DNA of 64,000 nucleotides from Nageia nagi (taxonomy: Eukaryota; Plantae; Pinophyta). Position 1 is the first letter of the stretch. Each line of letters begins with the position of its first letter. Under the pieces are notes generated by a model. That model made no database searches, was not told the origin of the DNA, and was given only the letters and a program-made list of their open reading frames with translations. The stretch covers positions 11,160,001 to 11,224,000 of the forward strand of contig JBITNC010000002.1 in assembly GCA_050084985.1 (NCBI GenBank), read 5' to 3'. Below are positions 1 through 64,000 of the stretch, in pieces. A program made the translations under genes and the position numbers.

Positions 1-770
1 TGTCTTGTTAATTGCTACAAGATAAAATATTGCATATTTGATAAGTTTAATGGGCAGATTTATGTCTCGATTGCTGGTTAAGTTGGTCATGTGTTGACAT
101 TGTTGCGACCTATGTCTCGTGTTTGATTCCCGCTATGAGACATACATGCTATGTAATAGCCTACTACAATTGTCTGTCCTATAGATCAGTTGGTCTCCAT
201 GGACATTAATATACTTTACCTTTTACCTTTACTTGTAAGTAATGAAGCAAATATTGAGATATGTGACAGGTATTTTAGAGTTTGGGGTTGAGTACTCTTT
301 ATGCCTAATTTTGGATAAATTGGATGGATGGATTCTAAGTGGGGAGATAGTTTGGATGATAAAAAATCAACTTCTGATAACTATTTATCACTTGGCTCCT
401 ACTTAATTAGTTAGAGCTCAAGGAAACAATTCGTTATGACATTATGTTCAACAAACGTAGAGTATGCGACAACTATAACAACATCAACTTAGGCCTTATG
501 GTTGAAAAAAAAAGTTATGTGACTTTGGGAGAGCACTTGACAACCAAAGTGCACTCTAGATTGCCCATAATTATATCCATCATGGTAGATCCAAGCATAT
601 TAACTTTCAATTTATTTCATAAGAGACATGATACAAAGAAATGTTGATTTGAAGTACAATATCATTAATCAACTTGTAGATGTCTTCATTAAGGGTGTGA
701 AGATAAAAAAAGTTCTTAAGGTTGAAGGTTACGTCGGTGACCTCTTTTATGATCAAAGGGGAGAATAAAG
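1..770 (+). mobile_element. Decayed Ty1/Copia pol remnant (RT C-terminus + RNase H) ending in a PPT
   Basis: Manual translation gives IATR*NIAYLISLMGRFM ... VMKQILRYV ... DSKWGDSLDDKKSTS ... SSRKQ ... STNVEY, matching the Copia motifs TRPDIAYAV/KRILRYL/DSDWAG..DDRKSTS/SKKQ..S.EAEY. Purine tract AAAGGGGAGAA at 755-765. Many stop codons. Confidence 0.85.
62..232 (+). mobile_element. Candidate tRNA-derived SINE inserted in the Copia remnant
   Basis: A-box-like TGGTTAAGTTGG (75-86), B-box-like GTTTGATTCC (121-130; CpG-decayed GTTCGATTCC), 3' hairpin 176-204 and a (TTTACC)n tail at 215-232. It interrupts the Copia frame between RFM and H.xVMKQILRY. Confidence 0.65.
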
Positions 771-1942
771 AGTTGATCACTTTAAGAGAAATTAAAGTCT
801 ATTTCATATTTAAAAAATCAATATCTCTTGAGTTTCAGACAAACCAAGATACATGTGGGAGTCACCAAAAATATCATATGTATGTATCAAAATTGTATTG
901 AGAGTAATATGATACTCCATTGAAAACTCAAATTATCATATGATCGACATTAAAAAACATAAAATTAAAAAAAATTAACTAACTTAGATATCTTAAAAAA
1001 CTTATCACCCGATCCCTTTACTCGACTTTTCCCTTGACCAAGTTTTTATGGAAAATCCCGATCACACACAAATAGTCATATGTGTCATGCGTGTGCAAGT
1101 GAACATGCACACAACTACGCTCCTAGGCTGCCTTCCTATTGTATTGTTTATCTTTTATTTTTTAAATAAAATTTATTTTAAATATAATATAATAATATTA
1201 TTTTATTTAAAATAAATAATTATTTTCGTTTTTTTGGGTAAAATAAATAATTATTTTTTATTTAAAAAAAATATATAAATTTTTTGTTATATTATATTAG
1301 ATTGTAAAATATTTACAAAAATAAATGTATTATATATTTTTCTCTCAGAATTTAAAAAATATATTTTCTTCATAAATAAATAATATAGATTTAGTTTTAA
1401 AAAATGTAAAACCCTAAAAAATATTGTTATTGTTTGGAATGCTATTTTTAATTTTAAAATAATTCAAAAATATTTTAATATGCTAATTTTTCAATTTTTT
1501 TTAATAAAATCTTACTAAAATTCAAGTTTTTTCTAAGTTAAATGGTTTGCTAAATACTCATTCAAGTCTGTTGACTATGATGTAAGATACTTTCATTTGG
1601 CTTTGATAATTTATTATTATTTTTGGTAGGTTTGCAATTCTTGTGTGAAAATTATTCATAAAATAAGTAAGTGAATAGTGAATTAACAAATTTATTATAA
1701 AGTAAAAATTGCAATATTTTCTATTGAAAGAGTTCTAAAAATGAATTGAATTGAGTTAATATTCTAGCAGATGTATAAGACAAAAATGCAGAATATGGAA
1801 ACATCATAAACCAGAACAGCCCCACCAATTACTTGCATTTATGTCGAAGTAGCAGACAAACAGATTACAAGTACAAATGGTGGAACTTTGGCAATATGCC
1901 AAGCACCCACAGAAACTAATCCTCTAGCAAATAGTTGAGTGC

Positions 1943-1985
1943 ACAATTTCAAGTACCAATTAACAATTTCAAGTACCAATTAACA
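1943..1985. repeat. Perfect 20-bp tandem duplication downstream of the Yippee stop codon
   Basis: acaatttcaagtaccaatta x2. Confidence 0.9.
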
Positions 1986-2203
1986 TTCTTTACAGTCCAT
2001 ATCATACAAAATCCCTTAACTTCGTACATTTTCACATTTAACACAATGACATCCGTCCACACAAACAAATCAGCCTACTAATTACGTCTTAAATCTCTTT
2101 GCAGAGGAAGAGCCAAGAAGCCACCCAAGTTTTTAAAATCAGAAGTTTAATGTTTCAGATGTAATGAAGTATGCTTGCAAGCTCCCACTGCTGACTATGA
2201 GTG

Positions 2204-2431
2204 CTACCAGTTTTCTTTCATTATCTTCGCTTTTTCAAGGATGAACTTGCCTTCTTTATATTTTTGGGATTCATCATAAGCTCTTTCATACTTCCAACCA
2301 AGAACTTCTCGACACTGAAAACAAGAAATATCAGCCACAGTGTGGAGGCCTGTCATAAGTTGCCTGTCTTCTTTGGGTCCTGTCAAAACATTTACAACAT
2401 GTCCAAACAAGTATGCTCTCCCGTTCCTTCC
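2204..2431 (-). CDS. YPEL: Yippee-like zinc-binding protein (Yippee/Mis18 family), exon 2 (terminal)
   Basis: [75 protein letters not shown]. Has the second CxxC and the KYKEGK motif. A polypyrimidine tract + TGCAG acceptor immediately precedes 2431 on the minus strand (phase 0). Confidence 0.96.
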
Positions 2432-2863
2432 CTGCAGATTAAAAAAAAAAAATTGTTTTAACATTAACCTTCTCACGTCTTTTCCCCATGCCGTACTAAC
2501 TCGGATAAAATCATTTCAATAAATATCAAAGAACTTGCATACGTATCTAACTGTAAGTGCTGTAACTCAGAAGTGTCATTTAGAATATCAAAAACTGTTT
2601 AAATATCAGAACAAGTTACTACCTTAATTTCGATTGAATTGTTGTTAATATACTCAGCAAAATTATGAGTGGAGAAGAATCATCTACCATAACTAGAGAT
2701 CAAATGGAAACGATGGATGAAAGCAGAAAAAATTTAAGAAAGTAAAGAGAATTTTAAAAACCATGTAGATTCGGTGATGTTGATTAACTAGTGCCATCAT
2801 CTCAGCTATAAGTTATGCATCAAATGTACATTAAAAATATCCGGTCATATCCACAGTTTAGAA

Positions 2864-5800
2864 TGTTTTTTAAGTCATTTTATTGAACACCTGTAGGAAT
2901 CTCTATTTGTATTGAGTTCATAGTTATGAGAAGATCAAATTACAAATTTATGTTTACTGTTTGGAGCATCTTAGATTCAGTAGATAGCAGTGGCAGAACT
3001 ATCCTTCGATTGTAGCAGCAAATAAGTGGCATTTATTCAGTAGAAAGTTAATATAACTTGTATATCACACTAGCTTAGTTGTAGGGAATCTAGAAAGTAT
3101 AACTTGAATGTTAAACCAAGTAGAGGTGCATAAAATAGCTGTAAAAAATTGTATTATGTTTTTAGACTACTGATGCAATTCAAATTTACATGCTGATACT
3201 TTTTTGCTCCATACTTTTATATTTTCTTTTGCCAAGTCAGAATTCGTTACTGTCTGTGATCTCTCCCCAACTATTGAAAGGTGTGCATAACTAAGTTCAT
3301 AGTTTTGTTTATACATGTTTGTGAAGTCTTGATAACTTGGCATAAATTGCTAGCAAAGATGAGTTAGAAAAAAAATGATTTAAGAGAATAACTTGCAGCT
3401 GTTCTGGGTTTGTTCAAGCTGGGAGGAAGAGCCCATTATTTGTGCTAGTGTAATGGCAAGTAACAACAGTATAATTCCAATTCTTCAATTAGAGGAGGGA
3501 AACATAGTTGGCATCTGAATGAAGGCCCTATTGCAAGGGTATGGGCTTTGGAGAATTGTAGAGAATGAGTTTACTGATGAGACCAGTTTAAATCAGCAAA
3601 ATATAAAACTTAACAAGAAGTTGGGCAAAAACAATTTGGTTCTCTTTTAGATCGATACAGCAATGGATGAGAGCATATGAGGGAATCTTGTGAATTTTCT
3701 CACTTATGACATGACTGAATAGACTTCTCAAGAAACTTGGTATCTTGATTCAGGCTGTTCCAACCATACGACCAGCAACAGGATAGCTTTGCTAATTCAG
3801 ATGAAAAATCTAAAATAGAAGCAAGTTGGAAGATGACAAGGCTGGTAAAGGATGGATGCACATCACTATGAAGCATGCTGTGAAGAAAAGTCACGATAGA
3901 TAGAATACACCTGATTTAAAATATAATCATTTTGAGTGTGGGGTAGCTATGTGAAAAGAATTACAAGGTTGATTTAGAAGATAACTGATATATAATTTAT
4001 GACAAGAGCCATGATGGTAAAGCTGTAGCTATAGTTCCAATGACAAGCAGTAGAATGTTCCTTTTGAAGCTTTATGGGTGAAAGGAGAAATCCAAGTAAT
4101 ATTTCATAGGAGGGTCCAAATTGGTTGTGGTACATGAGATATGGCCCATTTAAAGTTCGAAAATTTGAAGATGTTGAGTTCTAGATGGTTTACAGGCTGC
4201 TGGTGTGGACATAAAAATAGTGTTTGTGAAGGTTGTGCTAAAAGAAAGCAATCAAGATAGAAGTTACCCAAAGGCAAAGCATGGAGGGTTTCATACCACA
4301 ACTTTTAAATTTTAGCATATACAGAACAATGCAAACACAAAGCGTGGGTATATCTTCATATTTCATTACTTATATTAATAACCACACAAGAAAGTGTTGG
4401 ATTTACTTTTTGAAAGCCAAGGATGAGGCATTTTGATGTTCTCAAGAAGATCAAGTCCCTTGTTGACAATGAAAGTGACTATAAAACCAAGACTTTAAGA
4501 AGTGGCCGTGGAAGTGAATATTGCTCTTATGAATTCAGGGACGTTTCTGGCAAAAATAACATAAAAAGGAAACTTAATTCCTCTTGTAGAACCCATCAAA
4601 ATGGGCTGGCTAAGAGGAAAGATCATTCTATTGTAGAGATGGTGAGAAGCATGTTCGAGTGAAAGGCCTTGGCAACACGAATTGTGGAGATGTTGTTGCT
4701 ACAATAGTGTATATTTTAATTTTTGAATAGCTCAAGTACTGCTCTCATGAATATCACATTACAAGGTTTGATATGAGAGATGGCCCAATATGAGTCATCT
4801 AAAAAAAATTGGCTGTTTTATGTTGAAGACAAGAAGACAAAGAGTAAGCCATGTATATTTATTAGATATTTCAAGGAGAGATCCCAAAACACATAAGGTG
4901 ATAGTTTCAAGGGATGTATTTTTTGATGAAGAGGGTGTGTATGGACAACAAGGAGGTAAAATTGACACAATGGTCTACATTGATGATTCCAGTGAAGTAG
5001 AGGAACAACCCAGAAAAGCTAGCACTCCTTCAAGCTCACCTTTCAGTCCTTCAAGTCCATCCAACACCTCATGAAGTTTTCTTCAAGTGATGATTCTCTT
5101 GAAGCCAAGAGGGGACAAGTTCAAAAAAGAAGGGTAAGAGAATTCTTCAGTTTCGTCCTTCTATCAAATGCTAGATAAGAACTTTGAAAGAAAGCTAACA
5201 AGGACTCAACCTCAAGAGATGGATCAAATGGAGCCTAAGATGAAAAGGATTCAACTCTTCGGTGTGGATGAAGACCCTAGGCAAAATTGTTAATTATGCC
5301 TTAATGATATGAGTAGAAATAAAACCTTCCTCTTTTCATGAAGCATGTAAAAGTAATGTTTGGGTAAAGGCTATGCACGAAGGAATTGATGCAATTAAAA
5401 GAAATGAAACTTGGGAGCTTGTTAAAATTCCCAAAGAAAAGAAAGTAGGAGGATCAAAGTGGTTATACAAAACTAAATAGTGATAGAATCATTCAAAGGC
5501 GAAAGAAAAGGCCAATTGCAAAAAGGTTCACCCAAAGCCATGGCATAGATTAAGAGGAGATTTTTGCACCTGTTTTTAGGTAAGAAACAAGAAGGATGGT
5601 GGCTACATTGGCTGCCCAAATAAACTGGAAGGTAAGTCAGCTTGACGTCAAGAGTGCCTTTCTTAATAGATACTTGCAAGAAGAAATGCATGTCCAATAG
5701 CCCCAAGGTTTTGAGGTGCAAAGCAAAAGGGATCATGTATACCTGATTGCAAAAGGTCTCGTATGGCCTAAAGCAAGCTCCAAGGATATTGTATGCTAAA

Positions 5801-8740
5801 ATTTATGCTTACTTCCTTGAGTGTGGCTTCAAAAAGAACTAAAGTGAACCAACTCTTTACTTAAAAAGGAAGGTAATGATAATTCTTTGTTTGTGTGTAA
5901 ATGGTCTAATTTTATTCTAGTAATAGCTCTAGAATGAAAAACAAGTTTAAAAAGACAATGATTGAATTTGAAATAAAGGATTTGTGGTTTACACGTTCCT
6001 TTCTTGGCATGGAAGTCCATCAACTTAATGATGAGTCCATATGCCAATCCATATATGCAATAGATACACTAAAGAAGTATAGAATGGAAAAATTCAAATA
6101 GATGGTTACCCATCGCACCTGGAAAGATGTTATGCAAGGATGATGGTACCAGTATTACCTACAAAGTTGGAGGTACAAGATATAGGAGTATGATCAGGAG
6201 GTTGATGTTTTTAGAGTACTAATTTTGGTATAACTTAATGTGGTTCCTCTTTGTTCAAGATACATGACTGAACCTTCCCAATTACACTTGATGAAAGCTA
6301 CAAGAATTCTGAAGTATGTTAGGGGCATCATAGATTTTGGTATCATTAGTATGATGTTGATGATTTTCAACTTGTTGGATTTAGCTATTTGAATTGAGCA
6401 GGATGTTTAGATGACAGAAAGCCAACTGAATGTAATTCTTCCACTTTAGGATCAAGTTTGATAACTTGAAGCTGAATATATGGCTGCAACTTTTGCTAGT
6501 GCTCAAGCCACATGGCATAGAAGGATGCTCAGTGAGATCGGTGAGTTTCAAAGCACATCCATATATTGTGATAATAAAAGCATTATTCAGTTAGCCAAAA
6601 ACTGTGTATCATAGGAGGTCAAAGGACATGATTTAAAAGAGTGAGGCTGACATGAGATTTTGTGGCATGTATGAACAACTTGCAGAACTCTTCATTAATT
6701 GATCCGAAAATTGGATCAATTTATTAAGTTTCCTAATGGATGCTTAAGAACAGGATTGGCATCAAAATTTGATGTCATAATTTGGCAGGAAGAGGATTGC
6801 CAACAGTCCATTCCTGTCACAAAAGGACCATCAATGGTCCTATTCTTGACACCTTTCCCGAGGAGACTGAACAGGTTGGAGTCGTTTGGAGAGTAAAAAT
6901 GTCATGAACAATCAAAGAGACATCAGTTACATCCCATTCATTCCCAGGGAGACTTGGAAGGGAGAAGAAGAAGAAGAAGAAGACAAGAAGTGGTCAAGTT
7001 GTTACCATGGTTGCAGACCTATCATGAGAGACTACTGTACTATCAAATTGGCTGGGAATCAGACCAAGATGGACAGAGATTGATGGGAGCTTTTTCTTTT
7101 CATCTCCAAAATGTGTAGTGTAGAGTGAACAACATCATAGTCATTTTATGCTATTCTTTATCATGTATTGGATAGATCACATAGTGTAATGTGGCTATTG
7201 CACTGTGTGAGAAAGTGTATTGGTGGAAGGTATAGCATGTGTTTCTAGTACATATTTGTGTTGCATATGAGAAAGAATTCCATATGTATCTTTTGTTCAT
7301 TATACTCTTAGAGGCAGATAGTGAATATTGTTGGTGAGAAGGTTGAAGATCCTTGAGCTCTTAGAGGGGGGTTTGAGACAGCCATTGAAGAAGCCAATTG
7401 AAGGTTCTTGAGTCAAGTTGAAGGTTCTTGAGTCAAGTTTGAATTTGAGAAAACAAGGAGAGAATAGGAAACCGAGATTTGGGAGATGGTAGTATTTTCT
7501 TGAGCTCTTAGATGGAGGATTGAGGAGAAACCATTGAATAACTAAACCATGATATTCTTGAGCCACTTAGAGGGAGGTTTGAGAAGCAAAATCATAATTC
7601 TTGAGTCAAGTTTGAACTCAAGAAGTATCTGAAGAGTTGGTCAAGAGAGGAGTTGCAAAAGCCATTTGGAAGTTGGAATGTGTATGAACGTCCAAAGGAT
7701 GATATAGCACTCAGTTTGTTGTGGTTATAGCTTCTTGAAATATTGATCAATAACAAAATCAAGTCTATTAAAATTGGATGTACTTCCACTTTGGAAGGAA
7801 CCAGTATAAATCTGACTGTGTCAACATTGTGTGATTGTCTTTTGATGTTGTTAGTAAATTCTTTCCCGTATTTTGCAATTGCAATTCAGATTTGATAACA
7901 CAATTCACTGAAAAAAGAACCGCCAACGGCCCTTTTCTGCAACTTTTGGACCACCAGCGACCCTTTTCATGCATAATTGGGTTCTGAAATTTAAATGGCA
8001 AACTCTGTATTTGATGACTTCTTGAATAGCATGACTTACAGAAGTTTACAGATCATTAATGGAGTGACCAAACAACAATTTCAGAAACTTAAAGAAAAGA
8101 TAGTAAGCCCCCTCTGCATGAAGAGAGAGAATCTAGACATGGTGAAGTTGAGCCAAACAGCTTTGTCATCTCTGCAATAAATTTCTGCACAAGTGTAGAT
8201 TACAAAATTACAAATATGCAATCATGTGCAGTTGCACAATTGAAATGTTCTGTAAGTCATTTTATCGAATAGTGATGGGAACCTCTGGTTTGTAGTCAAT
8301 TCCTAGTTAGGAGATTATGAAAAGAAGATTTACATAACTGTTTGGAGCATCTTACATTTAAGAGACAATCATGGCAGAAGTACGCTTCAGCTGCAACAGA
8401 AAATAGTTGGTATTTATTCATTAGAATATAAATGTACCTAATATAATTCAAAAGCCTAATTGTAGGAATAGTTGGTAGGATTCACAGGAGAATCTAGAAT
8501 GTGTAACTCCCATGGGAGGCCATGTAGAGGTGTATAAAATAGTTGTAGAACACTGTATTATTTTTCTAATAAGGTTGATCTAATTCAAAGTTTCATTCTG
8601 AGATTTCTTGGTTTCCACTCATAGTTTTTTTTGCTAAGTAAGAATTGTATGACTTTGTAATATCTCTATAACTATTGAAGGGTGTGCAAAAATGATTTTA
8701 CACTTGGTTTGTACGTGTTTTGGAAGTATTGGGACCTTCA
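2864..8740 (+). mobile_element. Ancient Ty1/Copia element (gag-PR-IN-RT-RH remnants ~3450-6700) bounded by highly diverged direct repeats (probable LTRs ~2864-3335 and ~8246-8735)
   Basis: MKALLQGYGLW (gag), WYLDSGCSNH (protease), KTLRSGRGSEY/QNGLAKRK (integrase), VIVSRDVFFDE, QLDVKSAFL and LYGLKQAPR (RT), IYCDNKS (RH). The flanking ~470-bp repeats share blocks such as taagtcatttta, actgtttggagcatctta and caactattgaa.ggtgtgca. Confidence 0.75.
7110..7910 (+). repeat. LTR-like fragment with internal TTCTTGAG repeat motifs
   Basis: About six (T/C)TTGAG(CT/TC) units at 7350-7620. The motif GGATGTAC..GGAACCAGTATAAATC..TGTG resembles the U5 motif in the Copia LTRs at 27007 and 37556. Confidence 0.45.
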
Positions 8741-8767
8741 CAAAACATGGGTGACATAAGCCTAAGG

Positions 8768-11635
8768 AAAAGAAAGAAAGAAAGTATATTAATGTCCTCG
8801 GGTGACCAAAAGTAGTCAATGGGACTAGAAAGTACAATCATGTAAATGAAGCTAGCAAGCCCCTAGTGGGTGCCTTTAAAGAAAACATAAAAGAATAAAC
8901 AACTACAACCATACAAGAGAATCCTGGCTCTAAAAGAAAGGAGGGATACAAAAACTAAGGCTCCCCAAGGAATGTCGCTCTGGACCGCACTGGGGGAGCA
9001 TACGACGGTACTCTCTACTCCAGGGGAGCTCATGCGTGATCACTATGGGATGTGTTTGTGATATTGTTACTAGAGGAGGAGGATGTGATTTGATGCATCA
9101 GCGAAGGATCCTCGGTGCTCTGTGTACGTCTCCTGGTCCGACGTGCTAGATGCAGGTGCTCCTCTCGGTGTCTCCTACGAGCTCGCTCAAGGGAAGAGGC
9201 GCGAAAAAAGGACGTAATGAGTCGATCCCCAAGTGGTTGCTAAGCTCGAGCTAGAAGTCGTCACCGTAAGAGGAGGGCCTCTCGGAAGTACAAAGCCAAA
9301 CGGTGCTGATCAAGATAACGGATGAATGTGCTCAAAGAGCTTTGTGAGTCTCAGAAAAGGCAATAATAGCATCCTCGGATCTCATGGTAAACCAAGTATC
9401 GGAAAACAAAATGGGTCTTAGACTTAATCTCAAGAGAGCAAAGGCGACAAACTCGAAGGTCTCTTTCTATGTGGTGGTCTGTCTCGATCCTCAATTGGTG
9501 TGAACATACTCGAAATTGGCCAAGGGCTAATCTCAATCCAAGAGGAAGATGCAAGCTGATGTATCCAGGTGGTTAGATCAACCCCCTATCTAACTAGAGG
9601 AAATGATGAGCATAATGGTCTAGTTTGGGTGTCAACGGTTGCGGGGAGGACATCCAAATCTCAAAAGCATCTTGGAGACCTCGACGAACCAGCATCAATG
9701 GCAACCCTAGGCGGACAAGTCGATTGAGGAAGTCAAGGCTCTAACTACGAGTCTACCACTCCCATGGGCAGATAAATTCTGAATATGACGAAGAAAGAGG
9801 ACTATGACAGCGAGGGCCTAAACCAGAAGAGGCTTGCATCCAAACTCCGCAAGTACAATAGGGTGTGGGATTGTCCTCTTACTCCAAATGAAGCGTGATA
9901 GGAAGGTGATCAAGATCCTCTCTATCGATGTCCAATCAACTGCCAACAAGCTGGGTCCCCAAACCTTTACTTCGTACAAGGCTATAGATATGACCAGGGT
10001 CTAAAATAACTCTAACTTGGATGGAACGTCCTGAAAGTGTAACTGGAAGCACTGCCTCTCCAAAGTGGACAAGGTCACATACCCTCAACGAATTTTGGGT
10101 GCCGTTGCTGACCTCATGGAGAATCTGGGACCCGAGAAGAGCACTCCCAAGTATGTATAAGACGAGGTAGTCTCTATACTACTGCCACAAAGGCTGAGTT
10201 GTGTCCAATCCACTGTGACCTTCGAAACATTAAAGGACACAACTTTAGTCTCGCTAAGGTTCATTGTCAACTCCTGCCTAGCATTGGACCTATCAGGAGC
10301 ATCAAGAAAAGCCTGCAAACCCTCAATCGAGTGAGATAGCAATACAATGTCATCAGCAAAAAGAAGTAAGGAAACTTTGCTACCATGAAGAAGGTATCCA
10401 CACTCGGACCCTATGGTCTCAAGGATAAAGGACTCCAGCTCATCTATATATAACCCAAACAAAGTCGAAGAGAGAGCAACCCTGTTTCACCCCTATGTTG
10501 CAAAGAACACGATCAAAGAGTCCATTTGAGGTGTGCACTCAGCTTGAGAGCGTCCCATATAAAGTCAAGATAGCCACTAAACCCTCCTCTGGTACTCCTA
10601 AACTCCTCAGTTGCTTCATGAGTCTATGTCGAGGAACAATGTCAAAGGCTTTCCTGAAGTCTACAAAACAGCAAAAAACTGGAGACATCTAGAATGTAGC
10701 CTCCTCGATAATAGCCCTAAGTGTGAAAATATGATCAAAGGTATGATAGTCTTTGTGAAAGCCATCTTGTCCCATAGCTCGAAACCTCCTAGAGTCAACC
10801 ATCCAAGATAGATACCCCTCCAAGACCATGGCATACAACTTGGCCAGGGTGTGGCCAATCATGATTGTGCGATAATTGCTCGGGTCATCGGGATAGCCAG
10901 TCTTAAAGATGGGGTGAATGATGTTGGAAGTCCAGGAAGAAGGGAAACCAGAGCAAATAACATTGTTGAAGAGTTGCGCAAGGAAGGGGGGAGGGTGTGG
11001 ATGGCATGCTTGAGGAATTCGGCTTGAAGATCTTCAATGTCCATGGCCTTCCCCAAGTTTAGTTTCTAAATGGTAGAATGGATGAGGGGAGATGAGAAAA
11101 AATCTAAAGTGAAGGGAGGGTGGATAGGAGTGAGTGCGGGATGTCTACCAAAAGTGTAGAGGCAAGAGGCATACTCCTTCCAGGCATGGAAAGAAGTGGA
11201 ATTTGTGAGGTGTTTTTTAGGTAGGAAGGAGCGCCAAAAGGATTTTGCGTTAGAATGAAGGGAAGATATGATCTCGGTTCTCCTTTAGGCTAAGAAGTGA
11301 CGTTTCTTAGTCCTAAGGAGACGATGGAGCGCAACGGTGGAGGTGGATCTAGGGTCGCAAACCATGGATCGACGGAGGCGGCGATGGGAATCTTTGCACT
11401 CAAGTTCAAACCAAGGATTCATCGAACAATGGCCTGGGTGGCGAAAGCGGTGGGGTGGGCTCAGTTTGTGGGGAAAGGCCTGGAGGGCCGCTTAGTGGAG
11501 GAAAGTAGCAAGAAAGGAGGAGGCTCGATCCTCTACCGACGGGAGGGAGGGTAAAGCGAGGAGTTTTTGCTAAAGGAGCTATTGTAGAGTGGGTCAAATA
11601 GGATGGATAGGCGAGGGGCTCTGGGAGTGGGAGTG
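8768..11635 (-). mobile_element. 5'-truncated, frameshifted LINE (RTE-X-like) with intact 3' end and (CTTT)n tail
   Basis: RT motifs CFVDFRKAFD, GVKQGC, LFGLYIDELE, LLLFADDIVLL and YTYLGV. C-terminal FRVCSHQLRIET..RVCRLC..HFVF..Y..IR Cys/His domain. GC-rich relative to flanks. 3' end GGACATTAATATAC(TTTC)n at 8768-8797. The clade assignment is an inference. Confidence 0.85.
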
Positions 11636-12129
11636 TTAACTAGTCAAGATTATTCACAAGTGTTAGAGCTTGCTGAGATCAGCCTCTTCACATGGCCTTA
11701 CCAAAGTGAAAGTCGAGTCCCTTAGGAAGGACCTTGCCCATGGTCAATTTAGAGGTCTATGGACCATTGATTGTTTTACAATTGATGGTGAGAATCTGGT
11801 AGTGATTGTAAACTTCAAACGATGTTAAGGCTCGCAGGTCATATTATACAACAGGTGTGGCCCACATATTATTAAGGCTCAAAAAGCCTTTATGGAGGGT
11901 GAAGGCCCCCACATTATTGATGGGGACTTGTAGTCACCTTTCCTGTAACTGCATCTTCTACATTTTATTCCATATTATCACACCTGCTAAAGCTTTAACT
12001 ATCTTCTGTAGTCCATCTTTTTATGACATTTCCTATAAGTAATAAAATTGTAGAAGAATTTTGATGACTTGATAGACTTAACTATGTTTTGTTTGACTTG
12101 TGTTTAGTTTAAGTCAGTGCAGAAAAAGC

Positions 12130-12362
12130 TCTCGATAGTTACCAGCCGCTTTGCACTAACAGTTGTTGTTGGATGAGTCCTCTGCTAGAATGAACAACCC
12201 CAGTTGCTCAACGAGATTTCACGGCAGTGCAAAGGTTGTTGTAGGGTATAATTTCCCAGTAGTAAAGAGGTTGTTGCTGCAGGATGTTTTCCTATAGCAC
12301 TTACAGACAATCGTTTCAGCTTAGGTGGATTATTAGTGAAAGCCATATTGAAAAAAAAAAAT
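12130..12362 (+). other. Structured, poly(A)-terminated element (SINE/retroposed RNA candidate)
   Basis: Stems ctttgcact/agtgcaaag, cagtagtaa/ttgttgctg, gttgtaggg/tcctatagc and tttcagct/agtgaaa, then an A11 run. Confidence 0.35.
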
Positions 12363-13094
12363 CAAAAGATATGGATCTAACTCAAACGAGGATGTTTTCC
12401 AATGATATGGATCTAACTCAAAAGAGGGGTTCTAGTCTATAGGGGGTGTCGTCGAAGACGCACAATGTTGCAATTCCCTTGACAAGATAGAGGTAATTAC
12501 ATAAGTCTCTAGATAGGGTAATTTTGGGTTGTATATGAGTTCCAGTCTATCAGGGGTGTCAAAGATGCACATTATTGCTATCCCCTTGACAAAATGGATC
12601 TAATGGGATATGTCTCCCGATGGGTAATTCTTGACTCTATACTTCTTTTTCCCTACTAATATGATCAAGTTTAAAGGTAAAGGAAAAATACTACAGAAAA
12701 AAGATTGTAAGAAAACTTAGTGCCTGAAATTTAGATCTAATATCTGTCATACTTAGCATGGTAATGCTTCTAGAATCATATAGCTAGTAGACAAAATGTG
12801 CAATAATGTTTTAGAACCAATAATCCTTGCAAAAATAGGAAATAACTTAATATTTCAAGAATTATAATAAACCACTTCGAGAGAGCAACTTTCTATTAGC
12901 CACAAAGAGAGGGGTAATTTATTTGCCAATTAGAGACAAATATAGACATTTATGATATTTAAATGATGACTACGAATGAATCCTTTTCTCTATATATAAA
13001 CTATATTCTCATGAAAGGATGAATTCTTACGACAAGATATATTTTACAACTATATGATCATAAGATAATTAATCAGAAGGTAGCTTTATTAGGT

Positions 13095-13235
13095 TCATTA
13101 CATTCCCTCCTTTAAAAAATTTTTTCCTCAAAGTTTGAAAGTGTTGGAAAATATCTTCTAACTTGTATCTAACAAGATTTAACTTTTTTGGTTGTGTTGT
13201 GTTGGCCATCTTTAGCTTGAAAAGTACCCTATTGC
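13095..13235 (-). mobile_element. Possible 3' end of a decayed Gypsy pol with PPT/LTR junction
   Basis: Minus strand reads ...ctttgaggaaaaaattttttaaaggagggaaTGTAATG, resembling the LEDKxxxxGGxxV pol end, PPT and TG start of an LTR. Confidence 0.35.
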
Positions 13236-15404
13236 TCAGGAAGTAAAATTGATTCTAACTCCATGGAAGTAAGCGAGGGAGTCAGCAGAGAGAGTGAGGG
13301 AGGGGGGAAGGGAGGGAACGCGCGAGGGAGGGAGGAAGGGAGGGAGGAAACAAGGGAAAGTGTAGAGTAATTTTAGCCTTCTTCTTTCCTTTCGTTGAAA
13401 CTTGAAAGTAATATCCATGTATGTCACAAAGTAATATCCATGTATGTCACCAAATTTGGAATATCTGACCATTTGTTCTGTACCCATGCATGGATCATTT
13501 GGCTGATGTTTTATAAGTATCCATTCAAGCCTAGGAGAATTTAAGCTCATTGATCTATTTCTCTTGAATTTGAGAACTTGTCAAAAGAAGGGCCTCAAAT
13601 TCATCTCCCATCTCCAAGTTAAGCATTAACATATGATGCAGTCAAGGACAAGAATCCCAATTAAGAATGCTCAACCTTGCAGCCCAACCACTCACATAAG
13701 ATGAAGAATGTCAAATATTGCAACCAGACATAGAAATTAGCATAAAAAATTCATATTAAGTTTGCCAATAGGCCTACACAATCAAAATACATAAATTAAA
13801 GCATTAAAACAAGAATCTATTCACAATAACGAGCTCTATTTTCTCTCTTCTCTCCAATCAGGTCATACATTTCACTCCCAATCAACGTCTTGGCTATAAA
13901 AATCTTCTTCTCCTTTAGAAAATCAGCCCTCTTGGCTGTATATACTCTTGTTTCACCCCTTCAGTCTTCTATTCTATTTCTTTATGTAAAAAACTTTAAT
14001 TCTAAATTTAGTTTGCTTGTCTTACAAGGATTCTATTTTCTAAGACAGCCAATAACATGCAAAACGCATGCAATCTATTGTACCCAGAATCAGCCACCTG
14101 GATGCTCCTGCATCAACATCAAGACATTAAGATTCTTGCTTTGTTTTACAATACCTTATCTTCCAAGTTTGTAACAAGTCATTTATTAGCATGATCAATA
14201 TTTCTACCATTTTTGGGAAGCACATCCTCATCAGTTTTATACGTAGTTACAAACCAAGTAGGCTTCAACTTCATGGCTACTGCTTTCCGTTAGACTTCTT
14301 CCTCGCATTACTGGCTACACCAGCCAGACCTCTTTGCAATAAAAGCCCTACCCTAGAACTATGCCATATTGATAGTAACGTTTCTTCACCTTCATCAAAT
14401 GTATGAAATTGTTTAAAGTTTAAACGACTAGACAAACATTTAAAAGAAACAGACTTCTGAACCTTTAACAAGCTGAAAGTAAAAAGTGATATAAGCCTTA
14501 TGACAAAACATACAAAATTAGTTCCGCAAGGAAATTCCATTTTTTTTTCCTTTGGAAAAATAACCCTTTAACTAATCCCTAAAAAACACTCACAGAACAA
14601 AAGAATCAGTTTATATTGTTATGAACATGTTACTTGGCAAGATCTACTAAAGAACTTACAATAACTATCATCTCACAAGAATGAACTTTAACTTGTACTC
14701 TTATAATCAAAAGCTTTCTTAGGAAATAAATATCCAATTAGAGTGCAGATGAAAGAAAGGCATACTACAAAATTCAAAGAAAACCCAACAATCTTCTTAT
14801 GGTTGAAGAAAAGAATAATCTGCATCCGAACGCACCCACAGAACAGGACATCATTACTCTCACACACCTAACAACACACCCAAAGTATCTTAACCATAAT
14901 ATACACTTCTATGATCTTACTAATATCGCTCATTCTACTCTAACCGGATGCTAAATCCATCCTCAAAAGCACTCACTAGTTTAACAAACATCTTTGTTTT
15001 ATCCATGATTGAAATCCCACTTTGATGGTCTCGATCTCTTTAATTGGGCACCGACCTATAAGTGTGCTAATCGCTACTCCAGTTCAAGACATGAAAGGAA
15101 ACAAGGCACCCACATACAAGCACTGTGATCTGGGCATCTTGGTATTCCTCGAAGCCGCATAATAATAATCGTCTGTGTTCCTCCATACCATGAATATGAT
15201 AAAATAAAATAAAAATAAAAAATTAATTTTTTGTCTCAGTTTTTCCAAACCATTATCAAAAACAACAAAATTCATCTCTTGGTTTTCCTCAAAATCATAA
15301 AAAACAATCAAACAAATCTAAAGATTCTTATATCTAAACAAATATTGAAAAAATAAAATCTGTCAATTGAGACGATATTATAAAAGAATATAAATCCTTT
15401 TTAC

Positions 15405-15506
15405 CTGAAAGGCTTTGGAGATGATATCATCATGCTCTGAAATATGACATCTGCAATTGCAGCAGCTGTAGATTCTAGGACCCAACACCACCTCTCCCAT
15501 CCCCAT
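15405..15506 (-). CDS. YPEL: Yippee-like protein, exon 1 (not in the ORF track)
   Basis: Minus strand reads (MG)[32 protein letters not shown] followed by the GTAA donor at 15404. It has the first CxxC and joins exon 2 in phase 0 to give a 107/109-aa protein typical of plant yippee (At4g27745-like). ATGs at 15506 and 15500. Confidence 0.95.
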
Positions 15507-16282
15507 ATCAGTGCCTCAATCTAGTTTTCAACACCAGCCTCGACCTTAATTGAATCCTTATTAAACAATATTGTTAATCAAAGTTAGCGCCTCTTCCGAG
15601 GTTTTTCCATACGCCCAGAACACCCAAGTTAACTGTACTTAAAAAGGAATTGTAGCACAGCATTCCGAAGTGTGTAAGCTATTGACCATTTCATGACAAT
15701 TTCGTGTTGCAAAATATAATCTATAACTTTACTCTTGCGCTATCCAATGTGGATAATCTCGAGTGATTATTTTAGAGTTGAGAGGAGCATCCCATTTAGA
15801 GTATACTATACCTATACATCAAGGATGACGAATCATGGACCAAAATTGACAAATAGATTGATTAATGGGATTTAGTCATTTAATACAATAATTGATGCTT
15901 CCCTCCGATTAGAGATATAATCAAGGAATGATTGAATTGAGAAGCAATTGTAGAAGCATCCATTCAATTGAATTGAGAAGCAATCGTAGAAGAATCAAAT
16001 TCAATTTAAAGTGTCTTAGAAACTCTTGTCCGCCATACCAACCTTTTCTTTTTTTTGTTTGTTTGTTTTTTTTTTTTGGAAGTCAATGGGTATGTAGCCT
16101 TCAAAAGTTGAATGATAAATGTGTTTTTTTTGGTAGACATTGATTGCAAAAATTTGTGAAGTACTCTCATCTATTGATTGATTTTAGAAATTTGTGGATT
16201 GGTACAAAGGTGTTTACTAAAAGAACATTAGGTTTAATCTTTTGAAGGTTAATCTTTAGATTTTAAAGTAAAGGTAACAAGT

Positions 16283-16778
16283 TGTAACGCTACCAGACGC
16301 GCCACCCCTTGGGGCGTGGCTATCGATGGTAACGCCCGGCACCGACATAGTCGACACGGTCCGAAAGCCTGGGTACCGGACTTATGGGAATCACCCCCAC
16401 CAGACGTATCCTCTCATGGCCCTTCCCGCACGGCTAGCCGGCTCCACCGTCTTCGTCAACTCCGTAGTTGCATACTGCTCGAGGCCTCGTACCTCTAGAG
16501 CTAGTCCGACCCCTTGGAGCATCGGACCGGTTTGTCATAGTTACCAGGATGCCTGTGCTCACCGCCCAACCAACGACCTTCAAACGGGTATCACCCCTAA
16601 GGTCCCCCTGAGCTGTATTCGCCCATCCATATCGCCCAGTCCAACCATAGGAACGGACTCTCAACCTTGTCCGCCATGGTTCCTAAAGCATGACAGTCTG
16701 GGCCCGGAATGGATCCCCGTGTACTAGAGGTTACGCTCTACGTACACTCACCACCCCGGGAGAGGCGACCCTCTCACA
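16283..16778 (-). repeat. 3' LTR of the Galadriel-type element
   Basis: 496 bp; ~24 substitutions + 1 indel versus 22385-22881 by manual comparison (~95% identity). Confidence 0.96.
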
Positions 16779-17394
16779 TTCTCCCCCACTTAAAGATGTT
16801 GATGTCCTCGTCAACAATGTACCCCGAAGGGACGAGTGGGTCTCTGGCAACAAATTGGTGCTAGTCACGCCACCAATATTTTTCATGGCCTTCAGCCAGG
16901 AACTCTTGGATCTTGTCCTCAAAGTTCCATAAGCTTTCTGCCCTTTCCCATGTGTCATTTTCGATGGTTTCACCTTCCCATCCGACAAGGTACTCAATTT
17001 TCTTTATCTTACCAAAACCCCTTGTCCTGACACCCTTGATCTCTTTTACTACCTTCTACGGTCTATCGATGATACCGACAGGCGGGCGAGTGGGAACCAT
17101 TCTCTCAGGATTTTCTGAATCTTCCACACATGGCCTCAACTGGCTGACATGAAAAACATCATGTATGTGCAGATGACTTGGTAGCTAGATCTTATACGCC
17201 ACTTTGCCAATTCGCTTAACCACTCTGAATGGTCCCTCATATCTCCTCGTGAGAGACTTTGATGTTCCCGGTGCAAGCTTGAAGTGGTCTCCATCAATTC
17301 TCAACAATACCAAGTCCCCAACCTTGAACTCCAACTCTCGTCTCCTCTGATTTGCATTTTTCCGCATTCTCTCCTGAGCCTGTAGTAGAAATGC

Positions 17395-18882
17395 TCATGC
17401 AGCATCTATTCTCTCCTTCCAATCCTCCAAGTACCAAGTTGCCGATGGGCAAGTGCTATAATATTCCGATACCACTGTGTGGGGAGCGATTGGTTGCCTA
17501 CCCGTGGCAAGTTCGAATGGAGTGAATTTACTTGAGGCTGACTTCTGGCTATTATAACTGAACTGTGCAATGTCCAGGAGGTCGGGCCAGTTTGTTTGGT
17601 CTGATATCACATAATGCCTCAAGTATTCCTCTAGGATCCCATTTACTCTCTCTATCTGCCCATCTGTCTGTGGATGGTGACTTGTGGACAGAAACAGCTT
17701 TATGCCCATTATCCTGAATAACGTTGACCAAAAGTTACTAGTGAATCGAGCATCCCTATCCGACACAATGTTCAGTGGTATCCCCCAATATTTCACAACA
17801 TGCTTGAAGAAGTATTCAGCTGTCATTGCCGCTTCGCATGGATACCTACACAGGATGAATGTGGCATACTTAGAGAATCTATCAACCACTACCATAATGC
17901 TGGTATATCCTTGTACCTCCGGTAAGCTGGTGATAAAGTCCATGCTGACACTCACCCATGGTCCGACAGGTATTGGGAAAGGTTGAAGTAAACCTGCTGG
18001 CCGTTTTCTCTCACTCTTATCTTGTTGGCACAATAGGCAGCTTCTCACATAGCTTTCCACATCCTTGAACATGTTCGGCCAATAGTACCCTCTAGAGATC
18101 AACGCCATCATCCTATCTCTTCCTGGGTGTTCGGCCCAAGGTGAGTCATGACACTCTTTCATTATCTCTGTTCTTAGGCCGTCCCACTTCGGCAAATAGA
18201 TCCTGTTGGCACTGTACATCAGTAAGCCCATACGAGTCTTGAACCTTGTCAACCGATTCACATTTGCAAATTTATCTACTGAGGTTACCATGGCTCTAGC
18301 CTGCGGGTCTTTTTCCATCCCTTCTCTGATTCTCGAAACCAAATCCCCTGAAAGCTATACTTGACCTGGCTGATTTGGCTGTTGATCCTCTTTGGCCAAC
18401 TCTTCCTGGCCATTTTTCATTGCAGTGAGGGCACGGGGTGGTTTCTCCCCCACTTGAGCTTGGGCGAGCTCCTGCGAGCCCTCATTAGGATCCTTCAGTT
18501 GAGCCTTATGGCTCAAGGCATCCGCTACCGCATTCTTCTTGCCTAGGTTGTATCTAAACTCGGCATCATATCCGACCAAGAAGTCTGCCCACCGTGCCTT
18601 CTTCCCCGTTAGCTTACTAGATGTCTTAAAATAAGTGTTGGAGATGTTGTCCATCTTAATCACAAATGGAGTGCCCAAAAGATAGTGTCTCCAAACACGT
18701 AAACAGTGTAAGACTGCCACCATTTCCTTGTCATGCGCGGGGTAGTTCCTCTCCGCGTCTTTCAACTTTTGTGACTCATAAGCTATGGGGTGTCCATCTT
18801 GGATCAAGACCCCACCGATGGCATAATCCGAAGCATCTGTGTGCACTTCAAAAGACTTAGAAAAGTTAGGCAAAGCTAACAC
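17395..18882 (-). pseudogene. pol: Gypsy pol fragments: RNase H (18355-18882) and integrase (17395-18342)
   Basis: TDASDYAIGGVL, ADALS; HDSPWAEHPG..CLLCQ, SMDFIT, VVDRFSK, SDRDARFTS, HPQTDGQIERVN. Confidence 0.95.
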
Positions 18883-18924
18883 TGGTGAGGTTGTGAGCTT
18901 GCATTTCAGTTCCTCAAATGCCTT

Positions 18925-20547
18925 CTATCGAATTGGAGTCCAGAACCACCTTGTCTGTTTTCTGAGCAACTGAGTGAGGGGGGCTGCTATCTTCGAATAT
19001 CCACATACAAACTTCCTATAATAGTTGGCTAAACCCAAAAATTGTCTGAGCTGATGGACATCCTTTGGAGGCTCCCAATCTTGAATGGCATCCAACTTCT
19101 GCATCTCTGGCTTAATCTTTCCACCACCAACGACATGTCCCAGGAAGCTCACTTCTGTTTGTGCAAAGGCACATTTTTCGTTTTTGACGTAAAGCTCGTT
19201 CTCCCTGAGCTTGTCAAACACCAAGGCCAGATGTGTTTTGTGCTCCTCTAGGGACTTGCTATAAACCAATATGTCATCCAGATATACCACGATGAACTTA
19301 TCCAAATAAGGCCGGAACACATCGTTCATAAGCGTACAAAATGTCGTCGGGGCATTGCATAACCCGAATGGCATAACCATAAAGTCGAAAGAGCCATATC
19401 TTGTCACACAGGTTGTTTTCTCTTCATCGCCCTGTGCGATGCGTACTTGGTAATAGCCTTGCTTTAAATCAAGCTTCAAGAAGTACACGGCTTTACCCAA
19501 CCGATCAAAACAATCCTCAATGAGTGGAAGTGGGTACTTGTTTTTGATCGTAATTTTGTTAAGGGCCCGGTAGTCCACACACATCCGCAACGACCTGTCT
19601 TTCTTTTTCTGAAATAGCACTGGTGCCCCGTAAGGTGAATGAGACGGTCTCAAATAACCGGTGGCCATTAACTCTTCTAGCTGCTTCTTTAACTCTGCCA
19701 TTTCTGCCACTGATAGTTTGTACGGCCTGATAGCTGGTGGTTTAGCCCCCGGAGTCAACTCTATCTTAAGATCAACCGTCCTCCTCAGTGGGAGTCGAGT
19801 TGGTAACTCCACCGGCATCACATCTCCATATCTCTCTAGCACTTCGTTGATCTCTCCGGGGACTGCTGTCTTCTCCACTTCCTGATCCTCCCAACCTCCC
19901 AACATGGCTGCTAGAAAAAGAGGTTCCCGTTTATTCCTAGAGGCTTTTCTAATGGACATGGCAGAGAGGTTTTGGAGGCGACCACTAGACCTAGGCTCAA
20001 TAAGGTCAACCATGCACGAGTAGTCGGGATGCATAATGACCAACTTCCCGATGTGGGGCATGGTCGCGGCATGGGTAGTATAGATGAAGGATTGACCTAG
20101 GACCAGGTCGAAGTTGAGACTAGGCACCACAAAGAGGATTGTGGTACCAAGCCACTTCCCTACTTGGAGAGACACTTTGGGAGTCTGGCGCAAACTGATT
20201 TCCTCTGGCCGGTTGGCAACTTGCAGGGATTCGTTGGACTTGTGTGTTTTAAGGCCCAAATCCTTACAAAGGCGTTCAAATATATAATTGCTCGATGCAC
20301 CCCCATCAATGAGAGCCACGACGGGTCTCCCATTAAGAGTGACATCCACATAACTGAGAGGATAGTGTTGGCTCTCATCAATATGAGTTGGCTTACCCTC
20401 AATGGCTGCCAAAGCGTTCAAGAGTCGAACACCAAGGGCACTTTGAGAGTTCGATGACGTTGAGGCAGTCATTGTTAGAGCCAACGGTTGGGGAGGATGA
20501 GTCACATAGTATTGGACTGGTTGAGCTTGGGGAGTGGCCAGGTTCAT
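18925..20547 (-). pseudogene. pol: Gypsy pol fragment: aspartic protease + reverse transcriptase
   Basis: 540-aa ORF with LIDGGASSNYI, RMCVDYRALN, MPFGLCNAP, VYLDDILVYS and FLGHVV. Confidence 0.95.
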
Positions 20548-20559
20548 GACATTTAGGTG

Positions 20560-21663
20560 ATTTTGGTGAGGGCATTCTTTAGCAATATGACCGGTGCTAT
20601 CACACCTGAAGCATCACCGTTTGCCTTGCTGCTCATACTCAAACCGTTGCACCTTCTATAACCGATTACTGTCCTCACCATGGTGCCCTCTTTTGCCCTT
20701 TTTATTCTTGCCATGCTTGCCCTCTCCTTTCCCAAACTTTTCCTGCTTTCCCCTGTTATCTCTGTTGTCCCGACTGTCACCTGTCCAACCCTTCTTGCTT
20801 TTTCGCTTATCTCCCCAACTTTTCTTTTCTGAACTCGCCCCTCTTTTGTCGTCCTTTTTCACCCTAGCCTCTCTATAGTCGGTCAACTTTTCAGCCACTT
20901 GTATGGATTCCACGAGCTTGCTTATCTGCTACCGATTAAGCTCAGCCTTGGCCCAAGGTTGGAGGCCCTTCATAAAGTAATGCAGTTTAACATGCTCTTG
21001 CAAGCCTGACGTTGCCAATATGTAAACTTGGAAGGCCTTGATATAATCTTTTATGGTGCCTGTATGCTGGAGGGCATCCAGCTTTTCCAAGATCTTTATA
21101 TCTGCGTTGATGGGTTTGAATTGATCTCTCAAGAGCTATTGGAAATTTTCCCAAGTCTTGCAAGGATCTTCCCCCGTTAACAAAGCTGACCGAGTTCTCC
21201 ACCAAAGTTTGGCACCACCTTCCAGCAGACCTACTGCAATGTTGATCTTTTTTCGATCATCAACCCGAGGAAGCTGACTGAAATTGTGTCCCAAATCTCA
21301 AATCCATGTTTCCAATACCATGGCTTCCCGTTCTCCACTGTACGAGGCTAGCATTTTCACCTTAATCTGTGCCTCGACTTTGTCCTGGCCTGTTGAGCCA
21401 GCTACAAGTTGTGTCAAGAGGGTCATTTTTTCATTCATCTCGTGAATGACCCATCTATACTCACCCACTTGAGTCTCCAGGTCAAAAACACGATTGCCCA
21501 GATCGATGGTCTCGCCTCGCATGACCTCGTGCTCCTCAGTAAGGGCAGCATTTTCTGCCTGAAGTTGCACGATCATGTCACCATCCCCCACTCTCTCACC
21601 GCAGGGTTTCCTTTTATTCTGGTCCCTCAGTTCCTTGAACTGTTCCAAATACTTATCCACCAT
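20560..21663 (-). pseudogene. gag: Gypsy gag remnant (Retrotrans_gag + zinc knuckle)
   Basis: KVKMLASYSGEREAMVLETWI, LQHTGTIKDYIKAF..FMKGLQPWAK and a CCHC knuckle; split by stops. Confidence 0.85.
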
Positions 21664-22384
21664 TATCTAATGTATGACCCGATAAGGAGTTTCCTCCTCT
21701 TCATTTTGAACAGTCGGTTCCTACGGTACTGTTCCCTGAGGCATCTCTTCTAACTCTATCTCTTCCACTGGTTGAGCAGACATCTTGAACCACCCAACAC
21801 GATCACTAGCACAATTCGACACAGGTACACACACACGGACACACTTTACCAAACTTCACGCTTCAAACCTACAACATGAGACATGTAGGTTAGAATACCA
21901 CACAAGGCGCCACGAATTGCTAAGGCAAACAAGGTTGTGCATGAGCAGAAATAAACACACAGCACGAAGCATGCACAAACACACCGTAAGCATCACATCA
22001 CATTTTTCCCGACCCGACTAGACCCTCTATAGTTTCACACGGACCGGGGGGACATGATAAGAAACCATGCTTTGCCTTTCATTTAGCAATTCTATTATGC
22101 CGTCGACATGGCATACGGGATCCCACTCCTTCTGTAAGGAGTTTCTTGGTGCTGCCTCCTTCGATGCATCGGCACCTTGGTAAGGTGTTGCCTCCTTCGG
22201 TGCATCGGCACCTCTGCACGCTTAGCAATTAAGCACTCGTGCATACCCACATGCCTTAGTCAACCAAGGTTCAGGTGAGTAACCAATTCCCCGTGACATC
22301 ATGCTTCACATGGGTCGAATCAGCACGATGCCCATGGTACATGGCACCTTCCTTACATGAACCCTTCAAGGCTTTGATACCACG

Positions 22385-22881
22385 TGTAATGCTACCAGAC
22401 GCGCCACCCCTTGGGGCATGGCTATCGATGGTAACGCCCGGCACCGACATAGTCGACACGATCTGAAAGCCTGGGTACCGGACTTATGGGAATCACCCTT
22501 GCCAGACGTATCCTCTCATGGCCCGTCCCGCACGGCTAACCAGCTTCGCCGTCTCCGTCAATTCCATAATTGCATACTGCTCGAGGCCTCGTACCTCTAG
22601 AGCTGGTTCGACCCCTTGGAGCATCGGACCGATTTTTCATAGTTACCAGGATGCCTGGTGCTCACCGCCCAACCAACGACCTTCAAACGGGTATCACCCC
22701 TAAGGTCCCCCTGAGCTGTATTCACCCATCCATGTCGCCCAGTCCAACCATAGGAACGGACTCTCAACCTTGTCCGCCATGGTTCCTAAAGCACGACAGT
22801 CTGGGCCCGGAATGGATCCCCGTGTACTAGAGGTTACACTCTACGTACACTCACCACCCCGGGAGAGGCGACCCTCTCACA
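22385..22881 (-). repeat. 5' LTR of the Galadriel-type element
   Basis: 497 bp; followed on the minus strand by a tRNA-Met PBS. Confidence 0.96.
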
Positions 22882-23750
22882 CAAGTCAATCAATTGAATC
22901 CTTATTATTTGAGGATGATGTTTCAAATTTTCAAAGATCTACCTCGTTTTGAAATTGTAAATTAAGCAAAAATAAGTTATAGAGGTAAATTCAAAGATTC
23001 GAACTTTTAATTAGTTGTAAATACATGTAGTTATGTATATAGTGAATTAAGAATAAATATTTAAATTGTGTGTATAGTGGATTGAATGTGCTGCATGATA
23101 CTCTCAAGCTTAATATTGTATGGGGTGATAAGATCATTAATGATGCTCTTAATCGTATTAATGATGGTTGAAGTCCACACACCATGCATGATTAGGATGA
23201 TAATGACAATGACACCAATAATAATATGCACAATGGTGATGGGTGCGACATTCAACTATTCTCGTCTAACCAAAGACAATGCATGTTGGATAGTGAGCCA
23301 CATGCACCAATTTCTTCCCATGAGGCTCCATGATTCCCTTCTTTTATGGTTTAACCATTATGTTTTTTTGTTAGATTGATGTGTTGCAGCTCCTTTGTTT
23401 GTACACATTGTTTTAAGTTATCCTAACTCAATGTTAGGGCTGGTGTGAAGTCATCTAGCAGTGCAATTGATTCCACCCACCTCCTCATTTGATTGTAAAG
23501 GTATTTAATTTTATAAATTAAACATACTTTTTCATTAAAAAAAAGTGTAGTAATTATAAAGTTTTATTTTCTCATTATGGTTTGATTTTGATATTTATTT
23601 ATAATTTGATTTATAACATTATTAGTTTATTCTAATAATTTTATTTTCTGAATTCATTGGATATATAAAATATTCAGATTAAGTGGATATTACTTTTGAA
23701 ATATATTTTTTGTTGATGCAAGGATAATATATCAATCTTTCAATTAGGCT

Positions 23751-23905
23751 TGAGGGCTTGGCATGGTGGTTAACCCACACCCATAGGTAGTGACCCAAGT
23801 TCAAATCCCTCAAGTCTCATACAACTAAATGGGTGTGTCATGTCAGAATCGTCGACTACATTAATTATATATTTAATAGATTAAAAAAATTAAAAAATAA
23901 AATAA
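23751..23905 (+). mobile_element. Candidate tRNA-derived SINE
   Basis: A-box TGGCATGGTGG (23759-23769), B-box GTTCAAATCC (23799-23808), closing stem tgaggg/ccctca and an A-rich tail at ~23880-23902. Confidence 0.45.
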
Positions 23906-24249
23906 CTTACTTTTTCTTAGAGGTTTTACTCTTAGTTCACACACAAATTGTCCCAAAAACATAAAGATTCCAAATGAATTTAAACTAGTTGTTTGGCTTC
24001 CAATATTTTAATTATATGATAATTTTATTTAAATTATTATTTGTTTGTAGTAAATAATTACCTCCATAAACATATGTAATTATAATAAATATTGATGCAT
24101 GTAATATATTTATATAATAAATAAGTAGCAAAGATACACTATATGATATGAAAAATATCTAAATATGAATTCAAGTGTATGCATGTAGAGATATGATGAA
24201 GAAAATGTGTACTAAGCTTCCAACCAAGCTATAAGATCATGCTTCCAAA

Positions 24250-25805
24250 TATGTACACTTGATACCCCCATAAACATATTGAATGTTGTCATCATTTGCA
24301 TTATCATCTTGTGAAATTTCAAGTTCAATGAAATCTATTGCTCTAGAGACTTCTACATTGTATGCTTTAGTATCTTTGATCCTCTTGGAGGCGATATGAG
24401 AGCCATATACCAAATGATTTCAATTGAATGTTGTACACAAAATATTTGTTTATCTTGGGATGCTAAAATAAATAGATCATATTCTTATCTATCCTCATAT
24501 TATAATATGCTCATGTTGATCATTGTGAAATCCATTTCATAAATTTTGCATCTTATAATCTTCTTATCAAGAACATTCACCCACTCATATTTGAATAGGG
24601 GTATTGAAACAAAAAATAATTAAACAAAATTATTTCTTTAATAACATCATAATATGTGATTATTTCAAGCACCATATTTGCATCTTTTGTGCTTGATATA
24701 TACCCAACAATTGCATCAACACACACACCATTGTGTTGAGTTGTTCTTTGTTCCTATATGTATTTGGTATTAAATATATAATTATTGATTAACTAGCCTA
24801 AAAACTTGGTTGCAGATTGACTCAAACCATGCGCCAACCATTCTATTGTATTATAGTCATCATCATTATGTTTTTTTCCATCTCCATGAAACTAAAATAA
24901 AGAAAAATAGTTTGAAGATGATTGCAGAATATTGTATGACAATCGTATAAATATCGATGATTGTATTAAAAAAAGTACAATAAACTAATCTTGTAACCAA
25001 AGGATGAATTTTTTAATATGATTTTTTGCAACCTTATTTCATCTCTCACTACATGAGGGTTGGATTCCTTGATAATTATTATGCTTCTTGATTTGGTGTA
25101 AAGTTTATCAAGCATAGTTTGATATAAATAATATTTGACCATATATGATATCAACAAATAAACACAATTTACTTTACGCAAGGCTAAACTTCATCCATGT
25201 TAAGGAGAACGTAATGATGGGTTTTGTCGAGAGAAATTTGGTCTAAATTAAAGAATTTGCTAGTGGATGTTAGACTTTCATCAACTATTATTTCTTCTTC
25301 TATATCACTCGATCCCTACCTCATTACGACTGATTGCTTCTATATGTCTCATGTAATTTGAACAAAATGAAATAGATTCCTTGATGAGATACCATTCGAT
25401 AATAATACCTTTGGGCCTAGCTTGATCCCTTACATAACCCTTAAAACATTTCATAATTTTGAGAAAGATAATAAACATTTTTGTTTCAATGAGATATTGT
25501 ACAAAACTTAAAAAAATGGTGGTTTATGAAATTGATGAATACATACAAACCACTTGAAAGGGTACATCCATCGATATTGTACAAGTCCACAATGATGTAC
25601 CTCCTACACCAAGTGTATTATTATTTACACCATGATATCAAAAATGAAGGGGGGAAGTACTTGTTAAGAAAACATAAATTTTCCTTGACCTATTTATCTA
25701 ATCTCTCCATTTCCAAGAGATTCATCACTTAGAACATATATCCATATAGAACATGCACAACTTACAATGTTTTTTTTGCACTGGCTTATCAAGTACATGT
25801 CAAAG
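24250..25805 (-). pseudogene. CACTA/En-Spm TnpD transposase, C-terminal part (DUF4218/DUF4216-like), decayed
   Basis: Minus strand KYFPPSF..HLV.EV..CGLVQYRWMYPF; the frame continues from 42287 across the CAAAG TSD (LLPVAL|.HVLDKPVQKNIV). Confidence 0.85.
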
Positions 25806-26667
25806 TGTAAAGATCCAATTATAAACTCAAGTGCAAATTAGCAAATTCAATTAAGCAAACATCCACGTTTGGTCTAGAAGTGCAAATACAAGCTTCAACT
25901 ACCTCACAATGCCAATGTTAGGGTTAGGGAATCAATTACATACTTACATAATACAATAATGCCAACATTTGGCTCATACATGCATCAATGGAAAATTACA
26001 CCACAATGTTGCAATAGTAAAGCAAACATGAGAAAAATATAGTGATCCAATGCCCAATGACTATATATAAGATAAATGATGATCAATAATACAATATTAA
26101 GCCCCTAATTCTAGTTGTTGGTCTCTAAGGAGCCAACTAGAGTACAATGTGTATCTCACTATTGGACAAACAAATGGTGAATGGGACAGTCTTGCTCCCT
26201 CACAACCTAAATCCTCTCCATTGAAGGAGCCCTCCTCAAATCTTAGAAACCACTAAAGTTAAAGCTCAACCTCAGAATACCACCAAATGGGCTAGGGTAC
26301 TACACCAAAGTTATAGACTAATAGGATCCCTCAACCTATTAATCCTCCTAGATGTTGCACTTAGGGGTTTGCTTAGCATTGTGCTAAGACTCTTATCCTT
26401 TGAATAGTATCAAAGATAATAATAATAATAAAGTATATATAGTAATGAGGCTCCAAGGGCTAATATAGTGTTCCTAGGTCTAGATATCACCTTAATGTCA
26501 TCACCCAGTCCTCTCATGCCCCAATGTTGACACCTAGGAGTCAATTAGGGCTCAGTGCGGGTATATATACCTCTCTCATACTCCATGTGGGTCCTGGGAT
26601 GCATGTGTGGGTTTAGGAGGTATGCATGGGCATTTAGGGGGTCAACGTGAGTGTCATGGGACAACAT

Positions 26668-29600
26668 TGTTGGAATGTATAATGTAATATTGTAAAGGTT
26701 TGTATTAATCATTTTTGTAAATTCACTAATACTTAAGGACATAATTAGATACCTTAAGTATTTAAGTGAATATAATAATGTAACTTGTCTTACACTCCAT
26801 GTCATGAGCATGCCCCTTGGGTAAAAGGGAGTGCACGTCATGCATTTGTACATTAAGTAAAAGGGTGATCCAAAGAGGGAAGGCTCCCTCTTTGTTATCA
26901 CACACCAATTTGTGGAGTAAAGTTATGCTATAGGATAGTGTTTAGGAGAAAAGTTTAGGAGGATTGTAAGAGTTCATATTGGTGAATGAAGTGAGATCTA
27001 GTTAGTGGATGTACTCCTAGTTGGAGGAACCACTTACATCTTGTGTTATATTGTGAGATTGCTTTATGAGTTATTTAGATGTGTTTGTGAGCTTTCAAGA
27101 GATCTTGGTTGTTTAGAAATTATATTGTTAGTGTTAGTTCCTTCAAATTGGCATTAGAGCATGTTGGAAGCTCCTCTACACATCCTTAGTGTGGAAGCCA
27201 TCCTTCTTGGTGTGGAAGATCTTCTTCTACAACTTGGTGATCTTCATTCCTCATTTCATTGTTGAGGTAAAACTAAGAGAAGGTATAACCTCCTTCATAT
27301 AATCTCCTTTTTTTGGCTTATTTTACTAATGACACCAACACATCTTGAATTATGTGTTAGCCTTTTTGTTGTTTGCAAAATATGGCTAAATTTTTTTTTT
27401 ACTAACCTCTAGTGAGCATGTTATTTTTTTTTTAAAGGAGGTCAGTATATAAAAATAGCAATGTTATAAGCCATTTATTAAAAAAGGTGCATCTTTTTTC
27501 TTAAAATTATATGAAATACCTTTTTTGCTATAAAATAGCTATTATAAGCTTTGTAATTAAAATATGCTATTACAATTTGCAATACGAAAAAAAACTTGTA
27601 AAAGCAATATTTTTTTAATAAAGCTGATAAGAACTTAGATTTTTTTTTTTAATTATTTGGTAGCTTGATTCCTTTTGAAAAGTGACGTTGGCTTGATTGA
27701 AAAAGATTGGCCAATCTCCTTTCTTCTCCTCCTGATGGCAGAGGAGACCTCCAAGTGGAGGACTTATTGAGACCTCCTCGGGGGCTACCTTCTCACCTCT
27801 ATTGTAGACTTCCTTTCAAACTTCAAGAAATACAATCAGTTTCAAGTCTAGCTGAAGCCTCCTTAGTAGGAGGACCAATCTTGTGAGCCCACAAGAAGTG
27901 GACCCTCTACAATCTCCTCATAGATGTCCATAGACTTTTTGAGGGATTGGAACACACAACTTCTCTTTTCAAGTGCGAGTGAGCTTGCTAGTAGGGCCCC
28001 CTCCAAGATGATTTTTTCTTTCTTGCATGGCCCTGGCTCTCCTTAAATTTAGGTGCTTGCTATGTGGAGGGTGGATTAGTGAACTAATTTGACTCTGCCT
28101 ACTATCATCTCAAATTTTGTTTGAAGGGCCCTCGTAGCCTAACGTCTTTTTTTTCACTCCAAGGGCATTCTAGTGGTGCGAGTGCCAATTTTGGTTTCCT
28201 CCTTAAAAGCCTCACATGCTCCTATGGTCGCACATCTTTTTGTTCTTTGCTTTTAAATCTCTCTTTCCTAAGCGATCATAATTTTTTCCTTTTTTATTAT
28301 TATTCTCTCAAACCTTGACCTCCCCAAATCCAATAGTTGTTGGGCATTTAATTCTTTTCCCTTTGCTTGCAAGCCTTCTAGAAGTAATCGTATACTTCTT
28401 TGGTAGGCATTTATTTTTTGCTTGCAAGCCATCTCTTTTATGCACTTATACTCCAAATTCAATGCATTGTCATGATTACAATACTTTAGAGTAAATATAT
28501 GTATCATTACTCTTACAAGCTATCCCACTTTTTTGGAAAAATGTGGCACATGAAGGTAGTCATTTTTAGGAGTATAATTTTTTTATTATTTGCCTTAAAT
28601 AATATACTTCTAAGTATGATAATTTACTTAGACAAAATTATAAACTTGACACTTTAAGGTAATTTATTACCTAAGTATCTTTTGATTTTATGTTGGCTAA
28701 GTGGAGGAATGCCATTTTATATTAGCAATTTTTTTTTAAGAAAAATGAGGAATTGTTAGCATGCAATTTTTTTTTTTCTTTTCCTTAGTCAAAAATTGCT
28801 AAGGTAAACTAGTATGCTATCTTTAAGAGATAAATATTTAAGTCAAAGAAGGGGGAATTTTATATAAATTCTTATTTAAATTTTATCTATGCATACTAAA
28901 TCCTTTTCATTTAATAATACATACTTCTTATGTTAAAATAAATGATGCATGCTTAGGACTTAATTTTTTTTAAGGCATGCTTAGTTAATAAATGCATGCT
29001 CATTACTTAAAGATAAAAGATGTATGCTCCTTACATTTTTAAGAATGATGGATGCCTACTTAAGTTATGGATTGATGAATGCCATTTTTTCTTTTTACAA
29101 GTTAACTAAATTGATGCTTATGCCTAAGTATTTATCTTTATGCAAAGTTAACTTATGGAAATTATAGAATTAATGCATGCTTATGTTTAAGTATTTATCA
29201 TTTTTTTCTTGCAAAGTTAACTTGTGCAAATTATGGACCTATGTAAAGATGTCCTTTAGGGGTTAGTAAACAAAACCCATTGGATTCTTAAGGTTCCAAG
29301 TTATGAATGGATGATGTTTTATTTATGCTCTTTATTTCATGCTTCGCATTTTGATATATTTATTTATGCAAATAAAAATGCAAATATTGAAATGAAAAAA
29401 CTTCTAAAATGAATACATCCACATGTACATTTCACAACATGACTTGTTTGGTGAGCCATGAGGTGAGGACAAGCGGACTGGAGCCTTTAAGTCCAACAAT
29501 CCAAATGGTAAAAAGTTTGTACTTTTCAATTGTACTTTTCACATTCTTGTGTAGTAAATAAGAGACTCCTTTTTATCCAAACACATTCTCGATGGTTCTA

Positions 29601-32600
29601 ACTTTAGAATTTGGGAACCATGAATGAAAGCTGAATTACAGGCAAGGAAGCTTTGGCAAATAGTGAATGAGAACCTTGTACCTCCTACATATGAGAAGAC
29701 ACTAGAGGCTTACAACATGAAGAATGAGTTGAAAACCTTCATGATTTTTTATGCAGTTTCAGATGATGTGCTCTTGATGATTTTCTCTTCAAACTCGATA
29801 AAGGAAGATTGGGATAAGCTTAAGCAAATATACCTTGGTTCAATGTTTTCAAGAAGGTTTACCATTCTCCAAAAGTTACTTCAATCTCATCAAGGGGAAG
29901 ATGAAAATGTTGCCATCTACTTGAATAAAATTATTGACCTTAGGATCTAACTTGTTGCTTTTGGGTGCAATTGGATCAATGATGAGTTCATGGTCTTTAT
30001 CATTCTTTAAAGCCTTTCTTCAAAGTTTAAAAACTTTGTGATGGTTCTGGAAATAAGGTTTGATGATGATGAAGAAGTATTTTCCCTTAAGAACCTTTCT
30101 AAGCTTCTTTTGAAACATGAGGAAACTCTTAACAAAAAAGTGTTGATTTCTTCTTCTAAGGATAATAATATTGCTCTTCGAGCAATCAAAACTATTTTTA
30201 AGAAGAAGTTCAACAATCAAAAGAAATCTTATCCTTTTTCCTCCAAAATATTTGAGAAAAGAGGAAATGACAACAATAGGAAGAACATCAATAGTAATAA
30301 GAATAACAATAACAACAACCACTTCAAACAAAAATATAGAAAAGGAAACAATCCAAATCCTAAGGCAAAGTTTGATGGAAATTACAACTATTGTGGCATC
30401 CAAGGTCACAAAGAAGTTGATTGCTACAAAAAAAAGAGAGAAAAAGAACAAAGGTAATGGAAATGTAAATAACTTCAAAGGAAAGAAGAATATTCAAGCT
30501 AATTTTGCTATGGTGCTCTACTCCATGTCTTGCACTTTTTCATGTGATTGGATTATTGACTCTGGTTGCACTAATCACCTATGTTTCAAAAGGAAAAATT
30601 TTGAGAACTTTCACAGGTATAGAAAAGATGCAGTTGTGATAGGTGATAACTCTATCCTTGAAGTATAAGGAATTGGGAGTGTGTTGATTCATGGGAAGGT
30701 TCTTAAAAACATTCTCTATGTTCCTAAGCTTAGGATGAACCTTCTCTCCATGATTCAAGTTTCAAGGAAAGGGTACTCTTTTAAGTTCGATTCTCAATCC
30801 TAGTGCATTAAGAAAGGACTTGCCACATTGGTTAAAGGGTCAGTGAAAGATGATCTTTATGTTATGGATCAAGTTCCAAAAAAATATGTGTCTTGCTACA
30901 AAAGTATGTTATAGAGGCAATTTTTGGCACCAATGTTTAGGGAACCTTAACTACAAGACTATTCAAATCATGAAAGACCAAGGACTTGTGAAAGGTTTGC
31001 CTTCAATTTCACCTTCAATTGGTCTATGTGAGAAGTGCATCCTTGGAAAGATGTCATACATTCAAAAAAGATAAGGCAACAAGAGCATCTCAACCTCTTC
31101 AACTTGTGCATTCAGATTTGATAGGTTGGTTTCAAACTAAGTTGCTTAGGGAAGAATCTTATGTCTTGACCTTCATCGATGACTTCAATAGGATGAATTT
31201 TGGCTATCTACTTGAGCACAAGGATCAAACCTTTGAGAGTTTCAAGAATTTTAAGGTCTTAGTTGAAAATCAGACTAACCTTAAAATCAAGATGTTGAGA
31301 TTAGATAATGGAGGAGAATATGATAGTAATGGGTTCAATGTATATTGTGCTAAGTATGGAATCAAGATGCAATTTACAATTTCTTCCACTCCTTAGCAGA
31401 ACAATGTTGCTAAAAGGAAAAATAAGATAATTATGGAGATGGCTAGATGCATGTTGGGTAATCTTTCTAGTTTCTTATGGGGTGAAGCTATGAGCTCTAC
31501 TATTTACACCTTAAATAGGTATCCCATAAAAGTTATTCAGGGTAAAACTCCTTTTAAGGCATGATCAGAAAAAAAACCTAACATTTCTCACCTTAGGGTG
31601 TTTGGTTATGAAGCATTCTCCTACATTATTTCTAAGAAAAGAAAAAATTGGATAAAAGAGCTAAAAAATGCATCTTTATGGGTTATGACAATCAACATAG
31701 AGGCTATAGGCTCTACTCTCCATTCTATAAAGTAGTGTTCATTTCAAGAGATGTCAAGTTCATTGAACTTTCTAAAGAATCTATTTCTAATGAGGATGTA
31801 GATGATCTTGAGGACTCTTTAGTTGCAACTAGCTAGTTGGATATTGATGTAGATAAGTCACCTCAAGAGCAAAATTCTCCAACACAAAGGGTTATAAGGA
31901 GTATGACCTTGAACAAATCTTTATTTTCCAATATTAGCAATAAGCATGAGCCCTCATCCTTCAAAGATGCTTCAAAGCATGAGTGCTGGATGGAAGCCAT
32001 GAAAATGGAGTATGAGGTGCTTATGAAAAATAAAACTTAGGACTTGGTTCCTTATCTCAATGAGAAAAATGTGATTGGTAATAAGTAGGTCTACAAGGTC
32101 AAGTATAATTCTATTGAGGATATTGAGAAATATAAGGCAAGGTTAGTATACAAAGGTTTTGCTCAAAAATACAATGTAGATTATGAGAAAACCTTTGCTC
32201 CCATGGCAAAGATGCTTACTGTGAGAATTATCCTTACTCTTTCTACAGCTCAAGCATGGAAAGTTTTTCAACTTAACGTCAAAAGTGCATTTCTCAATAG
32301 TGACTTAGATGTGAAAATATTCATGAATCAACCAAAAGGATTTATTATGGAAGGCAAAGAGTCCTTTGTGTGCAAGCTAAAGAAGTCTTTGTATGGACTT
32401 AAGCAAGCATCTAGTGCTTGGTACAGAAAGATTTCAGGTTACTTTACAGATATTAGATTCTCCAAGTATTTTTCTAACCCTGATTTATATGTGCTCAATT
32501 AAGGAAAAGATGTGGTCTTGATTCTCTTTTATGTGGATAATCTTTTGATAACTGGGAATAATGATGAAATCATTTAAGAGTGCATATCCAAACTTAAGGC

Positions 32601-35600
32601 AATGTTTGAAATGATTGATCTTGGTCTCTTGCACTACTATCTTGGAATGCAAGTGTATCAATACAAGGATTGTACTTATCTTAATCAATGTAAGTATATA
32701 TCAGACATATTGCAAAAGTTTAGAATGGAGAAGTGTAGATATATTGCAATCCCAATCTCTTTTGGAATCACTATTTCTCTGAGCTTTAACTCTTATTTGG
32801 TTGATGCCACATCTTATAGGCAATTTATTAGTAGTTTTTTGTATTTGACTATTTCTAGGTCAAATATTACCTTTACAATGAATCTAATGGCATGATTCAT
32901 GCAGAAACTATATGTTGAGCACTTTAATGCTGTTAAGCAAATCTTAAGGTATGTTGCAAGGATCTTGCTCTCAAGTATTTTAAGTTTCCCTTGTTTGTTC
33001 TCTCAAGGTTCTTAGATTTTGAAAGGAAATAGGAAAAACTTATATTGATACAATGAGACATGCCTATAAATAGGCATTTACAAGAACGAATACCCTAGCA
33101 AGCTTAACTAACTCTAACACCCCCCTTTAAGCAAGGCTAGGAGGTAGTAGACATAAGCAAACTAGTACAATATGGGTCCCGACAACAAGGCCTGATGAGG
33201 TACCCATTAACAAAATGAATCAAGCACAAAGAAGTTGTAGAGCGACCAAAGATAACGAACATGTGCAACTGAAGAACAAAGAACCTACTACAAAAGCTGG
33301 ATCAAAGAGTCACTACTCGATCAACACAAACAAAGAGAGTCCCTCAACCTGAAATTAGGGCACAAACTTTTCTTTGAAGAGCTTGTTGATGATGCAAAAG
33401 GCACACCAAATGGTACCTAGAACCCATTAACACTGTACCAAAAATGGTACAAGGATCCATGAAGGAAGTCGATGTCGAACTCAAGAACACTGTCGAAGAA
33501 GATGGATCACCAAAACTCATTGTGCCAAGATTCAACACGATGAAGATAATACAACACGATGAAGAGGAACTGCAGAGTACGAGCAACCAAGAGAAAGGGT
33601 GTGCAAAATAAGGCACACTCGCATGAAGGTAGACAAGGTTGTGACCATGACACAACAAACCCCCCATGGCACTTTATAATTCAATGCAAGTACAATGAGC
33701 TCCAAAACAACATAAATAGAAACTAATACAAATAGAAGTCCTCCCAACTGAAACAGGAAGTAATCCCCCATGAAAGATGTTAATGACCACACAACTTAAC
33801 AAAGAACAAGTCCACTAACTACGACTGTCAAAAAATCGACGGGAGCATGAGGAATGATAATGCAGTACTAAACATCAACCAAAGTGATGTTGAACAAAAG
33901 TTCAAGACTACAATAAGGTTTGATCCTCATGATGTGTCTCCTAGGAACCTATCAAAACAAAGTTGTAAATAAAGCCCCCCCTTAAAATTTGCCTTTATAA
34001 ATTAGGCTTACAACCAATTTCATCAAAAACTATTCGAAGTCTACTCCACAATGCAAAAAACGGCACTCAAAATGAAGTCCGTTTGTAAAAGTTATGGAAT
34101 TAATTCATTTTGGAGCAAAAATTAAATTTTTAATGCCCAAAACATTAGAAAAATTTAATTAAATTTTAAATGGCAGAACTTCAAAACGTGATTATCGGTT
34201 GATGGGGAAGGCAAAATGGGTCATGCAGCTACTCAAAATGATTGGAATGGAATGAGGAACATCATGAAAGTGTCCATTCCAAAAAATGAGCCCCGATGAA
34301 AGCACAATCTTGAAAAACATGATTGTTACACAAGCTGCCCCAATTAAATTCGAAATTGCTGGGGGTTCAATTCTTCTGACCTTCACAACTTCTTCAATTG
34401 TCCTCCAAATCAAGCGAAACAAAAAGCAAAAAGGTGTAGCTCGATGATGGGTATCCAAATTTAATATCAAAATTAAATTTGGTTGACAAAAATGTGAAAA
34501 AAACATGACTGTCATTTTTATGACGTTTTTGAGGAACTGCTGATAAAAATCTTCAAGCAAATCATAAAATGATGTGGAAGAAATGAGGAATCCAGATGTG
34601 CTGATAGAATGATGATTGGACCTCAGATGCACCGGTTATGGCCCAAAAACCATCAAAAATAAAAATTACCAAAATTAAATGCCAAAAAATGATAAATAGG
34701 CAGTCCAATCAGCAAGGAAAAATTAGTCAACAGCAAAGAGGCATGCACCATGAAAGGAAATAAGTCAGCATGTCCAACCCTTAAAGAGCGGCACGAGCCC
34801 AACATGCAGCATGAAGGGAGGTCAACTAGCGACCTGCCACGGAGCGGTAAGGACAGAGCAGTGGCAGGGAACGTGAAGTAGAAGAACAGCCACGCAGGAA
34901 AAGCTAAGAAATAGGCAATCCGAGTGGAAGGGCGACGACGACCACCATCAGGCTACGCTAACCCGTGAACGACGATGTGCAGGGAACCATGCAGAAGTTG
35001 ACAGGGATAAAATGCGTGAAGTTAACGACGTGCAACGCATGACACGCAACGCATGAGGTGGATGCGCAATGCAGGAAAATGATGAAGCAGCTGTAGCCAT
35101 CGTGGGGAGGAGCAGAAGGCAATTGGAGGGCAAGCTAGCGGTGTAAGGGGGCTGACAATGAAGCAGCAGACTGGAGGGCCACCAGCAGGGTTGCACAGGA
35201 GCCGAGTGAAGGATGCACGGCCAGATCTGGTCGTATTTGCAGTCAACGGTGGTCGGTAAAAAATGCGAGGCCTATGCAATGAAGCGGTGACGCAGGGCAG
35301 CAACGACAAAGGCAGGGAGATGAGCCTCATGCAAACGTTCCCAGGCCAAAGGTGTCGGCTGTGAAAGATGTGAGAAAAAAACTCAAACGCAGGGAGTGGG
35401 GATCCTGAACCCACAGGCCGAAAAACCACTCATGCATGCAGATCCATCAAGATAAGGATGCGCGAGAGAGAACCCAACTCTGAAATCTGATGCCAACTCT
35501 GAAATTCGATGCCAAAGACTCCAAGACTGAATGCTTACAATGGTAGATCTTCAAAACAATGGAAGAGGACTACGCACATGGTGAATGACACCCACAAACT

Positions 35601-37695
35601 AGGCATTTTCAAGAGAGATGCCCATAAACAGGTACTACCTACCACACATCAAAAAGCAACAAAAAAAAATGGAGATGAGGGGGGGATTGGCGTAAAGAGG
35701 CCAATCCCCCTCACAGATTTGCTGATCAAATTGAGGGAGATTTAGAGGTCGACCTGCTCTGATACCATGAAAGGAAATAGGAAAAACTTATATTGATACA
35801 ATGAGACATGCCTATAAATAGGCATTTACAAGAACGAATACCATGGTTTGAGCACATGGTATTGTGCACATGGTTTTACAAAACAATGGTAAACATTAAA
35901 TGATCGTAAACATTCAATGACCGTAAATATTAAATGATAACTAACTTAGGGACTCTAAAGTTAGATACCCTAGCAAGCTTAACTAACTCTAACAGATTTT
36001 GATTATAAAGGAGATAGAGATGATAGAAAATCAATATCTACGTATATTTTTAGCATTGGTTCAAGTGCTATCTCTTAGGCTTCCAAGAAGTAGCCTACTA
36101 TTTGTCTTTCCATCATAGAAGCCAAATACCGAGCCATGTTTTTTGTAATCTAGGAAGCTATTTGGCTAAGGCATCTTATGAAAAAAATTGGATATGAGCA
36201 ACCTAGCTCATCTTTGATTTTTTCAAATAATTAGTCAACTATTTCTTTGGCTAAAAATTCTGTGTTCCATCAAAGAACAAAACATGTGGAAATATAGGCC
36301 CATTTTATCAAGGAGAAGGTTCTTGATGTCATCATACACTTGGAGTATTGTCATTAACCTTAAACTCCATTGACTTGTTCACCAAGCCCCTTCTTGAAGC
36401 TCAGTTTTGTAAGATTAAAGATGTTATTAGGTTGGTGAAATTGCCCTTAAGGGGGAGTGAAGTTTGAATTCTTATTTATGATGAAAACTTCACCCCTAAG
36501 AGGACTTTCTACTATATAGTGTTGATTTTATTATGCACCTTCATGGTAAGTTCGCTCTATGTGAGGAACTTGTACAAATTTTTAAAATAAAAAGATTAGC
36601 CAATCTAGCATTGTTCAGTTATCCATGTGTGAGGAACTCGTATGTGTCTTTTAACATTGTTTAGTTATCCATATGTGAGGAACTTGTATGTGCATTTTGT
36701 TTTTCTCTAATTTTTGAATGTTAATCAACACGTGTTTTATATATAGTAGGTGACTATGAGTTTTTATCCTGGCATCTTTGTGATGACTTATAGTGCACCA
36801 TTGATTATTTTTTGATAACATTGTTTGATACATCTATCCTTGTTGATATGATCATGTTGCATCTAATTGATCTTATTATCTAAGCTTCTTTTGACTTGTA
36901 GGTTCTCTTAAGATTGTAGGTTACTCACTTCAGGTGTGCAGGCTCTTGGAGACTCTTTATGACTTTCATTTGGATGATTACTTTATGTACATTGAAATTG
37001 ATTATGGTTAATGATTGTATTGTAAACCATTTATTAAGATGATAAAGTAGTGAGTCTTAAAATATATCTTGCTTACTTCGTAAATATGTAAAATATTCTC
37101 ATCTCCAATTGTATCTATTTGGAAGAGAACTCTCTTACTCTCTCTTCTTCTTCTCTTTTATTCATTCTATCCCAATATTGCATTAAAAGGGAGTGTTGAA
37201 ATGTATAATGCATTATTGTAAAGGTTTGTATTAATCCTCTTTGAAAATTCATTAATACTTAAAGGTATCATTAGATACCTTAAGTATTTAAGTGAATATG
37301 ATAATGTAACTTATCCTACACTCCATGTCATGAGCATGCCCCTTGGGTAAAAGGGAGTGCATGTCATGCCTTTGTACGTTAGGTAAAAAGGTGATACAAA
37401 GAGAGATTTTGGCCTATAAATAGAAGGCTCCCTCTCCCTCTTTGATATCACACACCAATTTATGGAGTAAATTTATGCTATAGGATAGTGTTCAGGAGAA
37501 AATTTTAGGAGGATTGTAAGAGTTCATATTGGTGAATGAAGTGAGATCTAGTTAGTGGATGTACTCCTAGTTGGAGGAACCACTTACATATTGTGTTATG
37601 TTGTGAGATTGCTTTATGAGTTATTTAGATGTGTTTGTGAGCTTTCAAGAGATCTTGGTTGTTTAGAAATTTTATTTTTAGTGTTAGTTCCTTCA
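26668..37695 (+). mobile_element. Ty1/Copia element, decayed gag-pol (~29590-36450), nested in the Gypsy LTR
   Basis: LTRs 26668-27145 and 37194-37695 (TG..CA); TSD AACAT/AACGT; PBS TGGCATTAGAGC at ~27149; PPT AAAAGGGAG at 37185-37193. Motifs: MKAELQARKLW, CGIQGHKEVDC, WIIDSGCTNH, LVHSDL..FIDDF..RLDNGGEY, FQLNVKSAFLN, LYGLKQA, YVDNL and RNase H STSxY..KHVEI. Confidence 0.95.
33020..35994 (-). mobile_element. Young non-autonomous, non-coding LTR retroelement (LARD/TRIM-like, 2975 bp) inserted in the Copia RNase H
   Basis: LTRs 33020-33119 (100 bp) and 35768-35994 (227 bp) are identical over their shared length. TSD GATTT; perfect PBS TGGTATCAGAGC (35756-35767); PPT AAAGGGGGGG (33120-33130 region). 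No gag/pol motifs found. Confidence 0.92.
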
Positions 37696-38340
37696 AACGT
37701 GGGGGTCTAGAAGTCTCCTCAAGACTAGTGCATGTATACATATGCTCATCCATCCACCTAGGTACTAAATAGACTTTGGGATTCCCATAATTATGTATTA
37801 AGATCTCTAAGTATATTAAAATACCTATTTTACACTTGGGAGGGCGATGTCCCACTTGGGGTTCACAGTGGGGTCCAATGACCCATTAAGTATTCTATCC
37901 CAAGTATTAACTTAAAGCATAATTAAATAATAAAATATAATATGAAGGGGAATCCATTGGATTCCATAATTAATTACAATAATGCAAGGGGGATGTCACA
38001 AAGCCTCCCCTCTCGAATTTCTTACCCTCAAGGAATGGTGGAAGGATGCAACATATTATCTTCTAAGAATTCTTCAACCTTGTAGATTGTAATTTGATAG
38101 AGTGGAATGCAACTTCAATATATCCTCTCCATGATGGAGGTCTTGTACAAAATGTGAGAGCTGTATTCTTATGCATCAACAATGCATGAAAAAAATTTGA
38201 TATGTCATGGCTATCACTCCCCATTAGGTACCACATGGTATTCTCAAGAGACATGGGGGTGTATGCATATGGAAGTCTCTGGGAGGGTGTACCTACAAAA
38301 ACCTTAAGTAAATCATAGGCGAGTATAAACATGTAGAGCT

Positions 38341-38915
38341 TTCCTCCAAATCCATGAACAATATCTCCCCAAGCTCCACATGGGATCCCAAACTTTCTCA
38401 AATTCCAATGTGAAGCCAAAAACTTCCCCATTCTCCATTTTGGGGTACCAAACTACTCTCTAGCCTAATGTCAAGTATGCCAACCTTCCTAGGTCCAATG
38501 TAGGGAGCCAACACTCCCTTAATGCAATCGTTGGGTGTCCCATCCCCTCCAAACCAGACATGGGGTGTCCAAATCCCTCCAGGATCACCATCATATACAA
38601 ACATCCCTCAACCACCCATGTGATGGGTAGTAGCTCTCCTAAATCTAATGTGGGGAACTGGAGCTTTTTTAGGCTCAACATCCCACTCCCAACCCTCTCA
38701 ATATTCCATGTGAGGGGTAGAATCTCCCTTAGGTTTAATGTTGTGTGGCAATCCTCCTCATAACTCAACATGAGATGATAAGCCTTCTTTGGGTCAAATT
38801 TGAGGTGTAAGAGCTCCCTTAAATTCATAATGGGATGGAAATCCTCCTTAAGGCTCAATGTGAGGTGTCTAGCCTTCCTAAGGCCCACAGTGTGGTGCAA
38901 GAAGCCCTCTAAGCT
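38341..38915 (-). repeat. Degenerate 30-bp tandem array (~19 units) encoding decapeptide repeats
   Basis: Units such as aggctcaatgtgaggtgtctagccttcct recur every 30 bp. ORF 38460-39047 reads xH(P/L)TLxLxEx repeatedly. Confidence 0.8.
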
Positions 38916-41900
38916 CAACTCCTCAAAGCTTCCTAGGATACAATATGGGGTATAGGAGCTTTCTAATGCTCCTCTCCTTCTATCAAAACTCCTCCATGTG
39001 CAATGTGGACTCATCTTCTTCTTCCTCCTTCTTTTAGAACCACTCAATCACCTCTAATCATTTATTATTAGCCTATGAAAAATAATCATGAATCCCCTAT
39101 AGTGTATGGGCCTTCCTATCAATCTCGAAACTCATAGTGAGTTTTTGGTAATTAATGTGAATGTCACCCAACTTGAACAACCACTGCACTCTTAGAATAA
39201 TGTGAGGATGCCCCTTTAAGAGATAAATATATAAGTTCTTCCTCATTGTATAAGTCTACAACCTTACTCCAAACCTCTTAACAATGTGGTCCACTAGAGT
39301 GAATTTTCCATTAGCATTGGAAACTTTGAATCCTTTAGTCTTCATATTCTTCTTCTTTACAAATCCTTCATCAATGAAGTTGTGGGATGCTCCTATATTA
39401 ATCAATACCATCACATCCTTCCCACCTGCTTGCCTCACTACCTTCACTATGAAGTTATTCTTCACCCCATGTAGTGATGTGATCATACTTCCCAATGAGC
39501 CTTCCACTCTAGGTGCCTCCTGATCTAACATGTCCATGCCAAGATCTAAGTTTGAATAATCTATCTCCTCATTGAAAAACACCTCAATGTAGTGTACCTG
39601 TCCCTTATTTTGGCAATAGTTCCCTGGCTCCCAAGTCTTCTTGTAATAGAAGCACTCTCCTTCCTCCCTTAGCTTCCTCTAAATAGTTGCATCCAACTGG
39701 TTCATCTGAGGTTGGGAAGGGTTTGTTATTGCTAGACCCCTCTTCAACAAAATTATTTCATGTGGTTGTCCCCTTGTAACTATGCCCTCCCTTGATATAT
39801 TTCATGGTTGGCTCTAGATCATATGCATCTTGGATAACATCGTCAAGGCTCCTAAATGAGGATACCTTGGTCATTCCCTGCAACAAATCCATCAATACCT
39901 CTATGAAGAGGAATGTTAATCACTCCTCAAGAATGTGGTGAATCATGATTGTAATCTTCTAAAATTATGATACATACTCATCCACTACTCCCTGTTGTCT
40001 CAAAGATATCAAATCTCAAAAGTAATCATTCACCTTTTGATCAAACCTTTTCACCAACCATCTAGCAAACTCATCAAAAGAGGTAATGAGTGAGTAATCA
40101 TGACTAATTACTTCATGCTTCCATCATTCAAGGGCATCACCCTCAAAGTGTAATGATGTAAAGTGAATTGCATCCTCCTCCACCATATTCAAGCTTAATA
40201 TGAAGTAGGTCAATAGCTGATGTAGCCAAGTCCTAGTTTTCATCTTCTTCCCATCATACATCTATACCTACATTTTGTTTATCTCTTACTAAAGGTCTCT
40301 CTTATCTCCCCACAAGCTGCTTGGAGTATGTGAACCATGTGAATTGCTCCCCTTCAACCTTAGGATCTCTAGGTAGTCATTGAATTTGGCATCTCTCTTC
40401 AATATTGGATCTAAGATGGAGTATTCCCTAAAACTTTGATTCAACTCTAGTGGGCCAAGAACCCTTTTCTTCACCTCTTCTCTTGTCTTCTTGTGAATAT
40501 GGGTTTGGATGGCTTGGGGATAATGGATTATTCCCTAATATTACCAACATCCTCATTTAGGTACTTACCTAAGAGATGGTAGTACCCTATGGAGCTCGAT
40601 ATCAATGGGATCTCAAAAATGTTGGTTCTAGAAGACCCATAGATATGTGATAGGTAGAATATTAATTTCTTAAACTACTAGATCTCCTCATGTTCATATC
40701 CTAATCCTCTCTATCATCCTCCCATGGCTCTTCTCGATCTCCAACTTGCTTATGCATGGTATTTATATATTTTTGCATGGTCATGATAACTCCTATCATG
40801 CTATGGATGGATGAAATGAGCTCATTGAATCACCTCTCATCCATGGATTATTGCATCAAAGTAGGGCTTCTCCTTCTTATCATTTATTCCTCCCTCTTAA
40901 TGCTTCTTTTTCTCTTTAGAATCACCTTCATTTGGAACCTCATTCATCCATGGCCAATGTTCTTCCTCTTGGATGACCCTAGAAGTTGTATCTTTTACCT
41001 ACGAATTTTCACTCTTCCTTGCAAATGCCATCACTTTATGAATGATGGATATGGCATAATAGTGATGAACTGCAGGTATCATTCACAAGTTGGCCAAATC
41101 CAAGCTTCGATACCATTGTAAAGATCCAATTACAAACTAAAGTGTAAATTAGCAAACTCAATCAAGCAAATATCCATGTTTGATCTAGAAGTTCAAATAC
41201 AAGCTTCAACTACCTCATAATACTAACATTAGAGTTAGGGCATCAATTACACACTTACACAACAAAATAATGCCAACGTTTGGCTTATACATGTATTAAT
41301 AAACAATTACATTACAACATTGTAATAGTAAAGCATACATAATACATATATGACGATCGAATTCCCAACAACTATATATAAGATAAATGATGATCAATAA
41401 TGCAATAACAAACCCTTAGGGCTAAAAGTTGACCTCCAAGGACTTAATTAGGGCATAATGTGTATATTTCACTATTAGATAAATGAATGATGAATGGGAC
41501 AATCTTGCTCCCCCATAACCTAAATCCTCTCCACCAAAGGAGCCCTCCTCAAATCCTGGAAACCACTAAAGTTAAAAGCTCAACCTTAGAATACCACAAG
41601 ATGGGCTAGGGTGCTAAACCAAATTCCTAGACTAACAATATCCCTCAACCTACTAATCCTCCTAGACGTTGCATTTAGAGGTTTGCTTAGCATTGCGCTA
41701 AGACTCTTATCCTTTGTATGGTATCAAAGATAATAATAATAATCAAGTATATACAGTAATGAGGCTTTAAGGGTTAATATAGCATTCTTAGATCTGGATC
41801 TTATCTTAATGTCATCATCTAGTCCTCTCATGCCCCAAATTTGGCACATAAGATTCAAACAAGACTCAATGTGGGTATCTAGGTATCCCTCACACTCCAT

Positions 41901-42286
41901 GTGGATCATGGGATGCATGTGTGGGTATAAGAGGCATGTATGGGCATCTAGGGGGGTAACATGGGTGCCATGGGCCAACATAGGGATCTAGAAGTCTACC
42001 CAAGGTTGGTGCATGTATAAAAATGCTCATCCATCCACCTAGGTACTAAATAAGCCTTGGGATTCCTACAATCATGTATCAGGATCTCCAAGTACATTAA
42101 AACACCTATTCTACAATTGGGAGGGATATGTCCCACATGGGGCTCATAATGGGGTCCAATGACACATTAAATCTTCTATCCCAAGTAATAACTTAAAGCA
42201 TAATTAAATAATAAAATATAATAAAAATGGGAATCTGTTGGATTCTATAATTAATTACAATAATGCAAGGGGGATGTCACACAAAG

Positions 42287-44279
42287 TGCTACTGGAAGAA
42301 GGTAATGCATGAGAACTAAATCCATCAGACCAAGGATCTTAAGTTTTTCCATAGAGATATTTTTGCTAATATTTGAACTAAATCCATTAGATACTTTCAC
42401 ATTGTAAACTAGTTGGAAAACTCTTTATCTATCAATATTGATTAATTGTAGGGTGTTACTAGAAGATATATCTTAATTTCTTCAATTACTAACCATGATA
42501 GTTTCTTGATCTTCATATTTCTTAAATCCTCATAGATTTTTGTGTCATCCTTTGACTTTCCTTCGATACTTAAAAATATCCTAAATAGGTTTTTGCAAAT
42601 ATTTTTCTCCATGTGCATAATATATAAGTTATGATGAAATAAAATATGTTATTCATAGATAGAAACATCAAACTAAAATTTAGGTCATTGATAATAATAA
42701 TAATAAATTAATATAAAAATAAAATTACATATCATACCTCCTAATAGGATAGATTGCAGAATATATATTTCTTCTTCCATCCTTTAGTGTCATCACCATA
42801 TTTACATTTTTTTTAACTCACTCTTTCAATTTTAGTGGGATTTTTTAACTTTTTACAGTATTTGCTTTCTACTTAAATGGATTGGTGCTTTGTCCCACTC
42901 TTCTTGGTTATTGAAAGATTCCTTTTTATGATCAAATATATAATATTTAGGAAGGAATCTCCTATGGCCCATATAAATGATCTTATTACTACCACTAAGT
43001 TGTTGTGAATAGGTGTTCCCCTCGTATTTTACACATGTTAAAAATCCCTTTATCATCCATCTTGATAGGTTTCCATAAGAAGGATAATCATGAATGACCC
43101 ATATCAATATTGCTCTCATATTGAACGTAGTATTATGAAATGCATCATAAATTTGTACTCCTTTATTCCATAGTTTATGCAAGTCATCAACTAAATATAA
43201 CAAGCTAAGCATTGAATAATTCCTCTTCATATACATCCATGGTAAAAGGCTGTATATGACCAACACAATGGGCCAACAAATATAATAAGAACTAAAATCG
43301 TCAAAAACATTGAACCCATTAATTGTCATTATCAACTATACATTGTGTGGATCTTCAACAAAATATAGCCACATAGCATCTATCTTTTTCCATGTTAGAG
43401 AGTCAATTGGATGATATATATTGGCTTCTAAACTATTATGCTAGGAATGCCACCTCATATGCTCTGCAAGCTTTACAAAGCTACAAGAAGAAAGTAACTC
43501 ACTTTAACCATATCTAACAATGTTGAAAGAAACAAACACAACAAAGCTATTGGTATGATAAATATCTTAGTTATACATTCTCTTCAACCATGGTATAATG
43601 GGAAAATACTTCAATACCTTTGTAGGAACCTTATTCTTTTGTTTGTTTTCAAATGAGGATCAAATTTCCATCAAGATGCACTACATTTTGGATACATTGC
43701 CTATTTTTATGATCTTTCTAAGATAAAATATAGTCATTTGGACATGCATGTATCATTATATAATATAATCCCAATAGATTTAAAAATTTATTCATCACAT
43801 ATGGTGAATTTATAATTGTATTATTGATTACAAGGAGCATATCTTTCAACAACTTGAATAGCTACAACCAAGCTACAAATTAAAAATCATTAATAGGAGA
43901 TTAGAACTTGACATCATTATCTCGTAGTTCTTTTCTACTCTTTGAGTAATTGATATTAATGATTGTAATAATATCATCTTGTATGCTTTTGATATTTGTA
44001 TATTCATTCATATTGATGGATGCATCCAATTCATATTGGTCAAAAGTAGTTTGTTTTTCTCCATGCAAAAAAAAATCATCATGTATTTTCATACCCATTT
44101 AAAAATAGGTGCTTATAAACCTCCTCAAAATTGAGAGTTTTCGTATTTTAGTACCACCACTATTGATATATAATTATTTTAAGGTACTTTGAATTATTTC
44201 TTGCAAAATCAATGAATTCATTAACCCCATGAACATAATCATTAGTATTTCTAAGTGTTTGTAGCCAATCTTTATCCAT
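42287..44279 (-). pseudogene. CACTA/En-Spm TnpD transposase, N-terminal part (Transpos_assoc + Transposase_21), decayed
   Basis: ATG at 44279 gives MDKDWLQTLRNTNDYVHGVNEFIDFA; IHACPND; ORF 42853-43335 has WPIVLVIYSLLPW..DDLHKLW..IHDYPSYGNLS..YMGHRRFLP; IMHMEKNICK. Confidence 0.9.
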
Positions 44280-44514
44280 GATGTTTCACAAAAAACTCTC
44301 CTTATACTTAGCCACATCATAGATAAGATAACATTTAACTTTGATCCACAAAAATATATCCCTAAGGGGTCATTATAAAAACAACATTAAAAGAGCGTGT
44401 TATCTTCATGTAGCATTAATATGGGTATCGATAGTATTAAAATCTTTTATTTAATGAAGCACTTGGGATAATCCCTAAACATATAACCTTTATATGTGTT
44501 TTACTTACATGCAG

Positions 44515-44760
44515 GAATCAAGGTTTAGAAAATGAGGGTTGTAAATACTTTAATAGCATGAGTGACTCTTATTGCATTATTCATGGTATGAATAATTACA
44601 TGCATCATTGACCTTCTTGGTCATGAAAACTATCTTGAGGAAGAAGCTTTGAACTTCATTACCAAAATGTTGAGAAAAATTGATAAACATATATGTAAAA
44701 TATGGAAGATGAATGATGCATATACAACTTTATGGACTATAATGATTTGAGGATATGTAA
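44515..44760 (+). pseudogene. PPR (PLS-class) gene fragment
   Basis: GLENEGCKYFNSMSDSYCII..C.IDLLGHENYLEE..NFITKM, frameshifted. Confidence 0.75.
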
Positions 44761-44789
44761 TTTGATATTCTTGCATTAGGAGTTTCCAT

Positions 44790-46960
44790 AGGCCCTGGCG
44801 GTCCTGATGGAGGCGATGTATCTGATGAGGATGATAGCAACAAAGTGAATCTTGAAAAAAGAAAGAAGAGAAAATAAGATGAGCATGACAAAGCCTCGAA
44901 GAAGTAGCTCGCTCATGTGAACCTACATTAGTAACCCCAACAAGTTAACGATGGAACTTGGTTGGAAGGAGTGGATTTGAACGCCTATCTCAAGAGCTTA
45001 CAAGATATGACCAGAAGTGACTATGGTAGTGTTGATGCTGATAATGATGATGATGATGATGACACTCTTGCAAGAACCCCTAAAATCCTTCAAAGTTTCC
45101 CCAGTATCAGATTCGATAAGAGGATTTCAATGAAAAAACTCCACAACAATAAAAAGGGCCCAAAGATGTAGCTACCCTCAAATCCATGCTAAAAAATATG
45201 ATATTGAAAAGATCAATGAGGATGGAACAATGTGTATAGGGAAGTATATTATGGACCACATGCAAAAGTTAGTGAAAAAACATGAGAAAAATGTTAAGGA
45301 TTTAGAAGGAAAGATCCAGAAAGAGAGGGCAAGAACCTTTAATTGTTGATGAGAATGCTCTAAAAGTCAATTTTCATAAGGCAGACACATTTGCTAAAAG
45401 GGCTCAATCTCTCATCACCCAACTACTTAGTACCTTGGACAATTCCTATGACATGTTCACTTGGTTTTTGTTCATTAGAAAAGAATTGAAATATATAGAG
45501 AGAACTATAGCCGCCATGAAGGATGTATGGTAAGCTAACATTCAATTTATTTTCAGCTCAAAGAAGAAATAGGGGTAAAAAACTATCTTTTGAATGAGAA
45601 TATGTGATAAATTCTTTTTCTATCATGGATATTTCCTAAAAAATCAAGAGAAATGCAAGGAGATGCTGGTCAAGTTCAAAGCAATATATGAGAAGTTAAA
45701 GGCTATCTTGCAGACCGTAAGCATTCAACTTTTTGATGAAGTTACACTTATATAAAAGACACAATTGCAAGCTAGTTTCAAAGAGATGATGAAGTCTCAA
45801 TTATTAACCAAAAAAATTAAATCCATTCAAGTTCAAAGTCTACTATGATCATATGATGTGTTGGTAATTTTTTAGTTGAGATTACAGGAATTGATGGATG
45901 AAATCAGGAGGCTAGATGATGAAACAATTATGGATGCTAGCAACCTAAAGTAGCATATTGGGAAGTTGACCAAGTTCGTAGGAAAAGACCTTCAAAACAA
46001 GTTGGCAAATTCATTAAAGAGTAACTAAAGTTCTACCCCCATATCACCCCTTGGATAAGGTCAATTTGTAATTTGAGAATGATAATGTTCAATTTTTGGA
46101 TGGTAATGTTCCACCACTCGGATATGGTAATTGGAGGAATTAGACTTAATAAAAGTCTTATTACATATTTTAATTGGAAGTAAAACATGTTGATGGTCTT
46201 ATCCACATATCACCCATTGGATAGGGTTTTATTTTGACAAAATGGAAAGAGGAAAACATTTTGTTGGGCTTATTTAAAGTCCCATTCTACACTTTCACCT
46301 AAGGACACATGGCATTACCAACATATAGGGACATGTGAAGCAAGTAACATAAGAAGATACATAGTGAGTCAAGAGAATTTAGGATATATTAGTTTTTATT
46401 TAGTTGTCACTTTTTGATTAGCTAAGCAATTTGAAGAGTCTCTTGAAGTTGAGGAGCCATTTTTGTAGCTAAAGTAGATAGATGAATAGTCAAGTTTTTC
46501 CGCTCCCTTATCTTTTATAAAAGGCAGGTTAGTGAATTGTAAAAATTCTCTCTCATATTTGCAAGAAATTGTTGTATTTTTGAAGATTGAAGATTAATAA
46601 AGAAGACTTGATTGCTCTTATGTTATCATTCTACTATTATTATTTTCATGTGTGAATGCTTTGTTTACAAACTAATTAGTAAACTTGTGTTGCATATGAT
46701 TTTGATAACCTTTCATGTGTTTTGCAAGTGTTGCAACATGACTTATGATTGAAAGTGAAGACTAATACAAGTGAATTAGTATTGATTTTTAGTTAGGCTA
46801 ATATGATAAAGACTTTCACTCTAATTATTGAGCAAAGATCTAGGGACGTCCTTACTATTTTAATCTCAAACAAGCTTTGCAGTTGGAATTATCATAAGTT
46901 ATTTTCTCCTACCAGGTTATCAGTAAGAAGAATAAATTTTTCAATTGGAAACTCCTGCAA
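44790..46960 (+). mobile_element. Retrotransposon remnant: decayed acidic/coiled-coil accessory ORF (~44800-46030) followed by LTR-like sequence
   Basis: Interrupted K/E/D-rich frame (e.g. 44962-45171), then non-coding sequence with TATAAAAG at 46516 and LTR-like U5 composition. Boundaries uncertain. Confidence 0.4.
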
Positions 46961-47084
46961 GAATTAGTTGATTTCAAGAAAGTTGAAGAAGAAGATTGAA
47001 GCTTATCAAGGATCCCCTTATTAAAAAGGAGGATTGCATAATCCCTTATTTTTCCCTTTTTCTCCTGCAAGAAAAAATGATTAA

Positions 47085-48270
47085 TATGTCAATGATGCAT
47101 GTATAATGATTCATCCTAGGAATATTGCAATAAGAATCACTCATGCTATTAAAGTATTTATAGACCCATCCACTATAGATGCATGGTAGCATGCGAGTAT
47201 AACACATACAAAGGTTATGTTGTTAGGTTAGTTCCCAAGTACTTCATCAGTTGAAAGAGTTTAAGGGCATCCTTGTTGTATTCTTGAATTGCATATCCTC
47301 CAATCATTGAATTCTATAAAACTATATTTACATCATGCATCTTGTCAAACCATTCTTAAGACTATTATATTCTTCCATATTTTCCATACATTTCTATTAG
47401 GGCACTCACAACTACAACATTCGATGCAAAACTATTTTCAACTATTACACTAATAACTACTATTGTTTTTTGTTGCATTCTATGAAACTATGTTTGCACC
47501 ATGCATCTTGTCGAACAATTCTCAAGCCTTGTGTTTGTGGGTGTGATTAATCTCCTATAAGAAAGACATGTATCCTTTTTTTCCAACTTCAATCCAACTA
47601 AATCCAAGTTTCTTCTTGATTCCTTATCTTTCATCAATGTCCTTACACTTTGAACATCATCCCAACTTCCCACTTTAGCATAAATATTTGAAATAAAAAT
47701 AAAATATGGAGCATATTTAGACTCTGACATAAAAATTATTATTTCCATAAATTCACCTATTCCTACATTCTTAAGTGATCTACAAGAAACAAGCAAACAC
47801 ATCCACATACCCAATTTAGGTTTTTTGGGCATCTTGACAATGAAGTTCATAACTTCTTAAAGATAGCCTTCATGACCAATAAGCTCAACAATGCATATAT
47901 AATGCTCCATCCCAGGAATAATGGAATAAGAGTCACTCATGCTATTAAAGTATTTACAACCATCATCCACTATACCTGCATGACAACATGCAAGTAGAAC
48001 ACATACAAAGGTTATGTTGTTAGTGTTGGTTATTAGGTGCTTCATTAGTTGAAAGAGTTTAAGGGCATCCTTGTTATAGCTATGAATTGCATATCCTCCA
48101 ATAATTGCATTACATGAAATTGGGTTTGCACCATTCATCTTTTCAAACAATTCCTAGGATAGAAATACACTTTTAAAGAGTCTTTTATGTATGTTTAAAC
48201 ATTGTTGCAAATTTCCCAATTTGGTACATGCTTTGAGGATGTTTAGAAAGGTGAATTGATCTGCTTGGAC
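47085..48270 (-). pseudogene. PLS-E class PPR pseudogene with a tandemly duplicated PPR segment
   Basis: 47857-48150 NAIIGGYAIH..DALKLF..TFVCVLLACCHAGIVDDGCKYFNSM..HYICIVELIG; E domain 47488-47850 WMCLLVSCR..ISNIYAKVGSWDDV..VRTLMKDK; second copy of the same repeat at 47085-47480. Confidence 0.9.
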
Positions 48271-48322
48271 TACTACTACTATGATTACCTTTATTTTTTT
48301 GGTTCTTAATCATCACCTTTAA

Positions 48323-48465
48323 GATTACCTTTGTTGTTTGGGTTGAAACTAGCCATCACTATGTTTGCTTTATGATCACCTTTGTTGGTTGGGTTAAAAC
48401 TAACCATCACTATGTTTTCTTTATGATCACCTTTTTTGGTTGGGTTGGAACTAACCATCACTATG
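48323..48465. repeat. 51-bp tandem repeat x ~3
   Basis: gatcacctttgttggttgggttaaaactaaccatcactatgttttctttat units. Confidence 0.9.
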
Positions 48466-48899
48466 AAACACACAATGCTCTAATGATATTTGGAAGCTAT
48501 TCTTATTTTTCCAAAGGTTCTTTGTAATTGCTTCTTCCAGGCCCACTCCATCAACAAACAATGCAAAGAGGGGCTATAATACATCACTAATAAATTGTTG
48601 ATTCTGTGAAGATCCAAGAAAAAAACTAAGAAGGTTTTTTCTCTTATTTACTTTGCAAGCATTAATTTCAATTTGCTCCATTAAAACTTGTAAATAGGGG
48701 CATGCGTTGACACATAATTTGGCACCCTTTTTGAGCCAAACTACATGTCACATAACCCTCACTACATCGGGATGAATATGATGTTATGTAATATTTTCTT
48801 TATTGCTTATGATCTAAGTTACTTCCCATATGTGATTATCTTAATTTTTAGGTTGGACCATCAACATCGATGCTAGAATGCAAAGGTGCATTCAAGTAT

Positions 48900-50330
48900 A
48901 TTCATAAACCTGTAAATTGATAATTATAAATATGTTAAGACTATCTAGATTTCATCTTGATAGGACTACGCATATCTCTCACAAACTTATCTGTGTTCTT
49001 CAACACCACCTATTGAGATTGGAATATGTTAAACTCAAGATTTATATGTCACTTCACTACTACCTTGGAGGATAATTGAACAACACTGGATATGAAGTGA
49101 GCAATATACATCCATAGGATCCCTAACACCAACACTTATTCACATATAAGATATCTTTCCAAGGTCTTGAATACAAGTCTTCATGTTTGTACATATCACT
49201 TCAAGTGAATCTTCATCATCTAGGTAAATAACAAGTATGCATCTATCAATCCATTATCTCATAGGTTAGGGCATGTTAATTTTATCATTACTATCATCTT
49301 GCTTTATTTCCATTAGTTATTGAGTGATCATAAGAATTTGGGCACCTTTTATCTTTAATGAAGTATATATATTTGCTTCATCGCTTACTAAAGTATAGGG
49401 TTGCATTTTATCATCTACAATTGAATATAGGGTTAAGCTACAAAAGATAATAACACTTGAATCAGATTTAGGTGAATGGGTTCAAGAGCTATGGTTCGAA
49501 AAAAATAATTATCTATGTTTGGTATGCATTCAGCTGGGGCATTATATTATTTCATGTCTAGCTCGGAATGAATGGAGACCAAAATTTTGACAAAGTAAAC
49601 AAAATCCAAATGATACCAAAGGACATCCTATAACACCCTTATTTCACATAATACATAAGAATACTACTTTAACACCTATCCCATGTTCTCGAGAGGTGAC
49701 TATATTTTTTAAATGTAAACTAAGTATCAAATGCATTCAATTCTGAATTGTGAGAAGACATTATATAATCATGTGAGATTGAGATCACATTAAATTTGTT
49801 GTAGACTTGATTCTAAATATATCTATCATGAGTCTAGATCTCTTCTTAGACATTTACCATTTCCCATTATTTAATATAACTTGTTAAATAATATCCTATG
49901 GATTGCCTTTATATGTTCCTTAATATTTTCTTAGCATACTCACTAGAAAAAGCTCTTCATAAACATAGTGCTTTCTTGATGGTATCAATTACCTAACTTG
50001 TAAATGACCCATCCGCATCAAGAAAATTACTTCAAGGTCCACTCCATACAATTATCCTTGCATAACTTGATTGGATAATCCTATTCTCAAATTGAATAGT
50101 ATGCTCCCACTTGGTCATTTACTAGGTTTCAAAACTAAATCTTGTAGGTTTATATCTTAGAAATATTAAAAATGATTTTAATAAATCTTGTAGGTTTATA
50201 TCTTAGAAATTTTTCCCCTTAGAGATATTTGCATATCTTATGATGTTTCATTTACTTTCATCCTCAAGTTATTAGCCCAAGCTTCACGCTTTTAGATTGA
50301 GGGCATTAAGTCCTAAGCACATTTTCATAA
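48900..50330 (-). mobile_element. Possible extremely decayed Copia remnant
   Basis: Scattered minus-strand traces only (xDNG integrase-like at ~49255; GNG protease-linker-like at ~49860). No continuous frame. Confidence 0.3.
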
Positions 50331-51028
50331 GCTTAAATAATAAACAAATGTTATCCATCTCATTTAATTAACATCCATCCATAATGTAATTAAACATTCA
50401 CTTTTATTTATATCCAAAAGTGAACTTAATAATTAAATCATAACTTTCAAAAAATTGTATTCAATTAAGAGTACATCTTAAACCAATAATTACATCAAAT
50501 CATTATCTTTGCAAATTTATAATTCCAAAGTTTATACAATCTAATCATCCTAAGTACAAGAATTTTATAAGCATAAAAATAACCAATATTATTTTGTTGG
50601 CTCCAAGCACTAGTTTATTTCTTTACTACCTTTGGATTGAGACACAATAGCTCAAGAATGTATTTAGATTAGAATGCCATTTTTTCCTCTTTCCTAATGT
50701 ATACTACATGTTTACAAAAGGAAGGAATAAAACATACAAAAAGATCTTTTCTTTTTCATAAAATAATATAAGGGTAAAGTAAATACATCATCTAATTTAT
50801 TTCTCATCAAATGAATTTCACACCATTCCTTTACCATACCTAGGGTTATTTCTCTTTATCTAGTATTTTACTATACTAATAAAATAACAAAATCACACTC
50901 AAAACCCTCTTTAAATTCCTTCAATAATTTTATCTAACATTTATCCAATATTAAATAAAACAATTCCTAAGGATCAAAATAAATTTCTACATAATTTAAT
51001 TTCTCATAAAGACTAAAACAACACTCTT

Positions 51029-51031
<3 letters not shown>

Positions 51032-51106
<75 letters not shown>
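51032..51106. repeat. (AC)~33(AT)4 compound microsatellite
   Basis: Directly visible. Confidence 0.98.
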
Positions 51107-51107
<1 letters not shown>

Positions 51108-52840
51108 TTTTTAAAATACTTCAAATTTAAAATCACATAAATATTTAAAATATGAAAGACAATTAAAAGTACACAATTTGTAATTTTTAAAATAATCAAA
51201 GAATAATAAAATCCCTAATTTCCATTTAAAATATACTAATCATAATCTATCATAAACCCCAAGGAAAAATACATGTTAGAATTCAAAAAGGCAGAGCATA
51301 TGGGGCCTTCTAATAGACCCTATGTGCATTCTGAAGCATATTAGACATAGGACATGTCAAAGGTGTCAAAAGGCCATTTTTCGATGATTGCTTTTTTAAA
51401 AAAAAAAAATTTACATGGGTGGCGATTCTATTTTAATTTTTTTTTGGTGTAATCATCAGGTAATTTCGTAAAAAAAATATATAAAATAAAAAACACTAAG
51501 TGTTAGATTCAACAAAAGACTTTAACATGATTTGAACTCAAGCCACTAGTTTTCAAATTTCAATGCTTTAATCATTATACCATAACATAGATGATGAAAA
51601 TGATAATAGGTGGATCAATTTTATTTTAGAAAAAAAATCTTATGGAGAATTGCCTAGCAATTATAGAGAATCTCCTAGAGAATTTAGAGAATCTTTTAGC
51701 AATTCTACTAAAAAAATTCAAAAATAAAGAGGAAAATCGCTTGACAAATATGGAGAATCACTAGGTGATCCTCTATAATAAAAATTTATAAAAAAAGTGG
51801 TCGTTAGAAAGTAGCCATCTAACACTTCTATTTCTAATAGGTGTCAGAAAAGACAGTTATGGGTAGGGGTCGATTAGCAAGCCATAATGCTTCTCCATTC
51901 AAAAGGGGTTGCATTGTAAATGAGGTAAAAGAGGTCAAAAGGGAAAATACAAGATTCGAGGAGGCTTGATGCATCCCACACTACATGTAAAGTACATAAG
52001 AAATATGGTAGGTACATTGGCTTCCCAAGCCATACGCAACCCCCCCACATGCATGCCCAACCTACATTGGCATTGGGAGGGCCCTAAAGCTAATGTAAGG
52101 CTCCAAAGGGGTGATCAATGCCATATTGGCCTTAGGATGCTCCCAAGCCATAAATTGGCTACCCCCCTCCTACAAAAAAAACCACTAACCTATTAAATAT
52201 CCTACATAGATCCTAAGTTGCCTAGAAGGGATACAACGATTATACACATGAATTTCAAAGTAGGCCATAACTAATAGAAAAACCTATCATAAAATTCAAT
52301 ACATGGCTTTTAAAATCTACATTATTATTTTAGAAAAAATAGATAAATCTAAAACCCCTATAAATAAATTAATAGAATATTCTTTATGATTTTCAAGGAG
52401 AATATATGGTATTCTAAGCAGGTAGGATACAAAAACCATAAGCTTATTTATTTGTTTCTTATCTATAAAATGAAAAATATTGAAATAGATTTAAAAAGAA
52501 AGTATTTTCTTTCTAAGACCAAAAAAGTAATAATATTACATTACTAAGTTCATAATGGATAAACCCAACCTTGATTATCCTGCAATTGTACTCTTGCTCT
52601 AGCTCTATCCTGATAATGTCTCCTTGCACTTGTCCCAAGATACTAAAGAATACCCCTTAAGTCTTATTTATATGTTTTTGTGTAGAAATTAGAATTTAGA
52701 TTTTTATTTAATTATTTAAATTGCATGCTCTTCCAACTTGAAGTTAATTTATATGCTAGGGGTTAGGATAATTATCCATTGAGATTTATAAATCACTACA
52801 TGCTTACTTAGTTAACTAGAGTCTAATTATGTTAGGCCCT

Positions 52841-55590
52841 TAATAGTAGAACCAACAATCCCACCACAAGAATCACCTCAATAGGCTATTTACATATCCT
52901 ATGATTCTTGTATCCTCTCTTGGATTGTTTTATAACTCAGTAGGGGGATAGATTGATTCAAAATTGACATCCCTTTAAGTTCCCAACAATTCTCCAACTT
53001 CCAAATGCTTCAAAATGACTCAAAACACTTCACCTTCCATTCATACATGATTTGTTTTCCTAGCATAGGCACTAGGCTTATGGCATGTTGGGTGTATAAG
53101 CAAGTAAAAGTTTGAGTGTTAGGTCGGGTGCCACACAAAGTGTCAGGTGAACGGTTGGGTCTTCATCAGCATCCACACTAGTCTTTTTAAGTAATAATTG
53201 GTCCATAGAATCATTTTGATATATAAACATGCCAAACTGATCAAATTCAAAATATTAAATCCAAATTCCTTAGAAACACTAGCACAGGCACTAGCATGAG
53301 AGTGGGTGCTACTATTAGCATTGGCAGTTTTGATAGTTCTATAGAAAATGCCTTGGATGGTGATCAAATATTCAACAAAAGTAGGCATGCATATACTCCT
53401 TGTAAAGGTATTTTTGAGCACTATCCAATGAAAAGAGAATCAACTCCATTGAATATATCTATCAAAATTTATTCCTTCCCAAAGATGATGCATCTATTTT
53501 GTGACTATTTTCTAGCCACAAATTTGCACAAACCAATAGCAAAATATTCCAAATACCACTCAAGCATGAGAATGTGCCAACTCCTCACTCCAATGATATT
53601 TGGTCTTGATTCATATAATCTATTTTAGATCACACCTCCCCAATGAGCAAGAATTTGGTCCCCAAATGCTTAGGGACTTTATGAGGAAACAATATCCCCT
53701 CTTATAACAACCTTCAATGGTCAATTAATTGAAAGGAGATAGTACAAACAACAAGGTAGAATTTATAATGCCTCTAAAAATATTTGAAATACCTCCTCAA
53801 CCAACTGAACCAGGTTTACAAATTATTCTCCATGCTACCAATGTTTAGTACAACTTAGATAATGATTGGTGAACCTCCATTTCTCTTTTGTAATTTTTGT
53901 GATCCTAGCTTTACCTTACTCTTTAAAGCTTATTAGACCAACTGGCAATGAAGGAACTCTTTGGATATTTTTAAGAGTTGATCAATATTGGAAGAAACTG
54001 CAAACTAAATAAAATCTAAGTGCTATATCATTTTTTACCATTCTTACACTTTTCAATTTTGATAGTCTTTTTCAATCCCTCTCTTGACCAATCTAAACTT
54101 GGGCCTTTTCTTCATAAATTTTTTCCTCATAACTTCTCTCAAAAGAACACTACATAGTCCTAAGGCAATCTCAACCAGTTCTAATACCACTTGATCTATA
54201 ATTTTTTTAAGTTTATAGCTTAAGAGAAAACATCACATACAAATTTTTGATTTTATTCCTTTAATTTTCTCAGTGCTCTCTATGTTCTTAATATGCACAA
54301 ATTTGAAACATAAATGCACATCCACATAAAGAATACAAGTATTTTTATAGAGGTTCCTATCATTGTTTTGAAAGTACATCTCCTTTTAATGGCTTATCCC
54401 ATGATCTAGAACTTTCTCTGCCATCATGTTTGTGAGAGACTTTTATATCTCCTTTCAAATCACTCTCTTGGCCAACATTATCTCTCTTTTACATTTCTTG
54501 TTCATGTACTAAACTCACACATTATACCTCTCACAAATATAACATACTCTCAACAATGCAACTAACACTATTACATCATTGATCTTCTTAATAAATAAGA
54601 AATAAAATAGCACAAAATGACTATGATGTTATTAACCCTATACTATGGCTATACAACTTGATTATGATGGCTATGACATTTTCCATCATCTAATCAATAT
54701 TACAAAATGGTGATGGAGAAGGTTTTCCCTTCTTATGCAGTTCTCCTCTATCTTCAACAACATTCTAGCCTCTATCAACAACCTCATACTCTACTAATAG
54801 TAGAACCAACAATCCCACCACAAGAATCACCTCAGTAGGATATTTCCATCTCCTATGCTTCTTGTATCCTCTCTTGGAGTATTTTATAACTCACTAGAGG
54901 GATATACCTATTCAAAATCTATGTCCATTCAAGTTCCCAATAGTTCTCCAACTTCTAAATGCTTCAAAGGGACTAAAAAAACTTCACCTTCCATCCATAC
55001 ATGATTTTTTTTCCAGCATGGGCACTAGCCTCAATGTTGGCGCTAGTATGTTGGGTGTATAAGCAAGTGAAAGGTTGGGTGTTGGGTCAGGTGCCACATG
55101 AACTGTTGGGTGAATGGTTGGGTCTTCATTAGTGTCTACGTTGGTATTTTTAAGTAATAATTGGTCCATAGAATATTTTTTTATATATAGACATTCCAAA
55201 CTAATCAAATTCAAAATCCTGCATCCAAATTCCTCAAAAACACTAGCGCAGATGCTAGCATGATCATGGGTGCTACTATCAACGTTGGCAATGGAAGTTT
55301 TAAAAGTTCTGTAGAAAATGCCTTAGATGGTGATCAAATATTCAATAAAGGTAGGCATGCATAAGGTATTTTCAAGCATTATCTAATGGAAACAAGAATC
55401 AACTCCATTGGATATCTTTATCAAAAGTTATGCCTTCCCAAAGATGACTGATCTATTTTATGGCTATTTTCTAGCCACAAATTTTCACAAACTGATAGCA
55501 AACTGTTCCAAATACCACTCAAGCATGAGAATGTGCCAAGTCCTCACTCCAATGATACTTGGTCTTCATTCATATAATCTATTTTAGATC
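52841..55590. repeat. Diverged ~790-bp direct duplication (52841-53631 and 54795-55590)
   Basis: Both copies start taatagtagaaccaacaatcccaccacaagaatcacctca and end catataatctattttagatca; colinear throughout. Confidence 0.9.
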
Positions 55591-55609
55591 AATCCAAGCT
55601 TCTTGTAAG

Positions 55610-56140
55610 CGATGATGTCAAGACAGTGCTAGCTAAAGTAGGTTATGTAACCTTTTTGGAATTCTTTAATGGATATGACATAAACATCACACACCAAATG
55701 GAAAGTATTTGGGTGGAGGGAGTTGTTTCAGTGGGCATATTCACTTTTGACATTACAACGAAGTTGCTAGCCAAGATTACAAGGCTTTTGGATGATGGCT
55801 TAAAAATCCAAAGGGACAAGCATCCTCAACAAACAAAGTTGGACTTCTTTGGAAAAGATGAGAAGATAGGATGGAATGGGAAGTACATCCTACGTGAAGG
55901 GCTCCCTAAGCCTTGGAAAAAGGTGGCAGGGATAGTGATGAGCTATATCACTTTGGATACATAGATGATGTTGGTGCATGGCTACCATTTGGTCATATTG
56001 AGTCATATTAGTTGAAAGAAATGAGTAAACATGCCTCATTTTCTATTCAAGGAGCTGGAGAAGTCAACCAAGGACTTCTAAAGGGGAAGAACGAAGTATG
56101 CTCTACACGAAGGACTATTTTTTATTATTGTAAAGCACAT
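55610..56140 (+). pseudogene. Fragment of a retrotransposon-associated accessory ORF (plant transposon protein-like)
   Basis: FLEFFNGYD..LPKPWKKVAGIVMSYITLD..VHGYHLVILSH..VNMPHFLFKEL resembles extra ORFs carried by conifer LTR elements. Family assignment is from memory, not from a search. Confidence 0.5.
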
Positions 56141-59100
56141 GGAGAAGAAACAAGGATGGATGGAGGACCTAAATGATTTTCTACCAAAGAAGGAGGAGGA
56201 CAAGTCATGTGCGGATTTGGGCTTGCCAAGAAGTCGAGACAAGCGCAAGAGGAGTAGTAGAAGGGATGTAGAGTCTAGTCATTGGAGCATGGGATATAGA
56301 GGTAAAACAATGGCCAAGGAGGACTTTAGAAAATATTTGGAATACATTCTATTGAGGTTGCCAATGGAGGTTAAGGTGAAAGGCAAATAAAAAAATTGAA
56401 ATCTGGAAAGGCTCTACTGCTAAGGGAGATAGGCTCCCTTCGTGGAATGTTGTTATCGAGGTTGAGGAACATCATAGCTAAAGTGGACAAGCTCTAGGAG
56501 TTGGTTTGTGAGGATATGGAACTATAGCAAGTTTTGGAATGTTGATGCATGGATTGATAATGGAAAGATCATGTATTGGGTGATAATTTTGGTGCTTGTG
56601 TAAGACTACATGTAGTAGTATGGATGTTGATGGGCATATTAATATGTAATAGGGTATTATGTTAGGAATATGGTTGTTTTTCTCTATGTTGTATTGAAAA
56701 TCAAGGCAAATATGGATGTAACATGGTTATTGGTTCCCTCTAAAAACCACCTATTAATATACATATAAAAAACTAGAGGCTAGTTATGCATGGAAAAATA
56801 TCTCCTAAATAAGCTAATTATTAATTATAGATATTATTATTTTTAACCTATGCTCACTATTAATTCCACTTTAGTTACACAATTATCTTATAGCTAATTT
56901 TATATGAGATTAATTACACTTAAATAAATCATTATTGTTTTTTGATAATTTATCATTATTAAAATCTAATAATGAAAATAACAACATTGCTTGGGTATTT
57001 AAATAAATTAATGCCTAATAATGATTTTTAGATAGTATATCATTATTATTATATAGTAATAACAATGATAATTTTACATAAGTATTAAATAGTAAAAATT
57101 AATCAATTACTTAATATTTAATAGCTAATAAGTATACACCTTAATTTGCCTAGTTAGTAATTATTTTAAATGTCACCCTACCATACTAACATCAATTGTT
57201 AGGGGTTTCCTGACATATTTTTATTTTACTAACATCTTGGGAAAAATCATAAAGTTTACATAAACATATTAATATCAAGAAGATAACACACCAAGAAAGA
57301 CACCATTTTATAATTCTAAGAGGCTCCCATTGAAGTGGTTATCCTTGCCTTATGCAACTACATGTAGGTTATCTTACTATGGGTGTTGTCTTGAGTATTC
57401 ATTTAGATTTAATGGTCTTTGAATCGCTACCAGTTTGTCTGACCCATCCATTCATTAGCATCTTGCATTCATGTACATGTTCCTGCACATTACAATAAGT
57501 GTCTTGATAGTAACATGTATTATAATAATAATATTGTAGGATTAGTTTTCAATGCTCCTATCTTGAATATTCATAACATCATAAATAAATGCACACTGAA
57601 CTGCATCATTACTAATCATAAGCACAAGTGTCTAGTCTCACACACCAAAGCATCAACGAAAACATAACAAAGAAATCCATGGTGAGTTTGGGTTGTGACA
57701 CAGCCATAACAAAAAGCAAAGGAGAACATATCCAATAATGGAAAAGATCACATACTTGTTAAAGAGGATGAACAAGATAACAATAATAGGGAGAGGGTTA
57801 CCATAAAAGGGTAGATAATAACCATGACTTGGTAACCATAGCAGAATAAAGGTCCAAAGAAAATGACAAGTCTTCCCCTATGGAGCAAATTGTAGAAAGT
57901 GAGGATCTTTGGAAAGAAGATGAACAACCACATGACTCGAGGACACAAATGTAGGAAAGAAAAAATTAAAAGAATGAAGGGTAGAAACAAGTCAAATCTA
58001 AAAAGAGATAAGTTTCACAATAGAATACGTGCTCAAAAATTAAACCAGACTCTAAAGAATTAATAGTGAAAGAAACACAACTCCTCAAAAGTGATTTTCG
58101 GATAACACAAAGTGCATCAAAGAAGACAATCATAGGATAAAGACATGTTGGATGCCCGAATGAAGGAGAAATTAGAGAGAAATAAACTTCCAAGGAGGTT
58201 GCAGATGAAAATTAATCAACATTAGATGGTTTTGAGATAGGAATTCTCCTTAAACCAAGAAAGAAATGAGATACCCATAGAATATTGTTGATCTAGATGC
58301 TACAGTTTTGGTAGAAGACTCATTAAAGACGGGAGAGCTCTCCAATAAATTGAAATATGTAAGAAATTGATGTCCAACATGTTTTATGGGACACCATGCA
58401 ACATTTAGAAAGAACATCTTAATATTGTAAAATAAACAATGGTAGCATGTTGCCAAAGTTGTTGCAAATTTGTAATAACAAGTTTAGGTACTATATAAAA
58501 ACCCCTTTAAATTTAACCAATGACCATTATTTTGGTCTCCGCAAAAAAATAAAAAAAATAAAAAATATTTCTCAAATAATTAAGTTTTACAATAAAATCA
58601 AGTTTGTTTTGGTTTTCTTGGTTTAAGATTTCATGGATCAAGCTATAATTACAAATATGTTTGTAGGTTTGTATAATATAATTTGTAGGTGGGAAAAAAT
58701 AGAAAATGAGTCTTATCCTCTATGGCTTTTAAGTTACAAAACTTACAAATCATTTTATCCCACTGTGATTTAGGTATTGTCCATCTACCAATTTCACTAT
58801 GTAGTTTGTATGAATTAGTTTACGATTACATGTGCATGTTTGAAAATATTATAATTATTAAATAAATATTGAGATTTTTATTTATTAAAATGTAATTTTT
58901 ATGAATCTCAATGTTGATTCTTTCTATTATTTTTATAGTTTTATTTTTTGAATGTTTATAGAATGTTATGTTGGATTTGATATCAATCTTTGCAAATGAG
59001 AGATTTACTTCGATGGGTATGATTCCTCAATGGTAGTGAAACCTCATCAACAATATAAAAATATTGTAAAACCTTTGATAAAAAGGAATTATTACATAAC

Positions 59101-60513
59101 AAATAAATGTAATATCAATATTGCAATCTTAACATGTTTTAAGAATACTCTTGAGAGAAGTTGAGGATTAGGTGATAATTAGAGTGTTAAATCATCAACA
59201 ATGAAAAGCCAATCTTTTTTAAATATGGTTAAGGTGGGTTTTATTTTTTATACATGTATGAAGCTCACCTAAAGGACCTCTTGGTTAATAGATCCATGTA
59301 AGACAACATTTAAAGCTTAAAATTTTAAATTTAAGTTTGTCATAAACAATATAACATTTTTAGGAACATTATAGCAATTTTGAAGATGGTTGATTCAAGA
59401 ACCAAAAGCAAGTAAGTTAGAAATTTAAAATTAATCTTAGATTTTAGTTTTTTTATGTTAATATATAAATTTTAAATTGTTTATTTTAATATAATGTGTA
59501 GATATTTTTTACAAATGTGCAAGTTAAATTGAATTTTGTTAATATTATCATTGTTTTCTAGGGATTTGTAATTTATACTTCAATAATCCTCAAAGTTCTA
59601 TTCAGTATTACTGATATCTTAGATGCAATTTTTATTTAAGAATTTGAAAATGTATATGATTGGCTTAATATAAATATTAATTTTAGCAAAATATTAATCT
59701 AGTATAATATTATCATATAACAAATAGTTATATAATATTCTCAACCTTAACAACTAGGACATCCAAAATATTAATCAAATCTCAAAGAAACTTTAAATTA
59801 TATTTTTTAAAAATTTAAAAAAACTCTTAAATCAACAACAAGGTATATTGATATATATAGTTAAAGTGCTCATAATTGTGTAGTAAAAAATACTTAACCA
59901 TCACTATTGTAGAGTGATATGGATGCATATTTAGAAAGTGAACTCCATGAGAGAAAAACCCTAAGTAGCAATCAAGTGAATGTGAACATCATGGAATGGA
60001 GTCCTATCTTTATCATCAACCCTCATCTTGTGGTTTCATTTGAGGATGGCAATTTTGAATTTGACAGTAGCACTCTACAACATATTGCGATTATATGTAA
60101 TATTTGGTAAAAGAGATCTAGTTTGGAGAAATTCGATGAATATGCAAAGAAACAATGGGCCGAGGATGCAAGGGTAGCCAGGGATGCCAACAATTTCTTC
60201 TTTGTTCTCTTTTGAAATCAAATGGAGAGAGATAGGATTCTTTAAAGAAAACATAGATGGTTCTTCAAATAGAAAAGCATTTTTTTGCACCCCTATAAAT
60301 TAGGTTTTTATTTGTGTAAGGAAGAGATAAGGTTATACTATTTGGATTAATTTATACAATTTTCCTATAGAGCTTTGAGGAAAAAAACTCTTTAAAAAAT
60401 CGGCAACGCAATTGGACATTACCAGTTCACGAATAATCAAACCAAAGCGAATTTATCTAAAAATTGAATTATGAGTAATGCTTGATTGGTAGTATGAATG
60501 AAAACATCCTCCC

Positions 60514-60608
60514 CATGCCCAAAGTCCATTATGTTGTGTTCACAATGGTGTGAATGGGCCCATGCCTGAAGTCCATTATGTTGTGTTCACAATGGTGTGA
60601 ATGGGCCC
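60514..60608. repeat. 47-bp tandem duplication
   Basis: catgccYRaagtccattatgttgtgttcacaatggtgtgaatgggcc x2. Confidence 0.9.
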
Positions 60609-62099
60609 AAAATATTAAGTATGAAAACTTTTATATGCATTGTTTCAATTTTCAATAGAATCGACACTTGAAGCACAACTACACAAACTAACAATATCAA
60701 CCTATAAAAGAACTAAAAGTTAAAGGTACCTAGAATGGAGAATCTCCCTCAACAAAAATAGAGGTCTCAATCTTAGGTTTCACAATTGAACCATACTACA
60801 AAAGAAAGCATCTAGAAATATGGAGAGTACTTCTTAGTCCTGTTAAAGGCTCAAGAAGGCTCAATGACTAGGGAAACTTTGGACTCTTATTTTAAGAAAA
60901 ATAGGTCTCAACACTACAACCTTTCAATGAAAAAAATATCATCGAATGGGACTAATGAAATAGTAATTGAGACTCAATCTATAGCCCCTTCATATTAGTA
61001 GGGATCAAACAAGAAATCTAGGTACAAAATAACTACTAACATATCTCCAAACCAATCAATGAAAATAGCTTGCAATTCTAGATAAATAGTCAACTTGAAG
61101 TATGAAACATTGAAAAATGATTTAGAGTTTGGGACATGTAGATACTATCTTTGAAGCTTCAACTATAAGAATGTATTCTCAGATCTAGATGCATTACAAG
61201 TGTATGAATAGCTACAGTTACTATTGGAAGGTGATCGTAGAAAACAATATACTCATGGATTAGTGAATACCTAACCAAAATGACTAATGTATTAAATATG
61301 TCTAATATGTAACATATTGGAAATCATTTTTTGTAAATACAAGTTTTGGGACCCTATATAAAAAAACCTTTTAATAAACTTACCATTGTCTAAAAAAAAT
61401 CAACTTAAAGTACTCATTTTTACCAAACAAGATATAGCTATGAGTCCCAATATTATCTTAAATAATAATATATTAATATAAACCTTACTGCGTAAGCCAT
61501 ATATTTGATCTCATATATTTTATCAACGTAGAGCATATATCAAGGGTATCCTGAGTTCAAATTTTGAACCAAGGATGAATCTAAGCCTATTAAAAAACCT
61601 CAAACTTTATAAAGAAACATATGTTGGGAATTTAAAGCTTAAATTATATTTTTATATAATAGTTATATAAAGAAACACTTATATATGCATTAGCCGTAAG
61701 TGAGAATATTTTTATATAATATTTATTATTCATTATGAATATTATGTAATTTTAGTTCAAAATTTTACATGATTTGTTTTGTTAAATATTTTACCATTTT
61801 AGAAATATTTCATGTTATAAATGATATAAATGTTGAGTATGCAACTCAAATGTGACCCCACCCCTTCCCCCTTTTCTTCTCTAGCCCCCTTTTTTTTACG
61901 AATAGAATCTATTGCATGAATTTTAAACTCCCCTTCCCCACCCCCCCACTCCGCCCCCTCCCCCCCCTTATAAAATACTTACCAATATATAGATAGCTCA
62001 ACTTGGTATTAAAAATACCCTTGTATGCACTCATATTGTATTTATCATTTCCTAACAACGAATCCCCTATTAATATACAGGCCTATGGATCATAAGAGA

Positions 62100-62960
62100 G
62101 ATATAACTTCTCAGTACCAACATGAATTAATGTCTTTACTTGCAAGCTACATTGAGGATTTGAGTGCTAGGATAGGGTATATCTTTGATTCAGAAAATGT
62201 TGAAATCATGTGATGAATCTAGTTCAAAAGCTTGATATTATGGAATAACACTAGAGCCAACATGGGGTATGTGTCAAATTCATCCAAAATGATGGAATGA
62301 GGGATATCTCTTTTGGCTTGAATGGAACTTGAGAGCAAGTTGACCAAAATCCTCTTGATGCAGGCCCAACTCCCCCAAACTTCACATCCATAAAGCAAGG
62401 CCAAAGAGACAAGAGCATGGAAACTATTAATTTTTGCCATGATATTATGGAATTGGAGTTGAACACATTCTCTACCGAGTGTGACAAATATAACATAGAT
62501 TATTTTAAGATGTTGGGATCAAGCTAAAAGTACGACCTATGAAGAGCACACCCAAATAGGTATAAGAGGGCATTGTCTTGATAAGTTGCCTTTGGAAAGT
62601 TAGTTGAATTTTGGAAGCATATACTCTTAACATATTGAAGGACATCACCTTCGTAGTACAAAAGGTACTTAGTGTATCAAAGTAACGTTGAAGCTTATTT
62701 TTTGTATGATATAGCTAAATGACATCTACAAAGAGTGAAATTGAGCCAATGGAACCATCCAAAAAATAACCCACAATTGGTTCCAGGGTGTTTAACATTA
62801 GTTGTCTAAGATCATTAGTATAGAACCCAAATAGAGGAGGTGAGAGGGGGTAACCTTGTTTGACACCAATAATGTTATAGAGCATATTGGATAAGTGAGA
62901 ACTAACTCGAACTTGGCTAACTACCTATTAATATAATGTCATGACAAGGGATATGACATT
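62100..62960 (-). mobile_element. Older, AT-rich fragment of an RTE-X-like LINE RT
   Basis: GVKQGYPLSPPLFGFYTNDL (62810-62870); ALVSLALLYGCEVWG..KRIL..AKRDIPHSIILDEF, homologous to LYEVKVWG..ERIL..SKRTIPHPIVLAEFG in the 8768-11635 copy. Confidence 0.75.
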
Positions 62961-62999
62961 TTAAATTTGCAACATATGGGTAAGACATTAATGTATCAT

Positions 63000-63912
63000 G
63001 TACACTCATCCCTACAATAGTACAACAAAAGATACAATTTGGTTGATGGATCCTTCACATGGCTCAACATGGAAAACCACTTCTTCTAGAAGCTATAATA
63101 AAAGACTCCACCACTCACTGTGTACCAAGGAACCCCTTGTAATAACTCCACTTAAGTGTCTTCAACACATAATCTTGGCACCTTCTCATTCATTGCATGT
63201 TCATGGAATGCATGTTATTTGGAATGGTCTTTATTCATTCATTAGTTTTTATTATTGTTGTTACTCAACTAAAACCTCATTTACCTATGACATTGAATGA
63301 GGTGAGTGCTTACCAATAGTCACTCATGAGTGCCCAATGGTACCACATATCATCTGTTTTGGAAGACAATCCTTCATAGCTTGCATGGATGCAATCTATC
63401 CATAGTCTCAATTGCACAAATGGACACTTTGTGATCCATAGTTTAATCATTTTGATTCACAACAAAAGGATGTAGAGACAATCTTTGTAGTTGTCCAAAT
63501 TTTTTAATGGCTTTGTATGGGTTGTCTTTGAAGACCCATTATTGTAATCAATTGAACCTTATAACTACAATGGTGCATTTGTTCCTTCATCCCATTAATA
63601 AGACCATGGGACCGTTCTTTTATCCATGGTAGTGTTGGTTGCCTGAGATGCATTATAACCAACATGATTTTGCATGTGAAGAACCACCCATGTTTGTAAT
63701 TTTTTAAGTATGAAGTTTGTAATAGTGTATTTGGAGAAATAGAGATCGTTTCATTCCATCTTTGGCATTCATTGATTGAATTTCTATTTTTATCCATATT
63801 GTGTATTTACCTTTCTAGAAAAATATGTTCACTACATTTTTCCATATTTTTCTACAAAGATAACATGTTACCTTTTTCTAGAAACTTAAACTTTTTAGTT
63901 GGTATTAGAGCT
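63000..63912 (+). mobile_element. Possible LTR followed by a tRNA-Met PBS
   Basis: TGGTATTAGAGC at 63900-63911 (a second PBS-like TGGTATCA at 63964). LTR boundaries not established. Confidence 0.35.
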
Positions 63913-64000
63913 TTATGCTTTTGTTCACCATTCTTGATGCATCACAACTTTAAATTCTTAAATTGGTATCATAACCAATCCAATCTACATGGGTTCAATG

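Follow-up and report, generated by a model that had tools for sequence, protein, structure and literature searches.

In the eel, the LINE UnaL2 and its partner UnaSINE1 possess the same conserved 3′ stem-loop followed by a short terminal repeat, and both features are required for reverse transcription, a mode described as 'stringent' recognition. UnaL2 belongs to the vertebrate L2 clade of LINEs, and the recognition of its 3′ end has been demonstrated experimentally. This eel pair supplies the mechanistic model applied here, whereas the pair described below is known from sequence alone.

Among plants, the Au-like SINEs and the tobacco TS SINE share with the RTE-clade LINEs RTE-1_STu/SolRTE-I both their 3′ end and a hairpin that shows covariation (Nishiyama & Ohshima 2018, PMC6007223), and three plant SINE/LINE pairs were counted before Au-like SINEs with RTE were added (PMC6007223). 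RTEs went undetected in the non-angiosperm land plants Physcomitrella, Selaginella, and Norway spruce, and algal RTEs form a separate clade of their own (PMC5850137). RTE-X LINEs occur in Chlorella (PMC11005252).

The 64-kb stretch of DNA analysed here (the window) carries at its left edge a noncoding SINE candidate of ~175 bases (~61-235, plus strand) and, at a distance of ~8.5 kb, a decayed LINE on the minus strand (8764-11539). The two compare with the Au-like and TS systems in several respects. The SINEs of those systems have a head of the tRNA-promoter type that contains box A and box B, comparable to the box-like motifs of the candidate; their partner LINEs end in a microsatellite-like repeat and not in poly(A), as the window LINE does; and their short 3′ hairpin is kept by compensatory changes, with terminal repeats that may differ between SINE and LINE, as they do here. 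The Au-like and TS SINEs, however, share ~75 nt with their LINEs, exist in many copies, and show target-site duplications and an insertion signature, whereas here 42–45 nt are shared by one copy with no duplication. Furthermore, their partner LINEs are RTE-clade members, whereas the nearest full-length relatives of the window LINE are algal. The stretch at ~61-235(+) is probably one old copy of a Pol III-type SINE, the last 42 nt of which derive from the LINE family at 8764-11539(−) and which was mobilised in trans by the LINE reverse transcriptase (RT).

The 3′ module of the SINE candidate (176-217, plus strand) reads GTCC-TAT-AGATCA-GT-TGGTCT-CCAT-GGACATTAATATACTTT and is followed by ACCTTTTACCTTTACTTG, and that of the LINE (8825-8781, minus strand) reads GTCC-CAT-TGACTA-CTTT-TGGTCA-CCCGA-GGACATTAATATACTTT and is followed by CTTTCTTTCTTTTCCTT. 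A sequence check confirmed both ends as quoted in the initial annotation, together with the 17-bp exact match that it had noticed between SINE and LINE. This 17-mer, GGACATTAATATACTTT, occurs at exactly two sites in the 64 kb, 201-217(+) and 8781-8797(−), and the window contains no further site when up to three mismatches are allowed; the base composition of the window predicts 5e-5 exact chance copies over both strands. In the candidate, the lower stem of the module pairs GTCC (176-179) with GGAC (201-204) and the upper stem pairs AGATC (183-187) with GGTCT (192-196), both on the plus strand. On the minus strand, the LINE module pairs GTCC (8825-8822) with GGAC (8797-8794) and, in its upper stem, TGACTA (8818-8813) with TGGTCA (8808-8803). 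RNAfold returned the same two-stem hairpin for the SINE, the window LINE, and two LINE tails found on metagenome contigs (L004 and L005), with modest z-scores of −1.2 to −2.4.

Only the three LINE tails (the window's, L004, and L005) went into a covariance model with the two-stem structure, the SINE being left out. This model matches the full length of 176-217 with a score of 40.3 bits (E 2.8e-7) and all 10 base pairs kept, and the next match in the window reaches 15 bits only. The two-stem hairpin that had been proposed as common to the SINE and LINE tails is thus upheld by both RNAfold and the covariance model. Counting pairs over the four sequences gave standard pairs in 40 of 40 cells, with one compensatory and three one-sided, wobble-compatible changes, and sliding the 3′ partners by one to three columns either way lowered pairing to 23%–50%. 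The compensatory change affects the basal pair of the upper stem (pair 8/23), which is UA in the three LINEs and AU in the SINE, and corresponds to the A-T/T-A swap described initially. Covariation in the hairpin, to which the initial annotation had looked for further support, is suggestive but not significant with four sequences only, as 131 of 500 shuffles reach the observed values.

The SINE and LINE tails are identical at 34–35 of 45 positions overall, at 17–18 of 28 in the hairpin part, and at 17 of 17 in the end, and the three LINE tails are identical to each other at 24–25 of the 28 hairpin positions. Among the LINE copies, 41–42 of the 45 module positions are identical, compared with 57%–80% in the ~85 nt just before it, and this better conservation points to selection on the module. 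The end repeats differ, being TTTACC-like in the SINE and CTTT in all three LINE copies. Upstream of GTCC, local alignment of the candidate against the three LINE 3′UTRs was no better than shuffles (P 0.3–0.97); homology upstream of the hairpin had appeared in a misleading MAFFT alignment and was ruled out by the shuffle test. SINE-LINE homology is hence confined to the last 42–45 nt and ends exactly at the hairpin base, as expected if the recognition module alone was borrowed. Within these limits, the 3′ ends of the SINE candidate and the LINE are homologous.

The head of the candidate (61-144, plus strand) contains an A-box-like motif, TGGTTAAGTTGG (75-86, plus strand), identified by pattern match, and a B-box-like motif, TGTTTGATTCC (120-130, plus strand), with two mismatches to GGTTCGANNCC, one of which is a C-to-T change at a CG. 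The fold closes the head with a 9-bp stem on the plus strand (61-69 with 136-144; z = −1.65, not significant). The A-box-like motif lies 14 nt after position 61, the start of this stem, as in tRNA-type SINEs. The two motifs start 45 nt apart (75 and 120), which is the tRNA-type spacing, and lie on the correct strand 50–100 nt upstream of the module. Across the window, the combined A+B pattern occurs twice (75/120 and 22335) against 1.02 expected, and in shuffled sequence about once per 128 kb. Because the window-wide count matches chance, the motif pair supports a SINE head via its position only; from the shuffle rate, we estimate the chance of such a pattern in this ~100-nt slot at ~1e-3. As regards the description of the element as a 'tRNA-derived SINE', the A/B-box-like motifs at tRNA spacing and the run of four T residues are present, but no tRNA was recognised in the head by ARAGORN, even with thresholds relaxed to 75%, or by Rfam at E ≤ 10. 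Rfam likewise had no match in the window as a whole. The minimum-energy fold of the head is a rod and not a cloverleaf. The 9-mer TATGTCTCG is present twice in the head (61-69 and 111-119), 50 nt apart, and TGAGACATA at 136-144 is able to pair with either of them, a repetition that suggests internal duplication or alternative folds.

Between head and module lies the body or linker of the candidate (145-175, plus strand), which has no significant similarity to the LINE 3′UTR. Beyond the module is the T-rich end ACCTTTTACCTTTACTTG (218-235, plus strand), the 3′ boundary of which is not fixed. The tail given as '(TTTACC)n' in the initial annotation is indeed a TTTACC-like repeat, but comprises only ~2.3 imperfect TTTACC(T) units. 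A TTTT run (220-223, plus strand) just after the 3′ module is a possible Pol III stop. At its other end, the candidate starts ~60 nt inside the window edge, with its 5′ boundary undefined. No target-site duplication better than chance was found around it: the flanks match best as TTGATAAGTTTAATG against TTGTAAGTAATG, with a score no higher than that of equally arranged random sites (P = 0.41). With flank similarity at the level of chance, the insertion ends of the candidate are undefined.

Elsewhere in the 64-kb window there is no second copy of the head, and scans of viral, metagenome, and prokaryote contigs yielded none. In the viral contigs, the 17-mer and two patterns taken from the head gave chance matches only, and the scans of prokaryote genome contigs gave nothing or chance matches. 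The metagenome scan used the pattern GTCC-N18-28-17mer and returned two true LINE tails (L004 and L005), one chance match (L003), and zero SINE. The open frame of the candidate (51-206) was translated and sought as spurious ORFs from other copies, of which there were none, and a search for related loci with the LINE RT found none.

The partner LINE proved to be a genuine non-LTR element, as initially annotated: it encodes an RT and, at the C terminus, a Cys/His motif of the CCHC type, and it ends in a (CTTT)n tail. Its decayed coding region (9294-11539, minus strand) corresponds in tblastn to residues ~320-1117 of relatives of 1130–1200 aa. The RT (~10088-11033, minus strand) is detected as Pfam RVT_1 in two pieces, and the C-terminal Cys/His motif (9354-9572, minus strand) aligns with the C terminus of a Coleochaete protein. 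The end of the ORF and the 3′UTR together make up ~480 nt (8826-9293, minus strand) that are 82% identical to L005, and the microsatellite-like (CTTT)n tail (8764-8780, minus strand), read from the sequence, is the same in L004 and L005. The copy in the window is without the endonuclease part and has several frameshifts and stops.

A profile search against 1.84 billion representatives found the closest full-length relatives in Chlorella vulgaris and Coleochaete scutata, in addition to unnamed metagenome/Logan proteins. The Chlorella and Coleochaete relatives are 1130–1350 aa long; those of Chlorella are automatically named 'LINE-1 ORF2' and those of Coleochaete are transcripts. In a Pfam scan of eight relatives, five possess both Exo_endo_phos and RVT_1, and RVT_1 only was found in the three best-scoring full-length relatives, namely the highest-ranking unnamed protein and the two from Chlorella. 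The Coleochaete protein is among the relatives in which an APE-type endonuclease was recognised. A Ginkgo gene model contains an RT stretch 39% identical to that of the window, with an RT profile match of E 3e-44. A relative of the LINE showed the same weak similarity (E ~1e-22) to the solved reverse transcriptases of R2 and of L1, which indicates that the window LINE is not an ordinary L1. The initial label of 'RTE-X-like' is plausible, given the RTE-X LINEs reported from Chlorella and the separate clade of algal RTEs: in common with RTE-X and algal RTE-like LINEs, the element has a microsatellite tail, and its Cys/His motif aligns with the Coleochaete relative, whereas the window copy differs in being without the endonuclease part.

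Of the two metagenome contigs, L005 shares 82% identity with the window LINE across 1.2 kb, and on L004 there is a fragment of this LINE's tail (520-652) that matches the window copy over ~133 bp; short tail-only copies of this LINE thus exist. The L004 contig also carries Ty3/gypsy RNase H and integrase ORFs (1762-3162). The window itself contains a second, distant non-LTR RT relic (62177-62960, minus strand), which is 25%–30% identical to the same relatives, as well as a separate C-terminal Cys-motif fragment (58697-58819, minus strand), downstream of which there is no hairpin/17-mer tail.

Elements of other classes are also present in the window. A Ty3/gypsy LTR retrotransposon spans 16283-22881, with LTRs at 16283-16778 and 22385-22881 that are 93%–98% identical; its protease-RT, RNase H, and integrase ORFs lie on the minus strand and are largely open, and no named plant protein exceeds ~65% identity to the gypsy pol ORF. 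A covariance-model match within this element (16792-16833, minus strand; GTCCCTT...CGAGGACATCAACATCTTT; 15 bits, E 0.19) is located 3′ of the gypsy pol stop, beside the polypurine tract, and was judged to be due to chance. A further match, at 46279-46307, is without the end motif and was discarded. An ORF at 42853-43335 (minus strand) has a strong match to Transposase_21 (tnp2, CACTA-type DNA transposon).

Three other explanations for the candidate have to be weighed against its origin as a SINE. Were the two tails to resemble each other by chance, with no common origin, the AT-richness of the motif could be cited in favour and nothing more, and the module would have come by accident to be placed alike relative to the T-rich end in both elements. 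This explanation is effectively refuted by the exact 17-mer pair, by the expectation of 5e-5 copies, and by the covariance-model match (E 2.8e-7), in which every pair is kept. It is also improbable that the candidate is merely the 3′ part of some longer non-autonomous element, whether derived from a LINE by deletion or formed as a chimeric retrocopy through template switching, that runs off the start of the window, in which case the head would be no Pol III promoter. A start ~60 nt from the window edge with an undefined 5′ boundary would suit such an element, as would the unsupported tRNA-likeness of the head; however, the 9-bp stem from 61 and the A-box-like motif 14 nt on are arranged as in tRNA-type SINEs, and positions 1-60 bear no resemblance to the LINE.

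It is somewhat unlikely, yet a serious possibility, that 61-235 consists of unrelated DNA with chance A/B-box-like strings, followed by a ~45–60-nt 5′-truncated copy belonging to another tail subfamily of the same LINE. Truncation at the 5′ end is usual for LINEs, with the tail fragment on L004 measuring ~133 bp, and LINE upper stems do vary (GACT versus GATC). Patterns like the A and B boxes are frequent in AT-rich DNA, and the SINE candidate is without a tRNA match, a target-site duplication, or a second copy of the head. Such a copy would, however, have to be truncated precisely at the hairpin base. Its hairpin would match those of the LINE tails at 17–18 of 28 positions, although the LINE tails match mutually at 24–25 of 28, and its end carries a repeat other than (CTTT)n. 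Moreover, the A/B pattern is in the right place, with the right spacing and on the right strand, for which the chance is estimated at ~1e-3.

For the preferred reading, that of an old Pol III-type SINE copy with a LINE-derived tail, a mechanism can be proposed that is modelled on the 'stringent' LINE/SINE pairs. Pol III would start just upstream of the A-box-like motif, at a distance of a few bases, pass the B-box-like motif and the module, and stop at TTTT (220-223). On the resulting SINE RNA, the LINE reverse transcriptase would recognise the two-stem hairpin and the invariant end GGACAUUAAUAUACUUU, as it would on its own RNA, and the enzyme would then use target-primed reverse transcription to insert a copy of the SINE at a nicked target. 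From the layout of the element and its shared tail, we infer Pol III transcription, a tRNA origin, mobilisation in trans, and the existence of a family of copies, each of which should be read as a prediction. A head that is never joined, genome-wide, to the GTCC...GGACATTAATATAC module (where GGACATTAATATAC is the end string of the module) would refute this reading.

The sharing of tails by SINEs and LINEs is not in principle new, since plant pairs have already been published, and the initial annotation's suggestion that such a pair might be undescribed in gymnosperms is weaker than stated, in that pairs of a plant SINE and an RTE that share a covarying 3′ hairpin are on record (PMC6007223). 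Searches of the literature, which were unspecific, found no SINE/LINE pair from a gymnosperm or a fern. Novelty could possibly reside in the host lineage and the LINE clade. More tentatively, this might be the first SINE/LINE pair outside the flowering plants, run by an ancient green-lineage clade of algal-type, RTE-X-like LINEs that has persisted in a land plant and with the two-stem hairpin and invariant 17-nt end as its signal.

The finding leaves the understanding of SINE mobilisation unchanged. Should a genome-wide census confirm it, one more SINE/LINE pair would be added to the few known in plants, and the annotation of repeats would benefit in a plant genome that is large and poorly annotated. 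If true, it would also provide a defined 45-nt recognition module that is open to dissection by retrotransposition assay, and the pair may sit in a plant lineage and a LINE clade for which no case has been described.
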